Shown one piece after another: positions 1 to 64,000 of a stretch of 64,000 nt of DNA. The stretch lies in the NCBI GenBank assembly GCA_951406725.2, contig OX597822.1, positions 86,924,001 through 86,988,000 of the forward strand, read 5' to 3'. Numbering within the stretch: the stretch's first letter is position 1; each line of letters opens with the position of its first letter. Made by a program: the position numbers and the translations under genes. A model generated the notes under the pieces. It did not search any database, was not told the DNA's origin, and saw only the letters and a program-made list of their open reading frames with translations. This stretch comes from Octopus vulgaris (lineage: Eukaryota).

Positions 1-172
1 ACATTTCGACTAAGAAATAAAGGGGAATTCTCCCCATTTCGATTAGGTTCAAACTTTGTCACCAAATTGTCTGTCAAAATATTAATGATGCTGATAAGAG
101 AGGGAAACTCTTGAGGTTTATTATAAAGTTTTGTGTGTGTGTGTGTGTATACGTGTATGTAGGCGCGCTTGA

Positions 173-173
173 G

Positions 174-266
<93 letters not shown>

Positions 267-271
267 ATCTA

Positions 272-314
<43 letters not shown>
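173..314. repeat. (TATC)n-(TA)n compound microsatellite
   Basis: Direct reading; source of the spurious YLSI/YI ORFs. Confidence 0.97.
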
Positions 315-316
<2 letters not shown>

Positions 317-568
317 GTGTAGAGATAAAAGTTTTAGTAAGCTTGGAATAGATAAACACCGGATTACTGCTCGGAGGGTCTAGGTTCTTCTTAATTAAGA
401 TTAAAGTAATCTCACAAAAACAAAAAAATGGCTATAAGAACTGTAGCAGTTGTAAAAGCCTATCTTGGAATATATTTTTGCTTTTATGACATCTTTTATA
501 AATGAAATATTGTGTGTGTACGTGTGTTTCTATATATATACAATTTCTGTACACTACACATTACATTC

Positions 569-571
<3 letters not shown>

Positions 572-643
<72 letters not shown>

Positions 644-660
644 TATATATAAATATCTAT

Positions 661-726
<66 letters not shown>

Positions 727-770
727 TATATATATACATATATATATGCATATGTATATATATATATATA
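572..770. repeat. (TA)n microsatellite
   Basis: Direct reading, with a few interruptions. Confidence 0.97.
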
Positions 771-1117
771 AAGCTTCAGGATAAAGCATTTGTCGAGTAA
801 AGAGCATAATGTGAAACGAAATAATTGACAAGGGAACAGGAAATTACGTAGTGAATTTACTTCGCTTACACCTGTTTCTGCTATAAGATGCCGTGGATTC
901 AGAGCTGTGTGTTAGTACATCACCTCATAGATTCGTCAGAGCTTCTGATGCACAAGCATTCAGTTTTGAGTCTATGGAAACTCAGCAAATAAAGATATAA
1001 GCTTACGAGGTTCATTGCATAATTTCCTGTTCCTTTGTCAAATTTTTTTTTCCACATTATGCTCTGTACTCGATGATATTCTGAAGCATAAGAATATTAT
1101 TGAGTTCAAGCACCAGG
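771..1117 (-). mobile_element. Fold-back Penelope-like (pLTR-type) non-autonomous element with hammerhead motif
   Basis: Inverted arms 772-855 / 1011-1088; abuts (TA)n; hammerhead core on the minus strand just inside the left arm. Confidence 0.7.
864..942 (-). ncRNA. Minimal type I hammerhead ribozyme motif
   Basis: Minus strand: gcu-CUGACGA-[ucuaugaggugaug...caucuuauagca]-GAAAC-aggu-GUA-agc. Confidence 0.65.
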
Positions 1118-1147
1118 TTTTTAGTATCATTATGCCATTGAGAAATT

Positions 1148-1211
1148 ATGTATGTATGTATGTATGTATGTATGTATGTATGTATGTATGTATGTATGTA
1201 TGTATGTATCG

Positions 1212-1271
<60 letters not shown>

Positions 1272-1287
1272 ACACACACACACACAC
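1148..1287. repeat. (TATG)n, (TA)n, (CA)n microsatellite cluster
   Basis: Direct reading. Confidence 0.95.
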
Positions 1288-1601
1288 TTCTATAAATATA
1301 TATGAACATAAATGAATACATGTATACATGTAATATATTTATATCTATATATATGTATGTAAATCATCGACTGTTGAAGAGGTTGCAAGAAGCAACGAGA
1401 ATTTTAGGAAAACTAAGTAAATGAGTGGAAATCGAACCGGTGAGCGTGTTAATTAAAACAGAACGACTCTCCCCAGACAATAAAATATGTATATAAATAT
1501 ATGCATGCATATATGTATGTATATAAATGTATATGTGCAGGAATTTGAATGTCTTTGAGTAAATGACGTCCGTACGTCAATTTTCCTATTTTTCTTCCTT
1601 T

Positions 1602-1653
<52 letters not shown>

Positions 1654-1989
1654 GTACATATACCTCTCTGTGTTTGTCTTTCTATCTGTATGCACACGCA
1701 CATATGTATGTATGTGCGTGCGTGTCTTCATGGTTCGCTGATTACAAATAAAAAGTTTTCAAACTCGCTTGTTGCTTGTCGAGCAAAAGATTTCACTAGC
1801 AGTTTCTATAGTGTTGGCTTCGTAATATGATGGATACATCATTTCTGTTGAAGAAAACGAATTATACATATTGGCTGTTAGTAGCTTCATGAATTTGCAG
1901 TCTATTTAATCTTAATGAAATAGATACTAACTTGTACATTATAATGGGAAATATTTTTTTTTTACACGAAATTAACCAGAATAAATAAC

Positions 1990-2560
1990 AGAAGAAGCGA
2001 AGTAACATGAATAATTATTTTATCAATTTAGACTTATATAAGTGGTCGAGAGAGAGAGAGAGAGAGGTTTTACGAAAGTTCGTTGAATAATTTAGATTTT
2101 CGTTTGTCGTTCTTTATTTCGAAAGAAAAACAGATCTCATTTTCCGTGTGTTTATAATTCTTTCTTTCTATTTGGTCCGCTGTTTCTAGGACCATTTTCA
2201 TTCTGTGTTTCTTGTTCAGAGTTTTTTTTTTTTAGCTTCCGTTCAGTCGGTTGTAATGAGTTCCGTTCCGAAAGCAGAAACGGCCAAGTTCTTTCTTCTA
2301 TTTATTAGCCACGCTCGGAATATTATAACACGAATTCCAACTATTTTTTTTTGTCTATTTCTTAAAAAAGAAAAGAAAAAAGAAAAAGTGAATAAAATTG
2401 AGAATTGGAAAGAAATTAATGAACATGTAAAAAGTTTCGTATTAACTTCCCTGGAGTTGTGAACTAAAACTGATGCTGGAATCGGTGAAGATAAATTAAC
2501 ATGTGCTCAGATTTAAAAACATGTCCCAAAGAATCGATTAGCGTTTTCATTCCACTTTGT
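1990..2560. promoter_or_regulatory. Candidate promoter / first-exon region
   Basis: Repeat-free, many intact CpGs compared with the CpG-depleted remainder, (GA)n tract at 2048-2066. Inference only. Confidence 0.35.
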
Positions 2561-3373
2561 TGTGTAGCAAATATATTTGGTAATATTTAATAATATTTCA
2601 AAATTTATATTCTAGCACCAACGAAGAATATATATTTCATTCTTCTTTGTATTAATTTTCTTGAAAGGATGTTATTAATATTATTCATATCATATAGATA
2701 TCAATTAACGTTGCATAAGTCCACAGGGAAATGACAAATAGGCAGCAAATAATTTTCGAAACATGTTCTTGGAAGTAGAAGAAGCACTTTATACTTTTCG
2801 CTCTACACCTTACACACACACACACGTAATATACACATACGTATATATATATGTATATGTGTTCATCTTTTCTGTGACTTTGTTAAAGGAGAAAGGGTAT
2901 TAATACACACACGCATACACATCTTATAACGTCTGTGTTCCATGATGGCATGGGTTAGACACACACGTACTTTTCCGTGACTTTGTTAAAGTAGAAAGAG
3001 TATAAAGCACACACACACTCACACACGCATGCACACGCGTGCGCGCACACACATATATAGGAAGAGAGAGAGAGAGAGGTCCATGTTCCATATTAGAATA
3101 TATCGCTTGGAATTTGAAAGGAACCGATGTGTCCAAGGACTATCATACAGCAGCTGACTGTTTCGGCATGGTTTCTATGGCTGGATGCCCTTACTAATGC
3201 CAACCACTTTACAGAGTGAGCTGGGTACTTTATACATGACACCAGCACAGTTAAGATCACCATGCAGCTGGTAGGACAACAAACCCAGAGGAAGGTGGGG
3301 GTCGACTTTATGCTCGAAATCCTTAGAAAGTGTAAGTTGTCTTATTCAAGCATGAGCTGACTTCCACCATACA

Positions 3374-3409
<36 letters not shown>

Positions 3410-3411
<2 letters not shown>

Positions 3412-3523
3412 ACGTTCACGACCAACCAGGCTATCAGATGTTGCTACACATCGCTGGTCACAATGCACTTCACATTCTTTTAGCCTTCAAATGACGCCAC
3501 CCTGCTGGCTAAGCGAGCAGGCC
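3410..3523 (-). mobile_element. 3' fragment of SINE family E
   Basis: Reverse complement matches 41720-41832 of the full-length SINE. Confidence 0.85.
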
Positions 3524-3750
3524 ATATATATATATTTGTATGTATGTATATGTGTGTGTGTGTGTCTATCTATCTATCTATGTGTGTGTATATATATGTA
3601 TATATAAGTATATATGTATGTATGGATGTATATATCTATATATCTAAATATAAATGGACAACAAAACCAAGGCAAGATGAGTATCTCAGTCATTTAAAAT
3701 ATTTAATTAGAGTAAGGTGAATCAAAACACGGAGATGTAGAATTGATTAA

Positions 3751-3828
3751 TGTCTTACCTCAGTTTCTGGGACATCCCGGGTGAGGGGTCAGCATCTCCA
3801 TACACTGGGTATTCCGTCATCAGAGACA
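3751..3828 (-). ncRNA. Type I hammerhead ribozyme, intact core
   Basis: Minus: ugucu-CUGAUGA-cggaauaccc...gggauguccca-GAAAC-ugag-GUA-agaca; 5-bp stem I. Confidence 0.8.
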
Positions 3829-3923
3829 AGGAGTGTTTGCAGGAAAGATCCAGACACAGACTACTGTTTTATTCTTCTATCTACTGGGAATTTTCTGTCT
3901 GGAACTTTCCTGCATACACACCT

Positions 3924-4001
3924 TGTCTTTGATGATGGAATACCCACTGTATGGAGATGTCGACCCATCATGTGGGATATCCCAGAAACAGTTGTAAGAC
4001 A
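3924..4001 (+). ncRNA. Type I hammerhead ribozyme, C3U-mutated copy
   Basis: Plus: ugucu-UUGAUGA-uggaauaccca...ugggauauccca-GAAAC-aguu-GUA-agaca. Confidence 0.7.
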
Positions 4002-4341
4002 CTAATCAATTCTGCATCTCTGTTTTTTGATTCACCTTACTCTAATTAAATATTCTAAATGACCTGAAATACTTGTCTTGCCTTGGTTTCGTTGTCCAAG
4101 CCAACTACGGATCCTGAGCTCCAGCCTCAGCTGTGAACTTTGAACCTAACATGTGACCAATTATTGCACTTATGCAGTGTACCTATTCATTTATATATAT
4201 ATATATATATAAATTTTATATATATATATATATATATAAATATGAGGAGTTTAGTTCACTGATGATCTAAACGAATAAGTACACTGCATAAATACATTTA
4301 CATACATACATACATATGTCTCTCTCTCTCTCTCTATCTCT

Positions 4342-4392
<51 letters not shown>

Positions 4393-4530
4393 GTTTGGGG
4401 ATGGTCATGTTGCCAGGTTTAGTCAATAAAAACACATGCACTATATATTTGGTGTTCATTTGCTTCAGCTTCATTTAATATTAATTGTATTTCGTCCAGA
4501 GTTCTTTCATCACACTTCTGTGACCTCATT

Positions 4531-4619
<89 letters not shown>

Positions 4620-4643
4620 GACATACATGTATGTATATGTATA

Positions 4644-4984
4644 CATCATCATCATCATTTAACGTCTGTATGGGGTGGAAGGTTTGACCGCAGGTGGTAA
4701 GGCCAGGAACTGCATAAAGCTCCATTGTCTGTTCTGACATGGTTTCCATATCTGGATGTTCTTCCTAATGTCAACCCCTCCACAGAGTGTACAGGGTGTT
4801 TTTTATGTGGCACCAGCACCAGTGCTATCAATGTGGCCCCAGCATGAGTGCTTTTCACATAGCACCAGCACTGGTATCAATTCTTCTGTGGTGGACAGGT
4901 CTTCATGAGTCCAGCAATGTGCCACACATCTCGCCTTAGTCATTTATCTGGTGCATTGCTGTATTCATGAAGACCCATCCGTAC

Positions 4985-5034
<50 letters not shown>

Positions 5035-5410
5035 TCATCATCATCATTAAACGTCTGTTGTCTATGCTGGCATGGGTTGGACGGTTTGACCAGGGCTGGT
5101 AAACTGGAAGGCTGCACCAGACTCCAGTTTGATTTGGCATGGTTTTCTATGGCTGGATGCCCTTCCTAACACCAATCACCTCAAGAGTGTAATGGGTGCT
5201 TTTACGTGCCACTGGCTCGGTTCCCATTTACGTGACACCAGTATCTGTCATGACTGCAATTTTGCTGTTTGATGGGTCTTCTTCTCAAGCACGACATAAT
5301 GCCAAAGATCTCAGTCAATGCCTCTGTGAGGCCCAATGCTTGAAAGGAACTCAGCTAGTTTGAGGCCCAACGCTTGAAAGGAACTTGGCCACTTTGCCTT
5401 TGTGAGGCCC
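4644..5410 (-). mobile_element. Two RTE LINE 3'-end fragments with (GAT)n tails, separated by (TA)n
   Basis: (CAT)n-tt(t/a)aacgtctg...ggatg..cttcctaa motif shared with the 3' ends of ORF-bearing RTE copies at 19.2, 29.9 and 38.1 kb. Confidence 0.85.
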
Positions 5411-5584
5411 CTTTATATATACATATATATACTATTCTATATTTTTGAGATGAGGAACTATGTACATCATTTTCATAATATACATGTCATTTTTTTTCTG
5501 TTGATATTATTTCCCAAGTCTCTGCACATATGTTAGGACACAATAACCTAGCAGACCTAGTGCAGATATGAGTGTAATATGGGA

Positions 5585-5860
5585 ACCAGTATTAAGAAAA
5601 GATAAAATATTAGGTTTATAAGCCCAAAACATTCACAACGGGCATATAGTGTAGTGGATAAGAGTGTGGGCTACTGACCCTTCGATTCTCAGTTCAATCT
5701 TGGGAAATACTATCAACAGAAAAAAGCTACAGCAGCAATAAAGAATACCTTAGGAATGAGAATAGGGTTGGGTTCGAAATTCCACCAGAACACCTGATGA
5801 AGGCTGGAGAATACATCAGCTAAAATGTAACAACAAACAAGGTGAGGCACCTATCTGTCC
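5585..5860 (+). mobile_element. tRNA-head element with hammerhead-like tail (copy 1)
   Basis: A/B-box-like head 5640-5705; CTGATGA-aggctg..cagct-AAAA at 5794-5825; homologous to 32120-32430. Confidence 0.7.
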
Positions 5861-5865
5861 ATATG

Positions 5866-5980
5866 GTTGGCGTTAGGAAGGGCATCTAGCTGTAGAAACT
5901 CTGCCAGATCAGACCTCAGTCAAATCGTCCAACCCATGCTAGCATGGAAAGCGGATGTTAAATGATGATGATGATGATGA
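5866..5980 (+). mobile_element. RTE 3'-end fragment
   Basis: ggttggcgttaggaagggcatc...ccatgctagcatggaaagcgga..(GAT)n. Confidence 0.85.
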
Positions 5981-6024
5981 TATATATACATACATGCACA
6001 TGTATGTCTGTATATGTTTACATG

Positions 6025-6352
6025 TAAAAGTAAAGACCCCCTTAGGAATTGCGCCTAGAAAGTTCCCCTCTGAGGCACAAGTCCAGGCAAGGTTGTTTAT
6101 GGAAGACCAGCAGATGCCCATGCATACCAGCCTCCCCTCTCCACACCACTGATGTTATCCAAGGGAAAGGCAAAGGGGTCGATACAGCTTGGCACCAGTG
6201 ACGTTGCAACTCATTTCTACAGCTGAGTGAACTGGAGCAATGTGAAATAAGGTGTCTTGCTCAAGAACATAATACACAGCCTGGTTCAGAAATTGAACTC
6301 ACTACCTCATGATTGTGAGCTCGATGCTCTAACCACTGAGCCATGTGCCTTC
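6025..6352 (-). mobile_element. tRNA-derived SINE family B
   Basis: Head ggctcagtggttagagc..gagttcaattt; ttgagcaagacac core; homologous to 11789-12125. Confidence 0.85.
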
Positions 6353-6480
6353 ACTTGTATATATGTGTATGTATATTTTTATGTATGTATATCATCTTCA
6401 TCATTTAACATGCATTATGCTTATATGTATAATTTTATATATGTGCATATATATATATATGTACATGTATTATTTACGTG

Positions 6481-6512
<32 letters not shown>

Positions 6513-6851
6513 TATTATATATATATATATGTATGTATATACATATATATATAACTGCATTTATTTATTTATATATGCATATATATGAATGGTATTTATT
6601 TATATATATGTATATGTGTATATATATATATATATATCACTTCAAAAAATAAGTATTGAGGGGGCAATTTGTTTGGCTGAAATTCTTCATGGTGGTGCTC
6701 CAGCATGGCCACAGTCTAATGACTGAAACAAATAAAAGATATATATATATATCAATCTGTGTATCCTACTTAAAGCAGATATATCTTTGAAAGGCCAATT
6801 ACCTGCAGTATTTGTCTGGAAATAATATACCTTATGAACATACTGTCTTCA

Positions 6852-7068
6852 CCCTTTAGTGTTCAGATTTCTCTGTCAAATCTAATACATGTTTATTCAC
6901 TTTGTTTTGAATTAAGCATGCATTATCTTGTAATTTCAAAATTTTGGTGATATAGTTTTTTTTTACACTAACAGTGTAGGATAGGTGTGAGAGGCAGGCC
7001 CTGACCAGTTTGAATATAAAGCAATTTGAATATTTTGGACGGATATGGCCGGTTTAAATACTGAAAGG
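6852..7068. mobile_element. piggyBac-like MITE
   Basis: Imperfect TIRs ccctttagtgttca / taaatactgaaagg flanked by TTCA and TTAA. Confidence 0.55.
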
Positions 7069-7896
7069 TTAAATAATGCAGAGAAATATGTCAGCAGTAG
7101 ATGAAAAATCTTGTAGCAGTGATAGTGGTATTGCTAAATGTGCATTTTTGTCTCTTTGAGCTTCATCAGTTGCAAGTATCCATTGGCAACCACATGCGAA
7201 GGCAAAATCCACTGTGACAAATATAGTAAAACAGTAATAAAATATGCATTTTCCATGGTGGCATGGGTTGGATGGTTTGACAGGTAGTGTTCGGTCAGAG
7301 GACTGCACCAAGCTCCAATGTCTGCTTTGAAATGATTTCAAAGGCTGGATAACTTTCCTAACACCAACCACTTTTCAAAGTGTACCAGTTTTCTTTTTTG
7401 TTTTTTTTTTCCTTGGGTACCAACACTAGTGAATTCACCAAGTCTTTTGCAAGACAGGACCCTTCAACTGAGAGATGCACTATTGAGGAAGGTGCCTTTT
7501 TGTCAGGTGTTGAGAGGCTAAAATATGGAGGTGACAGGAACAGGTGTCTTTCAGAAGGAGATACATTGGTACTCTAGCTGGTAAAAGGGAGATGAGGGTG
7601 AAGAAGTGTTAGGGCATACCCTCAGATGACAATAAGGTGGGCATAAGAGAAGTGGTCCAAGGGATTGGAGAGGGTGAATGGGTAGGTATGTTTGTGGGTG
7701 TTGAAGGGAAGTGAGAGGTGGATAAAGCAATGAAGAGTGAAGATGTGTAGGGGTGTGGTCAGTTATGAATATCAGTTGGATGGGAAGGTAGAGGAAGTAG
7801 GTGTGGGTTAGGGAGGTGATAGGCAGCAGTACAGATGATGTGAAGTGTTTTGGGACGAGGTACAAGACAGATGCATACATACATACATACATGCAT

Positions 7897-8225
7897 GTGA
7901 AGGCGTGTGGCTTAGTGCTTAGGGTATTTGGCTTGTAATCGTAGGGTCGTGAGTTCAATTCCTGGTGGCAGATTGTGTCCTTGAGCAAGACACTTTATTT
8001 CATGGTGCTCCAGTTCACTCAGCTGGCAAAAATGTGTAGTACCTGTATTTTAAGGGGCCAGCTTTTTAACACTCTGTATCATGCTGAATCCCCCTAAGAA
8101 ATATGTAAAAGGGGTACATATGCATGTCTGTGGAGTGCTTAGCCATTTGCACATTAATCTCACAACCAAGCTGTTCTGTTGATCGTATCAGTTGGGACAC
8201 TTGTTGTCGTAACTGATAGAGTGCT
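7897..8225 (+). mobile_element. tRNA-derived SINE family B'
   Basis: Same head/core as family B with a different tail; homologous copies at 29455 and 55727. Confidence 0.85.
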
Positions 8226-8282
8226 TCCTTTTTTCTTTGTATGTATGTATGTATGTACGTACGTATATATATATATATGTAT

Positions 8283-8800
8283 GGTTATGTTGTAAGACGT
8301 TTGCTTCACAACCACATGGTTCTGGGTTCAGCCCCACTGTGTGGATCCTTGGGCAAGTGTCTTCTATTATAGCATTGCACTAACCAAACCTTTGTGAGTG
8401 GATTTTGTTGACAGAAATTGAAAGAAGCTTGTGTGTGTGTGTGTGTGTGTGTGTATAAGAAAATGAGATGATAAAGGAACAAATGATTATCTAATGAACT
8501 TCATTAATTAACCTGGTGTAGAACTCAGTAAACTTATGCTTCAGGAGGAAGTGTTAGTCAAGTACAGAATGTAATAAGGAGAATGACAAACAAATAAACA
8601 ATTATCTTATGAGCTTCACTAGCTCTACACCAGTTTATTAGCCCCACCATACCTAAGCCAAATGTGTGTGTGTGCCTTTGTATTTATCTCCCATTACTAC
8701 TTGATAAGTGCTGTTGGTTTGTTTACATTCCTGTAACTTAGCCATTCAGCAAAAGAGACTGTCAGAAAAAGTACCTGACTTTCAAAAATAAGTAGTGGCA
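8283..8800 (+). mobile_element. SINE family A interrupted by a fold-back insertion in its (TG)n tract
   Basis: Head 8283-8430 and tail 8665-8800 match family A; 8455-8660 is foreign. Confidence 0.7.
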
Positions 8801-8879
8801 TTAATAAAGATATTAGAAAAAAAACTATTTATTTTCATAGACTTTGATACATTCTTAAATACATGTAGCAGCAAAATGT

Positions 8880-9470
8880 GATTTAAAAAAAAATGTTTTC
8901 AGCCTTGATTATTGCCTGGATATGGCTTCTGAAATGACTGAATGCATTGGTTAAGTGATATATATTCATGTTGGCCATAATGTCCCCAATAGCAGCCATC
9001 AACAAGTCCTTGATATTGTAGCTATGCTTGTTGGTCTCCTTCTCAATGGTACCCAACATGTAGTAGTCGAGGGGTTTTAAACCAGGAGAGCTAGGAGGCT
9101 AATTTTCTGCCATACCCTCATGTGTCATTCAAGTTGTGTAAGAGGGAGCAGAAGATGTACAGCCTCCTCCAAATGACCATCTGGATCCAGGGCTTGACAA
9201 CCATTTTCATTATCTCAATGTAGGCTGCTGTATTGACCCTAAGATCTTGCATGAAAACATGAGGCGCTATGATATGGCCCTCACTGTTGGGAACTTGATG
9301 TGTATAACAGTGAGGACTTTACTGTAGCTGGCACGGAACCATCTGTCATTCCTCCTGTTCACTTTTTGATTTTGGACAAAGTTCTTCTCATCTGAGAATA
9401 ATCAGAGCTTGTTAGCACCGCCTGAGAGTTTGAGTTTGCTCAGCACCTAAATTGGATCATAACTTTTTGG
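8880..9470 (-). mobile_element. Decayed Tc1/mariner (maT/DD37D-like) transposase
   Basis: Minus-strand translation LFSDEKNFVQNQKVNRRNDRWF ... VVKPWI ... PPSSPGLKPLDYY..GTIEKETNKH. Confidence 0.8.
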
Positions 9471-9484
9471 CATGAACTGATAAT

Positions 9485-11405
9485 CTGTTTCTTGTGTGTC
9501 CCTAATGTTTATTGCTTCTGCACATGTCTTCCAAATACAAACACTACTTTCTCTTAATCTTCCTGTGATTCTACTACACCCCTTGTGTGTCCGTAGCTTG
9601 CACTGGGTACTCTATGAAATTTCTGCCTACATCTTTCCTACATATTGAGCAGCGTCATTTACCTGAAGGGATAGCGTCCTCTCTGTTTTCCTGCTTATTG
9701 GAACATAGGTCTTTGCTAAGTTAGTTTTAAGGCTCTTCGATTCCAAGTTTTGCTTTCACACCAAGAATTTCTATTCTAATTCTATTATAGATCCTGCTAT
9801 GAGAATGAGGTAATTGACATATAATAGTTCTCAAGAGCAGCTGGTCTTAAATTCCTGTTATAGTCTGAAGGACAATGATGAATAGGAGTGGACTGAGAAC
9901 CAAGCCCTGGTGAACTTCTACCTATACCCTAAATTAATCACTGTACTCATGGCTAACTCTCACCTCACTGACTGCACCCTGTACATGGCTTGAATGGCAT
10001 TCACAAGCCGTTTGTCTTCTTCTAGCTTCTTCAGAGACCACCAGATAACAGAACAAAGGACTGCGTTAAGAGCTTTCTCCAGATCAACAAATGCCAAGTA
10101 CAATGGCTTACTTCTAGCTAAATACTTCTCCTGTAGACTAAGAAGATGACATCAATAGCCCTCTGCATCCCTCTCACATGAAGCAAAGCTGCATCACATC
10201 TTGTCTAATTCTGTTCTTCATTAAGAGGGTTATAACTCTCTCTGTAACTTCCACCTGGTCCTGCAATTTGATACCTCTCTAATTACTTTCTCTCCTGGCA
10301 TCTCTTTTACCCTTGTAACAATTGACTATAATGCTGCTATACCACTCATTGGGTATGACACTTTCCTGTACAACCTGATTAACTATACAGGGGACTAGGC
10401 TGTGTGCTACTCTGCCGGATATTTTAAGCATTTCACTGATGATTCTTGATGGACCAGGGACTTTCCCATTCTTCATATCCTTAATTACCTTAACTATCAT
10501 ACTGCTGCTAACTAGGATAGCTTCTCCTTCCATTGGGTTCACATTGGGAAGACTTTCCTTTCTTCATATTTAATTGCCTTTCATTGTAGCACTTTCATGC
10601 CTCTTTCTTTCCAGAATCACTAAAAGTGCAAGTGTACCTTTATCCTTCCACACATTCACTTCTCTCCTACAACATCTTGATTCTCACTTATAGACTGTCT
10701 TGCGATCCAGAACATCTCATGCTTCTGATTTTCATGCTGTAAGACATTGGCAAACCACTTCCTTCCTGCTCCTACTCCTTACTAGATAAACACATTCATT
10801 AGCTTCCCTTCCTGGCCACCTGATATACCACTTTAATTTTCCAACACTTGCTAAACCTGTCCGTTCACTTTGAGGGCCCTGTCCACCTCACTGTTCCACC
10901 ACTGTGTCAACCTTGGTCTGGCTGGAATTTTGACCCAACTTCATATTGTACCCCTTAATAGGTTGTCTCATAAGAACTTCCAGTATTTCTCTATGTTATC
11001 TCTCTCTCTCTCTTCCTTCTCATCAAATACTTCAGTTAGAACTTCTCTAAACTTCTGATTGTTTACTGAATCATTAAGCTTCCATATTCTCCTTTTCCAG
11101 ACTGGCTTGTATCTCTGAATCTTTCTAAACCTAAGTCTGAAGTTAACACTAAACTCTGTTGAGTTGTACATTCTGCACCATGGAAGGACTTTGCATTTAC
11201 AAGCATCTGCCTGTCCTTGTTTCTGATGAAAATATGGCCAATCTGGCTTGTGTACCTACTAGATTAACTAGATTAACAGTGGCTGGCTGGCTGGTTTGCT
11301 GCAGTTAGTGTTGCAGATCAGCAAATCATTTGCATTATGGACTTCTAGCAGCCTTCTTCTTTGTTCTCTCCTCATTTCTGAAACCAGAGTCATAAGTATA
11401 CCATC
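9485..11405 (-). mobile_element. Decayed RTE-clade LINE (endonuclease-RT region)
   Basis: KYLARSKPLYLAFVDLEKA, MKNGKVPGPSRIISEMLK, LSPLLFIIVLQ, with frameshifts and stops. Confidence 0.9.
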
Positions 11406-11479
11406 AAGTCCACTGGACTCTTACCCAAAATGACACATTGAAGTTACCAACCGTGATAATAGGGCGAGTGTGCCTGTGT

Positions 11480-11537
11480 ATACATACATACATACATACA
11501 TACATACATACATACATACATACATACATACATACAT

Positions 11538-11601
<64 letters not shown>
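11480..11601. repeat. (TACA)n-(CA)n microsatellite
   Basis: Direct reading. Confidence 0.97.
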
Positions 11602-11602
<1 letters not shown>

Positions 11603-11788
11603 TGATGACAATGATATGAAAAAACAAATTTATCATTTGTATATTTACAATGAATATATGTTAGTATGTTAGTAATAACAGCAATATTGTTTATCAATTG
11701 GTTGCAAGTCTCACATTATCTGTTACTACCAACAATAGCAAAAGTATGTAGCCATCATTATCTGTCATGTGATCATATGATATGCTGA

Positions 11789-12125
11789 GATGCATGGCTC
11801 AGTGGTGAGAGTGTCGAGCTTATAATCATGAGGTCTTGAGTTCAGTTCTTGGACCGGGCTTTGTATTGCATTCTTGAGCAAGACACTTTATTTCATGTTG
11901 CTCCAGTTAACTCAGCTGTTGAAATGAGTTGCAACATCACTGGTGCCAAGCTGTATCATGGCCTTTGCCATTTCCCTTGGGATAACATCAGTGGCTTGGA
12001 GAGGGGAGGCCGATATGCATAGGCAACTGCTGATCTAACACAGACAACTTTGCCCATATTTGTTCCTAGGAGGGGAACTTACTAAGTGCAATCCCATGAT
12101 CATTTGTGACTGAAAGGGGTCTTTA
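11789..12125 (+). mobile_element. tRNA-derived SINE family B
   Basis: Reverse complement of 6025-6352. Confidence 0.85.
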
Positions 12126-12284
12126 TTCCTTTTTACTTAGTGTAGTCAGAAGTATACACTGTAAATATACTGAGGATTGAATAACCAAGGGAGATAAATA
12201 GTTTAAGATCAGAGTTGTCTCACTCGTGAGGATGGACAACCAGAAAGAGGTAGAGACATCTTGCTAATTTACATTAGTTTCAGT

Positions 12285-12470
12285 AGTTTTGGGAAGTGGT
12301 GTAAGTCGATTACATCCACCCCAGCACTCAACTGGTACTCATTTATTGATCTCAAAAGGATGAAAGGCAAAGTTGACTGTGGTGGAATTTGGACTCAGAA
12401 CATAAAAGCAGACGAAATGCTGCCTCAAACATTTTTCTAGGAGAAGTAAAAACTCTACTTGCTCATTGCC
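12285..12470 (-). mobile_element. SINE family C (MIR/CORE-like)
   Basis: aaggatgaaaggcaaagt.gac..ggaatttg.actcagaac motif; copies at 15320, 26140, 32470, 43970, 59620. Confidence 0.8.
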
Positions 12471-12485
12471 CTAATCCTGTTAATG

Positions 12486-12531
<46 letters not shown>

Positions 12532-12631
12532 TTAATATATAGTAAATCCCCCAAAAAGAACAAACACAAAAAAACAACAATGTGAGGACACATGTAAAGT
12601 TAGCAGACATTCAGGGAAGGAGAAAAAGATG

Positions 12632-12666
12632 GTTTAATGTTTCGGGCAATGCTCTTCTTCAGAAAC
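12632..12666 (-). ncRNA. Ultra-minimal hammerhead-like motif in a TA-flanked element (12540-12745)
   Basis: Minus: guuu-CUGAAGA-a-gagc auu gccc-GAAA-ca-UU-aaac. Confidence 0.6.
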
Positions 12667-12774
12667 AGAGGAGAGTCCAATAGAAAGGAAGACGGAGGAA
12701 GAAAATCGCCAATGATTCACATGTGGTTATGTTTTGCAGGTATATATTAATATATGTATCTGTATAGCTTCAGG

Positions 12775-13000
12775 ATTCGGTAGACGGAGACTGAAAGAAG
12801 CCTGTCGTATGTGTGTGTGTCACTCACCATCGCTTACAACTGGTGTTGGTGTGTTTGCGTCCCTGTAACTTAGCGGTTCAGCTAAGAGACTGATAGAATA
12901 AGTACTAGGCTTATGAAGAATAAGTCCTGGGGTCGATGTGTTCAACTAAAGGTGATGCTCCAGCATGGCCACAGTCAACATGACTGAAACAAATAAAAGA
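12775..13000 (+). mobile_element. SINE family A, 5'-truncated
   Basis: gtagacggagactgaaagaagcc...ggtgatgctccagcatggcc...gactgaaac. Confidence 0.85.
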
Positions 13001-13458
13001 ATATATATATATATTTTTAGATAAGTTCAAATATATGAAGTGTATATTTGGTATAGAGCAAGTGTCTAAGGTCAGGTTGGGTGTGAAGTTGGGGTATTTC
13101 CAGAGAAGCACTTGACCCAAATACTGAGCTATCAACATAGTCGGGATCCAAGCTAAAGCCGAAATGCTTCAGATATAGAAAATCCAAGTTTCACGATGAT
13201 TATACCATCATATGGGTTTGGCAAAGAGTAAATAATCCATTGAAAAGAAGAAGACAAAGAAAATTCTTTAACACCTCTTTTATTATAAGTTACAAATGGT
13301 TCTGTACCATCTCCATTTGCAATGCCAGTTTATTCTTCTCTTTGAGATGCAGATTTCGAAAATGAAATTCATTTTTCTTGATGCTCCATTTCAGAGCCTT
13401 TGGAGGCTAAATACACATACATAACCACATATACTCACATTCATATATATATATATAT

Positions 13459-13753
13459 CATCATCATCATCATCATCGTTTAACGTCCATTTTCCATGCT
13501 AGCATGGGTTGGACGGTTCAACTGGGGTCTGGGAAGCCAGAAGGCTGCGCCAGGCCCAGTCTGATCTGGCAGTGTTTCTACAACTGGATGCCCTTCCTAA
13601 CGCCAACCACTCCGTGAGTGCTTTTTACGTGCCACCTGCAAAGGTGCCAGACGAGGCTGGCAAACAGCCACGATCGGATGGTGCTTTTTATGTGCCACCG
13701 GCATGGGGGCCAGATGAGGCTGGCAACGGCCACAATCGGATGGTGCTTTTTAC
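13459..13753 (-). mobile_element. RTE 3' end with internal ~60-bp subrepeats
   Basis: (CAT)n tail; repeated gtgctttttacgtgccacc...gaggctggc units. Confidence 0.85.
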
Positions 13754-15319
13754 AATATATAAATTTAAATTTAAAATGAGGGTGAGAAATTAGATGTTAA
13801 TTTAATTAACATCGATTTCACACCAGTGGTCTAGCATATAAAAAAACTGAAGGTTCAGTAAAATTGTATTATATACATATTAGAGGGAAACCACCCTTAT
13901 GCTAGAAATAGATCCGCTGTGGTCTTATCACTAAGAAATGTTCTCAAGAAAAATTTAGCCAAACAACCAAAATGTAATCGAGCAAGACAAAAGAAAAAGC
14001 AATGAAAACATGGATTATTCGCATACATGTTTCACTATTAACATATTACGTAATTTTACTTACATAAATGTCCGTAGGTCATCAGTGCGACCGTCTAGAT
14101 GAATATAATTTGCAGGACTGCATACTACGTGTTCATTCACACTTACATTCAACAGAACATGTAAGCTTCATTTCTTTCCAGTCTTCTCATGTCCTCTGCA
14201 TTCAAGGTTCAAGTCTCACTACCCCACAGTATCACAGTAGTAGCTTCGTATAATCTACCTTTCACTCTGAGGGAAAAGACTTTTGTTGCCAGCAGCAATG
14301 GTAACTATTGGTTGCATAAGAGTAGAATTGTTGAAGGTGACAACAAGTGAATCAATAATGTATAATAAAAAGTGGAGGTGATATAACCAAGTTTCCACGT
14401 ATATCAGAGTCAACAGCTCAACAATGTGATGCTGCAGTTGGACAGAAAGCTTTTAATCCAAGAGAATTCCATAGAATCAGCTTGGTGAATATTGCAACAA
14501 AGATAAGTACCAATGTACCAGTGGTTCTCATAAATGAATCTTCTTACGCTAAAGATATTCATAACTGATCAAACCTGAGTGACTTCTGATCTGTCTGTAG
14601 ATGAGTTAATCAAATATTTTTCATCTTCCTAAAGTTCACAAAATAAAAATGGTCTTTCCAGCAGTTGACTCTTTACAATCTTTAATGTTCTTATCTCCTT
14701 TACTGTCAACAAGAAACAAGACAGACAGATAAGCTGCAACATTATAATGTTGATCATTGCTCTTGTTGTATTGTGTAACTTCAATATGAGATGAATCTTA
14801 TGATCTTAGGACCTTGAACATGCTAGCAGTGTTACTTTATTGAATGCACCCAATGCTTTAAAGAAGTTTGCTTTAAACATTAATTGATCTGTATTCTCAC
14901 AGTCAACAGTATTACTTAATAGCAATGACAGAGGAGTTTGTTCCTTTGAGGTTTTTCCTGCTACTTGTTGACCAGTCCAGGACAGTAAGATTGGGGAACT
15001 TATTTCATGTTGGCTCTCTAATATTGATATCCAGTTTCTAATCTCAAAGAGATGCAAAACTACTCCAAGAGCTGATGTGCCTGTGCACTTGTACACTCTT
15101 CTCTTTGGCTACTGTGAAGTTTCATATTTATAATTTCAGATTTTCCTTCTTAAGGATCTGATAACTGGGTTTGAAAAGAAAAATGCAGTTGAGTTCTGTA
15201 CTTACTTTAAATATGCCAAATCTGGTAATACTGGTAAATTCATTGCTATCTGGTGCCAGAACTGGTCATCTTCTCTGTGTTGACTTCACATTTCAACATC
15301 ATCATTATTCAGTGCTGAA

Positions 15320-15530
15320 AAAGGCAGCGAGCTGGCAAAACCATTAGCATGCTGGGCAAAATACTTTTGTCCATCTTGACATTCTGAGTTCAAATTCTGT
15401 GGTGGTTGACTTAATCTTTCATCCTTTCAGGGTCGATAAATTAAGTACCAGTGAAATACCGGGGTTGAATATAATTGATTAGTCTCCTCTCACAGGGTTT
15501 TAGGCCTTGTGCCGTTAATAGAAAGGATCA
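15320..15530 (+). mobile_element. SINE family C
   Basis: ggcagcgagctggc..ctgagttcaaattc..tttcatcctttc.gggtcgataaattaagtacc. Confidence 0.8.
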
Positions 15531-15923
15531 TTCAATGTTGATCCAGCCCACTGTTTTGATTCTTGGTGCCAATATGGTCGGCAATCTGACCTGGCCAATG
15601 ATACATGATTATTTATGGCAACTATTTGAAAAGGACTTTCATCATCTTCAGGAATAGCTTAAACCATTGTGGTAAATACACTAATATGAGTGTTTGTTGT
15701 AATACAGATGTATCACCATCATCATCATCACAGCAGCGATAAAAAGACATTGATTAAACTTCTCTCACTCTACTCTAACCTTCTAATTGGCCCTTAAAAA
15801 TGCATTATATTCTAGTTTGGTTTCAAATTACAACCATCATTGGCTATAATGAAGGACTGGAAATGAGACTAAATTCAGGGAATTTATTAGTGAATAATCT
15901 GATAAATGAAAGGGATTTATTAA

Positions 15924-16345
15924 TTTACTCTTTACTCTTTATTCTTTTACTTGTTTCAGTCATTTGACTGCGGCCATGCTGGAGCACCGCCTTTAGTCGA
16001 GCAAATCGACCCCCAGGACTTATTCTTTGTAAGCCCAGTACTTATTCTATCGGTCTCTTTTGCTGAACCGCTAAGTTACGGGGATGTAAACACACCAGCA
16101 TCGGTTATCAAGCAATGCTAGGGGGATAAACACAGACACACAAACATAGACACACGCATACACACATATATATACATATATACGACAGGCTTCTTTCAGT
16201 TTCCGTCTACCAAATCCACTCACAAGGCATTGGTCAGCCCGAGGCTATAGCAGAAGACACTTGTCCAAGATGCCATGCAGTGGGACTGAACCCGGAACCA
16301 TGTGGTTGGTTAGCAAGCTACTTACCACACAGCCATTCCTGCGCC
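15924..16345 (-). mobile_element. Full-length SINE family A
   Basis: tRNA-like head (ggctgtgtggtaag / gggttcagtccc), internal (TG)n, (AAAGAGT)-like tail; many homologues in the window. Confidence 0.9.
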
Positions 16346-17498
16346 TATTGAGATCAAATGAAGAAGAGAATGATATTACTATGGTGTTTGAATAAGATAT
16401 TTTACAAATATAAGACCTTTGAAAGACCTGGAGAGACAAGAAGTATGAAGGTTTGAGCACAATGCAAACATGGTTATAGAATTGTTAGTCAAGGCATTGA
16501 AGTGATAAGGGTTGATAGGATTGTAAGTATTTAATGCATTTTTCCCTTTTTTAAAACAATAGGATATAATTTGAGGGGGTGTTGTAAACTATTTATAGCA
16601 TGCTGAGGAACCAGCTAGGAGTTGATTTAATGGTTTGTGTTGGTAGGTGTTGTAGCAATTCATTTCTACAGACAACAATAAAGGACATGGTGGTAGCAGT
16701 GGTGGTAAGCAGCAATTGTTGTTGGTATTGTTAATGGTGGTGGTGTTTGATGAGCGATAGTATGATGCAAGCTACAGTGATAATTGCAATGATAAAAACC
16801 TCTGGTGACATTGATCTGGTAATCTAGAACCTCACTATAACATTTAGCTACCTAAATGGAACTAATGAAAAAGCTGGTTTAGTCTCTAAAGATAAAAGAT
16901 TTTAGTGATATTAATTACAACTAAATTCAGAAGGATAAGAGTAATAATAAGATTTGGCCAGATTGTTAACGCTTGGTATTGATATTAAATTTCCAACACA
17001 GCAACTTTGTGTGGGTGTAAAACTTCATAAATTTAGGTACTTTATAATCATCATCATCATCATCGTCAATGATCTGACATCTACTTTCATATATTAGCAT
17101 GAGTTGGACAGATCTTTACAACATATCTCTCCACACAGATCTTTACAAAAATGTCAGCTTTTCATCAGATTTTCTTTGATGTACAAATGTTCTTAGCTTC
17201 ATCAGAGATGCTTCTCCCTAAACTCTACAATGCACTTTTTTCAACTCAGCATTTTTTTTTTTTGGTTTTTGTCTATTTACATTAAATTATCAAACCACAA
17301 GTCATCTCTTCACCTAAATCTGCTTCAGCCAATGTAAAATTACTCACTTTTTGGTTTTTACCTTCAATTATTCTCACAAGTTAACTTCTGTCGTATTCCT
17401 GAATATGTATAAAAACAATACATTTCAATAGGTTCAATAAGGCTGATAGAAATAAAAATATTTATCTGAAGGTTAATAACCTGGAAAATTATATCATA

Positions 17499-17856
17499 CT
17501 AGCACTATGATCCGGTAATGCTGGGTCATAGTGTATGCATATACAGCTGCGTGCGTGCGCACATACATGCGAGTACTGTCCAAATCTCTGACCAATCACA
17601 TACAGCTAGCTGGCATTCAATTGGCGTATCAAGTTTCGGGCATTTTGATTGGGTTTTGGATAGAAAATTCACAAAAAAGTCACTTCTATTGATTTTTTAA
17701 TGGCTTTGCGGGGTGACTGGGGAAATGTAAAGATGTGCACGACCACCCTTGGACAGTTTTGAATGACCATAGAAAGTGCGAGCCCTCTAACTGAAAAATT
17801 GTGGATTTGTATAAAGGACACACACACAGACATTTTGCTGTTTATATATATAGAGA
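17499..17856 (-). mobile_element. Non-autonomous Helitron
   Basis: Minus: A^TCTCTATATATATAAA ... subterminal hairpin ... CTAG^T; near-identical to 42270-42627. Confidence 0.85.
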
Positions 17857-18478
17857 TTAGATCTTTTGATCTAATGTTAAGCAACAAATGTTAAGCAACT
17901 ACATTTAAGGAGAAGGTAGTGTTTCATGTCCATTCATTCTTGATGAATAGATCTCTCATCAAAGAGTCCAATTATGATCACCTCATATTGTTCTCACACA
18001 AAGTGCATTTAACATTATACAATACGTCTTTTAATAAGTAGGTAGGATTTCTTTGAGGGAAATTTTCATACATTCGTATACAGAACAAAGCATTACTTTG
18101 AATTATTTTACAGTTCATGCTTCAAATTAGTCCATCATTTTTTACTCATGTTCACTACTTATGTTAAGTGACAGTTTTTTAGGATGTGTGTGTGTGTGTG
18201 CATTTTATATTTGGAGTACATATATACAGTTGTGTTTGTACATATTTCACTGAATTTTGATTTCTATAAACTTTCATGTGGAAACACACCATCATCTGAT
18301 GTGTACAGATACCCAATCAAGGCTATTTACAGCATTATAGGCATCTGGGCATATCACTGGGCTCTACAGTATAGATTTATTGATAGCAAGTCACAGCATT
18401 GATTAGAATTAGACCCATAAATTTGTAAGGCCCTCTGCAAGCTGCTTATTGAGCCTATGTCTCAAGGCATATATGGTG

Positions 18479-18511
<33 letters not shown>

Positions 18512-18563
18512 TATGTTAGCTCCTACACACATTTTTTTTCTCTCCTTGTTTCTTTTCTGTGTA

Positions 18564-18601
18564 TCTTTCTGTCAAAGAGTGTAGGCTCAAAATGTAAAAG
18601 A
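18564..18601 (+). ncRNA. Decayed minimal hammerhead-like motif in a TA-flanked element (18520-18700)
   Basis: ucuuu-CUGUCAA-agagu guag gcuc-AAAA-ug-UA-aaaga; restoring CpG transitions gives CUGUCGA..gagc/gcuc..GAAACGUA. Confidence 0.45.
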
Positions 18602-18698
18602 CTTGTTCTATTTCTATTCCTGAGCGCCATACTAATACATTTGTTTGTTTGTACTCCACCTGCCTTCGTCTTTTGTTTATTTTCATAAACCTTCCTGT

Positions 18699-18731
<33 letters not shown>

Positions 18732-18774
18732 TTAGTGAGGGAAGAACGAAGATTTTACAAAATTCCTTTTTATT

Positions 18775-18860
18775 ATTTTCTACACATGTTTCAAAGGCTG
18801 CAAATTCCCTAATTCGGATTGAATAAGGAGGCCATTTTGCAGCATTCTCTTCAGGAAAAT
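18775..18860 (-). ncRNA. Type I hammerhead ribozyme, intact core
   Basis: Minus: auuuuc-CUGAAGA-gaaugcugcaaa...uuugcagccuuu-GAAAC-augu-GUA-gaaaau; 6-bp stem I. Confidence 0.8.
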
Positions 18861-18911
18861 CCAGGAACTTAAATCTCCAAACAAATGCGCAGCAAGCTTT
18901 TCGAACAAACG

Positions 18912-18965
18912 CTCCCTAGGAGCCCATGGTATGAATGGCCATTCATACCATGGGCTCCTAGGGAG
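18912..18965. repeat. Perfect 54-bp palindrome, no spacer
   Basis: ctccctaggagcccatggtatgaatgg|ccattcataccatgggctcctagggag. Confidence 0.97.
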
Positions 18966-19222
18966 AAAATAATAAAAAGGAATTTTGTAAAATTTTCGTT
19001 CAGCTCCATTTCTTCCCTCACTAAATATAAAACTTCAATTATCCGCACTAAGGCATGGTTGCGATACCCCATGGTCGTAACCTCAACCGTAATTTTTCTG
19101 TTGTGATTTTTGCTACCCATGTATCGGTTATAATTTGAATAATCCGTAACAAGATAATTCATTTATCCATTTCATTAAATATATATATATATATACATAT
19201 ATATCATAATGATGATGATGGT

Positions 19223-20562
19223 ATCATTATCATCATCATTTAATGTTCTCTGTCCATGCTGGCATGGGCTGGAGGGTTTGACCAGGGCTGGTAAGCTGGA
19301 GAGCTGTTTTGGCACAGTTTCTATGGCTGGATGCCCTTCCTAACACCACCCACTTTACAGAGTGTGTTTGGTGTTTTTACATGGCACAGCCATGAATACT
19401 TTTTATGTGGAATCTGCATACGACTCTAGCTGGTCAATCCTCGCCACCAGGGAGGACCAATCTTAGCACTTCTACTGAGGAGTACAGGTCTTCTTTCTAC
19501 CAGGCATCTGGGTCCTTTGTTATCTCACCTGAAAGGTTGAGCATCCTGAAATTGTTCTTCAGTACTTCATCTCATGTCTTCCTGGGTCTCCCACTTCCAC
19601 ATGTTCCATTTACTTTGAAAGATCAGCACTTCTTTATGGAGCTGTCAGCATCCATCTACATCACATGACCAAACCAGCACAATCTTCTCTCTTGCTCACA
19701 ACATTTAATTCCTCTTATGCCTAACTTCTCTCTCAAAACACTAACACTCTGTCGAACAAATACACTTACATTACACATCCAGCAGAGCATAATAGCATCA
19801 TTCCTTTCTAACCTTTGCATGTCCTCTGCATTTAGGGCCCCCATGAATCATACAATTTTCCTTTCACTCGGAGAGAGAAACCTGTCATAGCCAACAGAAG
19901 TAACAGCACTCTGAATTTCCTCCATCCTATTCTTATTCTAGCTAATACATTCTCCTTACATCCTCCCCAACAACTAATTTGGTCCCCTAAGCAGCAGAAA
20001 TTATCCACTACCTCTAATGAGCCACCAAGGCATTTGAGAGAATCAATTTCCTGAGTCTCTGTAGTTTTTATGGTGCCTGTGCATCTTCCACATATCAACA
20101 TTACTTTCTCTGATAACCTTCCGATTAACCCACTGCACCTCTTGTGTGTCCATAGCTTACACTGGGTACACCATATGGAGTTCCTGTCTACACTTTTCCT
20201 ACTAATCGAACGGGGCCACCTACCTGAAGGGAGTAGGGTTCTATCTGTTTTCTTGCTTACTAAGACCTTAGTCTTTGCTAGTTAACCTTAAGGCCCTTAG
20301 ATTCCAGGTTTTGTTTCTATACCTGGAATTTATATTCTTTCTCTGATATGGAATCTTCCATGAGGGCAAGATCATCAGCATATAGTACTTCCCAGGGATG
20401 CCGGTCTTGGATTCCTCTGTTATGGTCTGGAGGACAATGATGAAAAGGAGGGGACTGAGGACTGAGCCTTGATGAATTCCTACTTGTACATCAAATTCTT
20501 CACTATATTCATGTTTAACTTCCACCTTACTGACAGCATCTCTGTACATGGCCTGTACAGCT
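19223..20562 (-). mobile_element. 5'-truncated RTE LINE (RT C-terminus, 3' UTR, tail)
   Basis: VGIHQGSVLSPLLFIIVLQ; RIRIGWRKFR; LERNDAIMLCWMC..RRLCWFGHVM. Confidence 0.9.
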
Positions 20563-20582
20563 TATATATATATATATATACA

Positions 20583-20730
20583 GGCGTTAGGAAGGGCATC
20601 CAGCCGTAGAAACACTGCCAGATTTGACTGGGCCTGATGAAGCCTTCTGGCTTCACAGACCCCAGTAGAACCGTCCAACCCATGCTAGCATGGAAAACGG
20701 ACGCTAAACGATGATGATGATGATGATGAT
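20583..20730 (+). mobile_element. Young RTE 3'-end fragment
   Basis: Nearly identical to 42106-42250; CpGs intact. Confidence 0.9.
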
Positions 20731-21540
20731 ATACATATTTTATCATTAATTAAAATCTTAGGGTAGCAAGAATATTCATAGAAAAATTCTTAGTTACCAG
20801 TGGTCTAGCGAGAAAGAAAAAATTAGTCAATAGACTATATATTATTCAAAGAAGAATACAGTGTACGTTCAAACACAAAAGAGATACCCGAAGAATAGGA
20901 TATCTGACTCGCTAGAAATAGCAGTTAAAACTCCAAGCCACCAATTGTTGTAATTCCGAAAGTGATTGGAAAATAAAAACTTTTACCGTAATCCTATATA
21001 TATATATATCAAAACATAAAGGAATAGGGATTTGAAATCCGAGCAGGTACCTTAATCCAGATCTGGCTAACCACATTGAATGATAGGGAACATACAGAAT
21101 TAAGATAAAGAATCACATGATACTTCATGATAGATAAATCCTGAGTTCACTCCATTGGATTTCATACAGTGTACTTTGGTTTGATTACACACACACACAC
21201 ATCCCTCCTCCACACAGGGAGTAATTTATTGCACAGCTTCTGTCTATTAAACTCAATTCAGAAGACATTGGTCAATCTGAGTTTATAGAGACAGACAGCA
21301 TTATATTTACGGTTGGGAAGTAATCTTTGTCACCATACTGCCATAAGGTAGAGAACATACAGTGCATTCAACACTGGGCATACATACATTACTGCATGAA
21401 AATACACTGGAACATATAAATTGCTCCTTGGAGAAGCAACCTTGTAAAAAGGGTTTGTTTTCCACTCAATGCTGATATATATACATACAGACATTTCATA
21501 AATGCCAGTGCATGAAACTGTTGGACTTTGAGTTAGTCTC

Positions 21541-21774
21541 TTACTTCTATTTTACTTTTTTACTTGTTTCAGTCATTTGACTGCGGCCATGCTGGAGCAC
21601 CGCCTTTTGTCGAGCAAATCGACCCCAGGACTTATTCTTTGTAAGACTAGTACTTTATTCTATCGGTCTCTTTTGCTGAACCACTAAGTTATGGGGATGT
21701 AAACACACCAGCATTGGTTGTCAAGCGATGTTGGGGGGACAAACACAGACACACAAACACACGCACACACACAC

Positions 21775-21806
<32 letters not shown>

Positions 21807-21937
21807 GATGGGCATCTTTGAGTTTCTGTCTACCAAATCCATTCACAAGGCTTTGCCCAAAGTGCCACGCAGTAGGACTGAACCCGGAACCATGTGGTCG
21901 GTAAGCAAGCTACTTATCACACAGCCACTCCTGCGCC
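21541..21937 (-). mobile_element. SINE family A
   Basis: Homologous to 15924-16345. Confidence 0.9.
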
Positions 21938-22764
21938 TATCTGCTAAATATTAATAAAAAATATATATGCCAATGAAAAGAAGACAAAGAAAATTCCTTA
22001 ATACATCTTTAATTATCAGTTACAAATGTTTCCATACCATCTCCATTTGCAATGCCAGTTTATGTGAAAATTTTAAATGAAAAATAAAGTAATATTTGAG
22101 GTTTTCGACATTAGAGAGGTATTTTGTCAGACTTGCATCAAAAGTGTGCTATTACATCATGCATTCTTCTGACCTTGTTGTTAGGAAAATATCAGGTGGA
22201 AATAAAAAGTAAAATTTAAAAGTGTGACTGCAGAATGAGTATATGAATAATAATGAAAAGATGTAATTTGTTATGGGAAATAACTCGACTTTTAGATAAC
22301 TTTCCTCACTATCTGTCACTATCAATCTATCTCTCTCTATATATTTACCACACTCTTTGTCTCTCTCTCTCTCTGCATATGTATTAACTCTGATGCATTG
22401 CTTTCATTTTGTTTAAGACCTAATCTTCTAATTCTTACTTTCATTTTATCACAGCTATCATGTACAAATCCTGTTTTCTGATTGGGTAAAAATGATCAAA
22501 CTTTAAACCTCTGTAACATTTTTCTAAACTCTTTCTGGAATAAATGAATTAAACTCATATTCAGCATGAAAAAGTACATCAATATACCAAATTTAGAAAT
22601 TTTCACTTAATTTTAAAATTTCAAAATCTGTGACTGCAACAGAAAACATCTCTCTTTCTCTCTCTTCCAGTTTTTACTTTTCCCATAGTAAACTTTCCTT
22701 CTTTCTATATATATTTACCACACTCTCTCATTCTTTATAAAAATACATTGCTCATGCTGAGTGT

Positions 22765-22814
<50 letters not shown>

Positions 22815-23556
22815 AATCATGTCTGTAAGGGAATTTCATTAGGACGACAGGCTGATTTTAAAAAAGGATGTAAAAGTTTATTTTAATAGCATACTTTTCT
22901 GTTTGTAAATATGTTTTTTTTTTGCACACACATGGCCTTGCTTGATGTGAGGTGTTGGGTGGTTAAAAATTTAAATTACAAAATTTTTGTTGTTGCTTAA
23001 ATCCCAGCTGTGGATGACTGCATCATTGTTCTATAAAATGTGTTTATGGGGGAGAAAAATATTGAAAAATATCAATGCATGTCAGAGTGACAAAGAAACA
23101 AGGAAGGTACATGGTGGTCATGGTATGTGCTGGAAACAACAACTAAGTCTCCCTTAAATCACACCTTTTCATAAGAAAATTATAAACAAAAACAAATTGC
23201 AGATTTGGACTGTCTGCATTTAAAACTGTCAAAAAAAAAAAAAAGAATTAGAAAAAAGAAGCCAAAAATTTTAGGATTTATGCAGGGCCAGGGTTAATGA
23301 AAAAATTAAAAACGATTTCACTATTGCCTAAATCAATTTCATTTTTTGTTTGAAAATAAGTTAAAAAATTTTTTTTTCATAAAAAGCCTCCCGCCATCAA
23401 TTTCAAAGGTTTGGTGGAAAGAAAAAAATTGTAAAATCCCTGAGAGAAAATCTAACTTTATGTAGGTGTGCTATTCCGAAAGTGAGAATTGCCCAGCAAC
23501 GACAGGATACACAGAATATACATATACATAAAACATACATACATATATGTTTGTGT

Positions 23557-23597
23557 GTATGTATGTATGTATGTATGTATGTATGTATGTATGTATG

Positions 23598-23687
<90 letters not shown>
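23557..23687. repeat. (TATG)n(TATC)n(TA)n microsatellite
   Basis: Direct reading. Confidence 0.95.
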
Positions 23688-23690
<3 letters not shown>

Positions 23691-23752
23691 ATAATAAATA
23701 TTAGGGAATAAATCCAAACTTACAGGGAAAAATCAGATTTAGGATTGAATCC

Positions 23753-23797
<45 letters not shown>

Positions 23798-23983
23798 CAC
23801 AGACACACATATATGTATGTATATTTTATGTATATATATATTCTGTGTATCCTGTCGTTGCCAGGCATACATGTGTATATATTACATACACATGTATTAC
23901 ATATATTGTACATACATGTGTATATATTACATACGCATATATACAAATACACACATATGCACATAAATAATAAATACATACAC

Positions 23984-24026
<43 letters not shown>

Positions 24027-24669
24027 TTAGTTTAAAATTGTTGGTGTTGCCTTTCGTAAGATTCCTCCTGCTTACACAGTATCATTGTTCATCCTCACAC
24101 CATTCGTCACCAATTAATTTCCTACTTGGTTTTCATTATTAGTACAGTTTGGATTTCCATTATATAGGTGACCTAATTATCTTAACTATTAATAAATTTC
24201 TTGAGTTACTCACAAGCATTTCAATTAGTAAGATTTCATAATAATAATTCTATGACTACTCCCAGCTCCACTTTGTAAATTAATTGATAATCCAAATGTA
24301 TCGTTAGACAAGCAACATACCAACATCTTAGTTTCTTTCTTGTTTACTTCAAATCTTTGGTTTCTTATTAATAATTTTTATTTTCTATTTTTTCTCTCAA
24401 GAGGTCCAAAGTTTTTTTTTTTTTTTATCCTTTTTACTTAGTTTTCCTTTCCAATTGTTGGAAATCTCTACACTTTGCTATTTTTGTTTCATCAGTCTAA
24501 AGAAAGAAAGTCCAAGTCCTTATTTCTTTCGGTGGGCACATGTCTTCCTGTTGGAGTGTAGCATTTCAGACAGAGCAAAGGGATTTTCATAGAAATAATT
24601 TAACAGCTGTTTTGAAAAATTAACAAAGAAACCATAAAAATTGTCATAATTTTGATCTGGAATGAATTT

Positions 24670-25450
24670 TTTACTTGATTCAGTCATTGAATTGTGGCCA
24701 TGCTGGGGCACTATCTCTTAGAATTTTAGTCAAATGAATTGACCCCAGGACTTATTTTTCTTGCTTTGTTTTTAAGTCTGGTACTTGTTCTATCAGACAC
24801 TTTATACTGAACTGCTAAGTTATGGGATGTAAACAAACCAATACCAGTTGTCAAGTGGTGGGACACACACATAGTTTTACATATCTCTCTCTATATATAA
24901 ATGAGAAGACCTCTATATATAAATGAGAAGACCAAGTGAGATCGGCCCATTTAAGAGTACCTTTCAATCATTGGGCAATATGCAGTGCTTGAGAAGACCT
25001 GCTGAGTCAAGTGAACTTAATGTCGTGGCCGATGCCAGTACTGCCTGACTGGCACCCATGCCACTGGCATGTAAAAGCACCATTCGAGCATGGTCATTAT
25101 CAGTGCCAACTGACTGGCCCCTGTGCCGGTGGTATGTAAAAAGCACCTACTACACTCTTGGAGTGTTGGGCATCAGGAAGGGTATCCAGCTGTAGAAATC
25201 TTGCCAGATCATATTGGAACCTGGTGCAGCCTCACTCAAACTGTCCAACTTATGCCAGCATGGAAAGCGGACGTTAAACGATGATGATGATGATAATTAA
25301 TGGGTTTCTTTCCGTTTCCACTTACCAAATCCGCTTAGAAGGTTTGGTTGACATGCAGTTGTAGTAGAAGACACTTGCCAAAGATACCTCATGGTGGGAC
25401 TGAACCCAGAACCATTTGGTTGAGAACTTCTTATCATACAGTCATGCTTG
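24670..25450 (-). mobile_element. SINE family A split by a plus-strand RTE 3' end (24930-25293)
   Basis: Tail 24670-24870 and head 25300-25450 flank a (GAT)n-tailed RTE end. Confidence 0.75.
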
Positions 25451-25621
25451 CACTATCCTTTCTACAATTCTTTGTCACCTTCTGGCAGTTTGTCATATTT
25501 TGGGGTTTTGATGAGATCAGGATTAGTTTTAACAACATCGTGGATTATTTCCAAAGTTTGGTTTGGTAATCTCAGCATACAACACACTCACACATACACA
25601 TGCATGCAGAAAGTCACACAT

Positions 25622-25671
<50 letters not shown>

Positions 25672-26139
25672 ATGACCATTGAGCTACAGTTGCTCTCCAT
25701 CTGACAGTTTCCATGCATTCAAATTTTTTCTTAAGGTTTGGTTAAACAAAAGGTTGTGGTGAATGCATTTACTCAAAATGCCATGCTGTCATATTGAACC
25801 TGGGAGCTTATGTTTGTGAAACAACCTTCTTAACCCTTCATCCACTACTTGTGTTCTGAATTAATCCATTATTTCAAGATTCTTGCACCTTAAACTCTGG
25901 ATTTTCTGAAGCCTTAAATTACATTTTAAAAAATTTGTGATACATCTAGATAATCCTTACAGTACATCAATGTGGTGCACCACAGCTTTTGAGAACAGAT
26001 GTAGTAGGGTGTGAGTTGAGGAAGACCTGGTTGCTATTTTAGTAGGTTGAGAGACCACATTGAGGGAAACTTTGTTGATTTGTATTTACTTACTGTTTCT
26101 TTGTTGGTATTGGATAGCTGTGGTTTATATTGGTTTCAA

Positions 26140-26335
26140 CTTTTGGCACAAGGCCAGCAATTTTAGAGGTGGGGAAGTTGATTACACCAGCCCCCAGCAT
26201 TCAACTGGTACTTCCCAAATCAACTCCAAATAGATGAAAGGTAAAATCGATCTCAGTGAAATTTGAACCCAGAATGTAAAGACAAATGAAATGCTGCTAT
26301 ATATTTTGGCCTGGCATTCTAATGATTCTGTTAGT
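26140..26335 (-). mobile_element. SINE family C
   Basis: Homology to the other family C copies. Confidence 0.75.
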
Positions 26336-26559
26336 GAATATTAACAACATCTGTGGACATACAGTTGCCTAATTGGATTCTTACTGATAACTTACACACT
26401 AAACATAATAATTCCAGTCTAATTATTCTTCAGGTAACTTAACTGATTGGTTTGGAAAGGTTGAACATCACAGATTACCTTGGAGAAATTTAAATTCAGA
26501 ATTTTAAGCACAAAATTATTCGGGGATTAAAAATTGAGTGTGGCACTGGTAGTTTGTTG

Positions 26560-26810
26560 GGACAGAAGGCAAGGATATAGCTCAGGACCTGTGTGGTTTG
26601 CATTGTCTTTGTGCTCCTGCAATCCACTTCTGTTGGTAGGAGGGGACACCTCTGTTAGTGCAGCTTTTCCAGGCAGGGCAGTCTTGCACTTGCATTTCCA
26701 AGTTGTCAGGGTTGATCTCAGTGAGGCTCTGAGTGTATTCTTGGAGCACTTTTTCTGTCCAACTTGTGTGTGCTTGCAAAGGGAGACAGAACAAAGTCGA
26801 TCATAAACAA
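26560..26810 (-). mobile_element. Old RTE/BovB-like LINE C-terminal fragment
   Basis: KHTQVGQKKCSKNTLRASL and INPDNLEMQVQDCPAWKS resemble the RTE C-terminal GKRSxGGQKKRFKDTLK..WE..AQDR..WR motif. Confidence 0.65.
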
Positions 26811-27188
26811 CCAAGTGCACTTTGGTTGTTTTATTATTCAGTGGTAGTGGTGGTGGTGGTACAGTAATGTGGTTCCCTGCAGGACTTCTTTTTTTTCTTT
26901 CTTGCTTACTATTGCTGTAGATATTTTCAATTATTTAGTTCCATTATCTCAAAGTATATTAAAAACAAACAAACAAAATAAAACAGAGCTTAACTTCTAG
27001 CTTGTGAGAATTAAATAGCTGAGCAATTATAAAATGAAAACTGTCCATTAAAACACCTGTTAATTGCTGATTTGAAAACATTTCTAAGCCCTGAGAGCTA
27101 ATTTCTCATTTATCACAAAGATTTCCATTTACTTCCATTAACTTACATCAACATCATCACCACTGCCACTCCCACTGCCTCCTTCCCC

Positions 27189-27223
<35 letters not shown>

Positions 27224-27550
27224 AGCAAAAAACAATCTTGAAATTAAATAACATTAAGTCAATTTCTTCCTTCAGATATAATTACATTTTTTTGTATGCA
27301 AAGATAGGAGATTCCTTTCTCAGTGCTTTTTTAAAAACAAGTCAATTATTTTATGTAAATATATCATTATCAAAATATATAAAATATAAATTACTTTTGA
27401 AATATGAATTTAAGAGAATTTCTCATCAAAGTAAAAGAAATGCTGAGTCAAGCTTTTCATTTCATTTAGATGTGATTGGAGTAAACCTTGTGTGTGTGTG
27501 TATATACACACACACACACACACACATATATATACACACATACACGCACG

Positions 27551-27594
<44 letters not shown>

Positions 27595-27659
27595 TGCCAG
27601 CATGGAAAGCAGACATTAAACTATGATAATAATGATATCATCATCATCATCATCATTTA

Positions 27660-28048
27660 GTGTAAAGCACCTTTCAAGCATTGGGCGTCATGGCTGCAAA
27701 CTGGCTAATGCTGGTGGCATGGGAAAAGCTCCTTTTGAGTGTTGGGCCTCACGGAAGCAATGGCTGAGGTGTTTGGCATTATGCTGTGCTTGAGAAGAAG
27801 ACCCATCAAGCCAAGTAAAATTGCAGTTGTGGCAGATACTGGTGTCATGCAAATGGCACCCGTGTTGGTGGCACATAAAAGCACCATTACACTCTTGGTG
27901 TGGTTGGCATTAGGAAGAGCATCCAGCTGTAGAAACCATGCCAAATCAGACTGGAATCTGGTGCAGCCCCTCAGCTTGCCAGCCCTGGTCAAACCATCCA
28001 ACCCATACCAGCATGGACAACAGATGCTAAATGATGATGATGATGATG
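27660..28048 (+). mobile_element. RTE 3' end
   Basis: Reverse complement of 5033-5400; (GAT)n tail. Confidence 0.85.
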
Positions 28049-29454
28049 TTGATATATATGTATATGTATACACACACACACACACACACATATGTATTAA
28101 CTTTAATCTCTGATCAATTGGCTGTTTTTGAGCCAATCAGGAGCCTTTATTTGGTTGCTTAATCTGCTTGAAACAGTAGCCAAATCTCTCTCATCTTAAA
28201 GAGAAAACAGACATTAAATATTGTCAGAAAAAATAAAATAAATATTTAGTCAAAAACGTGAATATTTTTGGTAATCCTAGGTTTTGAAAAAGCCAGCTTT
28301 TGAGTTTAACTCACAGATCAACTCAAATGATGCAAATCCTTCCAGCTCTGATACCTTGTATATATTTTTTGAAACATCATATTTCATATATTCTTGACTA
28401 GATATTTCTTTTATTTCTCATTTGTTGCAATCAGCTGGAGAGCTCTTTAATTGTCTCCATCCTTCATTAATTCCTCTCTGAGTTTTGCTTCTCTTAGATT
28501 ATGTTTATTTCACATGTTCTTTAGTTTTCTCTCACTTTAACTATTGCTGACAGTTGACTTACATCAGTTGTTTATGCAATATCTAGCTCCCACCTAATTC
28601 TATCACAGTCCAAACTATCAATTTCACTTCTTTACTTTATAATCTCTCTAATGCTTTTAACACCCTTCTTGCTTCTTTTACTGGTTTCAGTTATCAGACT
28701 GTGGCCATACTGGGGCACCACCTTGTTTTCTGAAGATTTCTTAGACAATTTTCCTTAATCACTTTTGTAGGTATAAATTTTTAACTCATTTACCATAAAA
28801 TTTTTGTTTTATATAATATAACCATTCCCGTAACTGTTTTTAAAAATGCTTCCAAGTAATTCTTTAATTTTAAAAAGGTGGAATTATTGAGTTTATTTCT
28901 TTTAAAATAGTCATTTGTTAAGTTGCTTGTTCAGTCGTTCAGTTTTAACTTCAATGTACCCTCAACTTTTCAACTGATAAACAAGTTATGTTACTGATTT
29001 TCTTTTGTAGATCATAATATTGAGTTCAAATTGTGTCATAGTTATTCTTCTGTCACATTCAGAAACCCCCAAATAAATCTGGCTTCGATCTTCACCTATT
29101 TCCTCTACTGAACGATAGGAAAACAACATTTTTCAATCTTAGAGAATCAATTATTTTTATGGTAGTTATAGAAATGGAAGAGTTGAAATGTTTGTGCAAA
29201 GTGTGATAGGATGCTGTTTGAAATGTACCAAATATGTTCTGATTCAAGATTTCTATCTTGTTTTCGTTAACCTACAGTAAACTTTTAATACAATCCCTTG
29301 CTATGTAATCAGATGAATAATAATAAGATGGGTAGATGTTGAAGAAAGTTTCATAAGAGCAGTTCATTTTAGCTGTGTGTTTGCTGAAGTCACAAGTTCA
29401 GCACTAAATTCAATTAGTGATTTAGTGTAGCAGCAGTATACGATCAACTATAGG

Positions 29455-29765
29455 AAGATATGGAGTTAAGTGATTAAGACATTCAGCTCAGGATCATAAA
29501 GTTATGAGTTTGATTCCTATCAATATGCTGTGTCTTTGAGCAAGACATTCTATTTCATGTTGCCCCTCTCCACTCAGCTGGCAGAAATGAGCAATACCTG
29601 TTATTCAAAGGGCCAGCCTTGTCACATTCTGTGTCACGTAGAACCTCCTTGAGAACTACATTAAGGGTATGTATGTCTGTAGCGTGTTCGGCCCCTTGCA
29701 TGTTAATTTCACGAGCAGGCTGTTTGGTTGATCAAACCAACTGGAACCCTTGTTGACTTAGTGCT
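29455..29765 (+). mobile_element. SINE family B'
   Basis: Homologous to 7897-8225. Confidence 0.8.
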
Positions 29766-29852
29766 AGTTATTATGTTGCATGGCCAACTGGTCTCTTATT
29801 TGTCTTTGATATAGTCTAGTTTTTCAGACAATCAAATAGGACTCCAGCACTA

Positions 29853-31212
29853 ATCATCATCATCATCATCATCATCATTTAACATCTGTTTTCCATGCTG
29901 GCATGGCTTGGATGTTTTGACAGGAACTAGCCAGCTGGGTAGCTGCCCAGGCTCCAATTATCTATTTTAGCACCGTTTCTGTGGATGCTCTTCCTAATGC
30001 CAACCACATTACAGAGTGTAGACTGGGTGCATTTATGCAGCTTCAGCGTGGGTGCTTTTATGTGGTCCTGGTATGTGTGGTTTTCCATGTCATCAGCATG
30101 AGTGCTTTTTATATGACACCAGCACCTGTGAGCCTTCCAAGTGAAGGACCTTTTTCTGAGAGGGGGATGTAGTGGACATGGTTGTATGTATGGACAGCCA
30201 CAGTTTTACTTAGTTTGACATGTCTTCTTATACACAACAAACCGTCAGTGGTCTTGGTCGCTTATCGTCTCCTTTGTGAAGTCCAGTGTCTGAAGATCTT
30301 TTCTCACCACTTCATCCTGCATCTTCCTGGGTTTACCTCTTCCACAGGTTCCCTCCACATTTGGAGATCAGAACTTTTTTATGCAGCTGTCCTCCTTCAT
30401 ATGCATCACATGATCATACCGGCACAGTCTTCTCTCTTGAATTACTACAACAGATGCCTTTTATACTCAATTTTTCTCTTAAATCATTTACACTCTGTTG
30501 TATATGCACACTGACATTACACATCCAGAGGAGCATACTGGTTTCATTTCTTTTAAGCCCACACATGTCCACTGTAATCATAACCCCTGTTTCACTGCCA
30601 TGTACCATAGCTGTTTGTACACAGGCATCATCTACCTTTCACTCTGAGGGAGAAGCCCTTTGATACTAACAAAGGTAGAAACTTTTTCCAGCCTGTTCTT
30701 ATTCTAGTAACTAAGCTTTCAGAACTTCCTCCTCCACTGCTAACTTGGTTGCCTCAGTAATAGAAGCTATCTACTACTTCTAAAGACCCTCCCCAGACAT
30801 TTGAGGAAGTCTATTCTCTACATTCTTAGTGTTTATTATACCTGCACATCTGCCACACACAAAGACTACTCTCTCTGTTAACCTTGTTGTGATACTGATG
30901 CACCTCTTATGTGTCCATAGCTTACACTGGGTACACTGTATGGAGTTTCTACCAACACCCGTCTTACATATTGAGTAGGGCCATCTCCCTGAAGGGATTT
31001 GAAATTTGTCTGTTTTCCTATTTACTAGAACTTTAGTCTTTGCTAAATTAACCCTAAAGCCCTTTGATTCCAAACTTTGTCTCCACACTTGAAGTTTCCT
31101 CTCTAGTTCAGGTAGTGATTCAGCAATAAAAAAAAGGTCATTAGTGTAGAGGAGCTCACAAGGGCATCGAGTCTTAAATTCCTCTGTTATGGCTTGGAGG
31201 ATTATGATAAAC
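29853..31212 (-). mobile_element. 5'-truncated RTE LINE
   Basis: FIIILQAITEEFKT.CPCELLYTNDL..LESKGFRVNLAKTK, Cys-rich insert CTQCKLWTHKRC, 3' UTR and tail. Confidence 0.9.
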
Positions 31213-32119
31213 ATTTCTCTGTTATGACCTGTATTAACTAAGTGTTAGTAGAACCAGTCTCTCTCACCGAATACAGTTAATGTCTCTTACTTTTATGTTG
31301 CCTTCTTCTAAATCTTACCATATTAATGATTGAAATTGCATCAGTGCATTGACTATAAAGAGTGGGCTTCAATATACAGCTTCAATGGGGTGGGATCAAT
31401 AATATGAACACTCTCAAGGAAACTTAAAGCATGTATAGACAAAAGATTGACATATTTATGAACACTTATAAAAATGTAGGGACTGTCCATTTGTTAGTTT
31501 TTGACCACCTGGAATCTTTCCTGCTTATATCTTATTGCTATGCAATACCAACCATTTCTTCAAAGGAACAATGTATTAATTGTGAACTAAGACAAGTTTC
31601 TAAATTCTTGCCTTTGGAATATTCCTTTGACTAAGCAAAAGGTGAATATTCTAAGGCGAAAAGAGAAAATCAACTGAATCAGTCCCAGGGTAATAAAACT
31701 ATGTATTTCATCGACTGAAAAGGAATTCCAAAGCTGACCTCTGAGAATTTAAACCCAAAAGAGTTAGGTACCCACTTATTTACCTGAAAGCATTCACATT
31801 AATATTCTACTGCCATCAATATTTTCATCACCCATTTTTTCCCAATGCAATATTACTAGTTGCATGTGTGAATGGTTGATTTTAGAATAGAGAAGTGAAT
31901 TCTTTCAGGGAATTTATCAGTTGTGCATAGCTTTCTTGCAACAAACCAATGAAATGGTAGAAAGGAGATACATGGAAGATGCAATGCATTTAAAAACATT
32001 TATTAAAGATATTTTTTTATGAAGTATAAAGCAAACCAATATTTTAGCAAATCACTAGTTTGACTTGTTTAATGAAGACAAGAATTTAATATTTTATGTT
32101 TGACTTAGATTTTGTTGGA

Positions 32120-32430
32120 AACATTGTTTTACATCATTTACATTTGATGGCTATTTGTCCTTATCTTGTTTGTTGTTAATACAACATTTCAGCTGATATA
32201 CCCTCCAGCCTTCACCAGGTGTCTTGGGGAAATTTCGAACCTGGCTTCTCATTCCTAAGGTATTTTTTGATGTTGCTATTGTTATTATTCAGGTCACTGC
32301 CTGGAATCGAACTCGGAATCTTGGGGTTAGTTGCTCACGCTCTTAACCACTATGTCGTATGCTCATGGGCAATTATGGAGTGAATTTTAGGGCTTATAAA
32401 TCTAATATTCTCCTATCCTTCCTTAAAACC
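32120..32430 (-). mobile_element. tRNA-head element with hammerhead tail (copy 2)
   Basis: Minus: tagtggttaag (A box), gagttcgattcc (B box), then gacac-CTGGTGA-aggctg..cagct-GAAA-tg-tt-gtatt. Confidence 0.75.
32178..32223 (-). ncRNA. Minimal hammerhead-like motif
   Basis: Stem I gacac/guauu, stem II ggcug/cagcu; the consensus with copy 1 restores CUGAUGA and GAAA. Confidence 0.6.
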
Positions 32431-32464
32431 TTAATATATTGTTTTACTTTGTATATCGGTTTGT

Positions 32465-32660
32465 AATTTTGGCACAAGGACAACAATTTCAGGGAAGAGT
32501 GTAAGTTGATTACATTGACCCTAGTAATCAACTGGTACTTATTTTATTGACCCTGACAGGATGAAAAGCAAAGTAGACCTCAATGGAGTTTGAACTCAGA
32601 GCATAAAGACAGATGGAATGCTGCCAAGCAATTTGTCTGGTGCAGCAGCAATTCTTCTCG
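32465..32660 (-). mobile_element. SINE family C
   Basis: Homology to the other family C copies. Confidence 0.75.
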
Positions 32661-32784
32661 TTTGTATCGTCTGCTTTCTCTTAGCATGGTTTGTTGCAGG
32701 ACATGATAAACTTCTGATGAGCTTAAATGCCATTTGTCTGTGCATTTGTGGAGAAAAATGGCCTTGATCAAACACAAAAAGAAA

Positions 32785-32832
<48 letters not shown>

Positions 32833-33698
32833 ATGTGTGTGTGTGCATGCATGCGTGCACATGTACTCATACAACAGTCATATCCAGCCTATGTCAGCAA
32901 GAAAAACAGAACATAAAGCTGGTGATGATGATGATGATGATGACAAACATGTAATGAAATATCTGTGTAGGAATATATTAATGCAGTATTTATATCAGTC
33001 TTTGTATATGAATGTCCTCTCTCTCTCTCGTCTCTGTGAGTATGGTTTTATATATATGTGGCTTTGTATGTATATAGATATGTGTAAATATACATGTACA
33101 ATAGCCATAAACACATACACAATCTCTGCTGGTGGGAGCATAAACCATTTCAAATTAACCATATTGAAATATAATCATCTCTCTCTCTCTCTCTCTCTCC
33201 TTCTTTCTCTCTATCTGTCTCCTTCTTCATCATTAGTCTCTTCGAAGGAATTTTGGTTGACTTATTTCATCATTTAGAGTGGGGTGAAATTGCTACCCCA
33301 AGCAAAACAAGTAATCTGAACATTCTTCATCTGTCCATAGTGGCAACCTTAAGGCTCCACTTTCGTTAAGGACTAAATAAAAGTTCAGAGTTGCTCTTAC
33401 TTGTTTGGAAGGTTGTTATTTCTGGTTGCCAGTGAAATTACTTCTAGGTTGTTGTTGTTGTTGTTGTTATTTTAAGTGTGAGTTTTATCCCTGACTGAAT
33501 GGAGCTAAAAAATCATTCCAGTCTCTTGTCTGTCTGTTTGGCTCTGATTTACTCAGGCTTACTGCATTTTCCCTTGTACCGAAACAAAACATTAGGATTT
33601 GAAAAAAAAACAAAAACATTTGACTGCTATATCTAGCAGGACAATTGACGGTCTAGAGGAGATACAATAGAGATAATAATAATAATAATAATAATAAT

Positions 33699-36054
<2,356 letters not shown>

Positions 36055-36111
36055 TGATTGATTGATTCTAGTTTCAGCTCATGAGCTGTGGTCATGCTGG
36101 GGCACCGCCAT

Positions 36112-36168
<57 letters not shown>

Positions 36169-36761
36169 TATAATAATAATAATGGGTAGTCATGATAGGT
36201 ATATTGGGCTTCATATATTTTACCCCAGTGTCACTTTGATGGCATGAACTGCTCTCTCACTCAATAATAATAATAATAATAATAATAAAGGAGGGTGAAA
36301 TAGGTGGGCTTTGGCACTGCTGCGATATAAGCTTGCTGATTCATTTGAGCCATGGCATTGTAGTAAATGTAGAAGAGACAGGGAGAAGTAAGAGTGTGTC
36401 AGTGAGCCAGTTTTGGTAGCATTAATGTGTGAGTGTCTTTGCCAAACAGCTAAATGGTTTTTTTTTTTTTTTAATATATATATATTTATATAATCTGTGT
36501 GTGTAGCAGTTATGGCACCTTCTCAGATATGGCAGCAATATATGATTGGGATTTACAATTGGACTTTGCAGAGGATCAGCAACTGATCAAAGTGAAATGA
36601 TTTTCTCACTATGAAGAAGCAGCAGTTTAGTCTTTGGGACAGAGTTTTGACAATGTTAAGAAGAATGAAGAGTGGGTCTCATCTGTGGAGGAATGGAGGG
36701 TTAGGGTTAGAAGGACCAGCAAGAAACAGGTCATTAATATAAAGAGTATCTATAGAGTGTA

Positions 36762-36991
36762 TTCTTTTATTTGTTTCAGTCATTTGACTGCAGCCATGCT
36801 GGAGCACCACCTATAGTCAAACAAATCAACCCACGACTTAGTCTTTGTAAGCCTAGTACTTATTCTATTGGTCTCTTTTGCTGAACTGCTAAGATATGGG
36901 GACATAAACACACTGGCATCGGTTATCAAGCATGATGGGGGGACAAACATAGACACACAAACATATACATGCATACACTCACACACACACA

Positions 36992-37037
<46 letters not shown>

Positions 37038-37158
37038 ACGGGCTTCTTTCAGTTTCCATCTCACAAGGCTTTGGCTGGCCTGAGGCTATAATAGAAGATA
37101 CTTGCCCAAAGTGCCACACAGTGGAACTGAACCCAGAACCATGTGGTTGGGAAGCAAA
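36762..37158 (-). mobile_element. SINE family A
   Basis: Homologous to 15924-16345. Confidence 0.85.
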
Positions 37159-38063
37159 GCATATTCAGATGTAGAAAAAGATATGAAATGCCAGTGAAAT
37201 TAATATATGCTAACAACTTATTATCAAAGCAATCCAAAATTGCTTAAATTCAAAAGTGAACTGAGAAAATATCTCTAATAGATGAACGCACACAAAAAGA
37301 AAGTTAAGAAAAAATATAAAAAAGCCAATTTAATATTTAACTTTTGATGACGTGAGTAGATAACAAACGAATAAAAAAATAAACATAGGAATTCTATGTC
37401 AACACAATTATGAACATAGAATTCTGTCACAACAATTAGTTTTCTATCAATTAAAAATGCTAAAAAAATTATTTTGAAAAGTTATGCATATTAGATTATA
37501 TGTAAAGCAAATATAATTAATGAGTTATTTAGTATTGAAATATTTAAATGTTCTTCTATATTTGTGAGAACATTTCAATGTAAAATTACCCTTATATTCA
37601 ACAATACTAATTTAGAAGTAATTCTATAATACATTTCCTCAAGGCAAAATCACATTTAAATTTACTAGTATTGTATAATGGTGCATGGCTAATAATGGAC
37701 CACTTCAAATCAAGTCTTTTAAATCCCAAAATGCATTTATTTCTCTATAAGATTCATAGAATTATATTTTCTTCTTCACTTGAATGAAGGACAATGATTA
37801 TGTAATAAAGATTTCCAAATTGTAGCAGATGAACCTATGTCATAATACATGTGATCCCCTGTTATGACCTTACATTGATACACTGTATTTGTCCTTAAAT
37901 ACTCATTTTCTGAAGCACAGATAATTTTGTTCTCGAAATTACAAAAGCATTTATTCACTTGTATGTGATACTCATGGTTAAAGGAATTAGTACTACTCTC
38001 AGAAATAGGTGTTAAGGCAGGAGTATTATCAGTATTATAATTATAATTATCTATCTATCTGTC

Positions 38064-38102
<39 letters not shown>

Positions 38103-38104
<2 letters not shown>

Positions 38105-40815
38105 CATCATCATCATTTAATGTCTACTTTCCATGCTGGCATAGGTTGGATGGTTTGACTGGAACTGGTAAACTGGAGAGCTGCACCAGGTTCCAGTCTG
38201 ATTTGGTATGGTTTCTATGGCAACCACTCCCAAAGTGTAATGGGTGCTTTTTGTGTGCCACTGGCATGGGTGCCATATACATGACATTGGTGATGGCCAT
38301 GACTACAGTTTCACTTGGCTTAACAAGTCCTCTCAGCACAGCTTATTGTGAACAGTCTCAGTATCTTGTCATCACCTCTGTGTTGCTCATCATTCGAAGA
38401 CCATGCTACTGGTCACAATTACAATTTCCTCCAACAGCCACAACTATGATTTCACTTGATTTGATGAATCAAGCACTGCATATCACCAAAGGTCCCAGTT
38501 GCTTGTTATTGCCTCCATGAGGCCCAACGTTCAAAGATCATGCTTCACTACCTTGTTCCATGTCATCCTGGGTCTACCTCTTCTGCAGGTTCCTTCCACA
38601 ATTAGAGATCGGCACTTCTTTACACAGCTGTCCTTGTTCATAAGCATCACATGACCATACCAGCATAGTTGTCTCTCTTGCACACCACATTTGATACCTC
38701 ATATCCATTTTTTTCTCTCAATACACTTATGCTCTGTTGAACATGCACACTAACATTGCACATCCAGCAGAGCATGCTAGCTTCATTTCTTACAAACCTT
38801 CACATCTCCTCTGCAGTCACAGTCCATGTTTCACTGCCATGAAGCATGATTGTTGGCACACAAGCATCATACAATCTGCCTTTCATTCTGAGGGAGAAGC
38901 CCTTTGTTACCAACAGAGGCAGAAGCTCTCTGAACTTAGCCCAGACGATTCTTATTCTAGCAGCTATGCTCTCTGTGCATTCCCCTCTACTGCTGACTTG
39001 ATCACGTAGGTAATGGAAGCTATCAACTACTTCTATGTATCCCCCATTGGCATTTGATGGAGTCTATTTTCTGTACACTTGTAGTGTTTATTGTACCTGT
39101 ACATCTAACACACACAAAGACTATTTTCCCTGTTAACCTTCCTACTTACTAAAACTTTGGTTTTTGCTAAATTGACTCTAAGGCCCTTTGATTCTAGACC
39201 TTGCTTCCATGCCTAAAATTTCTTCTCTTGTTCTTGTAGTGATTCAGCTATAAGAACAAGGTCATCCGCATACAGGTGCTCCTAGGGGCTTCTCAACTTA
39301 AATTCCTCTGTTATTGTCTGCAGAACTACCCTGATTAAGAGGTGGCTGAAGACCGATCCTTGGTGAACCCCTACCTATACACTGAATTCATTACTATACT
39401 CATTGACAACTCTCACCTTATTGACAGCATCTCTGTACATGGCTTGTACAGCTCCCACCAACCCTTCATCTACCTCTAGTTTCTGCATTGACCACCAGAT
39501 AAGGAATTGGGGAACTCTGTCAAAGGCTTTCTCCATGTCAACAAAAGCCAAGTACAGAAGTTTATTTATGGCTAGGTACTTCTGCAATTGTCTTACCAGG
39601 AGTATATAACATTAACAGTGCTTCTCCTTGGCACAAAACCAAACTGTATCTTATCTAGACTAACCCTTTCCCTAATTAGTTGGGCTATGACCCTCGCTCT
39701 GAATTTCATCACCTGATCTAAGAATTTGATATCTTTGTAATTATTTTCATCTAAGGATGGAAATAATTACACCAGTCATTGGGTATGACACCTTTTGTGT
39801 ACAACCTAATTATCTATATGGGTGACTAGACCATAACATACACTGCCAGATATTTTAAGCATCTCAGCAGTTATTCCTGATGAGCCAGGGGCTTTCCCTG
39901 TCTTCATATCCTTCATGGCTTCGTCTACCATGCTACTGTCTATTTGGATTACTGGTCCCTCAAGCCAGACTTTCCCTCTCTCATGAGTTCTCCATATTCA
40001 GTAGCCTTTCATAGTGGCATTTCCAAGCCTCCTTCTTTGCAGAGTCACTAACTACTAGTGAACCATCATCCTTGCGAACACATTTGTCTCTCCTGCCACA
40101 TCATGATTTTCTCTGACACATTGCCTTGCCATCCAAAATGCTGCAAGCTTCTGGTTCTCATGACACAGAACACTGCCAAAGTTTCACCTTTCTGCTTCTC
40201 ACCTGGCTAAGTACACCTGTCTTCTAGCCTCCCTCCTAGCTACCTGATATAATTCCCCGCTACCTCCACTCTTCCAGTCCTTCCAGGCTTCTTTCTTTGC
40301 TCTAATGGCCTTGTCTATGGCATCATTCCACTACCACGTCACCCTAGTTCTGGTTGTGACTTTGCACCAACTGCAGATTTGGTTTGTGGCCCTCAGCAAG
40401 CTGTCCCACTGGAATTCCCAGTTGCCCTCTATGTTACATGTCTGTACTTCCTCCTCCTTGCCAAATTTCTCAATTGGGGTGTCTCTAACTGTCTGACCTT
40501 ATAAAGGATCTTTAAGCTTTCAGATCCTTCTTTTCCAGATTGGTCTGCTTCTAGGCAACCTTCTGACCTGAAGTCTAAAGTCACTGATGACTACTCCATG
40601 CTGGGGGTACATTCTTCACCAGGGAGCATCTTTACACCTGTGAGCAACCATGTATCTCACTGTCTGGTGAGAATGTAATCAATCTGGCTTGCATGGTCAT
40701 TCGATTGATAGGTAAGCAGATGACTGGCTGGCTTCCTGAAGTTGGTGTTGTAGGATCATTATGTTATTTGCATCACAGAAGTCCAGTAGCCTTGTTTGTA
40801 GCCTCTTCATTTCAG
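38103..40815 (-). mobile_element. Decayed RTE LINE, longest copy in the window
   Basis: QKYLAINKLLYLAFVDMEKAFDRVP, LYADDL, endonuclease remnant near 40.6-40.8 kb, 3' UTR and (GAT)n tail. Confidence 0.92.
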
Positions 40816-41031
40816 ATATATATATACAGCAAGAAGAAAATGGAAGGGATACAGAACTAGTATGCATCAACTGTTAGACATTATATTATGTCTTTTATTT
40901 ATTCTAAAACATTTATGAGAATAAATACATATGTAAAAACTGTGTATTACATACATACATACCAGTATTATTATTACTCTTCTTATGTACTCATTAATAG
41001 GAATAATGTACTGTACCTACTGGTAAGTAAT

Positions 41032-41078
<47 letters not shown>

Positions 41079-41141
41079 CGGAGATGTATCGCATAGCAAG
41101 TAACTATCTGATTGTGTGCTGAAACGAAAACAATTGCATGG

Positions 41142-41204
<63 letters not shown>

Positions 41205-41269
41205 TGTGTATATGTATATTTATATATACATGCATTAGCCCTCTGAACTTTTTTGACCCTCTTTTAAAC

Positions 41270-41392
41270 TCTCTGATGAAGCCTAGAGGCACACCCAATA
41301 CCCTAATTTTATCTACTGATCACTACAGAACACTGAAGAGATGGAAATAACATGTAGGGTATTGTGACCTCTTGGCAGAAACGGCCGTAAGA
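41270..41392 (+). ncRNA. Type I hammerhead ribozyme with long stem II and palindromic GGCC loop III
   Basis: ucu-CUGAUGA-agccuagaggcacacccaauacccu...aggguauugugaccucuuggca-GAAAC-GGCC-GUA-aga. Confidence 0.82.
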
Positions 41393-41514
41393 AACCGTTC
41401 TTTTTCTATTCTATGAATTACTGGTACGTATGTATGCAATACACAGTCTTTACATATGTATTTATTCTCATAAATGTTTCAGAATATATAAATAGACATA
41501 ATATAATGTCTAAC

Positions 41515-41833
41515 GTGGAGGCGCAATGGCCCAGTGGTTAGGGCAGTGGACTCGCAGTTGTAGGATCGCGGTTGTAGGATCGCAGTTTTGATTCCCAGAC
41601 CAGGCATTGTGAGTGTTTATTGAGCGAAAACACCTAAAGCTCCACGAGGCTCCGGCAGGAGATGGTGGCGATCCCTGCTGTACTCTTTTGCCACAACTTT
41701 CTCTCACTCTTTCTTATGTTGGCCTGCTCGCTTAGCCAGCGGGGTGGCATCATTTGAAGGCTAAAACAATGCGAAGTGCATTGTGACCAGCGATGTGTAG
41801 CAACATCTGTTAGCCTGGTCAGTCACGGTGATC
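41515..41833 (+). mobile_element. Full-length tRNA-derived SINE family E with 9-bp TSD
   Basis: TSD atgtctaac at 41506-41514 and 41834-41842; A box tggcccagtgg; internal tandem duplication of gttgtaggatcgc. Confidence 0.92.
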
Positions 41834-42061
41834 ATGTCTAACAGTTGATGTATCCCCTCCATTTTCTTCTTGCTGTATAATTTAAGGGTAAATCACTTTT
41901 TACTCTTGGCCAGTTACTACATTCAATAGTGAAATTGCCGCACAATAACCAGCACTTGGGTATTAATAATTGAGTACAGTACCAGCAGCATATTGCATAG
42001 TCAGTATCCCTAGGTTGGATTCACAAACTCTAACTCTCACTGAATTATATATTATATATAG

Positions 42062-42247
42062 TGCGGGTGGCACGTAAAAAGCACCCACTACACTCACGGA
42101 GTGGTTGGCGTTAGGAAGGGCATCCAGCCGTAGAAACACTGCCAGATTTGACTGGGCCTGATGAAGCCTTCTGGCTTCACAGACCAGCAGAACGTCCAAC
42201 CCATGCTAGCATGGAAAACGGACGCTAAATGATGATGATGATGATGA

Positions 42248-42250
<3 letters not shown>
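42062..42250 (+). mobile_element. Young RTE 3'-end fragment
   Basis: CpG-intact, (GAT)n tail. Confidence 0.9.
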
Positions 42251-42269
<19 letters not shown>

Positions 42270-42284
<15 letters not shown>

Positions 42285-42627
42285 CGGCAAAATGTCTGTC
42301 TGTGTGTGTATCCTTTATACAAATCCACAATTTTTCAGTTAGAGGGCTCACACTTTCTATGGTCATTCAAAACCATCCAAGGGTGGTTGGGCACATCTTT
42401 ACATTTCCCCAGTCACCCTGCAAAGAATCAATAGAAGTGACATTTTTGTGAATTTTCTATCCAAAACCCAATAAAAATGCCCGAAACTTGATATGCCAAT
42501 TGAATACCAGCTAGCTCTATGTGATTGGTTGGAGATTTGGACAGTACTCGCATGTATGTGCGCACGCACGCAGCTGTACATGCATGCACTAGCACTATGA
42601 CCCTGTGTTGCCGGGTTATAGTGCTAG
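42270..42627 (+). mobile_element. Non-autonomous Helitron
   Basis: Homologous to 17499-17856; terminal hairpin actagcactatgaccc/gggttatagtgctagt ending CTAG^T. Confidence 0.85.
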
Positions 42628-42744
42628 TATATATATATAAAGATGCACTAATATCTTGACATCCTTGTTACTTATTTGCTTTTTATTCACCTACTTCAAG
42701 CTGTGCGAATAATACTGGACTGGCCTAATTCAACTGAATCTTAA

Positions 42745-42775
<31 letters not shown>

Positions 42776-42781
42776 CATACA

Positions 42782-43634
42782 TATGAAGGTGTATTCCAGA
42801 AGTTTTGGAACATTTTTAGGAGAGGCAGTTATAACTGTCTTAGATTATTTTAATTTTAGTGTATCATTACTACACCACTAATAATCTGACCTGCCAACTT
42901 TTGTTATTCCAGATTAAAGGAGATGGCAGTGACAAACCTTTGAAGATACAAACACTGCTTGTCACAGGTGATTTGTTTGCAGAATGCAATCCAGATGTGA
43001 AGACAATTTGGAAGCTCACTTTGCAATAAAGTTTTGTGTTTAACTGGGCAAAAATGCTACAGAGACTTATGAAATCCTCCAGACTGGTCATGGATTAAAT
43101 TGTATGAACTGAGCATATGTTTTTTGCTGGTACAAGAGGCCAAGCAGTGCAAGTCTACAGAGAAGCTCATGCAAGTCCCCTTTCTTGATAGCAAGAGCAC
43201 CATCTACATCCACTGTTTTCCCTCTGGAGATTTTGTGGAGATTTTGAGGGAGCTCAGGTAGAAAGATTTCATCACCAGAGGCCAGAGCACCAGCACCAGG
43301 ACAATGCATCAGTCCACAATTCCATCCTGGTAACCAAACTACTTGACAAAGATGGACATCAGAACTGTCATCCCTCACCCTCCCTACAACCCAGACCTTG
43401 CTCTCTGTGATGTTTAGTTGTTCACCCAAGCTGAAGGAGATTATGACAAAGGACTCCGACACCTTCACTTTGGAGGATTCCCACAGAACCTTCACGAAGG
43501 GGATGGAAAGCTACAAAAAGTGTATTGAAGTCGTCAGAGGTTCCTGCTGTGAAGGAGATTAGAGTTTTGTTCTCCTTTGAAATAAATAAATGTCTCAACT
43601 GAAAAGGTCTCAAAACTTCTGGAATGCACCTTGT
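42782..43634 (+). mobile_element. Internally deleted mariner element with TIRs
   Basis: TIRs aaggtgtattccagaagttttg / caaaacttctggaatgcacctt; LGKNATETYEIL, HQDNA and HPPYNPDLALCD remnants. Confidence 0.85.
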
Positions 43635-43644
43635 GTGTATGTGC

Positions 43645-43890
43645 ATGAGGTAGACCCAGGAAGAAGTGATGAGAAAAGATCTTTAGATGTTGAGCCTCAC
43701 AGAGGAGATGACAAGGGACAGAGACTTCTGGTGATTTGCTGTGCTTGAGAAGACATGTCAAACTAAGTAGAATCATGGCCATCCATACCTTCAGGCTTGT
43801 CTTTTATGGCTATGCCACCTACTGCAGCTCTCTGGCTGGCCAGCTCCTGTGAAACCATCTAATCCATGCCAGCATGGAAAATAGATGATA
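43645..43890 (+). mobile_element. RTE ORF end and 3' tail fragment
   Basis: RGRPRKK..DL..LSLTEEMTRDRDFW..AVLEKT and tail motif. Confidence 0.75.
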
Positions 43891-43899
43891 TATGTGTGA

Positions 43900-43949
<50 letters not shown>

Positions 43950-43967
43950 CAATAATATAAATCAGTA

Positions 43968-44165
43968 ATATTTCTTTCTACTATAGACACAAGGCCTGAA
44001 ATTTTGGTGGTGGGGACAGTTGATTACATGACCCCCAATACTCAACTGGTTCTTATTTTATAGGTCCCAAAAGGATGAAAGGCAAAGTCGACCTTGGCAA
44101 AATTTGAACTTAGAATATAAAAATTTGCTTAGTGTGCTAACTATACTGCCAGCTCACTGCCTTAC
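43968..44165 (-). mobile_element. SINE family C
   Basis: Homology to the other family C copies. Confidence 0.8.
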
Positions 44166-44594
44166 TATAGATTGGTAATACTAACAAGTAATATAGTAGG
44201 GGCCATTTCAATTAACTTTGCTTATCAAATTTAAAATGTAGTTTCGTACGTTGCTAAAAGAAACTTCTGTTATTGACTGTGGCAATAAGAGAAGGAAGCT
44301 GAGTGGATCTGAATAGAATTTGAACTTAAAGCCATGACACAGCGAACTATTTTACTGTCAAATATCCTGCTTGACACTCTTATCCTGTCTACCAAATTAT
44401 CACCAAATATTCTGTTTATATTTTCTAGCTTTTATCTGTGATTAATTAAAACATATGTACTTTGTCCGGGCATGGCTACTTTTTTCTCCTTCTTTATGCA
44501 CTGACAGAGAACGGAAATTGTCTCATCAGTACATCATATTCCTGCTGTACATCATCTTCTTGTTTTGGAGAACAGCTTCCTCCCTCTACACAAA

Positions 44595-44628
<34 letters not shown>

Positions 44629-47600
44629 CTAAGTAAACTGTCTTTTTTGAAATATTTCAATTTAAATTCCTGATTCAAGACTTTGTGTAAACGATATCAG
44701 TTCCTCATCCATGTTTTATTTATTATTTATTTGCCTCACTATTAAATGTCTCGTCACTTTGTCTTGGGTCTTGGGAGTAAAATAAACTTAGATGAAATTA
44801 TTTTGCAATATAGATTACTCATATTCTTAAATTTATTTGTATACATGTATATATGTATGTATGCATTATCTGTCTGTATATACACATGTGTGTGTGTATG
44901 TATGTATATATATGTGTGTATGTACATATGCATGTATGTATCTGTCTATCTATCTAGCTATCTATCTATCTGTCCATATGTAGATAATGATGCAAATAAA
45001 CAAACATGCTTGGGCTTTATATTTATATAAAATATGCACACATACATACATGTAAATGTATACAGGAGTATATATGCAGAGAGAGAAACAAAAGCTGAAA
45101 ATATTCTGGAGATGAACATTCATGTATAAACATACATAGATTTATATATTTATAGAACAGATTGACATGGATTACAAATGACACAAAAAATTAAGTTAGG
45201 AGGGCATGGTATTTCAGGTTTGACAGCTGTTTCTGGGGGCTCAGAAGGATGTAATAGTTGTAATGTTGGCAAATGAAGCATACAAAAAGTCAAGAATATG
45301 CAACCAGTTGTGGATGCATACAAACATTACCATAAACCTGGCCTCCATCTTCAGAGTGGAGAGATTGGCACCTAACCATCTAACTGGTTAGATATATTTT
45401 GTATATCAAGACCAAGCATGTTTATCTGATTATTTGCATCATCTCCATATCTGTTTACCTGGATTCCTCTTATAGCCACTCTTTACTCCACAATCTTAGT
45501 CCTCTATAAAATTTTTTGGAGTGTAAGTTCACACCATTTGAGCACTACAAAGTGTTTTCCATCTTGAGTATCTCTGGATTGCATCTGTTGACTATATATG
45601 TGCATGTATATATATATGTGTGTGTGTGTGTGTCTTGCAAGCTACTCAGCAACCCTGCTGGTGCTCAGCCACCTGCATTGATGCTATGTAAAGAGTACCT
45701 GTGCTGGTGTCCCTTAAAATCACCAAGTCCATTCTGTAAAGTGGGGGGCTATTAGGAAAGGCATCCATGCCAAAATAGAGCCTGGAGCAGCTCTCTTATT
45801 TGTTAGCTTCTGTCAGACCATCCAACCCATGCCAGCATGAAAAACAGACGTTATGTACCCTAACCCACTGTATAACTCTGATCTTATTTGGCTGATGTAA
45901 TTCTTTGGTATGATGGTTTGTTTTTAATAGATTTATACTTTCTTTTTAATCTGGGTTCGATGCTCTGTTTTACCTTGTTCTTCGATTGTTATTGTCTGAA
46001 AGTGTTTTATGATTGTTGAACTTGTTTGACTTATTGAATTTCTGTCCACTTTTGCTTACATCTGTATACGAGGAGGTATGGGTTATCTCCCTTCACTTAT
46101 TTCTTGATTTGTTTTGTAAATACTTACAGGCCTTATGATTCCTTCTGTTGTTGTCAGGTGTTTGTTTTACTGACTTTTTATTCTAATCTTGGTCTCCTCT
46201 AATTCTTTTCCATAATTGGTTTCCACTCATGTAACCTTAAATTTTTCAGTTGTAGCATTTTATTTGATTTCATTTCCACCAACTGTATATCAGTTTTCCA
46301 TGAATCTAATACATTTTCTTGTGTCTTTCCACTTATTCATTTGGTGGTTTCTTTCTGCATTACTTTGCCATATTTTCCAAATTTATCTTTGAATTTATGT
46401 TCTTGAAGTCATTATAGAATGATTTCTGCTTCAAATTTTTGATGCTAGGTTTATTCCAGTTTCAAGTTTCCTGGTAGAACACAAAATAGTCTTCCAGAAA
46501 CTAAAATACTCAAAAAAATTGACCAAGTCATGCCATAAACAAGGCAAAAGAAATGTCAGTCTCTGATTTACGGAGAAACCCGCACATTGATTGGGAGAAG
46601 ACAAAGCATCCATATTCCATTTAGCCATACAATACTTTCCAATTCTCTATGGATGTTGCATTATTTTATTATTATCAGTTTGTCCGTTGCTGTCAAAGAT
46701 GACCAAGAGACATCATGTAGGAGAAGAAGGCAGGACACTGTGTGTCCAACTGTGGCCAATCTGTCTGATGCATACTTGGAAGGCTGTGTGCCACAGGTCA
46801 GGCACTAGTGGTCTGTTGGGAGTGAAAGGCAATGAGTTGGCACTGGACTTGCATAGTTCATATTTTCTTTGTTTGCATAAAATCTATAAGACAAGTTCCT
46901 CCACGTATTTCACTTTATTTGTTTGTAAAAATAAGCACTTATGTGTCTTGTGAAGCACAGATCATAATAGGATTTTAAACACCTTCAGGCCTAAAAGAGT
47001 TTAACGACATCCAAAATACAATCTGCCATGAAATCTCTAGAAAACAGATTGATTTAAATCTTTTCTACTTTCTTATTTCCCTGTCAGCTCAGTTGATTAA
47101 CATCAGTAATTTATGTAAGAAAGATGTCACTTCCTTCACAAGTCTTACCAGCAGCTGTGCTCTTTTTGAAAGTTTCTCTTGAATTATTATATTGTAAACA
47201 CAACCATTGATAAATGTTAATCAAGATTTTAGTTTTTGTTATGAGAAAACTATAACAGTTGTTATGAATTCTTGTATCCTAAATGACATTTATTAATCTT
47301 TTTACCTGTCATTCGCTTTTAACCTGGCATTCACTGCCAGTCCTCCCATTCACAGAAATATTAAAACCTCATGAAATGAAACTAGGATAAATTGTCTTCA
47401 ACAGAGCTTATCATTCGGAACTGGATCAACACTTCTGATTGTTACGTATTACTGTTTTGAGTTGAAAAGCTAAAAAATTTTCAAGAATGAAGTTATATGA
47501 ATGCTTTTTAAATTCTTTTATGTAAAAAGTAATTTTTTGATTGCTTAGGAAAATATGTAGCTCTAGAATATCCAAATTCACTTGATTTAAGCAATTTAGC

Positions 47601-47816
47601 TAAAAAGAAATGTTAACAATTCTTTTGGTATTCATATGGAAAGGAAAAAAATAGATATCCTCCTTTTGATGAGGAATGCTGTAATTTTCTTGTTTGTCTG
47701 TCTAGGTTCAGAAGTGAGGGAACATATTTTGTCTGATTTACATTAATATCCCTGATATTGGCAATGATGGTCCCAAAAGTCCCAACCTTGCACAGTTAAC
47801 TGTATTGCATGTCAAG

Positions 47817-47923
47817 TTATGCGAAGGGACCATTTAGTTGTTCAACTGATCCGATTGGAAGTCGGTGAGTAGGTCGTCCAGCATCAGGAAGTAAGCTGCT
47901 CACACTACTTTTAACATCTTCAA
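47817..47923 (-). CDS. Candidate terminal coding exon (phase 1): xEDVKSSVSSLLPDAGRPTHRLPIGSVEQLNGPFA*
   Basis: Long polypyrimidine tract followed by the first AG; open to TAA; CpGs retained in Arg codons; repeat-free UTR-like flank with AATAAA on the minus strand. Protein not recognised. Confidence 0.5.
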
Positions 47924-49977
47924 CTTTTATTTCAATGAAAAGAAAAAAGAGAAAGAAAATGTTTACTAAGGACTCCTGAACAGCATGTGTCAAGAGTTTT
48001 TGAACATCATGTGTCATAACAGCTTTCCCACCTCTCCTCCTCTCTGCTGAAAGCTCTCACTAGGATGCTAAGGATGAAGCCATATTGTTTGCTATTATCT
48101 GTTTAGCTTGACATCTTGTCTGAAATGCCAAGTCCCTACTGTAAACAGCAACATCTGGTTTACAACAATATTCAGCTGCTACTTTGTTGCACTATGAAAA
48201 TCAGGAATATTACATAATAGCTAGTTGTATGTATCAAACTATTATGTTGAAATAGAGAAGATAGTGTTTGTTAAGTGTTAGGAATCCCATTATTTGTGTA
48301 GATAATGCTAACATTTTTGTTTGTGAGAGATTACATTAAACTGGATGCTAACTGAAATATCTATTACTTTTGAAATTAAAACTTTGTTATCAATGCACTT
48401 TACCATCATAATTCAGTACACAGGAAAAAAATATGCAGATGAACTTAAGAATTTGTATAGGAATACAGAAAAAGAAAGAAAAAAAAATGCGGTCAGCTGA
48501 AATCACATCCAAATACTGAGTCATGAGAATCTTAATTTGACTTGTCTGGTTAATCTTCTAAATTCTTGATCATCATTGCCATATCAGATCATTCTGTCCT
48601 AGTTTTAATGTTTATTTCCAATGTTCTCAGTTCAGTTTGCCGTATTGTCTCTCCATTTATCTATATAATGGGCTTAAAGATTAATTCTTTGATTAAGTTA
48701 CTTAAGCTTTACCTAATGTATTTCAACTTTACCTTTAATGTACAACTCCAAATAGAAACAAAAAAAAAAAATCTCCATATTTTATTGCAAACATCTTAAA
48801 ATTTCCTTGTTCCAATCTTGGTAGTTTGTCTTAGTGGCTCCTTTTGTCTTATTATTCAGATTTCATTTAGATTGCGCATTCTGTAGAACAATTTTCCAAT
48901 TCCCTTTCAATCTTCTGATTTTAGCTGATTTTAGATGTTCTTACTTGAATGTAGCACTTCAAAGTGAAGAATGTCTCCACAGAAACTTCATATTTTAAAG
49001 ACAGCTACTTACACCAGAGAAGATAAAGTTCTACTTCATTATTATAAGCAACAAACTCATTTTTCATTTTAATTTCTCTCATTAAATCTCATGTATCCAA
49101 ACAACATATCAAGCTGCTGTGGTTGTTTCTTATAGCATTTGTCTTTTATACACATTCATTTTTAATTTTGTTACCTTCCTTGTGAACAGAACATGTTATC
49201 AAGTCTTTTAATCACCCACTTTCTCCTTCACACTTTATTTCTGGAGGAGCAGTCACATTCTATTATAAGTTCTTTTAATACGTTGTGTTTTAAATAAAAA
49301 TGAAAAAAAAGTCATTTCTAAAAGCTTGCCGATTGCTTTTATAATTTATTCCTTTTTTTTTTCAGTCACGGTTTCTTTACTAATTTCAGTCAATGGACTG
49401 CAGCCATACTGGGGTACCATCTTTAAAAGGTTTTAGTCACTTACATCAATCCCATTCCTTATTTCAATCTGATCCTTATTTTATTGGTTTGGATTTGTGA
49501 AACTGCTAAGTTATGGGATATAAAGGGATACAGCACTAACAACACTAAATTTTCTTTAGTAAACATAAACACACACACACACACACAAAGGGCTTCCAAG
49601 TCTATAGTAGGAGACACTTGCCCAAGGTACTGTATGCTGGCATTGAACCAGAAACTCCATTGTTTTTAAAAGAAACTCCTTTAACCACACTGCCATTCCT
49701 TTCTGTCACTACCGTAAGTTTCTAGTTGCCACAATATTTTGCTATCAATGTATTTTTAGCACAATTCTTCACTGTATGATGTTTTATCGGGTTATAATTA
49801 TTTTCTTTAAAGCCATCTTTGAAAGCATTCACACTAGGCTGAAGGCTAGTTCAAGTTCTACCAAGATTGACTTTACCATTCTTCCTTTTGGGGTCAATAA
49901 AAATAAGAACTAGTTGAGCACCTGGGTCAGTGTACTCTTTCCTCTGAAATTGGTGGCCTTGTGTCAAAATTATAGCA

Positions 49978-50013
<36 letters not shown>

Positions 50014-50725
50014 AGCTCTACTTTTGAGATTTCTTTTCAATCAAGATGTCAGGTACTAATGAAGTAAATCTAAAATATTGTTGTGGAAATCTATGTGACC
50101 AATCTTAGAAATTACAAATTCACTTTCATTCAATGCTGAGTTTTGTTCAGCAAAAGACAGAAAAAGAATGAAAATTTTTATTTCCTTCTTTTGTTCAACT
50201 TAATATTGAAGCAGTGACTAGTTAATTTCTTTTTTTATTTATTCCATAACCGTCTCTTTCCCTCATTGTGACTTACAAAGGAAATATTCAGATATTTTCC
50301 AAATAACAATGCAACGTTTAAACTTTTGATAATTATAGGGTTCTTGAGACTCAACATGTCATTTATTATTATCTTGACCTGTTGTGGGGAACATTTTAGC
50401 TTGGCCTATTATTATCTCTGTCCTTATTTTTAACAGAAGGACATATTTCACTGCTTCTAGTATTAATATCATTATCTGTTGACATTTCTTATTGAAGAGA
50501 AGATATCTAACAAGAAATACCACACGATTCATAAAAAAAAAACAACCGAAGAGGGATAAATGGAATGAAAATAAAGTATTTAATTGAATATGATAGAAAT
50601 GACACAAATGTTTAATTCAATTTTCATTTTGATTAAACAACAATAACATTTAAAAAAGAATATATTTACTCAAAAAGACCCCACAAAAAGCAAAAATTTA
50701 AATATATATTTTCTGGAAAATAATT

Positions 50726-50814
50726 TTATGTGAATGTCAGAAAATCTCCATCACAGTCTTTTCGTGGCAATCCCTCTAGAGAGGATTGACGTGACTCGTT
50801 GTATTGAATAGGGT
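50726..50814 (-). CDS. Candidate alternative terminal coding exon (phase 1): xPIQYNESRQSSLEGLPRKDCDGDFLTFT*
   Basis: ctaat branch-like motif and ttaattacag acceptor; GC/CpG-richer island in AT-rich flanks; open to TAA. Confidence 0.5.
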
Positions 50815-51018
50815 CTGTAATTAAATATTAATTTCCTGATATTTAATTAGCTTCACTAAAATTATAGATAAAGTAGTAGCAGGGTGTAGACAAATAACAC
50901 TACCTTACTTATAATATTATGTTATGCATATAATAGTATGCTATAAGTATAATGCTATACATATGATACTATACTATACCTACAACACTATACAATACAT
51001 ACAATGTATATGTACTAT

Positions 51019-51125
51019 AGCCTGGTGCAACCATCTGGTTCGCCAGCCCTCAGTCAAAATCGTCTAACCCATGCTAGCATGGAAAGCGGACGTTAAACGA
51101 TGATGATGATGATGATTTAATATCA

Positions 51126-51171
<46 letters not shown>

Positions 51172-51303
51172 GTGTGCGATTCGGTAAAAGAGGCCGATAG
51201 AATAAGTACTAAGCATACAGAAAATAAGTCCTGGGGTCGATTTGCTTGACTAAAAGCGGTGCTCCAGCATGGCCACAGTCAAATGCCTGAAACAAGTAAA
51301 AGA
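51019..51303 (+). mobile_element. RTE 3' tail, (TA)n and SINE family A tail
   Basis: Family motifs as above. Confidence 0.8.
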
Positions 51304-51343
<40 letters not shown>

Positions 51344-51804
51344 TTATATATATATATAAAACACTGTACTATATATCTGATACTATGCTTTATATATCTA
51401 AGTCTATACTATACCTATAGTATTGTACATATAATTATATATAACGAGTTAAATACAGTTGTAACTGAAGATTGATTTTATGTGTCATCTGGAATTCCAA
51501 ACAGCACCAATAAGAATTATAATCATTGTTTGTAAAATGTAATAGATTGTTTTGGAGAAAATTCTGTCATGAATAATGCTTTTCCATTCTTACTAACATA
51601 ACAGAAGAACTGGATATGTTGTGTTGTATGAGGAAATGGCAAAGGAATTTTGAAATGAAACTTAGTCTGTGATTCAAAACTGTCTTTCTGATGGACTCTT
51701 ATAATGAAAAATTATTACTTTTATATATGTGCTCTCTCTTTCTTTCTCTCTCTCTCACTCTCTCTTTCTCTCTGTCTCTCATACACACACATTTACATGC
51801 ATAC

Positions 51805-52030
51805 GTGTGTGTGTCTCTCCATGTTCTGACATCACATGATAGTCATAAATCTGATTACTGTTATTCTTTTTCTTTCTTCCATGAAAAACATGTATGACCA
51901 TGGAAAAATATTTCACCTGTTTCCAAGCAAGGGTTGACAACAAGTAGGGTCTCCAGCTATAGAAAATTTGCCTCACTGGATTCCATCTGACCCATGCAAA
52001 CAGGGAATAGTGAATGTTAAAACAATGCCA
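51805..52030 (+). mobile_element. Old SINE with RTE-like tail (second copy ~53255-53395)
   Basis: atcacatgat.gtcataaat...ccatggaaaaatattt...agggttgacaacaa shared by both copies. Confidence 0.65.
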
Positions 52031-54612
52031 CCAATGGTGCTGAGTAAAGTGCTTTAGTGATAAAGTCACTAACTTTATACACTGAATACTTTGTCTTTGT
52101 CCTGTCTGCATCATAGACTAGAAATTTACTTCTTCTAAGCAGTCAATCTATAATGAGGTCAAGTGTGGGGGGGCATGCATCAATGCAATGCATTGCTTGC
52201 ATTTACCATTTGTTGATGTATTCCTGGGTCCTTTTGGGTAATCTGTTGAGGCAGAGTCCCAATCTGTCCATATCTCTGCAAGATATCTCCTCATCTGCCA
52301 TGACCATGTGGTTGACCACCACAAGCCATCAATTCAGTTGGATCCTCAGTGAAAAGAACGTGGTAAGCAGAGTCACACTCATAGAAATCAAACAACAAGG
52401 CCAAGCAGTTTAAGCTGACACTCCCAAATCATACAAGAAACAAGATGCATTCCAGTTTCTGAGCAGAGTCAGTGGTTGGATATGAAACCTGACCAACAGT
52501 AACCTATAATCCAGCAAAGTGACCTGCTACCAGAGGAGCTCAGGTAGCTTTTAAGTAATCTATGTAAATTATCAACACTATATCTTGTGCAGATTTTCTC
52601 CTAAGAACTAGATGTAATGGTATGATCATATTAAAAGAATACTAAAAGGTGTCCAGTTGAAGCACAGCCAGGAGCAATTCAATGTCAACCAGTCATAAGC
52701 TGTTAATGTTGAAATTTTGATTAGTCTACAATGTAACATTTGAATAAGGTTCATCTTTAACCTTCTCACAGGAAACCAGCCTATTGTATAAGCATAACAG
52801 AGTTAGGGTTATACTTTGAAAAATTGCTTCATTTTATGTTGGCTTTGGGAAGAAACAAAATAATCAATTTTCTTTTTTGTTGTTTGCTTCTCTTTCTTTG
52901 GGTTTTCCTTCTTCCTTAAACATTGTTTTCTTTATTGATGTTCTTACATTAACTTTATGTACTCTATATACTGTACGTACTTCATGCTTTTAACTCATAG
53001 GCACCTTTTTTTTTACACTGTTGTATTGTCAAAGTCTGCCTCTAGAATTCCCACACTGACTTTGAGACACAAAACCTGTTGGCTCAAAGCGTTAGCTGAA
53101 AGATGCCATCCATCTTTTATCCCATGGCGCCATCTGTTGTCATTGATTACTTGTCAGCTGTTCATTTGTAGATTCATTGTGAAATTTGATAAAACCTAGA
53201 TGATAACTTGTAAAATTAAGATTAAAGGCTAAGTTGTGACAAGACAGCCTGATGATGTGTTTGTGTCTCTGTGTCCAGAAATCACATGATCGTCATAAAT
53301 ACTGCCATTCATTTTCATTCTTCTATGAAGAATATATCTGGCCATGGAAAAATATTTCCTTGCTTGGAAACAAGTGAGGGTTGACAACAACCCTGTTGAG
53401 ATTACTATAAAGATAATTATAAATTTATACAAAGACAGTTTGTTCAAGTAGAATTTGTTAAAATCAGTGCTATTGTCTGTAAATATTATCTGTAAGTATT
53501 ATTACAATTCTTCCTGTCTCTCATAGTGAAAAATGTTGGACTGATTGAGTATGAAAAATAATAAATTTAGGTGTTAAATATGTTTAAGAACAGATAACAG
53601 TAACAGCAATGTCCTCTTGGTTGCTGTAAAGTTTGCTGGTAATTCAATATAGAAATCTTGTTGAATTTATTAGTAATTTTTATTCCCAAAACAATTTGTA
53701 AATTTTCTTCCTTGTGCATTCCTTGTTTTATATTTTTCATAATATATTAAACAGAAATTGTTTTTCTGTTGATTTTTTTTGCAATACAGAATAATGTGCA
53801 TTTACTGCTGCTTTAACAAAGTCTATGTAGATTTTTTTTTTTTAATACTGTAATTGATATGAATTGTTACGATTTAGGTTCTCCCTTCAGCTCAAATGAA
53901 TTTTTAAACATTTCTGTCTCAACGCTATTGCTCCTACTTAAGGACATACAAGTCTCCATTTGAATGATGCTTAAGGTGTTATTGCTGTGGTCAACCAGTG
54001 TACTGTTGTGCCAGCCACGCTTAGCAATGTTAGCAAACCGTGTTTACCATATATCAACTTGCTCAACTGATGGCATAGCTCATTATCTGATTGTATCTTC
54101 ATCTGACATTCTTGTCTTTGCTTTATTGTTTTTCTTTTTACATTTCTTTTTGCGTTTGTCAAGTTAGAATTACAACATACCTTAATTCAGTGGAACTTTA
54201 AAAGTCCTTTATTATTGTTTTCAGTTACGGAATTGATTTTTCCTTTTTTTTTCTTCTATATTTACATCTTGTATTATTTCATTATAAGTTTTAAAGAGGC
54301 ACCATTCTTATCTACAAGTCTGGACATTAATAAATATTACATCATGTTGCCAAAAAATTTCACTGCTTTTACACAATAGAGGACTTTTTCATTTGGCATT
54401 TCCTCTTTTATTAAATGATTCCCTTTGATCTCCCTTCTGTATCCTACATTCCTCAAACTTAGAAGCTACAACTTGTCCTTGATAGACAAGCTTCTCAAAT
54501 CTATAGGATGGCCCTTTCATTTCTCTTTTATTCTTTATTTTCGTTTTCCCTTTTCCTTCCTTTTTTCTTTTATACCCTTCTCCCCCTGACCCAACTTCCT
54601 TCACTTTTTACT

Positions 54613-54870
54613 ATCATCATCATCGTTTAACGTCTGTTTTCCATGCTGGCATGGGTTGGACGGTTCAACTGGGGGTCTGGGAAGCCAGGAGGCTGCACCA
54701 GGCTCCAGTCTGATCTGGCAGTGTTTTCTACAGCTGGACGCCCTTCCTAACGCCAACTACTCCGAGAGTATAGTGGGTGCTTTTTACGTGCCACCGACAC
54801 AGGCTAGAGGGGGCTGGCATCAACCACATTTGGATAGTGCTTTTATGTGCCACCAGCACATGAACTCAAC
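54613..54870 (-). mobile_element. RTE 3' end
   Basis: Close match to 13459-13640. Confidence 0.88.
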
Positions 54871-55061
54871 CTCACCTGCCTTTCTCCCTTTCCCATATTC
54901 ACCTCTCCATAAGTAGTTATTCCTCTTTTCCTCCATCTTTATATTGATGCCTGTGTATTATCTTCAATATGTGACTTGCTACTACAGCATTCACACCTGC
55001 TATTCTTCCATCTGATGAAAATTTTTGGTGGATTCACCTCAAAGATATTCACATATCATGC

Positions 55062-55096
<35 letters not shown>

Positions 55097-55488
55097 TCAT
55101 GCAAGTTGATAATATTTTTGTATTTTTTGCTTATTTTCTGTGTATAATTATTGCATCATTATATATGCTTGTTTGCATAATATACATTATGGCATCAAGC
55201 AGTTCCTGAATCTTTGAAACAGCTGTAAAGAACTATCATTTATCTTGTAATTTTAATATGTATATGTAACATCTCATATAAATTGAATTACTGCCACCCC
55301 TATTTGTTTGTCAGTCTTGTGTCGATTTACTAATTGCCTGAGTGATGTATTTCTTGTCGGCCACTTTTGTTTCTGCTGGACTATTTTACCTTGATTAGTA
55401 AGTTGGAGTGTAAGCAGTTGACAAATCTGAGCACTAATTTCATGTGCTACTATTCCATGCTGATACTAGTGTCTTCTCACCTACTATA

Positions 55489-55531
<43 letters not shown>

Positions 55532-55726
55532 GCATGCATGTGTGTGGCAACCTCAGGGTGAGTAAGTATCCTCTGTATGTGAGTGAGAAGTTAGCTTCAC
55601 AACCACAAGGTTACACTGTATATCACTTTGGATACAGCCTCAGATTCACTACAGTTTCCATCTAATAGAAATTGCATAGAAGCTAACTACTTATATGTGT
55701 GTGTGCACATGTGCATCTATGTATGT

Positions 55727-56054
55727 GTGAAGGCATATGGCTCAGTGGTTATGATATTTGGCTCACGATTGTAAGGTCGTGAGTTCAATTCCCAAAAGAG
55801 TGTTGTATCCTTGAGCAAGACACTTTTTTTCACATTGCTCCAGTCCACGCAGCTGGCAAAAATGAATTGTACTTGTATTTCAAATTGCCAGCCAATCTTG
55901 TCATATTCTGTGTCATGCTGAATCGCCCAGAGAGCTATGTTAAGGGTATGTGTGTCTGTGGTATGCTCAGCCACTTGCACATTAATGTCACAGGTAAGCT
56001 GTTCTATTGATTGGATTAGCTAGAACACTTATTATTGTAACCGATGGAGTGTCA
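55727..56054 (+). mobile_element. SINE family B'
   Basis: Homologous to 7897-8225. Confidence 0.85.
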
Positions 56055-59000
56055 GTTATTGATGTATATTGGTAAAAGATGTAAAGCTTGGTGAAAAAAC
56101 TGCTTTTTGAATGAGGTATTTTGTGCGAACAGTCTTTACACTGAGTTAAAAAACAAAAAAAACAATTTCCTTGTTCCTTTCATCATCTTCAATGAGGAAG
56201 TCTATTGAAACCATTGAATCAGTTTTATATCACAAATTGGAATATAAAATTAACTGTCAGTAGTTTCTAGATTAAAGACTTCATCATAAATGGAGTGCGA
56301 AAACAAAGTAGACCAAGGAAAATGTAGAAGGGACAGGTGGAGGAGGAGATTAGGAGGATTGGTTTGAAGAAGAAAGATGCCCAAAACTGGGCAAGATGGT
56401 GAGAATGGTGTGAGGGTGGTTGAGCTAGATCCAGCCACTCCCATTAATGGGGACATAACCTGGATTCAAAATGATGGATGATGATGATGATTGACTTGTG
56501 GAAGTTTTGTTGGAAATCTTTGCACTGCTGAGCAAAACTTAATTTTCTGGCTGATTAGAAAATTCCACAAAGTTTCTTGGATTATGATAGATTTAATCTC
56601 TCATCTACTGAATCCATGGAATTATTGATCCATATGAAGACTGCAGAAAACATTTTCGTTCCTTCATTTTTGTATTTGGTTTGCAAGATTCTTTATGTGA
56701 ATTTGTGTATTGAAGCAAATTATGTTGTGTCTGGGGAGAGTCATATTGTCTCAATGCCTTATTTATCTAACACACTCACTGGTTTGATTTCCATTCATTT
56801 ATTATTTATGTTTTTTCTTCAAAAATTTTCATTGCCTTTTGCAACCTTGTCAGTGGATGTTGACTCTGTCCGTTATTGGAGCTGCGTTCATTTTTGTCTG
56901 TTTATGTGCATGTGTGTGCATCAGCATGCATGTGTGCTTGTGCATGCACATATGTATGTATACACACATACATACATGCATACACACATGCATACATACA
57001 TACATACATAAATTTCAATTTATAAAATCCAAGACTAGAAGATGATGTTAAAAAAAACAACAAAAAAACTCAGATTATGAAGCAAAATGTTGCTTACAAT
57101 GCAAAGCTGCATTGTTTTATTGCAATTAAACAAGGAATCTTTTAATGATGGCATCTGTATGATGAGCAAATCTGTTGAGAAGACAGTAAATGTTTCAGCT
57201 TTCAGTATGATTGACATATAATGTTGAACACAGTTTATGAATTGACAAAGGCTAATCTGTGTTATTAAGTGTTTGTTATACTACAATAGGTAGACACTGG
57301 CACCTCTGACTGCAAGTTTTCAACAGGCCAGTCACCAGTTAATTGAAAATCTGATGGGGAGAATTTCCAGGGAGTGTGTGAAACTCATTATAAAACAAAT
57401 ATCACATGGAACTTAGTTCAAGACGCATTGTTTTTTTGTTTGTTTTCTCACTGCTTACACTCTTTGATGATATACATTGGCAAACATATGCTCATGCATT
57501 AATACACACACACACACACACATACACACACACATACACACACACACATACACACACACACATGTATGTGGAAGAGATTTGCACAGTTTCTCTGTGTCAA
57601 ATTCCATTAACAAGGTATTGGTCAGTCTAAGACTCTGGCACAAGACTCTTGCCTAATATGTTTTTGTTTTTTTTTTGTAATTTCATATTTTCTTTATTGA
57701 TTAAAGATTTATTGATATGGTGTCGGAATTCACCCAGTCCTTCTGCCTCAAAACTGAAACTCTTAGAAATCCCCTCCTTGACCATGTTCTCCCTGCTGAC
57801 CCTCACAAAGAAATGTTCAACTGGAACATTAACTCTATAGCTCTAACCTTGTCATTTTTTGTGGCTGATGCTTTTCCTATCATCAACAATTTAAACAACA
57901 TGGACTGAGTGTGTTTTATCACACCACTGGTGCTTTGGAGGTTGTCTATGACAGTACTAAAATGGCCCTTTCACCCTGAATAAGTTTTTGTTCTGAGTCA
58001 ATGCTTTTCTAAATTGTTTGGGAGTCACACTACCACTACAAAAGCAGATTCATTCTTGTGGAGTTTAGATGTTTATTTCTGGTGAAATCAGAATTAAGAT
58101 GTCTGTTTATTAAAAAATATAAAGTCAGGGAATCATAAAAAGGTGAAGGAAGGTTTTAGGGAATTAAACTGCCATTCACTTTTTTTGGTGAGAGTGAGGA
58201 GGAAGGGATATAAGTTAATGAGTGCTGCACATGATTTGCTGATTGTGTCTTGGAGGTTTGGGCTGAGTAAGTAAAAACAGGATTAATTCCATTGTTGGAG
58301 AAACAGACTAATTATTTGAGCAATGCAAAAACTGCAAACAAGTCTAAAAGCAACCTACAACCCTTTTGGGGTCACCTCCCCACCTGCAGGCTGTAGTGTT
58401 TTTATTTTTTTTAGCATATTCCACTCTGTTACCACCACTCTGTTGATAAACTATGGGCACATGGTTTCTTTCTTTTCTTCTCACCAGTCTTGAAGATCCT
58501 GCAAAAGGTCATGGGGTGTGATTTGGCCTCTTCCTCTCATTTTATTGTAAAAATAAAGAGAGAAAATGTAACATTTAGAATCAAAATAATTTTAGAGATT
58601 TAGATCAAATGTTGCAATTTGTGAATTATCATAGAAAGAAGAGATACATTTTGATAAAGTCAGATTTTAACCAGTTGCTTGTAGAAGATATTATTTCCTT
58701 CATTATTCTTGATTACTGCAAGAACTTCAGCCTCCTTTTCTCTTTTTCTTCACAATTTACTTATCTACATGTTGATAAAGTCTGCTAATTCTTTTGTTTT
58801 TATTTAGGATGCTTATAAATGTGTCAGTAGCGGGTGTTTATAATGTAATTGAAATGATATATAATTCATTTGATGAGGTTTATGTTAAAAATGTTACATG
58901 TGTATATAGTGGGTTAAGTCATCATCATCACAATCATCATCATCATTTATACATGAGACATGGCTTCACCAGGTTTCAGTGACTCACCGTTCATTGCACT

Positions 59001-60465
59001 CCTTTGTCATCTGCTACACACAGTATTACAAGAATGGTTTATACAGCTTGATGTCTTTCATAGCATCACCTACTTTATTGGGTACATTTTATCATGTCCA
59101 TGGCTCAACTGAACAATCCTCTCTACCCTGGGTCTAACATCTCTTTTTAGCATATTTTTAAGTCATTATAATTTAGAAGGAAGAATCCCCCTTCTTTTTT
59201 TTGTTTTTTGCGGGTCAAGATTTGCCATTATTTGCTTCAGGCACTGTTGCATCTGGTTGCATTTGAAATCCAGTAAAATTTAATGTTTGGTAAAAGAGAA
59301 AAACATTTGTAAGTGGCAAGAGTTGAAAGTTAGGTCAAAGGCTGGAATTGGTAAAAATGCAGTTGACTGCTTATTTGCTGACTTGAAGAATTTTAGAGAA
59401 CCTTATGATTATTGTCTTTTGTGTTATTTTATATGACTTTAAAACCTTGTTGAAGACAAAAGAATTTCTATAAGTAGAATGAAATGAGAAGGGTTTTGTG
59501 GGTCTGTTAAAATATCGTAGGTCTGAAATTTTGGAGTAAGTGTGTGTGTGAGAAAGAGAGAGAGAGAGAGTTGTTGTGGTGGTGGTGGGGTGCTTGGTGA
59601 TTTCATCAGTTTCGGTGTTCAACTGGGACTTATTTTATTGACCCCAAAAGGATGAAAGGCAAAGTCAACCTTGGCAAAATTTGAACTCAGGGCGTAAAGC
59701 CAGAAGTGATTGCTGTGACTTGTCAAATAATAGCATCAAATAAATATCTAAAAAGGAGAATGAAATAAATGTGAGTTTATTATGAGACTAGGAGGAGAAA
59801 CGGTGAATTTGATTGATTTTTAAGTAGGATATTAAGAAAATGAGAAGTTTGGGTTGAGCGACTTTCTGCATTTTGAAAGCATCCAAATGGAACAACCATG
59901 GATAAAATTAATGTTGATATCAGCAGCAACATAAACAAGTCAATAACGAGTTAGTTGATTACTAATTATTAAAAGTTAAAATATTACTAAATTACTGCAT
60001 ATGGACCGAATGAGTGTGAGCAAGACAAAACTGAAAGCTGTGTGGCCTTAAAACTGATTATTTTGTTAATTTTATAACTTGATAAAGTTTGTAAACTGTT
60101 ACATGACACTTACACACACACGCACACACATACACACACATGCACACACACACACACACACGTGCGCACACACACTTTATCGCTCTCAATGTTTGCTTCA
60201 GTAAGCAGCTTCAATTTGGAGGAAGAGAAAGAGAGAGAGATAGTCTGTGTATATGTGTGTGTATGTGTGTGTGTGACTATGTTAAAAAGCATGTGTGGTA
60301 AATGTATCCTAATTAGTGGACACAAATGTTTATATAATAAATATGCTCATCCATATACATACATACACACATACATCATACATACATGCATACATATATA
60401 TGTATGTGTGTGTATATTGTGTGTATGTGTAGACATACATATATATACATACACACACACACATA

Positions 60466-60876
60466 TTCTTTTATTCTTTTATTTGTTTCAGTCATTTGAC
60501 TGTGGCCATGCTGGAGCACCGCATTTAGTAAACAAATCAACCTCAGGACTTATTCTTTGTAAGCCTAGTACTTATTCTATTGGTCTCTTTTGCCAAACTG
60601 CTAAGTTATGGGTATGTAAACACACCAGCATTGGTTGTTAAGCCATGGTGGTGGGGGACAAACACAGATACACAAAAAACATACATACATATATATATAT
60701 ATGTGTGTATATATGATGGGTTTCTTTCAGTTTCCATTTTCCAAATCCACTCACAAGGCTTTGGTCAGCCTGAGGCTTATAGTAAAAGACACTTGCCCAA
60801 CATGCCATACAATGGGTTTGAACTCAGAACCATGTGGTTGGGAAACAAGCTTCTTACCACACAGCCTTTCCTGCAC
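60466..60876 (-). mobile_element. SINE family A
   Basis: Homologous to 15924-16345. Confidence 0.88.
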
Positions 60877-60905
60877 GTATATATATATATATATATATAT
60901 ATGTA

Positions 60906-61130
60906 CATCATCATTTAAAGCCTGTGTTCCATGCTGGCATAGGTTGGACGGTTTGACAGAATCTAATGAGCCCAAAGACTGCATCATGCTCCAATGTCTG
61001 TTTTAGCATGGTTTTTATGACTGGATGCTCTTCTTTTAATAGCAACCACTTTACAACATGGACTGGGTTCTCTTTTTGTGCTACCTGCACTATCGAGGTC
61101 GCCATGCAATTCACAGAACCACAAATTCTG
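60906..61130 (-). mobile_element. RTE 3' end
   Basis: Tail motif. Confidence 0.8.
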
Positions 61131-61849
61131 GAGGAGAGGGTCAGATGGTCTGTAGCATGCTTCTGGATGGGAAGATTGAACTATGGGAAGTGATGGGGTC
61201 AGTGCAGGTTCTTGTAGAGGATCTGAATGGTTACTAACATCTAGGAGGAGAAAGGGAAGAGAAAATGAACGGTAGAAGCTGCAAGAAATAGATAATGGTG
61301 AGGATATGACTAGGTGGCGCTACAAGGTACAAGTTGAGTTGAAGAATCAGTTTGCAAGGATGTATTGGAAGGAGAATGAGGGGACTGTGAGGCAGACTGC
61401 CCGAAGGGGTAAGGTTGAAGGATGGATGAACAAAGAGCCATGAGTTGTGGAAGATAGAGGGATGCAGTAGAGAATGAAGAGGGCAAGCAGTATGAGTAGT
61501 AAAGATGATACAGTTGTTAGGGTGGTGGCAAGGATGAGAGTGAGATCTAAATGATTGATATGGAAGACGGAGTGTAACTAGAAGCTTTATCTAGCACAAC
61601 AATTGTCTCCACTGCCTTCTACACTGCTCCCTAGTGAGTGAGGAATGATGTAATGACATCAGATGCACCTCGCAGTACAAGGAGTCTCATCAGGTGATGT
61701 AATAGTCTTCAAAGTCTCTAAGATTTACATTTTGCTCCCAAGCTAGATGCTGGTGATATTATGGTGTGTTGCTAGTAGTTCACACACATTAGTGGAGTAT
61801 ACAGAATACTGCATTTTAATGTCATCTATCTAAACCTTAATTTTAAATT

Positions 61850-62257
61850 ATACATGGTCTGATCAATGAACATCTGAACCTTAATAATGAAGCTAAAGAA
61901 TGCAGAGTAAAGTTGCTTGGCAAAGATTGATCTTGAACTCTGCTGTACATGCACACTAAGATTTAACATCCTAGCTCACTTCTGCTGTTTACAGCAGTGC
62001 TTAGAAGGAAAGTGTGTAGTGTGTGATTGTCTCATTGACCATGACAAAAGAAGCAGAAAGCATATGGAGAGGAGTGTATGAGCCTCACAAAGTGTACAAG
62101 TGGTTCAGATGTTTCCGAGATGGCTGAAAGAATGTTGATATTGACGAACGTTCTGGGAGACCCACAACCAGCAGAACTAAGAAAAACATCACAGATGTGC
62201 ATGCAGCTGTTAGGGGAAATCGTCAAATTACCATCTGTGTGTTATCAGAGGATGTAA
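61850..62257 (+). mobile_element. Mariner 5' fragment (HTH region)
   Basis: QKAYGEECMS..KVYKWFRCFRDG*KNVDIDERSGRPTTSRT..VRGNRQITI. Confidence 0.85.
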
Positions 62258-62946
62258 GGTGGTGAAGCATGACCTTCAAACATTAGACCTCACCAAGGCA
62301 ATGGCTAGTGACTGGGACCTTTGGAAATATGCTGTGCTTGAGAAGACTCGGCAAGCCAAGTGAGACCATAACCTCGTGGCCTATGCCAGGGGTGTAACCA
62401 GCCCACTTGTGTGTACCTTTCCTTCATTGGACACTAAACTCTGCTTACGAAGACCTGTTGAGGCAAGTGAAATCGAAATTGAAATCAAATTCGATGACTG
62501 GCATCCGTGCTAGTGAAGTGCTAAGAGCACCATCCAAGCGTGATCGTTACCAGAGCAGCAAACTGGCTTCTATGCCGGTGGTATGTAAAAAGCATCATTT
62601 GAATGTCATCATTACCAGCATTGCTTTACTGGCACTTGTGCTGGTGGCACATGAAAAAGCATTCGAGCAAGGTTGTTGCCAGTGCCGCTGGACTGGCTCC
62701 TGTGCAGGTGGCACGTAAAAAAACACCATTTGAGCATGGCTGTTGCTAGTACCACCTGACTGGCCCTCGTGCTCGTGGAATGTAATAGCACCCACTACAC
62801 TCTCGGAGTGGTTGGCGTTAGGAAGAGCATCCAGCTGTAGAAACTCTGCCAGATCAGATTGGAACCTTGTGCAGCCATCTGGTTCGCCAGTCTTCAGTCA
62901 AATCATCCAACCCATGCTAGCATGGAAATGATGATGATGATGATGA
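62258..62946 (+). mobile_element. RTE ORF end, full 3' UTR with subrepeats and (GAT)n tail
   Basis: VVKHDLQTLDLTKAM..WKYAVLEKT; tail motif. Confidence 0.88.
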
Positions 62947-63008
62947 TATATGTATATATATATGTATGAATATGTATATATATATGTATATATATATATA
63001 TATGTACA

Positions 63009-63041
<33 letters not shown>

Positions 63042-63052
63042 GTGTGTGTATG

Positions 63053-63085
<33 letters not shown>

Positions 63086-63223
63086 ATATGTATGTGTATA
63101 TATGTATATATATGTGTGTATATGTATGTGTATATATGTATATATGTGTGTGTACATATATATATATATATATATAGTGTGTGTGTGTGTGTATATATAT
63201 GTGTGTGTGTATTTATATGTATG

Positions 63224-63254
<31 letters not shown>
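62947..63254. repeat. (TA)/(TG) mixed microsatellite
   Basis: Direct reading. Confidence 0.95.
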
Positions 63255-63256
<2 letters not shown>

Positions 63257-64000
63257 GGGGATGTATGTAAAATTATTTGCATGTTTGTCTAATTTTTTGT
63301 GCTTTTTTCCTTCATTTCCAACTTTTCTATTTATTCTGTTGATACAAACATACAGATACACATGGAAAACATGTAGAAGTAGATGGCTCTATATGGGCAT
63401 GCAATCATGGGTAAACATGCAATTATGAACATGTACATTTTCACATACAAAAATGAATGGGCCTGGACAATGAGCCCATGTAGAAACATGTTGACCCACT
63501 GATAGAGACGTGACTCACTGATCCACTGACAGAAATACACAGACACATGCAACATATGTGTGGGGGACACAAACACACTGATGTTCTGAAATACATGTGC
63601 AAATCAACTTTCACAGGCATATGTCATTCACATAACCATACGCACAAATATGAACCAGCATACATAGGCACACATAAAAACATAGAGGAATACACACACT
63701 CACACACACAGGCATGTGCATGCACACACACTCTCGCATATGCATATACATACACACACACATGCATGCACACACTTATGTATATAATTGACTTTAAATA
63801 GTGAAACGATTAACCCCAAACTGTATAGATTGCTATATTGCTATTTTGATAAGTATTTTAATTTTTGGAAGTTGGAGCAATTTATCAAAAAGTAAATTTT
63901 CATTACTCAAGCAAAATAGAGAAAAAAAAAACAATGAAAATAAAAAGTCAAGAAAACAACAAAATGAAATTTCTAACTCATCAAGAGATTTCATAGTATT

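Follow-up and report, generated by a model that had tools for sequence, protein, structure and literature searches.

A near-palindrome with two hammerhead motifs in Octopus vulgaris is probably an insertion scar of a Penelope-like element

The near-palindrome at 3656..4097 of a 64-kb stretch of Octopus vulgaris DNA (the window, meaning the whole stretch that was analysed) very probably consists of two 5'-truncated copies of the hammerhead-bearing end of one multicopy repeat, joined head to head in (TA)n, and is likely the inverted-copy scar of a Penelope-like element (PLE). It is most likely an ordinary insertion scar and not a stand-alone or purpose-built RNA device. A preliminary description had read the palindrome as a source of ribozyme sequence and long dsRNA, a reading that misses the known head-to-head layout of PLEs and the hundreds of distinct contigs of the same family present in each sequencing run. 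The locus adds one more member to a published retroelement layout.

The inverted repeat itself, described at the outset as a near-palindrome of about 440 bp, is confirmed. A repeat finder gives ungapped arms at 3689-3856 and 3896-4063 that are 88% complementary, and in a global alignment of 3655-3860 (minus strand) with 3861-4098 (plus strand) 179 of 206 aligned columns are identical, with 27 substitutions and one indel. As RNA, 3656-4097 has a predicted fold of -296 kcal/mol (z = -31), and none of 100 shuffles is equally stable. The end at 4097 is correct for the inverted arms but not for the repeat, as family sequence continues to 4188. The left arm (3655..3860, minus strand), defined by its alignment to the right arm, is a 5'-truncated inverted copy of a hammerhead-bearing terminal repeat, likely an inverted pLTR, and its 3' end lies 101 nt beyond the predicted hammerhead cut site. 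The right arm (3861..4097, plus strand), defined by family contigs on 3857-4190, is a 5'-truncated forward copy of the same repeat. The copies measure 206 and 237 nt respectively, the left being 31 nt shorter at its 5' end. No true spacer separates them: from the family contigs and the arm alignment, the additional 31 nt at 3861..3891 (plus strand) are counted as the right copy's own 5' sequence, because the letters that precede 3861 in other family members are unlike the left arm and the family is linear. Judged from these alignments, the two copies adjoin head to head at about 3860/3861. Within this region, 3861-3886 contains a short direct repeat in which CTACTG occurs twice, 20 nt apart, and some of the loose contig ends listed suggest further upstream repeats of the same unit in some family copies.

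Beyond the right arm, other family copies carry 30-40 more letters at 4097..4098 (plus strand) that the right copy lacks. This missing segment is as long as the published PLE tail, and it begins exactly at the outer end of the left arm. Family sequence then resumes as a one-sided extension at 4098..4188 (plus strand), delimited by contig depth and by two contigs of run X11 that cover 4106-4188. Tandem-repeat evidence places a TA-rich microsatellite, likely the insertion target, on the left flank (3524..3654) and a (TA)n microsatellite on the right (4189..4243). No target-site duplication is separable from the TA repeat at these flanks.

Each arm carries a type I hammerhead motif, at exactly the positions first proposed, 3751..3828 on the minus strand and 3924..4001 on the plus strand, and both comprise a 5-bp stem I, a 49-nt stem II region, GAAAC, a 4-nt loop III and GUA. 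The left motif, identified by motif scan, constrained fold and self-duplex, has an intact CUGAUGA...GAAA core, a C.A at the base of stem II and a 2-bp stem III, and its predicted cut follows GUA, between 3756 and 3755. The right motif, identified by motif scan, family letters and constrained fold, has the variant core UUGAUGA (C3-to-U at 3929), the C-to-T change already described, and its predicted cut falls after 3996. The left arm, like most of the family, has all of the core letters C3 U4 G5 A6 N7 G8 A9, G12 A13 A14, A15.1-U16.1 and H17; the right arm departs from them at position 3, which is U3. Stem II begins with U-A or C.A, not with G10.1-C11.1 directly after A9. The C.A of the left arm was considered as possible damage and this idea was dropped: C occurs there in 17-33% of family depth, and PLE-X1_cBra is listed with the same arrangement in the available supplement of PMC8557442.

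The minus-strand hammerhead had been called intact, which is true of its core but not of loop III. Its UGAG loop is no longer palindromic, and its predicted self-duplex reaches -4.0 kcal/mol, against -11.1 kcal/mol for the family loop; that of the right arm (two G.U wobbles) reaches -3.4 kcal/mol. The contrast drawn between UGAG in one arm and AGUU in the other, with GAAAC and GUA kept, is likewise visible as stated, but the family loop is AGCU and both arms depart from it. A strict motif scan finds three motifs in the 64-kb window against 0.06 expected from 100 local Markov controls, which give an expectation of 0.0004 within 444 bp; a relaxed scan finds four in the window against 0.25 expected. 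Rfam reports no hammerhead at gathering score anywhere in the 64-kb window, and none in 3640-4110 even at E up to 10; the assignment as hammerheads is therefore based on the anatomy of the motifs and on how the family varies. The five Rfam matches to 3640-4110 are all to miRNA hairpin models, far under their cut-offs, and a miRNA assignment was rejected since these matches only mirror the long hairpin. Three stems can be drawn around the core in a constrained fold. The hammerhead fold is predicted at -10.3 against -20.7 kcal/mol for the minimum-energy fold in one arm and at -17.2 against -21.4 kcal/mol in the other, and neither isolated arm adopts the hammerhead as its minimum-energy state.

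The family behind the arms was collected by searching public runs with 3857-4190, a query that leaves the left arm outside, and by aligning contigs at 80% likeness. The alignment covers four of the 24 runs listed, with about 80% of run X1 covered, and family details come from 40 of 96 letter rows, 15 of 46 joints, 12 of 20 joint inserts, 24 of 497 loose ends and 32 of 2917 pieces. Three DNA runs contain 898 matching contigs of 40.6 M, 918 of 23.6 M and 947 of 35.8 M, and most family contigs are less than 95% alike to the locus, as befits a dispersed repeat. Small shares of the family's words are found in runs of seven organism codes, of which only the aligned runs are used as evidence. The run search lists no RNA run with the locus, a result that has no bearing on its expression. 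Run X11, possibly RNA and of another organism code, contains nine contigs, none at least 99% alike, and is uninformative on the octopus locus. Among the loose ends listed, the plus-strand alignment of family contigs starts at 3861-3868, with as many as 447 letters upstream of it; where such unaligned letters precede 3861 (11 contigs in X1), they are unlike the left arm. On the other side, family sequence continues downstream past 4188. As judged from these contigs, the family is multicopy, dispersed and linear, and it is not palindromic at this centre. The 64-kb window contains no other copies of it.

The letters of the family at individual positions, given as shares of depth (sums over contigs, not copy counts), indicate what the hammerhead looked like elsewhere. 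C at 3929 makes up 84-94%, which yields an intact CUGAUGA core, and C at 3992 makes up 94-97%, which yields the loop III palindrome C-AGCU-G. A 1-2-bp stem III with a palindromic loop is thus found in the family and is weakened in both arms, and by its sequence the family hammerhead appears to be of the dimer type of PLEs. The stem II pair 3947/3972 is G-C in the family (57-70% C at 3972) or G-U (23-26%) and G-C in the left arm. In the right arm it is C-G, which may reflect either a different template or a later double change. At this one pair, the variation is of the kind expected in a stem. Further downstream, A at 4153 (84-87%) creates an ATG, and 4153-4188 may be where the reading frame of the element begins, covering its first 12 codons; two X11 contigs extend this frame by 10 codons without a stop. 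The start of the frame may resemble a PLE N-terminus.

Near the arms, the 118 frames of the first 14 kb contain no relevant Pfam match to a reverse transcriptase (RT) or GIY-YIG nuclease, and no host exon or PLE protein domain. The Pfam scan as a whole covered 139 of the 508 non-repetitive frames (those 118 and 21 elsewhere); four had matches, none of them to GIY-YIG or near the palindrome. We infer the family's tie to a PLE protein gene by analogy. Five short family DNA motifs have no matches among the published octopus PLEs (Naiad, Hydra-1_Obim) in the available supplement of PMC8557442, where line breaks may hide a match, and two shorter motifs have six and two matches, of which the four listed were unrelated. 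The Hydra-1_Obim hammerhead listed in that supplement differs from that of the palindrome family. No description of the family was found in the literature searched or in the available part of the same supplement; Repbase and Dfam lay outside the search, and the family may be catalogued there. Family pattern scans give no matches in metagenome and viral contigs. A gapped core pattern has one match each in metagenome and prokaryotic genome contigs, and both were dismissed as chance (best E 0.054, no further likeness). The excess of A-to-G changes that an edited template RNA would leave is absent from the DNA runs, in each of which A>G accounts for 5-8 of 64-69 changed places.

The layout of the locus has close counterparts in the literature, as far as the available portions of the sources cited here go. 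The 5' end of a PLE is often abutted by an inverted, 5'-truncated copy; a tail of 30-40 bp on one of the two ends is also frequent, as are hammerheads within the terminal repeats (PMC8557442). The supplement to that work lists Penelope-13_HM with a hammerhead on each strand owing to its inverted copy, and many families with (TA)n targets. The octopus locus is that of a dispersed, multicopy, linear element with a hammerhead in its terminal repeat and with copies running beyond both arm ends; an inverted, 5'-truncated copy adjoins the 5' end, and the target is AT-rich or (TA)n, with TA microsatellites on both sides. It resembles the inverted pLTRs of EN+ PLEs (PMC8557442, PMC3846280) in its unequal, head-to-head, 5'-truncated ends of about 200-240 nt each, its one-end extension, its (TA)n target and its outward hammerheads on both strands. 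It is unlike them in having no ORF body between the repeats and no separable target duplication, and in an extension that, at 91 nt after a 30-40-nt gap, is longer than the published 30-40-bp tail. As a truncated locus it has no RT or GIY-YIG frame, and the one possible piece of coding sequence is the 12-codon start, read from those 12 codons and the loose ends of two contigs. In the rotifer element Pen2a_Av, the pLTR is 218 bp long, its inverted partner falls 37 bp short of that, the tail measures 31 bp and the repeat takes in the first 12 codons; head-to-head is its commonest arrangement, and self-priming has been proposed (PMC3846280). The octopus copies of 237 and 206 nt, the 30-40 missing nt and the possible 12 codons fit these sizes.

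The ribozymes also have relatives. Minimal hammerheads that are dual, 100-700 bp apart on opposite strands, have been reported as truncated PLEs by Cervera and de la Pena (PMC4209133), who describe a palindromic loop 3 with a short stem III as the signature of dimer-type PLE ribozymes. The octopus motifs share with these metazoan minimal hammerheads the 5-bp stem I, the long stem II and the GUA cut triplet, the family's 2-bp stem III with palindromic loop, and the occurrence as opposite-strand pairs. They differ in their stem II region, which at 49 nt is longer and has U-A or C.A as its first pair, and in that both octopus copies have lost the perfect loop III palindrome; the likeness is one of sequence. 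In Schistosoma the single motif showed no cleavage and dimers showed low cleavage (PMC4209133).

Two further strict-core motifs occur in the window. A second, unrelated head-to-head pair lies at 18727-19029, and its minus-strand copy carries a strict-core hammerhead motif at 18776-18859 (minus strand) with the loop C-AUGU-G. The likeness of the plus-strand copy begins at 18965, at most one base from the predicted cut site, and a perfect 54-nt palindrome, 18912-18965, lies between the two copies, as in the self-priming model of PMC3846280, though this is one case only. The third strict-core type I motif, at 14017-14090 (minus strand), combines a perfect 5-bp stem I with a stem-loop III, C-AU-G, that is palindromic, and has a fold z of -3.1. 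To the eye, part of a further repeat fragment, 18563-18602 (plus strand), resembles a minimal hammerhead that has decayed, though the scan is negative there and the fold gives no support (z = 0.5). The window also contains two fragments of retroelement frames, one at 30783-31244 (minus strand) combining RVT_1 (E 2.7e-4, below the Pfam cut-off) with a PHD finger, and one at 34995-35417 (plus strand) resembling zf-RVT (E 3.5e-5, below the Pfam cut-off).

The differences between the arms suggest gradual decay. The family letter is listed for 13 of the 27 arm differences: the left arm has the majority letter at nine and the right at two, neither has it at one (3992), and one is mixed. At 4007, 4009 and 4016 the two arms agree on a letter that is in the minority in the family, and a single template or a single subfamily therefore underlies both. 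The arm-to-arm Jukes-Cantor distance is 0.14, or 0.07 each if the arms were initially identical. On the Octopus vulgaris scale of 0.065 for 18 million years (PMC13282606), arms that started identical would be about 20 million years old. Differences inside the hammerhead (13 of 78) and outside it (14 of 128) do not diverge detectably (p = 0.29), nor do transitions tolerated as G.U on one strand (10 vs 6, p = 0.45); numbers are small in both tests and power is low. No sign of selection on the hairpin was found with these low-powered tests.

It had been suggested that transcription in either direction would give both a ribozyme and a long dsRNA hairpin. The hairpin holds as a prediction, of about 200 bp from either strand. 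Both sequences would indeed be present in each transcript, but hairpin and ribozyme are predicted to exclude each other, because the antisense arm is made first and would bury the ribozyme. In the predicted fold of the read-through RNA the probability of stem I is 0.000 in either direction, and seven of seven core bases are paired on the plus strand and six of seven on the minus strand. The ribozyme is predicted to be freed only in an RNA that begins near the centre, for which stem I is still predicted at no more than 0.003 by a model without tertiary contacts. As that model ignores such contacts, weak cleavage by the left arm may still occur; axolotl repeat-hammerhead monomers, for example, cut 6-22% in one hour (PMC7229834). 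A dimer could not form in cis, because each RNA holds only one sense hammerhead. A scan for bacterial promoters, with models unsuited to a eukaryote, finds two sites against 2.2 expected.

The suggestion that the hairpin is an ADAR or Dicer substrate is plausible, but it is generic for any palindrome RNA. Throughout the animals, palindromic and inverted repeats are edited by default, palindromic ones without needing a partner, and octopus shows very high levels of editing in long dsRNA (PMC5625713). Like the ADAR-hyper-edited Xenopus Harbinger described in the same work, the octopus locus would fold on itself into a hairpin of about 200 bp if transcribed; Harbinger is palindromic as a family, whereas the octopus family is linear and its palindrome local. 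Editing of the locus, if transcribed, would not imply function.

Several other explanations fit parts of these data. The locus might belong to a non-autonomous, retrozyme-like derivative that borrows PLE enzymes, in which case the palindrome would still be a by-product of insertion. Animal non-LTR retrozymes have been proposed to derive from PLE pLTRs (10.64898/2026.07.22.740005), they share with the octopus repeat a type I hammerhead in a short non-coding repeat (PMC7229834; 10.64898/2026.07.22.740005), and no RT or nuclease gene is linked to the arms in the 118 frames of the first 14 kb. This is improbable, however: retrozymes form head-to-tail tandem arrays (PMC7229834), in which ribozymes on the same strand release circles, whereas no tandem array covers the octopus arms and their ribozymes lie on opposite strands, with one sense per RNA. 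Family contigs with up to 447 letters before 3861 and the possible start codon at 4153 also stand against it. To an equal degree we doubt that a single PLE fragment came first and that a later template switch during replication created the inverted duplicate together with the deletion at 4097/4098. Such an event would explain why the end of the left arm coincides exactly with the point at which 30-40 family letters are missing from the right arm, and it is compatible with the three shared minority letters; those letters fit one template RNA or subfamily equally well, the layout and sizes match published structures formed by PLEs at insertion, and the same 64-kb window contains a second head-to-head pair.

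That the host has kept the locus, whether to supply ADAR or Dicer with a hairpin RNA or as a ribozyme switch working in both directions, seems very improbable. The predicted hairpin is indeed extremely stable, octopus dsRNA is known to be edited, and the left core is intact in a class of ribozymes whose monomers sometimes cut weakly. Against this, the arm differences are neither depleted in the hammerhead nor biased towards G.U (at the low power noted), hairpin and ribozyme are predicted to be mutually exclusive in read-through RNA, and three strict-core motifs in one window imply that such motifs are common there. A MITE or foldback DNA transposon moving as a unit, with 205-bp terminal inverted repeats, would account for a near-palindrome of MITE size in AT-rich DNA, and it is largely refuted by the other copies, which are not palindromic at the same centre and continue past 4097 as well as past the centre; of the 15 of 46 joints listed, the only one between opposite strands has other breakpoints (3905/4024), though with short sides that make this point weak. 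An assembly fold-back artefact is hardly credible. No contig was seen across the centre, for which an aligned stretch starting at 3857 is ill-suited, but a read chimera would give near-identical arms, whereas these differ by an indel and at 27 of 206 columns, and the left arm agrees with the family majority at nine of the 13 differing places listed. A speculative idea, in which we place little belief although marginally more than in host retention, is that head-to-head stumps act as a built-in brake on the family, the hairpin hiding the ribozyme and being edited or diced into small RNAs against the family. An RNA started at the centre would then free the left hammerhead, and the match between the left end and the gap would record the RT jumping the 'tail' between start sites.

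The PLE insertion that we favour may have proceeded as follows. The element's GIY-YIG nuclease, to judge from published PLE biology, would have nicked AT-rich DNA, and reverse transcription would have begun about 100-190 nt beyond the hammerhead cut site and ended early. A second, inverted copy would have been made in the same event, either by fold-back self-priming or by priming from both nicked strands, and the two copies would then have been joined at their truncated ends. The PAc protein of a lizard cleaves both strands of the target, extends them and is needed by its ribozyme; PAc reverse transcription starts 111-118 nt inside the ORF, and the hammerhead cut lies at +26 (PMC11167929), a spacing to be compared with the 101 nt by which the octopus left arm runs beyond its cut site. 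After insertion, the arms would have decayed separately, reaching the distance given above. The hammerhead of the parent element would cleave tandem transcripts, either as a dimer or assisted by protein. At the octopus locus it is predicted to be largely idle, because two copies on opposite strands cannot pair within one RNA, the core of the right one carries a mutation and the ribozyme would be buried in read-through RNA; any dsRNA would be a by-product.

A regulatory role for the octopus copy would matter more than a scar, and nothing found points to one. If many such stumps are present in the host genome, their centres and ends could separate the fold-back and both-strand-priming models of PLE insertion. 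If numerous, their hairpins would also form a countable source of ADAR substrates in an animal that edits its RNA heavily.

Follow-up and report, generated by a model that had tools for sequence, protein, structure and literature searches.

A probable Penelope-type insertion with head-to-head arms, a predicted hammerhead ribozyme and a perfect junction palindrome in a 64-kb window of Octopus vulgaris

Introduction

Insertions of Penelope-like retrotransposons (PLEs) are described as carrying inverted 5'-truncated copies, as lying in (TA)n targets and as having undiscernible TSDs (PMC8557442), and an insertion layout of the same kind, with terminal pseudo-LTRs (pLTRs) and inverted copies, is found in a further source (PMC2377424). 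The closest described junctions are those of the Penelopes of Adineta vaga, in which head-to-head inverted pLTRs of ~200 bp, with the inverted copy the shorter one, lie in AT-rich targets, and in which palindromes at the inverted junction led to the proposal of self-priming (PMC3846280). These Adineta palindromes measure 18 and 38 bp, and in one arrangement the shorter inverted pLTR overlaps the direct one by 15 bp (PMC3846280). As that study predates the recognition of hammerhead ribozymes in PLEs, its junctions were not placed relative to a cut site.

Metazoan PLEs carry minimal type I hammerheads with a conserved core, a short stem I, a long stem II and a short palindromic stem III that suits cleavage as a dimer; they cleave weakly, as dimers, and are mostly single, with pairs on opposite strands 100–700 bp apart also recorded (PMC4209133). 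Hydra-clade PLEs combine (TA)n targeting with a sense-strand hammerhead near the 3' end (PMC8557442), which starts within the last 104–183 nt in all 6 newly described Hydra consensus elements in the supplement of that paper. On the biochemical side, the PAc protein (Poseidon, Anolis carolinensis) acts on both strands of AT-rich DNA, which it cuts and extends from shared internal reverse transcription start sites, and has been modelled as a dimer (PMC11167929). How the inverted ends of PLEs form, and what the hammerhead contributes, are both named as open questions in the PLE literature (PMC8557442; PMC11167929).

Here we describe a short locus that is in itself a commonplace relic of a transposon, of interest only as a clean and young example. 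Its geometry suggests a counting test on genome assemblies, namely where the inverted arm starts relative to the ribozyme cut site and whether one template or two were used per insertion.

Anatomy of the element

The window, by which we mean the whole 64-kb stretch of DNA that was analysed, is AT-rich (GC 0.27–0.41), dense in microsatellites and interspersed repeats, and contains no long ORF. Within it, the unit at 18727–19029 (303 nt) is a gene-less, head-to-head pair of 5'-truncated ends adjoining a (TA)n microsatellite (Table 1). We aligned its arms outward from the centre at 18938/18939. Both arms end at a common terminus and differ by 1 substitution in 82 aligned nt (18751 vs 18994). The right arm is without 130 nt of the left and the left arm is without 11 nt of the right; since each is without something that the other has, neither is a plain copy of the other. 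The 11-nt difference is most simply a deletion from the left arm. Where the leader meets the 3' segment in the right arm, a 2-nt microhomology allows three possible registers for the join, the middle one of which is the scissile bond of the hammerhead. Set against a single substitution, two microhomology-bounded losses would fit jumps at the time of insertion better than slow decay.

Table 1. Features of the element and positions of the other hammerhead-like loci in the window
Feature	Position	Strand	Remarks
(TA)n microsatellite	18699..18731	.	Left end; putative insertion target; last bases merge with the end of the element, boundary uncertain by ~4 nt
Long (left) arm	18727..18938	-	212 nt: 27-nt leader, 130-nt segment with most of the hammerhead, 3' segment
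Left terminal inverted repeat	18727..18781	-	Downstream of the predicted cut; overlaps the hammerhead by 7 nt only
Minimal type I hammerhead	18775..18860	-	Own descriptor; activity predicted
Hammerhead stem I	18860-18855 with 18780-18775	-	6 bp
Hammerhead first core half	18854-18848	-	
Hammerhead stem II region	18847-18793	-	55 nt, 8-bp helix
Hammerhead second core half	18792-18789	-	
Left-arm-only segment	18782..18911	-	130 nt; 2-nt microhomology at edges (18912-18913, 18780-18781)
Perfect spacer-less palindrome, head-to-head junction	18912..18965	.	27+27 nt, centre 18938/18939
Short (right) arm	18939..19029	+	91 nt: 27-nt leader, then the 3' segment after the cut with nothing between
Right terminal inverted repeat / 3' segment	18964-19029	+	
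Right-arm-only 11 nt	18999..19012 (18999-19009 or 19002-19012)	+	Between two 3-nt direct repeats
Locus B	3655-4098	cores -3823, +3929	One hammerhead-like motif per arm; 177/203 columns identical; 39-nt non-palindromic spacer
Locus C	~773-1087	core -939	Older head-to-head pair beside long (TA)n; 105/150 identical
Locus D	40873-41514	motif +41273	Stem II region ~100 nt; 96-nt inverted arm, 96/105 columns identical (also given as 94%)
Locus E	~13870-14100	-, core -14085	Solo, without an inverted arm; 5-bp stem I and palindromic 2-nt loop

The perfect, spacer-less palindrome claimed by the initial annotation was confirmed: its halves (18912–18938 and 18939–18965) are 27 nt each, 100% complementary and 0 nt apart. 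It is the longest of 25 spacer-less palindromes in the window (arms of at least 7 nt, more than two base types), and all of the others with arms of at least 9 nt are microsatellite-like. The longest arm obtained in 200 block-wise dinucleotide shuffles was 17 nt, so that 27 was reached in 0/200, and the analytic expectation for a 27-nt arm is ~1.5e-11 per window. That the palindrome runs directly into the right arm was also borne out, as it has 2 nt in common with the right terminal inverted repeat (18964–18965). The palindrome marks the point at which orientation flips between the arms, and fold-back synthesis as its likely source fits the anatomy.

The (TA)n array lies on the left flank only and the right flank (19030–19178) is unique, with TA-rich bases next to the terminal inverted repeats on both sides. 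There was no TSD longer than 5 nt, nor any word of more than 5 nt common to the two flanks, and the best 10-nt similarity between them was matched by 141 of 2000 random 42-mers. Both arms stop together, and the unique right flank could hide an extension such as the 30–40-bp tail that PLEs optionally carry at one end. No second copy of the family was found in the 64-kb window (blastn, 7-nt words). A search of bacterial and archaeal genomes for an exact 30-nt pattern from the element gave 0 matches, and blastn of the element against plasmids and phages gave none; these negative searches exclude a prokaryotic source only.

A transcript of the whole unit is predicted to fold as a long hairpin (-141 kcal/mol, z -14.8; 0/100 shuffles equally stable) in which the 3' strand of stem I is paired with the inverted arm and not within the ribozyme. 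Under this folding model, a read-through transcript would be a long hairpin that sequesters stem I of the ribozyme, and by extension such a transcript could feed small-RNA pathways. The copy is probably inert at present and without function. We rejected a microRNA precursor, as the best Rfam score (38.3 bits against a gathering threshold of 64 for mir-28) reflects a generic hairpin match.

The hammerhead motif

Our descriptor for type I hammerheads matched one locus in the 64-kb window and gave any match at all in 1 of 100 shuffles. In this motif, both halves of the conserved core are complete, stem III has 2–3 bp around a 6-nt palindrome (self-duplex -6.0 kcal/mol), and the triplet is GUA, which places the predicted cut between 18781 and 18780, at 54 nt from the 3' terminus in the left arm or 65 nt at the equivalent point of the right arm. 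The unit contains one hammerhead, and only the left arm keeps the motif. Pair 10.1-11.1, the first pair of stem II, is G-U and not the typical G-C. At the gathering score, Rfam returned 0 matches in the whole window, and the hammerhead family was absent from the 29 weak Rfam matches at 18600–19200. At -14.0 kcal/mol, the hammerhead fold lies above the minimum-energy fold (-17.1), the pair probability of stem I is ~0.13, and stem II taken by itself exceeds its shuffles in stability only mildly (54/1000 were as good). An unfavoured hammerhead fold together with a weak stem I is usual for the minimal hammerheads described from PLEs (PMC4209133).

The initial annotation had called this an intact hammerhead within the left arm. 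The motif itself stands, with its 6-bp stem I and both core halves; the word "intact" has to be set against the negative Rfam result, the G-U pair and a fold that is not the one of lowest energy. Its placement inside the arm holds when the arm is counted from the centre of the palindrome, which we consider the better reading, and fails when the arm is taken to be the terminal inverted repeat, with which the hammerhead shares 7 nt only.

Assignment to Penelope-like elements

Very probably, the element is an insertion without genes, truncated at its 5' end and built like a PLE end (pLTR), and arranged as a head-to-head pair beside (TA)n. What is expected of the pLTR of an EN+ PLE was found here: a minimal type I core with stems I and II, a short stem III with a palindromic 15.2-16.2 region, a hammerhead near the 3' end, and an inverted, 5'-truncated, head-to-head copy with a common 3' terminus. 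Since there is no attached RT/GIY-YIG frame and no homologue was reached, the element is PLE-type by architecture, and we assign it to no clade. Neither of its 2 open frames matched a Pfam family, and the frame over the hammerhead region had a weak match to an unnamed protein (E 1.3e-4 over 22 residues); of 9 candidates for reaching other copies at the protein level, 0 scored, and a further protein-level search yielded no candidate. A motif scan of 13701–24000 found no GIY-YIG and a single RT-motif match, on the minus strand near 20370, which lies in an RTE-like LINE fragment. An autonomous PLE was rejected on the same grounds, as a single ORF with RT and GIY-YIG endonuclease was not found.

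Likeness to the Adineta vaga Penelopes extends to the head-to-head arms of ~200 bp, the shorter inverted copy, the junction palindrome and a putative AT-rich target (PMC3846280). The palindrome here is longer (54 vs 18 and 38 bp) and perfect, and the locus differs from those described there in that it has no attached ORF and that no TSD was found. With the minimal type I hammerheads described from metazoan PLEs the motif shares the conserved core, the short stem I, the long stem II and the short palindromic stem III (PMC4209133); it departs from them in the G-U pair, where G10.1-C11.1 is usual, in a 55-nt stem II region that is far above the typical length, and in being retained by one arm of the two. 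Departure from G-C at this pair also occurs in the published Hydra hammerhead rows, including that of Hydra-1_Obim, which has the same first core half and the same G-U pair at the base of stem II but differs from our motif in the sequence of its stems and loops (PMC8557442). Three motifs from the element had 0 matches in the supplement of PMC8557442, in which line breaks could hide some, and an identity with Hydra-1_Obim or Naiad_Obim found no support in that supplement. As in the Hydra clade (PMC8557442), a sense-strand hammerhead lies near the 3' end, and the (TA)n array on the left flank is a putative target of the kind described there.

Two further systems were compared. Non-LTR retrozymes are likewise short, non-coding and low in GC, carry a type I hammerhead and have been proposed to derive from PLEs (PMC7229834; 10.64898/2026.07.22.740005). 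They are defined by head-to-tail units, each with a hammerhead (10.64898/2026.07.22.740005), and are arranged as tandem arrays, unlike the single head-to-head unit here; we rejected this assignment, since it needs at least 2 head-to-tail hammerhead units and the element has a single hammerhead and no direct repeat of the unit. LINE-1 (L1) offers a similar case in its twin priming and inverted duplications, in which RT extends both target ends and self-annealed 3' ends prime on very short homology (10.1101/2024.12.14.628481). The element differs from L1 insertions, of which poly(A) tails and TSDs are features. In L1 twin priming the second cDNA is primed internally, which yields an inversion without two identical 3' ends.

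Other hammerhead-like loci in the window

A relaxed core search gave 5 candidate loci in the window, including the element (locus A; the others are B–E in Table 1), and a second scan recovered 4 of the 5, one of them with two motifs, and missed E; both counts are raw, with no shuffle control behind either. The five loci are unrelated in sequence beyond short words, and 4 of 5 have head-to-head arms. A long perfect central palindrome is present in 1 of these 4 pairs. The initial annotation had proposed a survey of the junctions of similar elements; within the window, the head-to-head arrangement proved recurrent and the long perfect palindrome did not. Five unrelated hammerhead families in 64 kb suggest a high genome-wide density, and fold-back hammerhead elements appear to be common in this genome.

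In locus C, a short imperfect palindrome (~935–947) precedes the shorter arm, which starts within the stem II region at ~55 nt before the cut. A start at the cut was rejected there, as the similarity runs ~55 nt further upstream (0/1000 shuffles as good). The shorter arm of locus D starts ~30 nt after the cut, with (TA)n arrays and microsatellites between the arms. Of the 25 positions at which the two arms of locus B differ, 13 fall in the 78-nt hammerhead; this excess is not significant (p=0.19).

Several smaller observations concern these loci. At locus B, the core at +3929 has one change, and the differences between the two motifs in stems II and III look partly compensatory by eye. The stem II regions of all five motifs (A–E, ~44–100 nt) are longer than those in the Hydra-clade rows of the PMC8557442 supplement. 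A 31-nt inverted repeat (40823–40853 / 41849–41879, 97% identical) encloses locus D together with a neighbouring repeat.

Formation of the inverted arms

We tentatively favour an origin from two separately primed cDNAs joined through a short fold-back, with every step and the order of events reconstructed from this single locus and the strands assigned from the orientation of the hammerhead. An endonuclease and a reverse transcriptase, given in trans, would have opened both strands of the AT-rich target, and two cDNAs would have been primed from one 3' start site on the RNA of the element, as the common terminus and the biochemistry of PAc suggest. The left cDNA would have run for ~212 nt through an uncut hammerhead, and the right one would have stopped after ~65 nt. 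Because two antisense cDNAs cannot pair, the left one would have folded back or been joined end to end. It would have copied ~26 nt of itself into a perfect palindrome, and its new sense-strand end would then have annealed to the right cDNA by 1–2 nt of microhomology, after which repair would have sealed the insertion. The palindrome would thus be a short bridge and not the start of the whole right arm. Two primings plus a fold-back of the longer cDNA would give the identical 27+27 halves, the microhomology and the unequal 3' segments without any later changes. Much of the biochemistry is supplied by PAc, including protein-assisted hammerhead cleavage, with the two-primer step shown in vitro only and for the lizard Poseidon element (PMC11167929); self-annealing on 2-bp homology with small hairpins has been proposed for L1-associated inverted duplications (10.1101/2024.12.14.628481). 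Palindromes destabilise DNA, so both arm losses could also be later events.

The initial annotation had read the palindrome as a possible footprint of snap-back, self-primed synthesis, by which the arms themselves would have formed. The idea is not new, as self-priming at junction palindromes is already published for Penelope (PMC3846280), and it agrees in part with what we see: the 27+27 halves are identical, their centre is the point of the orientation flip, and self-annealing on 2-bp homology offers a parallel in L1 inverted duplications (10.1101/2024.12.14.628481). In its pure form, the model has a single cDNA fold at 18938 and serve as its own template, pass over 130 nt by way of microhomology and continue as far as the target junction, with a later loss of 11 nt from the left arm. 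We consider this unlikely, because the arms are mutually incomplete. The right arm holds 11 nt that are absent from its supposed template; with 130 nt missing on the right, 11 nt missing on the left and 1 difference, one continuous snap-back copy needs a second, later event. In addition, the inner end of the left arm alone forms only a 4-bp stem with a 7-nt loop, and a snap-back from it would retain that loop as a 7-nt spacer. For a centred hairpin to be the fold of lowest energy, native symmetry has to extend at least ~7 nt beyond the centre, whereas two ends could pair with each other over 4–6 nt. The spacer-less centre therefore points either to native self-complementarity of ~7 nt or more past the centre or to the end-to-end joining of two molecules. 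The differences within the locus B hammerheads were tried as a sign of two templates and rejected, so that self-copying at that locus is neither supported nor excluded.

Alternatively, both the palindrome and the unequal arms may have had a single origin in a donor element, with the 303-nt unit, or something longer, then copied whole into this site. Some Adineta palindromes are indeed part of the pLTR 5' end of their family (18 bp in Pen2, 38 bp in Pen3a; PMC3846280), and Penelope copies with inverted terminal repeats are described as an active form in D. virilis (PMC2377424). We nevertheless hold such inheritance to be doubtful: the D. virilis inverted repeats vary in size among copies (PMC2377424), the extremely stable hairpin of a whole-unit transcript would presumably make a poor template, and no second copy was found in the window, which is weak evidence at a span of 64 kb. 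A symmetric 212+212 palindrome at insertion, for example from two joined cDNAs that ended at the same RNA 5' end, followed by deletions of 130 nt and 11 nt, one per arm, seems quite improbable. In its favour, end-to-end joining would need no native symmetry to yield a centre free of spacer, microhomology bounds both losses, and microhomology-mediated deletions disable many Adineta Penelope copies (PMC3846280). Against this, the history would combine two sizeable deletions with 1 substitution in 82 nt, would leave the coincidence with the cut site to chance, and would have spared the centre of symmetry. In long palindromes the centre is usually lost first.

Perfect palindromes are a known class of artefact, and inverted structures of PLEs trouble short-read assembly (PMC8557442). 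A fold-back chimera of assembly or library preparation is very improbable here all the same: the symmetry breaks off and resumes, an indel and a substitution lie within it, and it ends at one common terminus beyond which the flanks are unrelated; moreover, three older, diverged head-to-head hammerhead loci in the window (177/203, 105/150 and 96/105 columns identical) indicate that the architecture is biological in this genome. That fold-back hammerhead elements are common likewise argues against an artefact. Barely credible is a MITE-like DNA transposon with 55–66-nt terminal inverted repeats, a TA duplication and a hammerhead-like string by accident; its appeal lies in the terminal inverted repeats with TA-rich bases on either side. 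The repeat, however, begins at the hammerhead cut site and takes in the 3' strand of stem I, a match to the descriptor is rare by chance (1/100 shuffles), and the inner palindrome and the 11-nt asymmetry are left unexplained. Viewed as a MITE or Tc1-mariner element, the locus has TIR-like ends that differ by an 11-nt indel and is single copy in 64 kb.

The overall pattern is one already described for PLEs, and a single detail of it was unexpected, namely the restart of the shorter half at the ribozyme cut site: the short arm resumes at most 1 nt from the predicted cut. The probability of this by chance is ~0.017 per arm (3 registers, 170–185 positions), or 0.06–0.07 for at least one of four arms, for a coincidence that was noticed post hoc and a null that ignores the density of microhomologies. 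A polymerase skip over the folded hammerhead was rejected as the cause of the 130-nt gap: the 3' strand of stem I is retained, and the gap opens ~50 nt upstream of the 5' strand of that stem. Within the window, a start at the cut site was likewise rejected as a general rule for inverted arms, since 1 of the 4 inverted hammerhead pairs does so.

A rather unlikely extension is that the short arm is a "strong-stop" cDNA, for which the reverse transcriptase ran off the 5' end of a hammerhead-cut RNA, with the palindrome as the fold-back bridge to a second cDNA whose template was uncut RNA. The stopping point of the short arm would then be explained by run-off at a cleaved 5' end. The three other inverted pairs in the window start elsewhere, and the PAc system, as described in PMC11167929, speaks against it twice, as insertion in vitro did not need hammerhead cleavage and the RNA-seq reported there had no reads starting or stopping at the cut site. 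We found no report that links the cut site to PLE inverted ends in the open-licence literature that was searched, a body that leaves most subscription papers outside. If a strong-stop did occur, the locus would record in the genome that hammerhead cleavage in vivo shapes the inverted ends of PLEs, and the ribozyme would contribute to the transposition cycle in a way not found by the in vitro work on PAc. Under a strong-stop origin, breakpoints of inverted arms should be in excess at the scissile bond.

Other repeats in the window

The remainder of the window contains decayed elements of several kinds. Related LINE fragments at 19557–20562, 30309–31211, 38543–40816 and 9479–11381 are decayed, and we take them to be RTE-like; a minus-strand frame at 30783–31244 has a weak RVT_1 match followed by a PHD finger. 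A 141-aa plus-strand frame (34995–35420) with a zf-RVT match below the curated cut-off (E 3.5e-5) presumably resembles the C-terminal part of a restriction-enzyme-like LINE, and 162-nt direct repeats are present at 34283–34444 and 35104–35252. The ~870-nt segment at 42775–43642 has 58-nt inverted ends (79%) and broken plus-strand frames with a mariner-transposase-like motif. A 373-nt dispersed repeat occurs in opposite orientations at 17490–17852 and 42273–42635 (88% identical). Two other fold-backs (23490–23867 and 4170–4291), in which no hammerhead was found, consist of short unique inverted ends around (TA)n arrays.

What the first reader, a model, noticed from the sequence alone, without database searches (positions are those of the whole stretch)
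40823..41879. Best-preserved hammerhead: palindromic GGCC loop III, long stem II, dated by a SINE
GAAAC-GGCC-GUA gives a self-complementary ACGGCCGU, the feature that lets minimal PLE hammerheads pair as dimers. Stem II extends ~20 bp, and its loop contains further CTGATCA and CTGAAGA motifs. A SINE with a perfect 9-bp TSD interrupts only the right arm, so the fold-back predates it. On the plus strand it would be sense to the inferred host pre-mRNA and could cleave it.
Basis: partly seen in the sequence, partly recalled or inferred. Interest (0 to 1): 0.75.

Follow-up and report, generated by a model that had tools for sequence, protein, structure and literature searches.

The report
Decaying Penelope-type hammerhead ribozyme relic
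This is a hammerhead (self-cutting RNA) motif inside one copy of a multi-copy repeat, most likely the leftover end of a Penelope-like jumping gene, a kind already known; it is predicted to fold actively only when paired with a second copy, and I found no host gene for it to cut.

Summary
A type I hammerhead lies at 41270-41392 (+) with an intact core, an 8-nt palindrome ACGGCCGU and a 20-bp helix II. A tRNA-like SINE (41515-41833, 9-bp duplication) interrupts only the right arm. A descriptor finds 5 such motifs in the window against 0.013 per shuffle.

Public contigs under four organism labels show that the motif belongs to a multi-copy family. SINE-free copies bridge the SINE site and run about 120 nt past the fold-back. 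So the fold-back is an inverted, truncated second arm, the known Penelope-like element (PLE) insertion layout; 4 of the window's 5 hammerhead loci have one.

This copy has the shortest helix I (3 bp), an A-A mismatch at the base of helix II and a private change favouring a misfold. Its predicted active monomer fraction is about 5e-6, and the left arm holds no partner ribozyme. The inner CTGATCA and CTGAAGA are not usable cores. The SINE gives order, not age, and an intact core is expected by chance (about 0.6). No host gene was confirmed; RNA was not examined.

This scan has noted the same kind on other DNA of this genome. Verdict: ordinary PLE-type relic, low interest.

The parts
40823..40967 (-). 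Inverted, 5'-truncated second arm of the element; copies the sequence downstream of the hammerhead, holds no hammerhead and no SINE; its outer end runs into a short (TA)n tract
   Evidence: 90 of 96 and 30 of 31 columns identical to 41419-41514 and 41849-41879; keeps 13 nt that the right arm lacks
40968..41236 (.). Spacer between the arms with two (TA)n tracts; origin (element body or captured DNA) unresolved
   Evidence: no match to the tail apart from TA runs; 41021-41236 was skipped as repeat, so the element's 5' boundary is not fixed
41237..41514 (+). Direct arm, first part: multi-copy family sequence containing the hammerhead
   Evidence: listed contig pieces from all 4 runs, about 7-17% other letters; 22-35 contigs per run carry the variant at 41396
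41270..41392 (+). Type I minimal hammerhead: 3-bp helix I, core CUGAUGA / GAAA / GUA, unpaired A on each side of helix II, predicted cut after 41389
41281..41376 (+). Helix II domain: 20 bp in four segments plus an 8-bp apical hairpin that contains CTGATCA and CTGAAGA
   Evidence: fold z-score -2.74 for 41255-41405; 1 of 200 shuffles as good
41381..41388 (+). Palindrome ACGGCCGU, predicted intermolecular helix III
41506..41514 (+). Left copy of the 9-bp target-site duplication of the SINE
41515..41833 (+). High-copy SINE with a tRNA-like head (A/B-box reading by eye, from recalled consensus) and an internal 14-nt duplication
   Evidence: summed depth about 1000-fold above the hammerhead family; loose ends at 41515; 3' part matches 3425-3524 at 95%; no tRNA gene called
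41834..41842 (+). Right copy of the 9-bp target-site duplication
41843..41879 (+). Direct arm, second part, matching the outer end of the inverted arm; 13 nt shorter than the left arm and than a SINE-free family copy
   Evidence: record 5 (19 letters between 41514 and 41849, where this copy without the SINE has 6)
41880..42004 (+). One-sided extension ('tail') of the direct arm, also family sequence; a (TA)n tract follows at about 42046
   Evidence: records 5, 9 and 22 run to 42000-42001 with 26-27 other letters in about 150 nt

Best explanation
The motif is a type I minimal hammerhead in one copy of a multi-copy repeat with an inverted second arm, most likely the terminal repeat of a Penelope-like retroelement (or a protein-less derivative) that is now likely decaying without a job. 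Shown: the core, palindrome and helices; the multi-copy family; the head-to-head inverted arm; the one-sided tail; flanking (TA)n; the later SINE and a 13-nt loss in the right arm. Inferred from published PLE biochemistry: a PLE reverse transcriptase/GIY-YIG endonuclease cut a TA-rich site and copied the family RNA twice from internal start points, giving a long direct arm and a shorter inverted one. In the parent RNA, two hammerheads would pair through ACGGCCGU to form helix III and cut after GUA, slowly or with help from the element's protein. Predicted for this copy: alone it almost never adopts the active fold, so it would not cut a passing transcript at a meaningful rate.
For: Descriptor: 5 hits against 0.013 per shuffle. 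Family: contig pieces with about 7-17% other letters in 4 of 4 runs; SINE-free copies bridge 41514/41515 to 41849/41854 and continue to about 42001 (records 5 and 9). Geometry: 4 of 5 hammerhead loci in the window have an upstream inverted copy of their own downstream sequence, the layout described in PMC8557442 and PMC3846280. Extra nucleotide after A9, G10.1-C11.1 pair and palindromic loop III match PMC4209133. Folding of 41260-41400: active monomer -29.6 against minimum -36.0 kcal/mol, fraction 5e-6; two copies cofold through the palindrome (-80.9 against -72.0 for two monomers; hand-built active dimer -78.1). Decay: arms differ at 7 of 127 columns, so 17-19 key positions stay unchanged by chance with probability about 0.6; 4 of 6 motifs in the window lack a perfect palindrome; C41396 is T in about 99% of family depth in all 4 runs and here makes a G-C pair in a hairpin that ties up the core. 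Published PLE hammerheads: no monomer activity and low dimer activity (PMC4209133); protein needed (PMC11167929).
Against: No PLE reading frame is linked to this copy, so the tie to an autonomous PLE rests on structure. The tail is at least 120 nt against the published 30-40 nt. Helix II is far longer than the published 7-8 bp, and the A before G12 is not in the consensus I read. Only 40 of 233 difference rows were shown, so family-wide conservation of the core is not established. Whether this locus is kept in related species, transcribed or cut was not tested.
Confidence: 0.8

Rival explanations
1. The family is a non-LTR retrozyme: a 400-500-nt tandem unit that is cut to monomers, circularised and re-inserted by PLE enzymes, and this locus is a single-unit insertion. 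This is a sub-case of PLE mobilisation rather than a different mechanism.
For: No coding sequence around the motif; family length here is at least about 440 nt without the SINE; a 2026 preprint derives animal retrozymes from PLE pLTRs and finds many monomers; unchecked notes of this scan report long-stem-II tandem families with two-armed insertions in this genome.
Against: No tandem second unit at this locus and no wrap-around match between tail and upstream spacer; helix I 3 bp and helix II 20 bp differ from the canonical 6 and 4 bp; the look-ups by sequence found no noted look-alike.
Confidence: 0.3
2. The copy sits sense in a host intron and cuts the host pre-mRNA, alone or when a family RNA pairs with it in trans.
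For: Core and palindrome are intact; the dimer helix is strong; slight T excess on + (0.006-0.05) and 12 against 6 crude exon candidates on +.
Against: No host gene confirmed on either strand; predicted active monomer fraction 5e-6; no partner hammerhead in the left arm; the other motifs in the window have different palindromes; intactness is expected by chance; 8 of 9 tested Xenopus dimer elements did not cleave.
Confidence: 0.05
3. The fold-back is a miniature DNA transposon (MITE) with terminal inverted repeats and a TA duplication, and the hammerhead is a passenger.
For: Both arms end at TATA, and mariner-like fragments are present in the window (by eye, recalled motifs).
Against: Family sequence runs about 120 nt past the right arm's end, so the ends are not symmetric; the same asymmetric layout occurs at 4 of 5 unrelated hammerhead loci.
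Confidence: 0.04
4. Chance arrangement of short motifs.
For: No Rfam hammerhead match; weak helix I; a similar gapped pattern gives 4 chance hits in bacterial-type DNA of the metagenome collection (2 of the 4 checked lie inside bacterial genes).
Against: 0 of 300 shuffles give a palindromic hit; five unrelated loci share the core with different, still pairing helix I sequences.
Confidence: 0.01

Closest known systems
Minimal type I hammerheads of metazoan Penelope-like elements (Cervera and de la Pena 2014, PMC4209133; parts 1-2 of 4 read, supplements not seen)
   Same: Type I order, intact core, extra nucleotide after A9, G10.1-C11.1 pair, palindromic loop III, enlarged helix II, short helix I, mostly single dispersed motifs
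   Different: Helix II is 20 bp in a 98-nt domain (published 7-8 bp); an extra A precedes G12; helix I is 3 bp; no PLE reading frame attached
Inverted pLTR and tail structure of EN+ PLE insertions (PMC8557442 and PMC3846280, passages; mechanism in PMC11167929, parts 1-2 of 4)
   Same: Head-to-head inverted 5'-truncated arm, one-sided extension, TA-rich or microsatellite site
   Different: Tail at least 120 nt instead of 30-40; a 270-nt spacer separates the arms; PLE clade not assigned
Metazoan non-LTR retrozymes (PMC7229834, passages; bioRxiv 10.64898/2026.07.22.740005, parts 1-3 of 5)
   Same: Non-coding repeat with a type I hammerhead; the axolotl HHR_Amex2 also has a mismatch (U-U) at the base of helix II and still cleaves weakly
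   Different: No tandem units at this locus; non-canonical helix sizes; circular RNA not tested
Conserved intronic hammerheads of amniotes, C10orf118 and RECK (PMC3088659, passages)
   Same: Solo hammerhead possibly inside a host transcript
   Different: Those are conserved across species and cleave as single motifs; this one is a repeat copy with a dimer-type helix III and no confirmed host gene

Membership tests
Minimal type I hammerhead of metazoan PLEs | Catalytic core CUGANGA ... GAAA ... UH in type I order | tested here: met
   41273-41279, 41378-41381, 41388-41389
Minimal type I hammerhead of metazoan PLEs | Palindromic 15.2-16.2 and loop III allowing a dimer helix | tested here: met
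   ACGGCCGU, self-duplex -14.1 kcal/mol; forms in the cofold minimum
Minimal type I hammerhead of metazoan PLEs | [quoted passage not shown] | tested here: met
   A41280 (feature from PMC4209133)
Minimal type I hammerhead of metazoan PLEs | G10.1-C11.1 pair directly before G12 | tested here: inconclusive
   G41281-C41376 is there, but A41377 lies between it and G12 (or read A41280-A41377 as a mismatch); a mismatch at this place is published for an axolotl motif
Minimal type I hammerhead of metazoan PLEs | Helix II longer than the canonical 4 bp (typical 7-8 bp) | tested here: met
   20 bp, well beyond the typical size
Minimal type I hammerhead of metazoan PLEs | Short helix I (typical 4-5 bp; 2 bp in Drosophila virilis) | tested here: inconclusive
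   3 bp, inside the published range but weak; family state not resolved
Minimal type I hammerhead of metazoan PLEs | Self-cleavage as a dimer | not testable with these tools
   needs a bench assay
PLE insertion (EN+ clades) | Inverted 5'-truncated copy next to the 5' end, head to head | tested here: met
   40823-40967; same layout at 4 of 5 hammerhead loci
PLE insertion (EN+ clades) | Tail at one end only (published 30-40 bp) | tested here: inconclusive
   one-sided extension present but at least 120 nt
PLE insertion (EN+ clades) | Dispersed multi-copy family at AT-rich or microsatellite sites | tested here: met
   many diverged contigs in 4 of 4 runs; (TA)n at both outer ends
PLE insertion (EN+ clades) | Linked RT plus GIY-YIG reading frame in at least some family copies | tested here: inconclusive
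   none at this locus; other copies could not be read because no genome is held
Metazoan non-LTR retrozyme | Tandem units each with a hammerhead | tested here: not met
   no second unit at this locus; other loci not read
Metazoan non-LTR retrozyme | Abundant circular RNA | not tested
   no RNA data were laid on the motif
MITE (non-autonomous DNA transposon) | Element ends coincide with the terminal inverted repeats | tested here: not met
   family sequence continues about 120 nt past 41879
Host-adopted intronic hammerhead | Lies sense in a host transcript | tested here: inconclusive
   no host gene confirmed on either strand
Host-adopted intronic hammerhead | Able to fold actively as a single motif | tested here: not met
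   predicted active fraction 1e-6 to 4e-4 over three stretch lengths (secondary-structure model only)
Host-adopted intronic hammerhead | Orthologous locus conserved across species | not tested
   no listed contig spans the locus

The most novel reading that the evidence does not exclude
Solo copies of this long-helix-II family that lie sense in host transcripts are silent alone but are cut when a transcript of another family copy pairs with them through ACGGCCGU, so that transposon expression triggers cleavage of host pre-mRNAs in trans; the A before G12 would be a working variant of the core junction.
Probability: 0.04. Interest if true: 0.7.

Novelty: new member of a known kind. Interest (0 to 1): 0.14.

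Why it matters
As one locus it matters little: solo PLE-type hammerheads are reported in the thousands per animal genome, and the two-armed layout is published. I found no paper describing octopus hammerhead families (search: 4 listed, none on this; 1 listed) or a 20-bp helix II in a PLE hammerhead (listings), but the main survey of such variants (Lunse et al., cited in PMC6765202) and all supplements were not seen. The family would be a handy natural test of whether a hammerhead tolerates an A before G12 and a 98-nt helix II domain. Trans cleavage of host RNA would matter, but nothing here points to it.

Tried and rejected
Rfam: no hammerhead match at gathering score (whole window) or E up to 10 (40700-42300). 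No whole genome is held, so no family alignment or covariation count could be made. Expression: six runs guessed to be RNA hold 0.25-0.29 of the sampled words and no holder is on record as RNA; none was laid, so this is no evidence either way, and strand, expression and cut-site ends stay open. Metagenome scan with a gapped family pattern: 4 loci, none folds like this motif or matches the window; 2 of the 4 were checked for reading frames and lie inside bacterial genes. Loop II / 3' tail pseudoknot: not supported here (86% of 1000 shuffled tails pair as well). Inner CTGATCA and CTGAAGA as extra or rewired cores: rejected by inspection (no G8; no helix II or helix I); a CUGANGA word has about a 1.5% chance in a loop of this size, so one is mildly unusual but unexplained. 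Host gene: Pfam on 146 stretches (145 of 641 six-frame stretches of 45 aa or more, picked by composition, plus 1) gave RVT_1, zf-RVT and PHD hits in LINE-like fragments and 4 weak sub-cutoff hits elsewhere; candidate exon 46679-46796 had no credible relative in either frame (the two single hits were multi-stretch artefacts), nor did 52117-52362 or 47820-48056 minus; 42913-42967 was too short and was not searched. These are weak negatives. A possible GIY-YIG end upstream of the 18854 motif was dropped because part of it is the inverted arm. Look-ups of earlier notes by sequence and near this place were empty.

Full report
Verdict. The hammerhead is real, but it is best read as an ordinary relic of a Penelope-like element (PLE) end.

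Setting. The window is an AT-rich animal sequence, 42% self-repeated, full of microsatellites, SINEs and LINE fragments. It looks like octopus; this rests on recalled repeat motifs and on unchecked earlier notes, not on a call that names the organism. No whole genome is held.

The motif. On the plus strand CTGATGA lies at 41273-41279, followed by one A, a helix II of 20 bp in four segments with an 8-bp apical hairpin, one A, then GAAAC-GGCC-GTA at 41378-41389. ACGGCCGU is a perfect palindrome. Helix I has only 3 bp. A descriptor with both core halves, helix I of 3 bp or more and helix II of 3 bp or more finds 5 motifs in the window, against a mean of 0.013 in 300 shuffles; 0 of 300 shuffles give a palindromic one. 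I wrote the descriptor after seeing the motifs, so the contrast is somewhat flattered. Rfam has no matching model at either threshold, probably because of the 98-nt helix II domain (inference).

The inner motifs. CTGATCA lacks G8. CTGAAGA is a valid core word, but only 4 nt separate it from the next GAAA and it has no helix I. Both lie in the apical hairpin. Pairing between loop II and the 3' tail is no better than with shuffled tails (86% of 1000 do as well). The strands are in ordinary type I order, so this is not one of the rewired hammerheads that earlier notes describe in this genome.

It is a repeat copy. Public runs under four organism labels hold part of 41220-41500. Laying contigs of four runs, one per label, showed many diverged relatives: the listed pieces over the motif carry about 7-17% other letters, and 22-35 contigs per run show T at 41396. 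The tool warns that summed depth is not a copy number, so I give none. Two contigs (records 5 and 9) cross the SINE site without the SINE and continue to 42001, and a third (record 22) covers 41849-42000; each has 26-27 other letters in about 150 nt. The family therefore runs about 120 nt beyond the fold-back. Only 40 of 233 difference rows were shown; none falls in the core, which is a weak hint only. The 5' boundary is open because 41021-41236 was skipped as repeat.

The fold-back. The left arm (40823-40967) is an inverted copy of the sequence downstream of the cut site and has no hammerhead. The arms differ at 7 of 127 columns, and the right arm lacks 13 nt that the left arm and record 5 both have. 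Four of the five hammerhead loci in the window, all unrelated in sequence, have such an upstream inverted copy of their own downstream part (41273, 3823/3930, 18854, 939; none found for 14085). This is the published PLE layout: an inverted 5'-truncated copy at the 5' end and a tail on one side (PMC8557442 and PMC3846280, passages), explained by copying from internal RNA start sites at AT-rich cuts (PMC11167929, parts 1-2 of 4). The tail here is longer than the published 30-40 bp, and no PLE reading frame is attached, so the assignment is structural.

The SINE. It spans 41515-41833 between two copies of ATGTCTAAC (41506-41514, 41834-41842). The left arm and the family contigs lack it, so it came after the two-armed insertion. 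That is an order, not a date. With each arm about 2.75% changed since insertion, 17-19 key positions survive unchanged with probability about 0.6, so an intact core is not evidence of selection. Four of the six motifs in the window lack a perfect palindrome.

How it would work. Published minimal PLE hammerheads have the extra nucleotide after A9, a G10.1-C11.1 pair and a palindromic loop III; single motifs showed no activity and dimers low activity (PMC4209133, parts 1-2 of 4). The Anolis PLE hammerhead needed the element's protein, and no RNA-seq reads ended at its cut site. Folding agrees. For 41260-41400 the active monomer is 6.4 kcal/mol above the minimum (fraction 5e-6). Two copies prefer to pair through the palindrome (-80.9 against -72.0 kcal/mol), and a hand-built active dimer lies at -78.1. 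This copy has two further handicaps: the A before G12, and C41396, which is T in about 99% of family depth and here closes a G-C pair in a hairpin that ties up the core. A mismatch at the base of helix II is known from an axolotl motif that still cleaves weakly (PMC7229834, passages). These are secondary-structure predictions without tertiary contacts.

Host gene. I could not confirm one. A Pfam scan of 146 selected stretches found only LINE-type domains and weak hits. Three exon candidates, two on plus and one on minus, had no credible relatives. Strand skew and crude exon counts lean slightly to plus. All of these are weak tests. No RNA reads were laid on the motif, so expression, strand and cut-site ends remain untested.

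Rivals. A retrozyme monomer is possible and is the same machinery under another name (bioRxiv 10.64898/2026.07.22.740005, parts 1-3 of 5), but there is no tandem unit here. A MITE is contradicted by the asymmetric ends. Host adoption is not excluded but nothing favours it.

Novelty. This is a new member of a known kind. The 20-bp helix II, the A before G12 and the long tail are small departures that I did not find in the listings and passages I saw. The paper on about-minimal PLE hammerhead variants by Lunse et al. was seen only as a reference in PMC6765202, and no supplements were read; either may already cover these traits. Earlier notes of this scan reached the same reading for other loci of this genome. 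Interest 0.14.

Noticed in passing
window 3654-3856 (-) and 3896-4098 (+): Head-to-head inverted pair of about 200 nt with a hammerhead in each arm (cores at 3823 minus and 3929 plus; the plus copy has C3U). Loop II can pair with the 3' tail about 17 nt after the cut (2.5% and 17% of shuffled tails as good), a possible pseudoknot.
   Followed up: partly
window 878-939 (-), inverted arm at about 1010-1073: Hammerhead with core CUGACGA, loop III one base from a palindrome, and an upstream inverted copy of its downstream sequence; ends in (TA)n.
   Followed up: partly
window 18792-18854 (-), inverted arm at about 18964-19030: Hammerhead with core CUGAAGA, 6-bp helix I and a long helix II, with an upstream inverted partial arm.
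   Followed up: partly
window 14033-14085 (-): Hammerhead with intact core, 5-bp helix I and perfect 6-nt palindrome ACAUGU; no inverted arm found within about 900 nt.
   Followed up: partly
window 41377, 3768 (-), 3984 (+), 879 (-): Three unrelated hammerhead families in the window have CA directly before GAAAC, so an A rather than the usual C precedes G12; possibly a shared local variant of the helix II junction.
   Followed up: partly
window 41424-41886 (+): Possible intron in the element downstream of the cut site: a good donor at 41424 (kept in both arms) and a pyrimidine run with AG at 41885-41886, about 150 nt without the SINE. PLE terminal repeats are known to hold introns. By eye and a crude score only.
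   Followed up: partly
window 41881: In one search nearly all contigs have A instead of T here at high depth, as expected if most family copies stop at 41879 and run into (TA)n like the left arm; this would mean two fixed 3' ends.
   Followed up: no
window 38543-40816 (-): Degraded LINE-like fragment (66% identical to 9688-11381 over its 39139-40816 part) that ends next to the (TA)n at the outer end of the left arm.
   Followed up: partly
window 43070-43600 (+) and 62020-62250 (+): Frameshifted mariner-like transposase fragments, recognised by recalled motifs; no Pfam support.
   Followed up: no
window 42913-42967 (+), 46679-46796 (+), 52117-52362 (+), 47820-48056 (-): Exon-like or coding-like stretches with no confirmed relatives; host gene identity and strand remain open.
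   Followed up: partly
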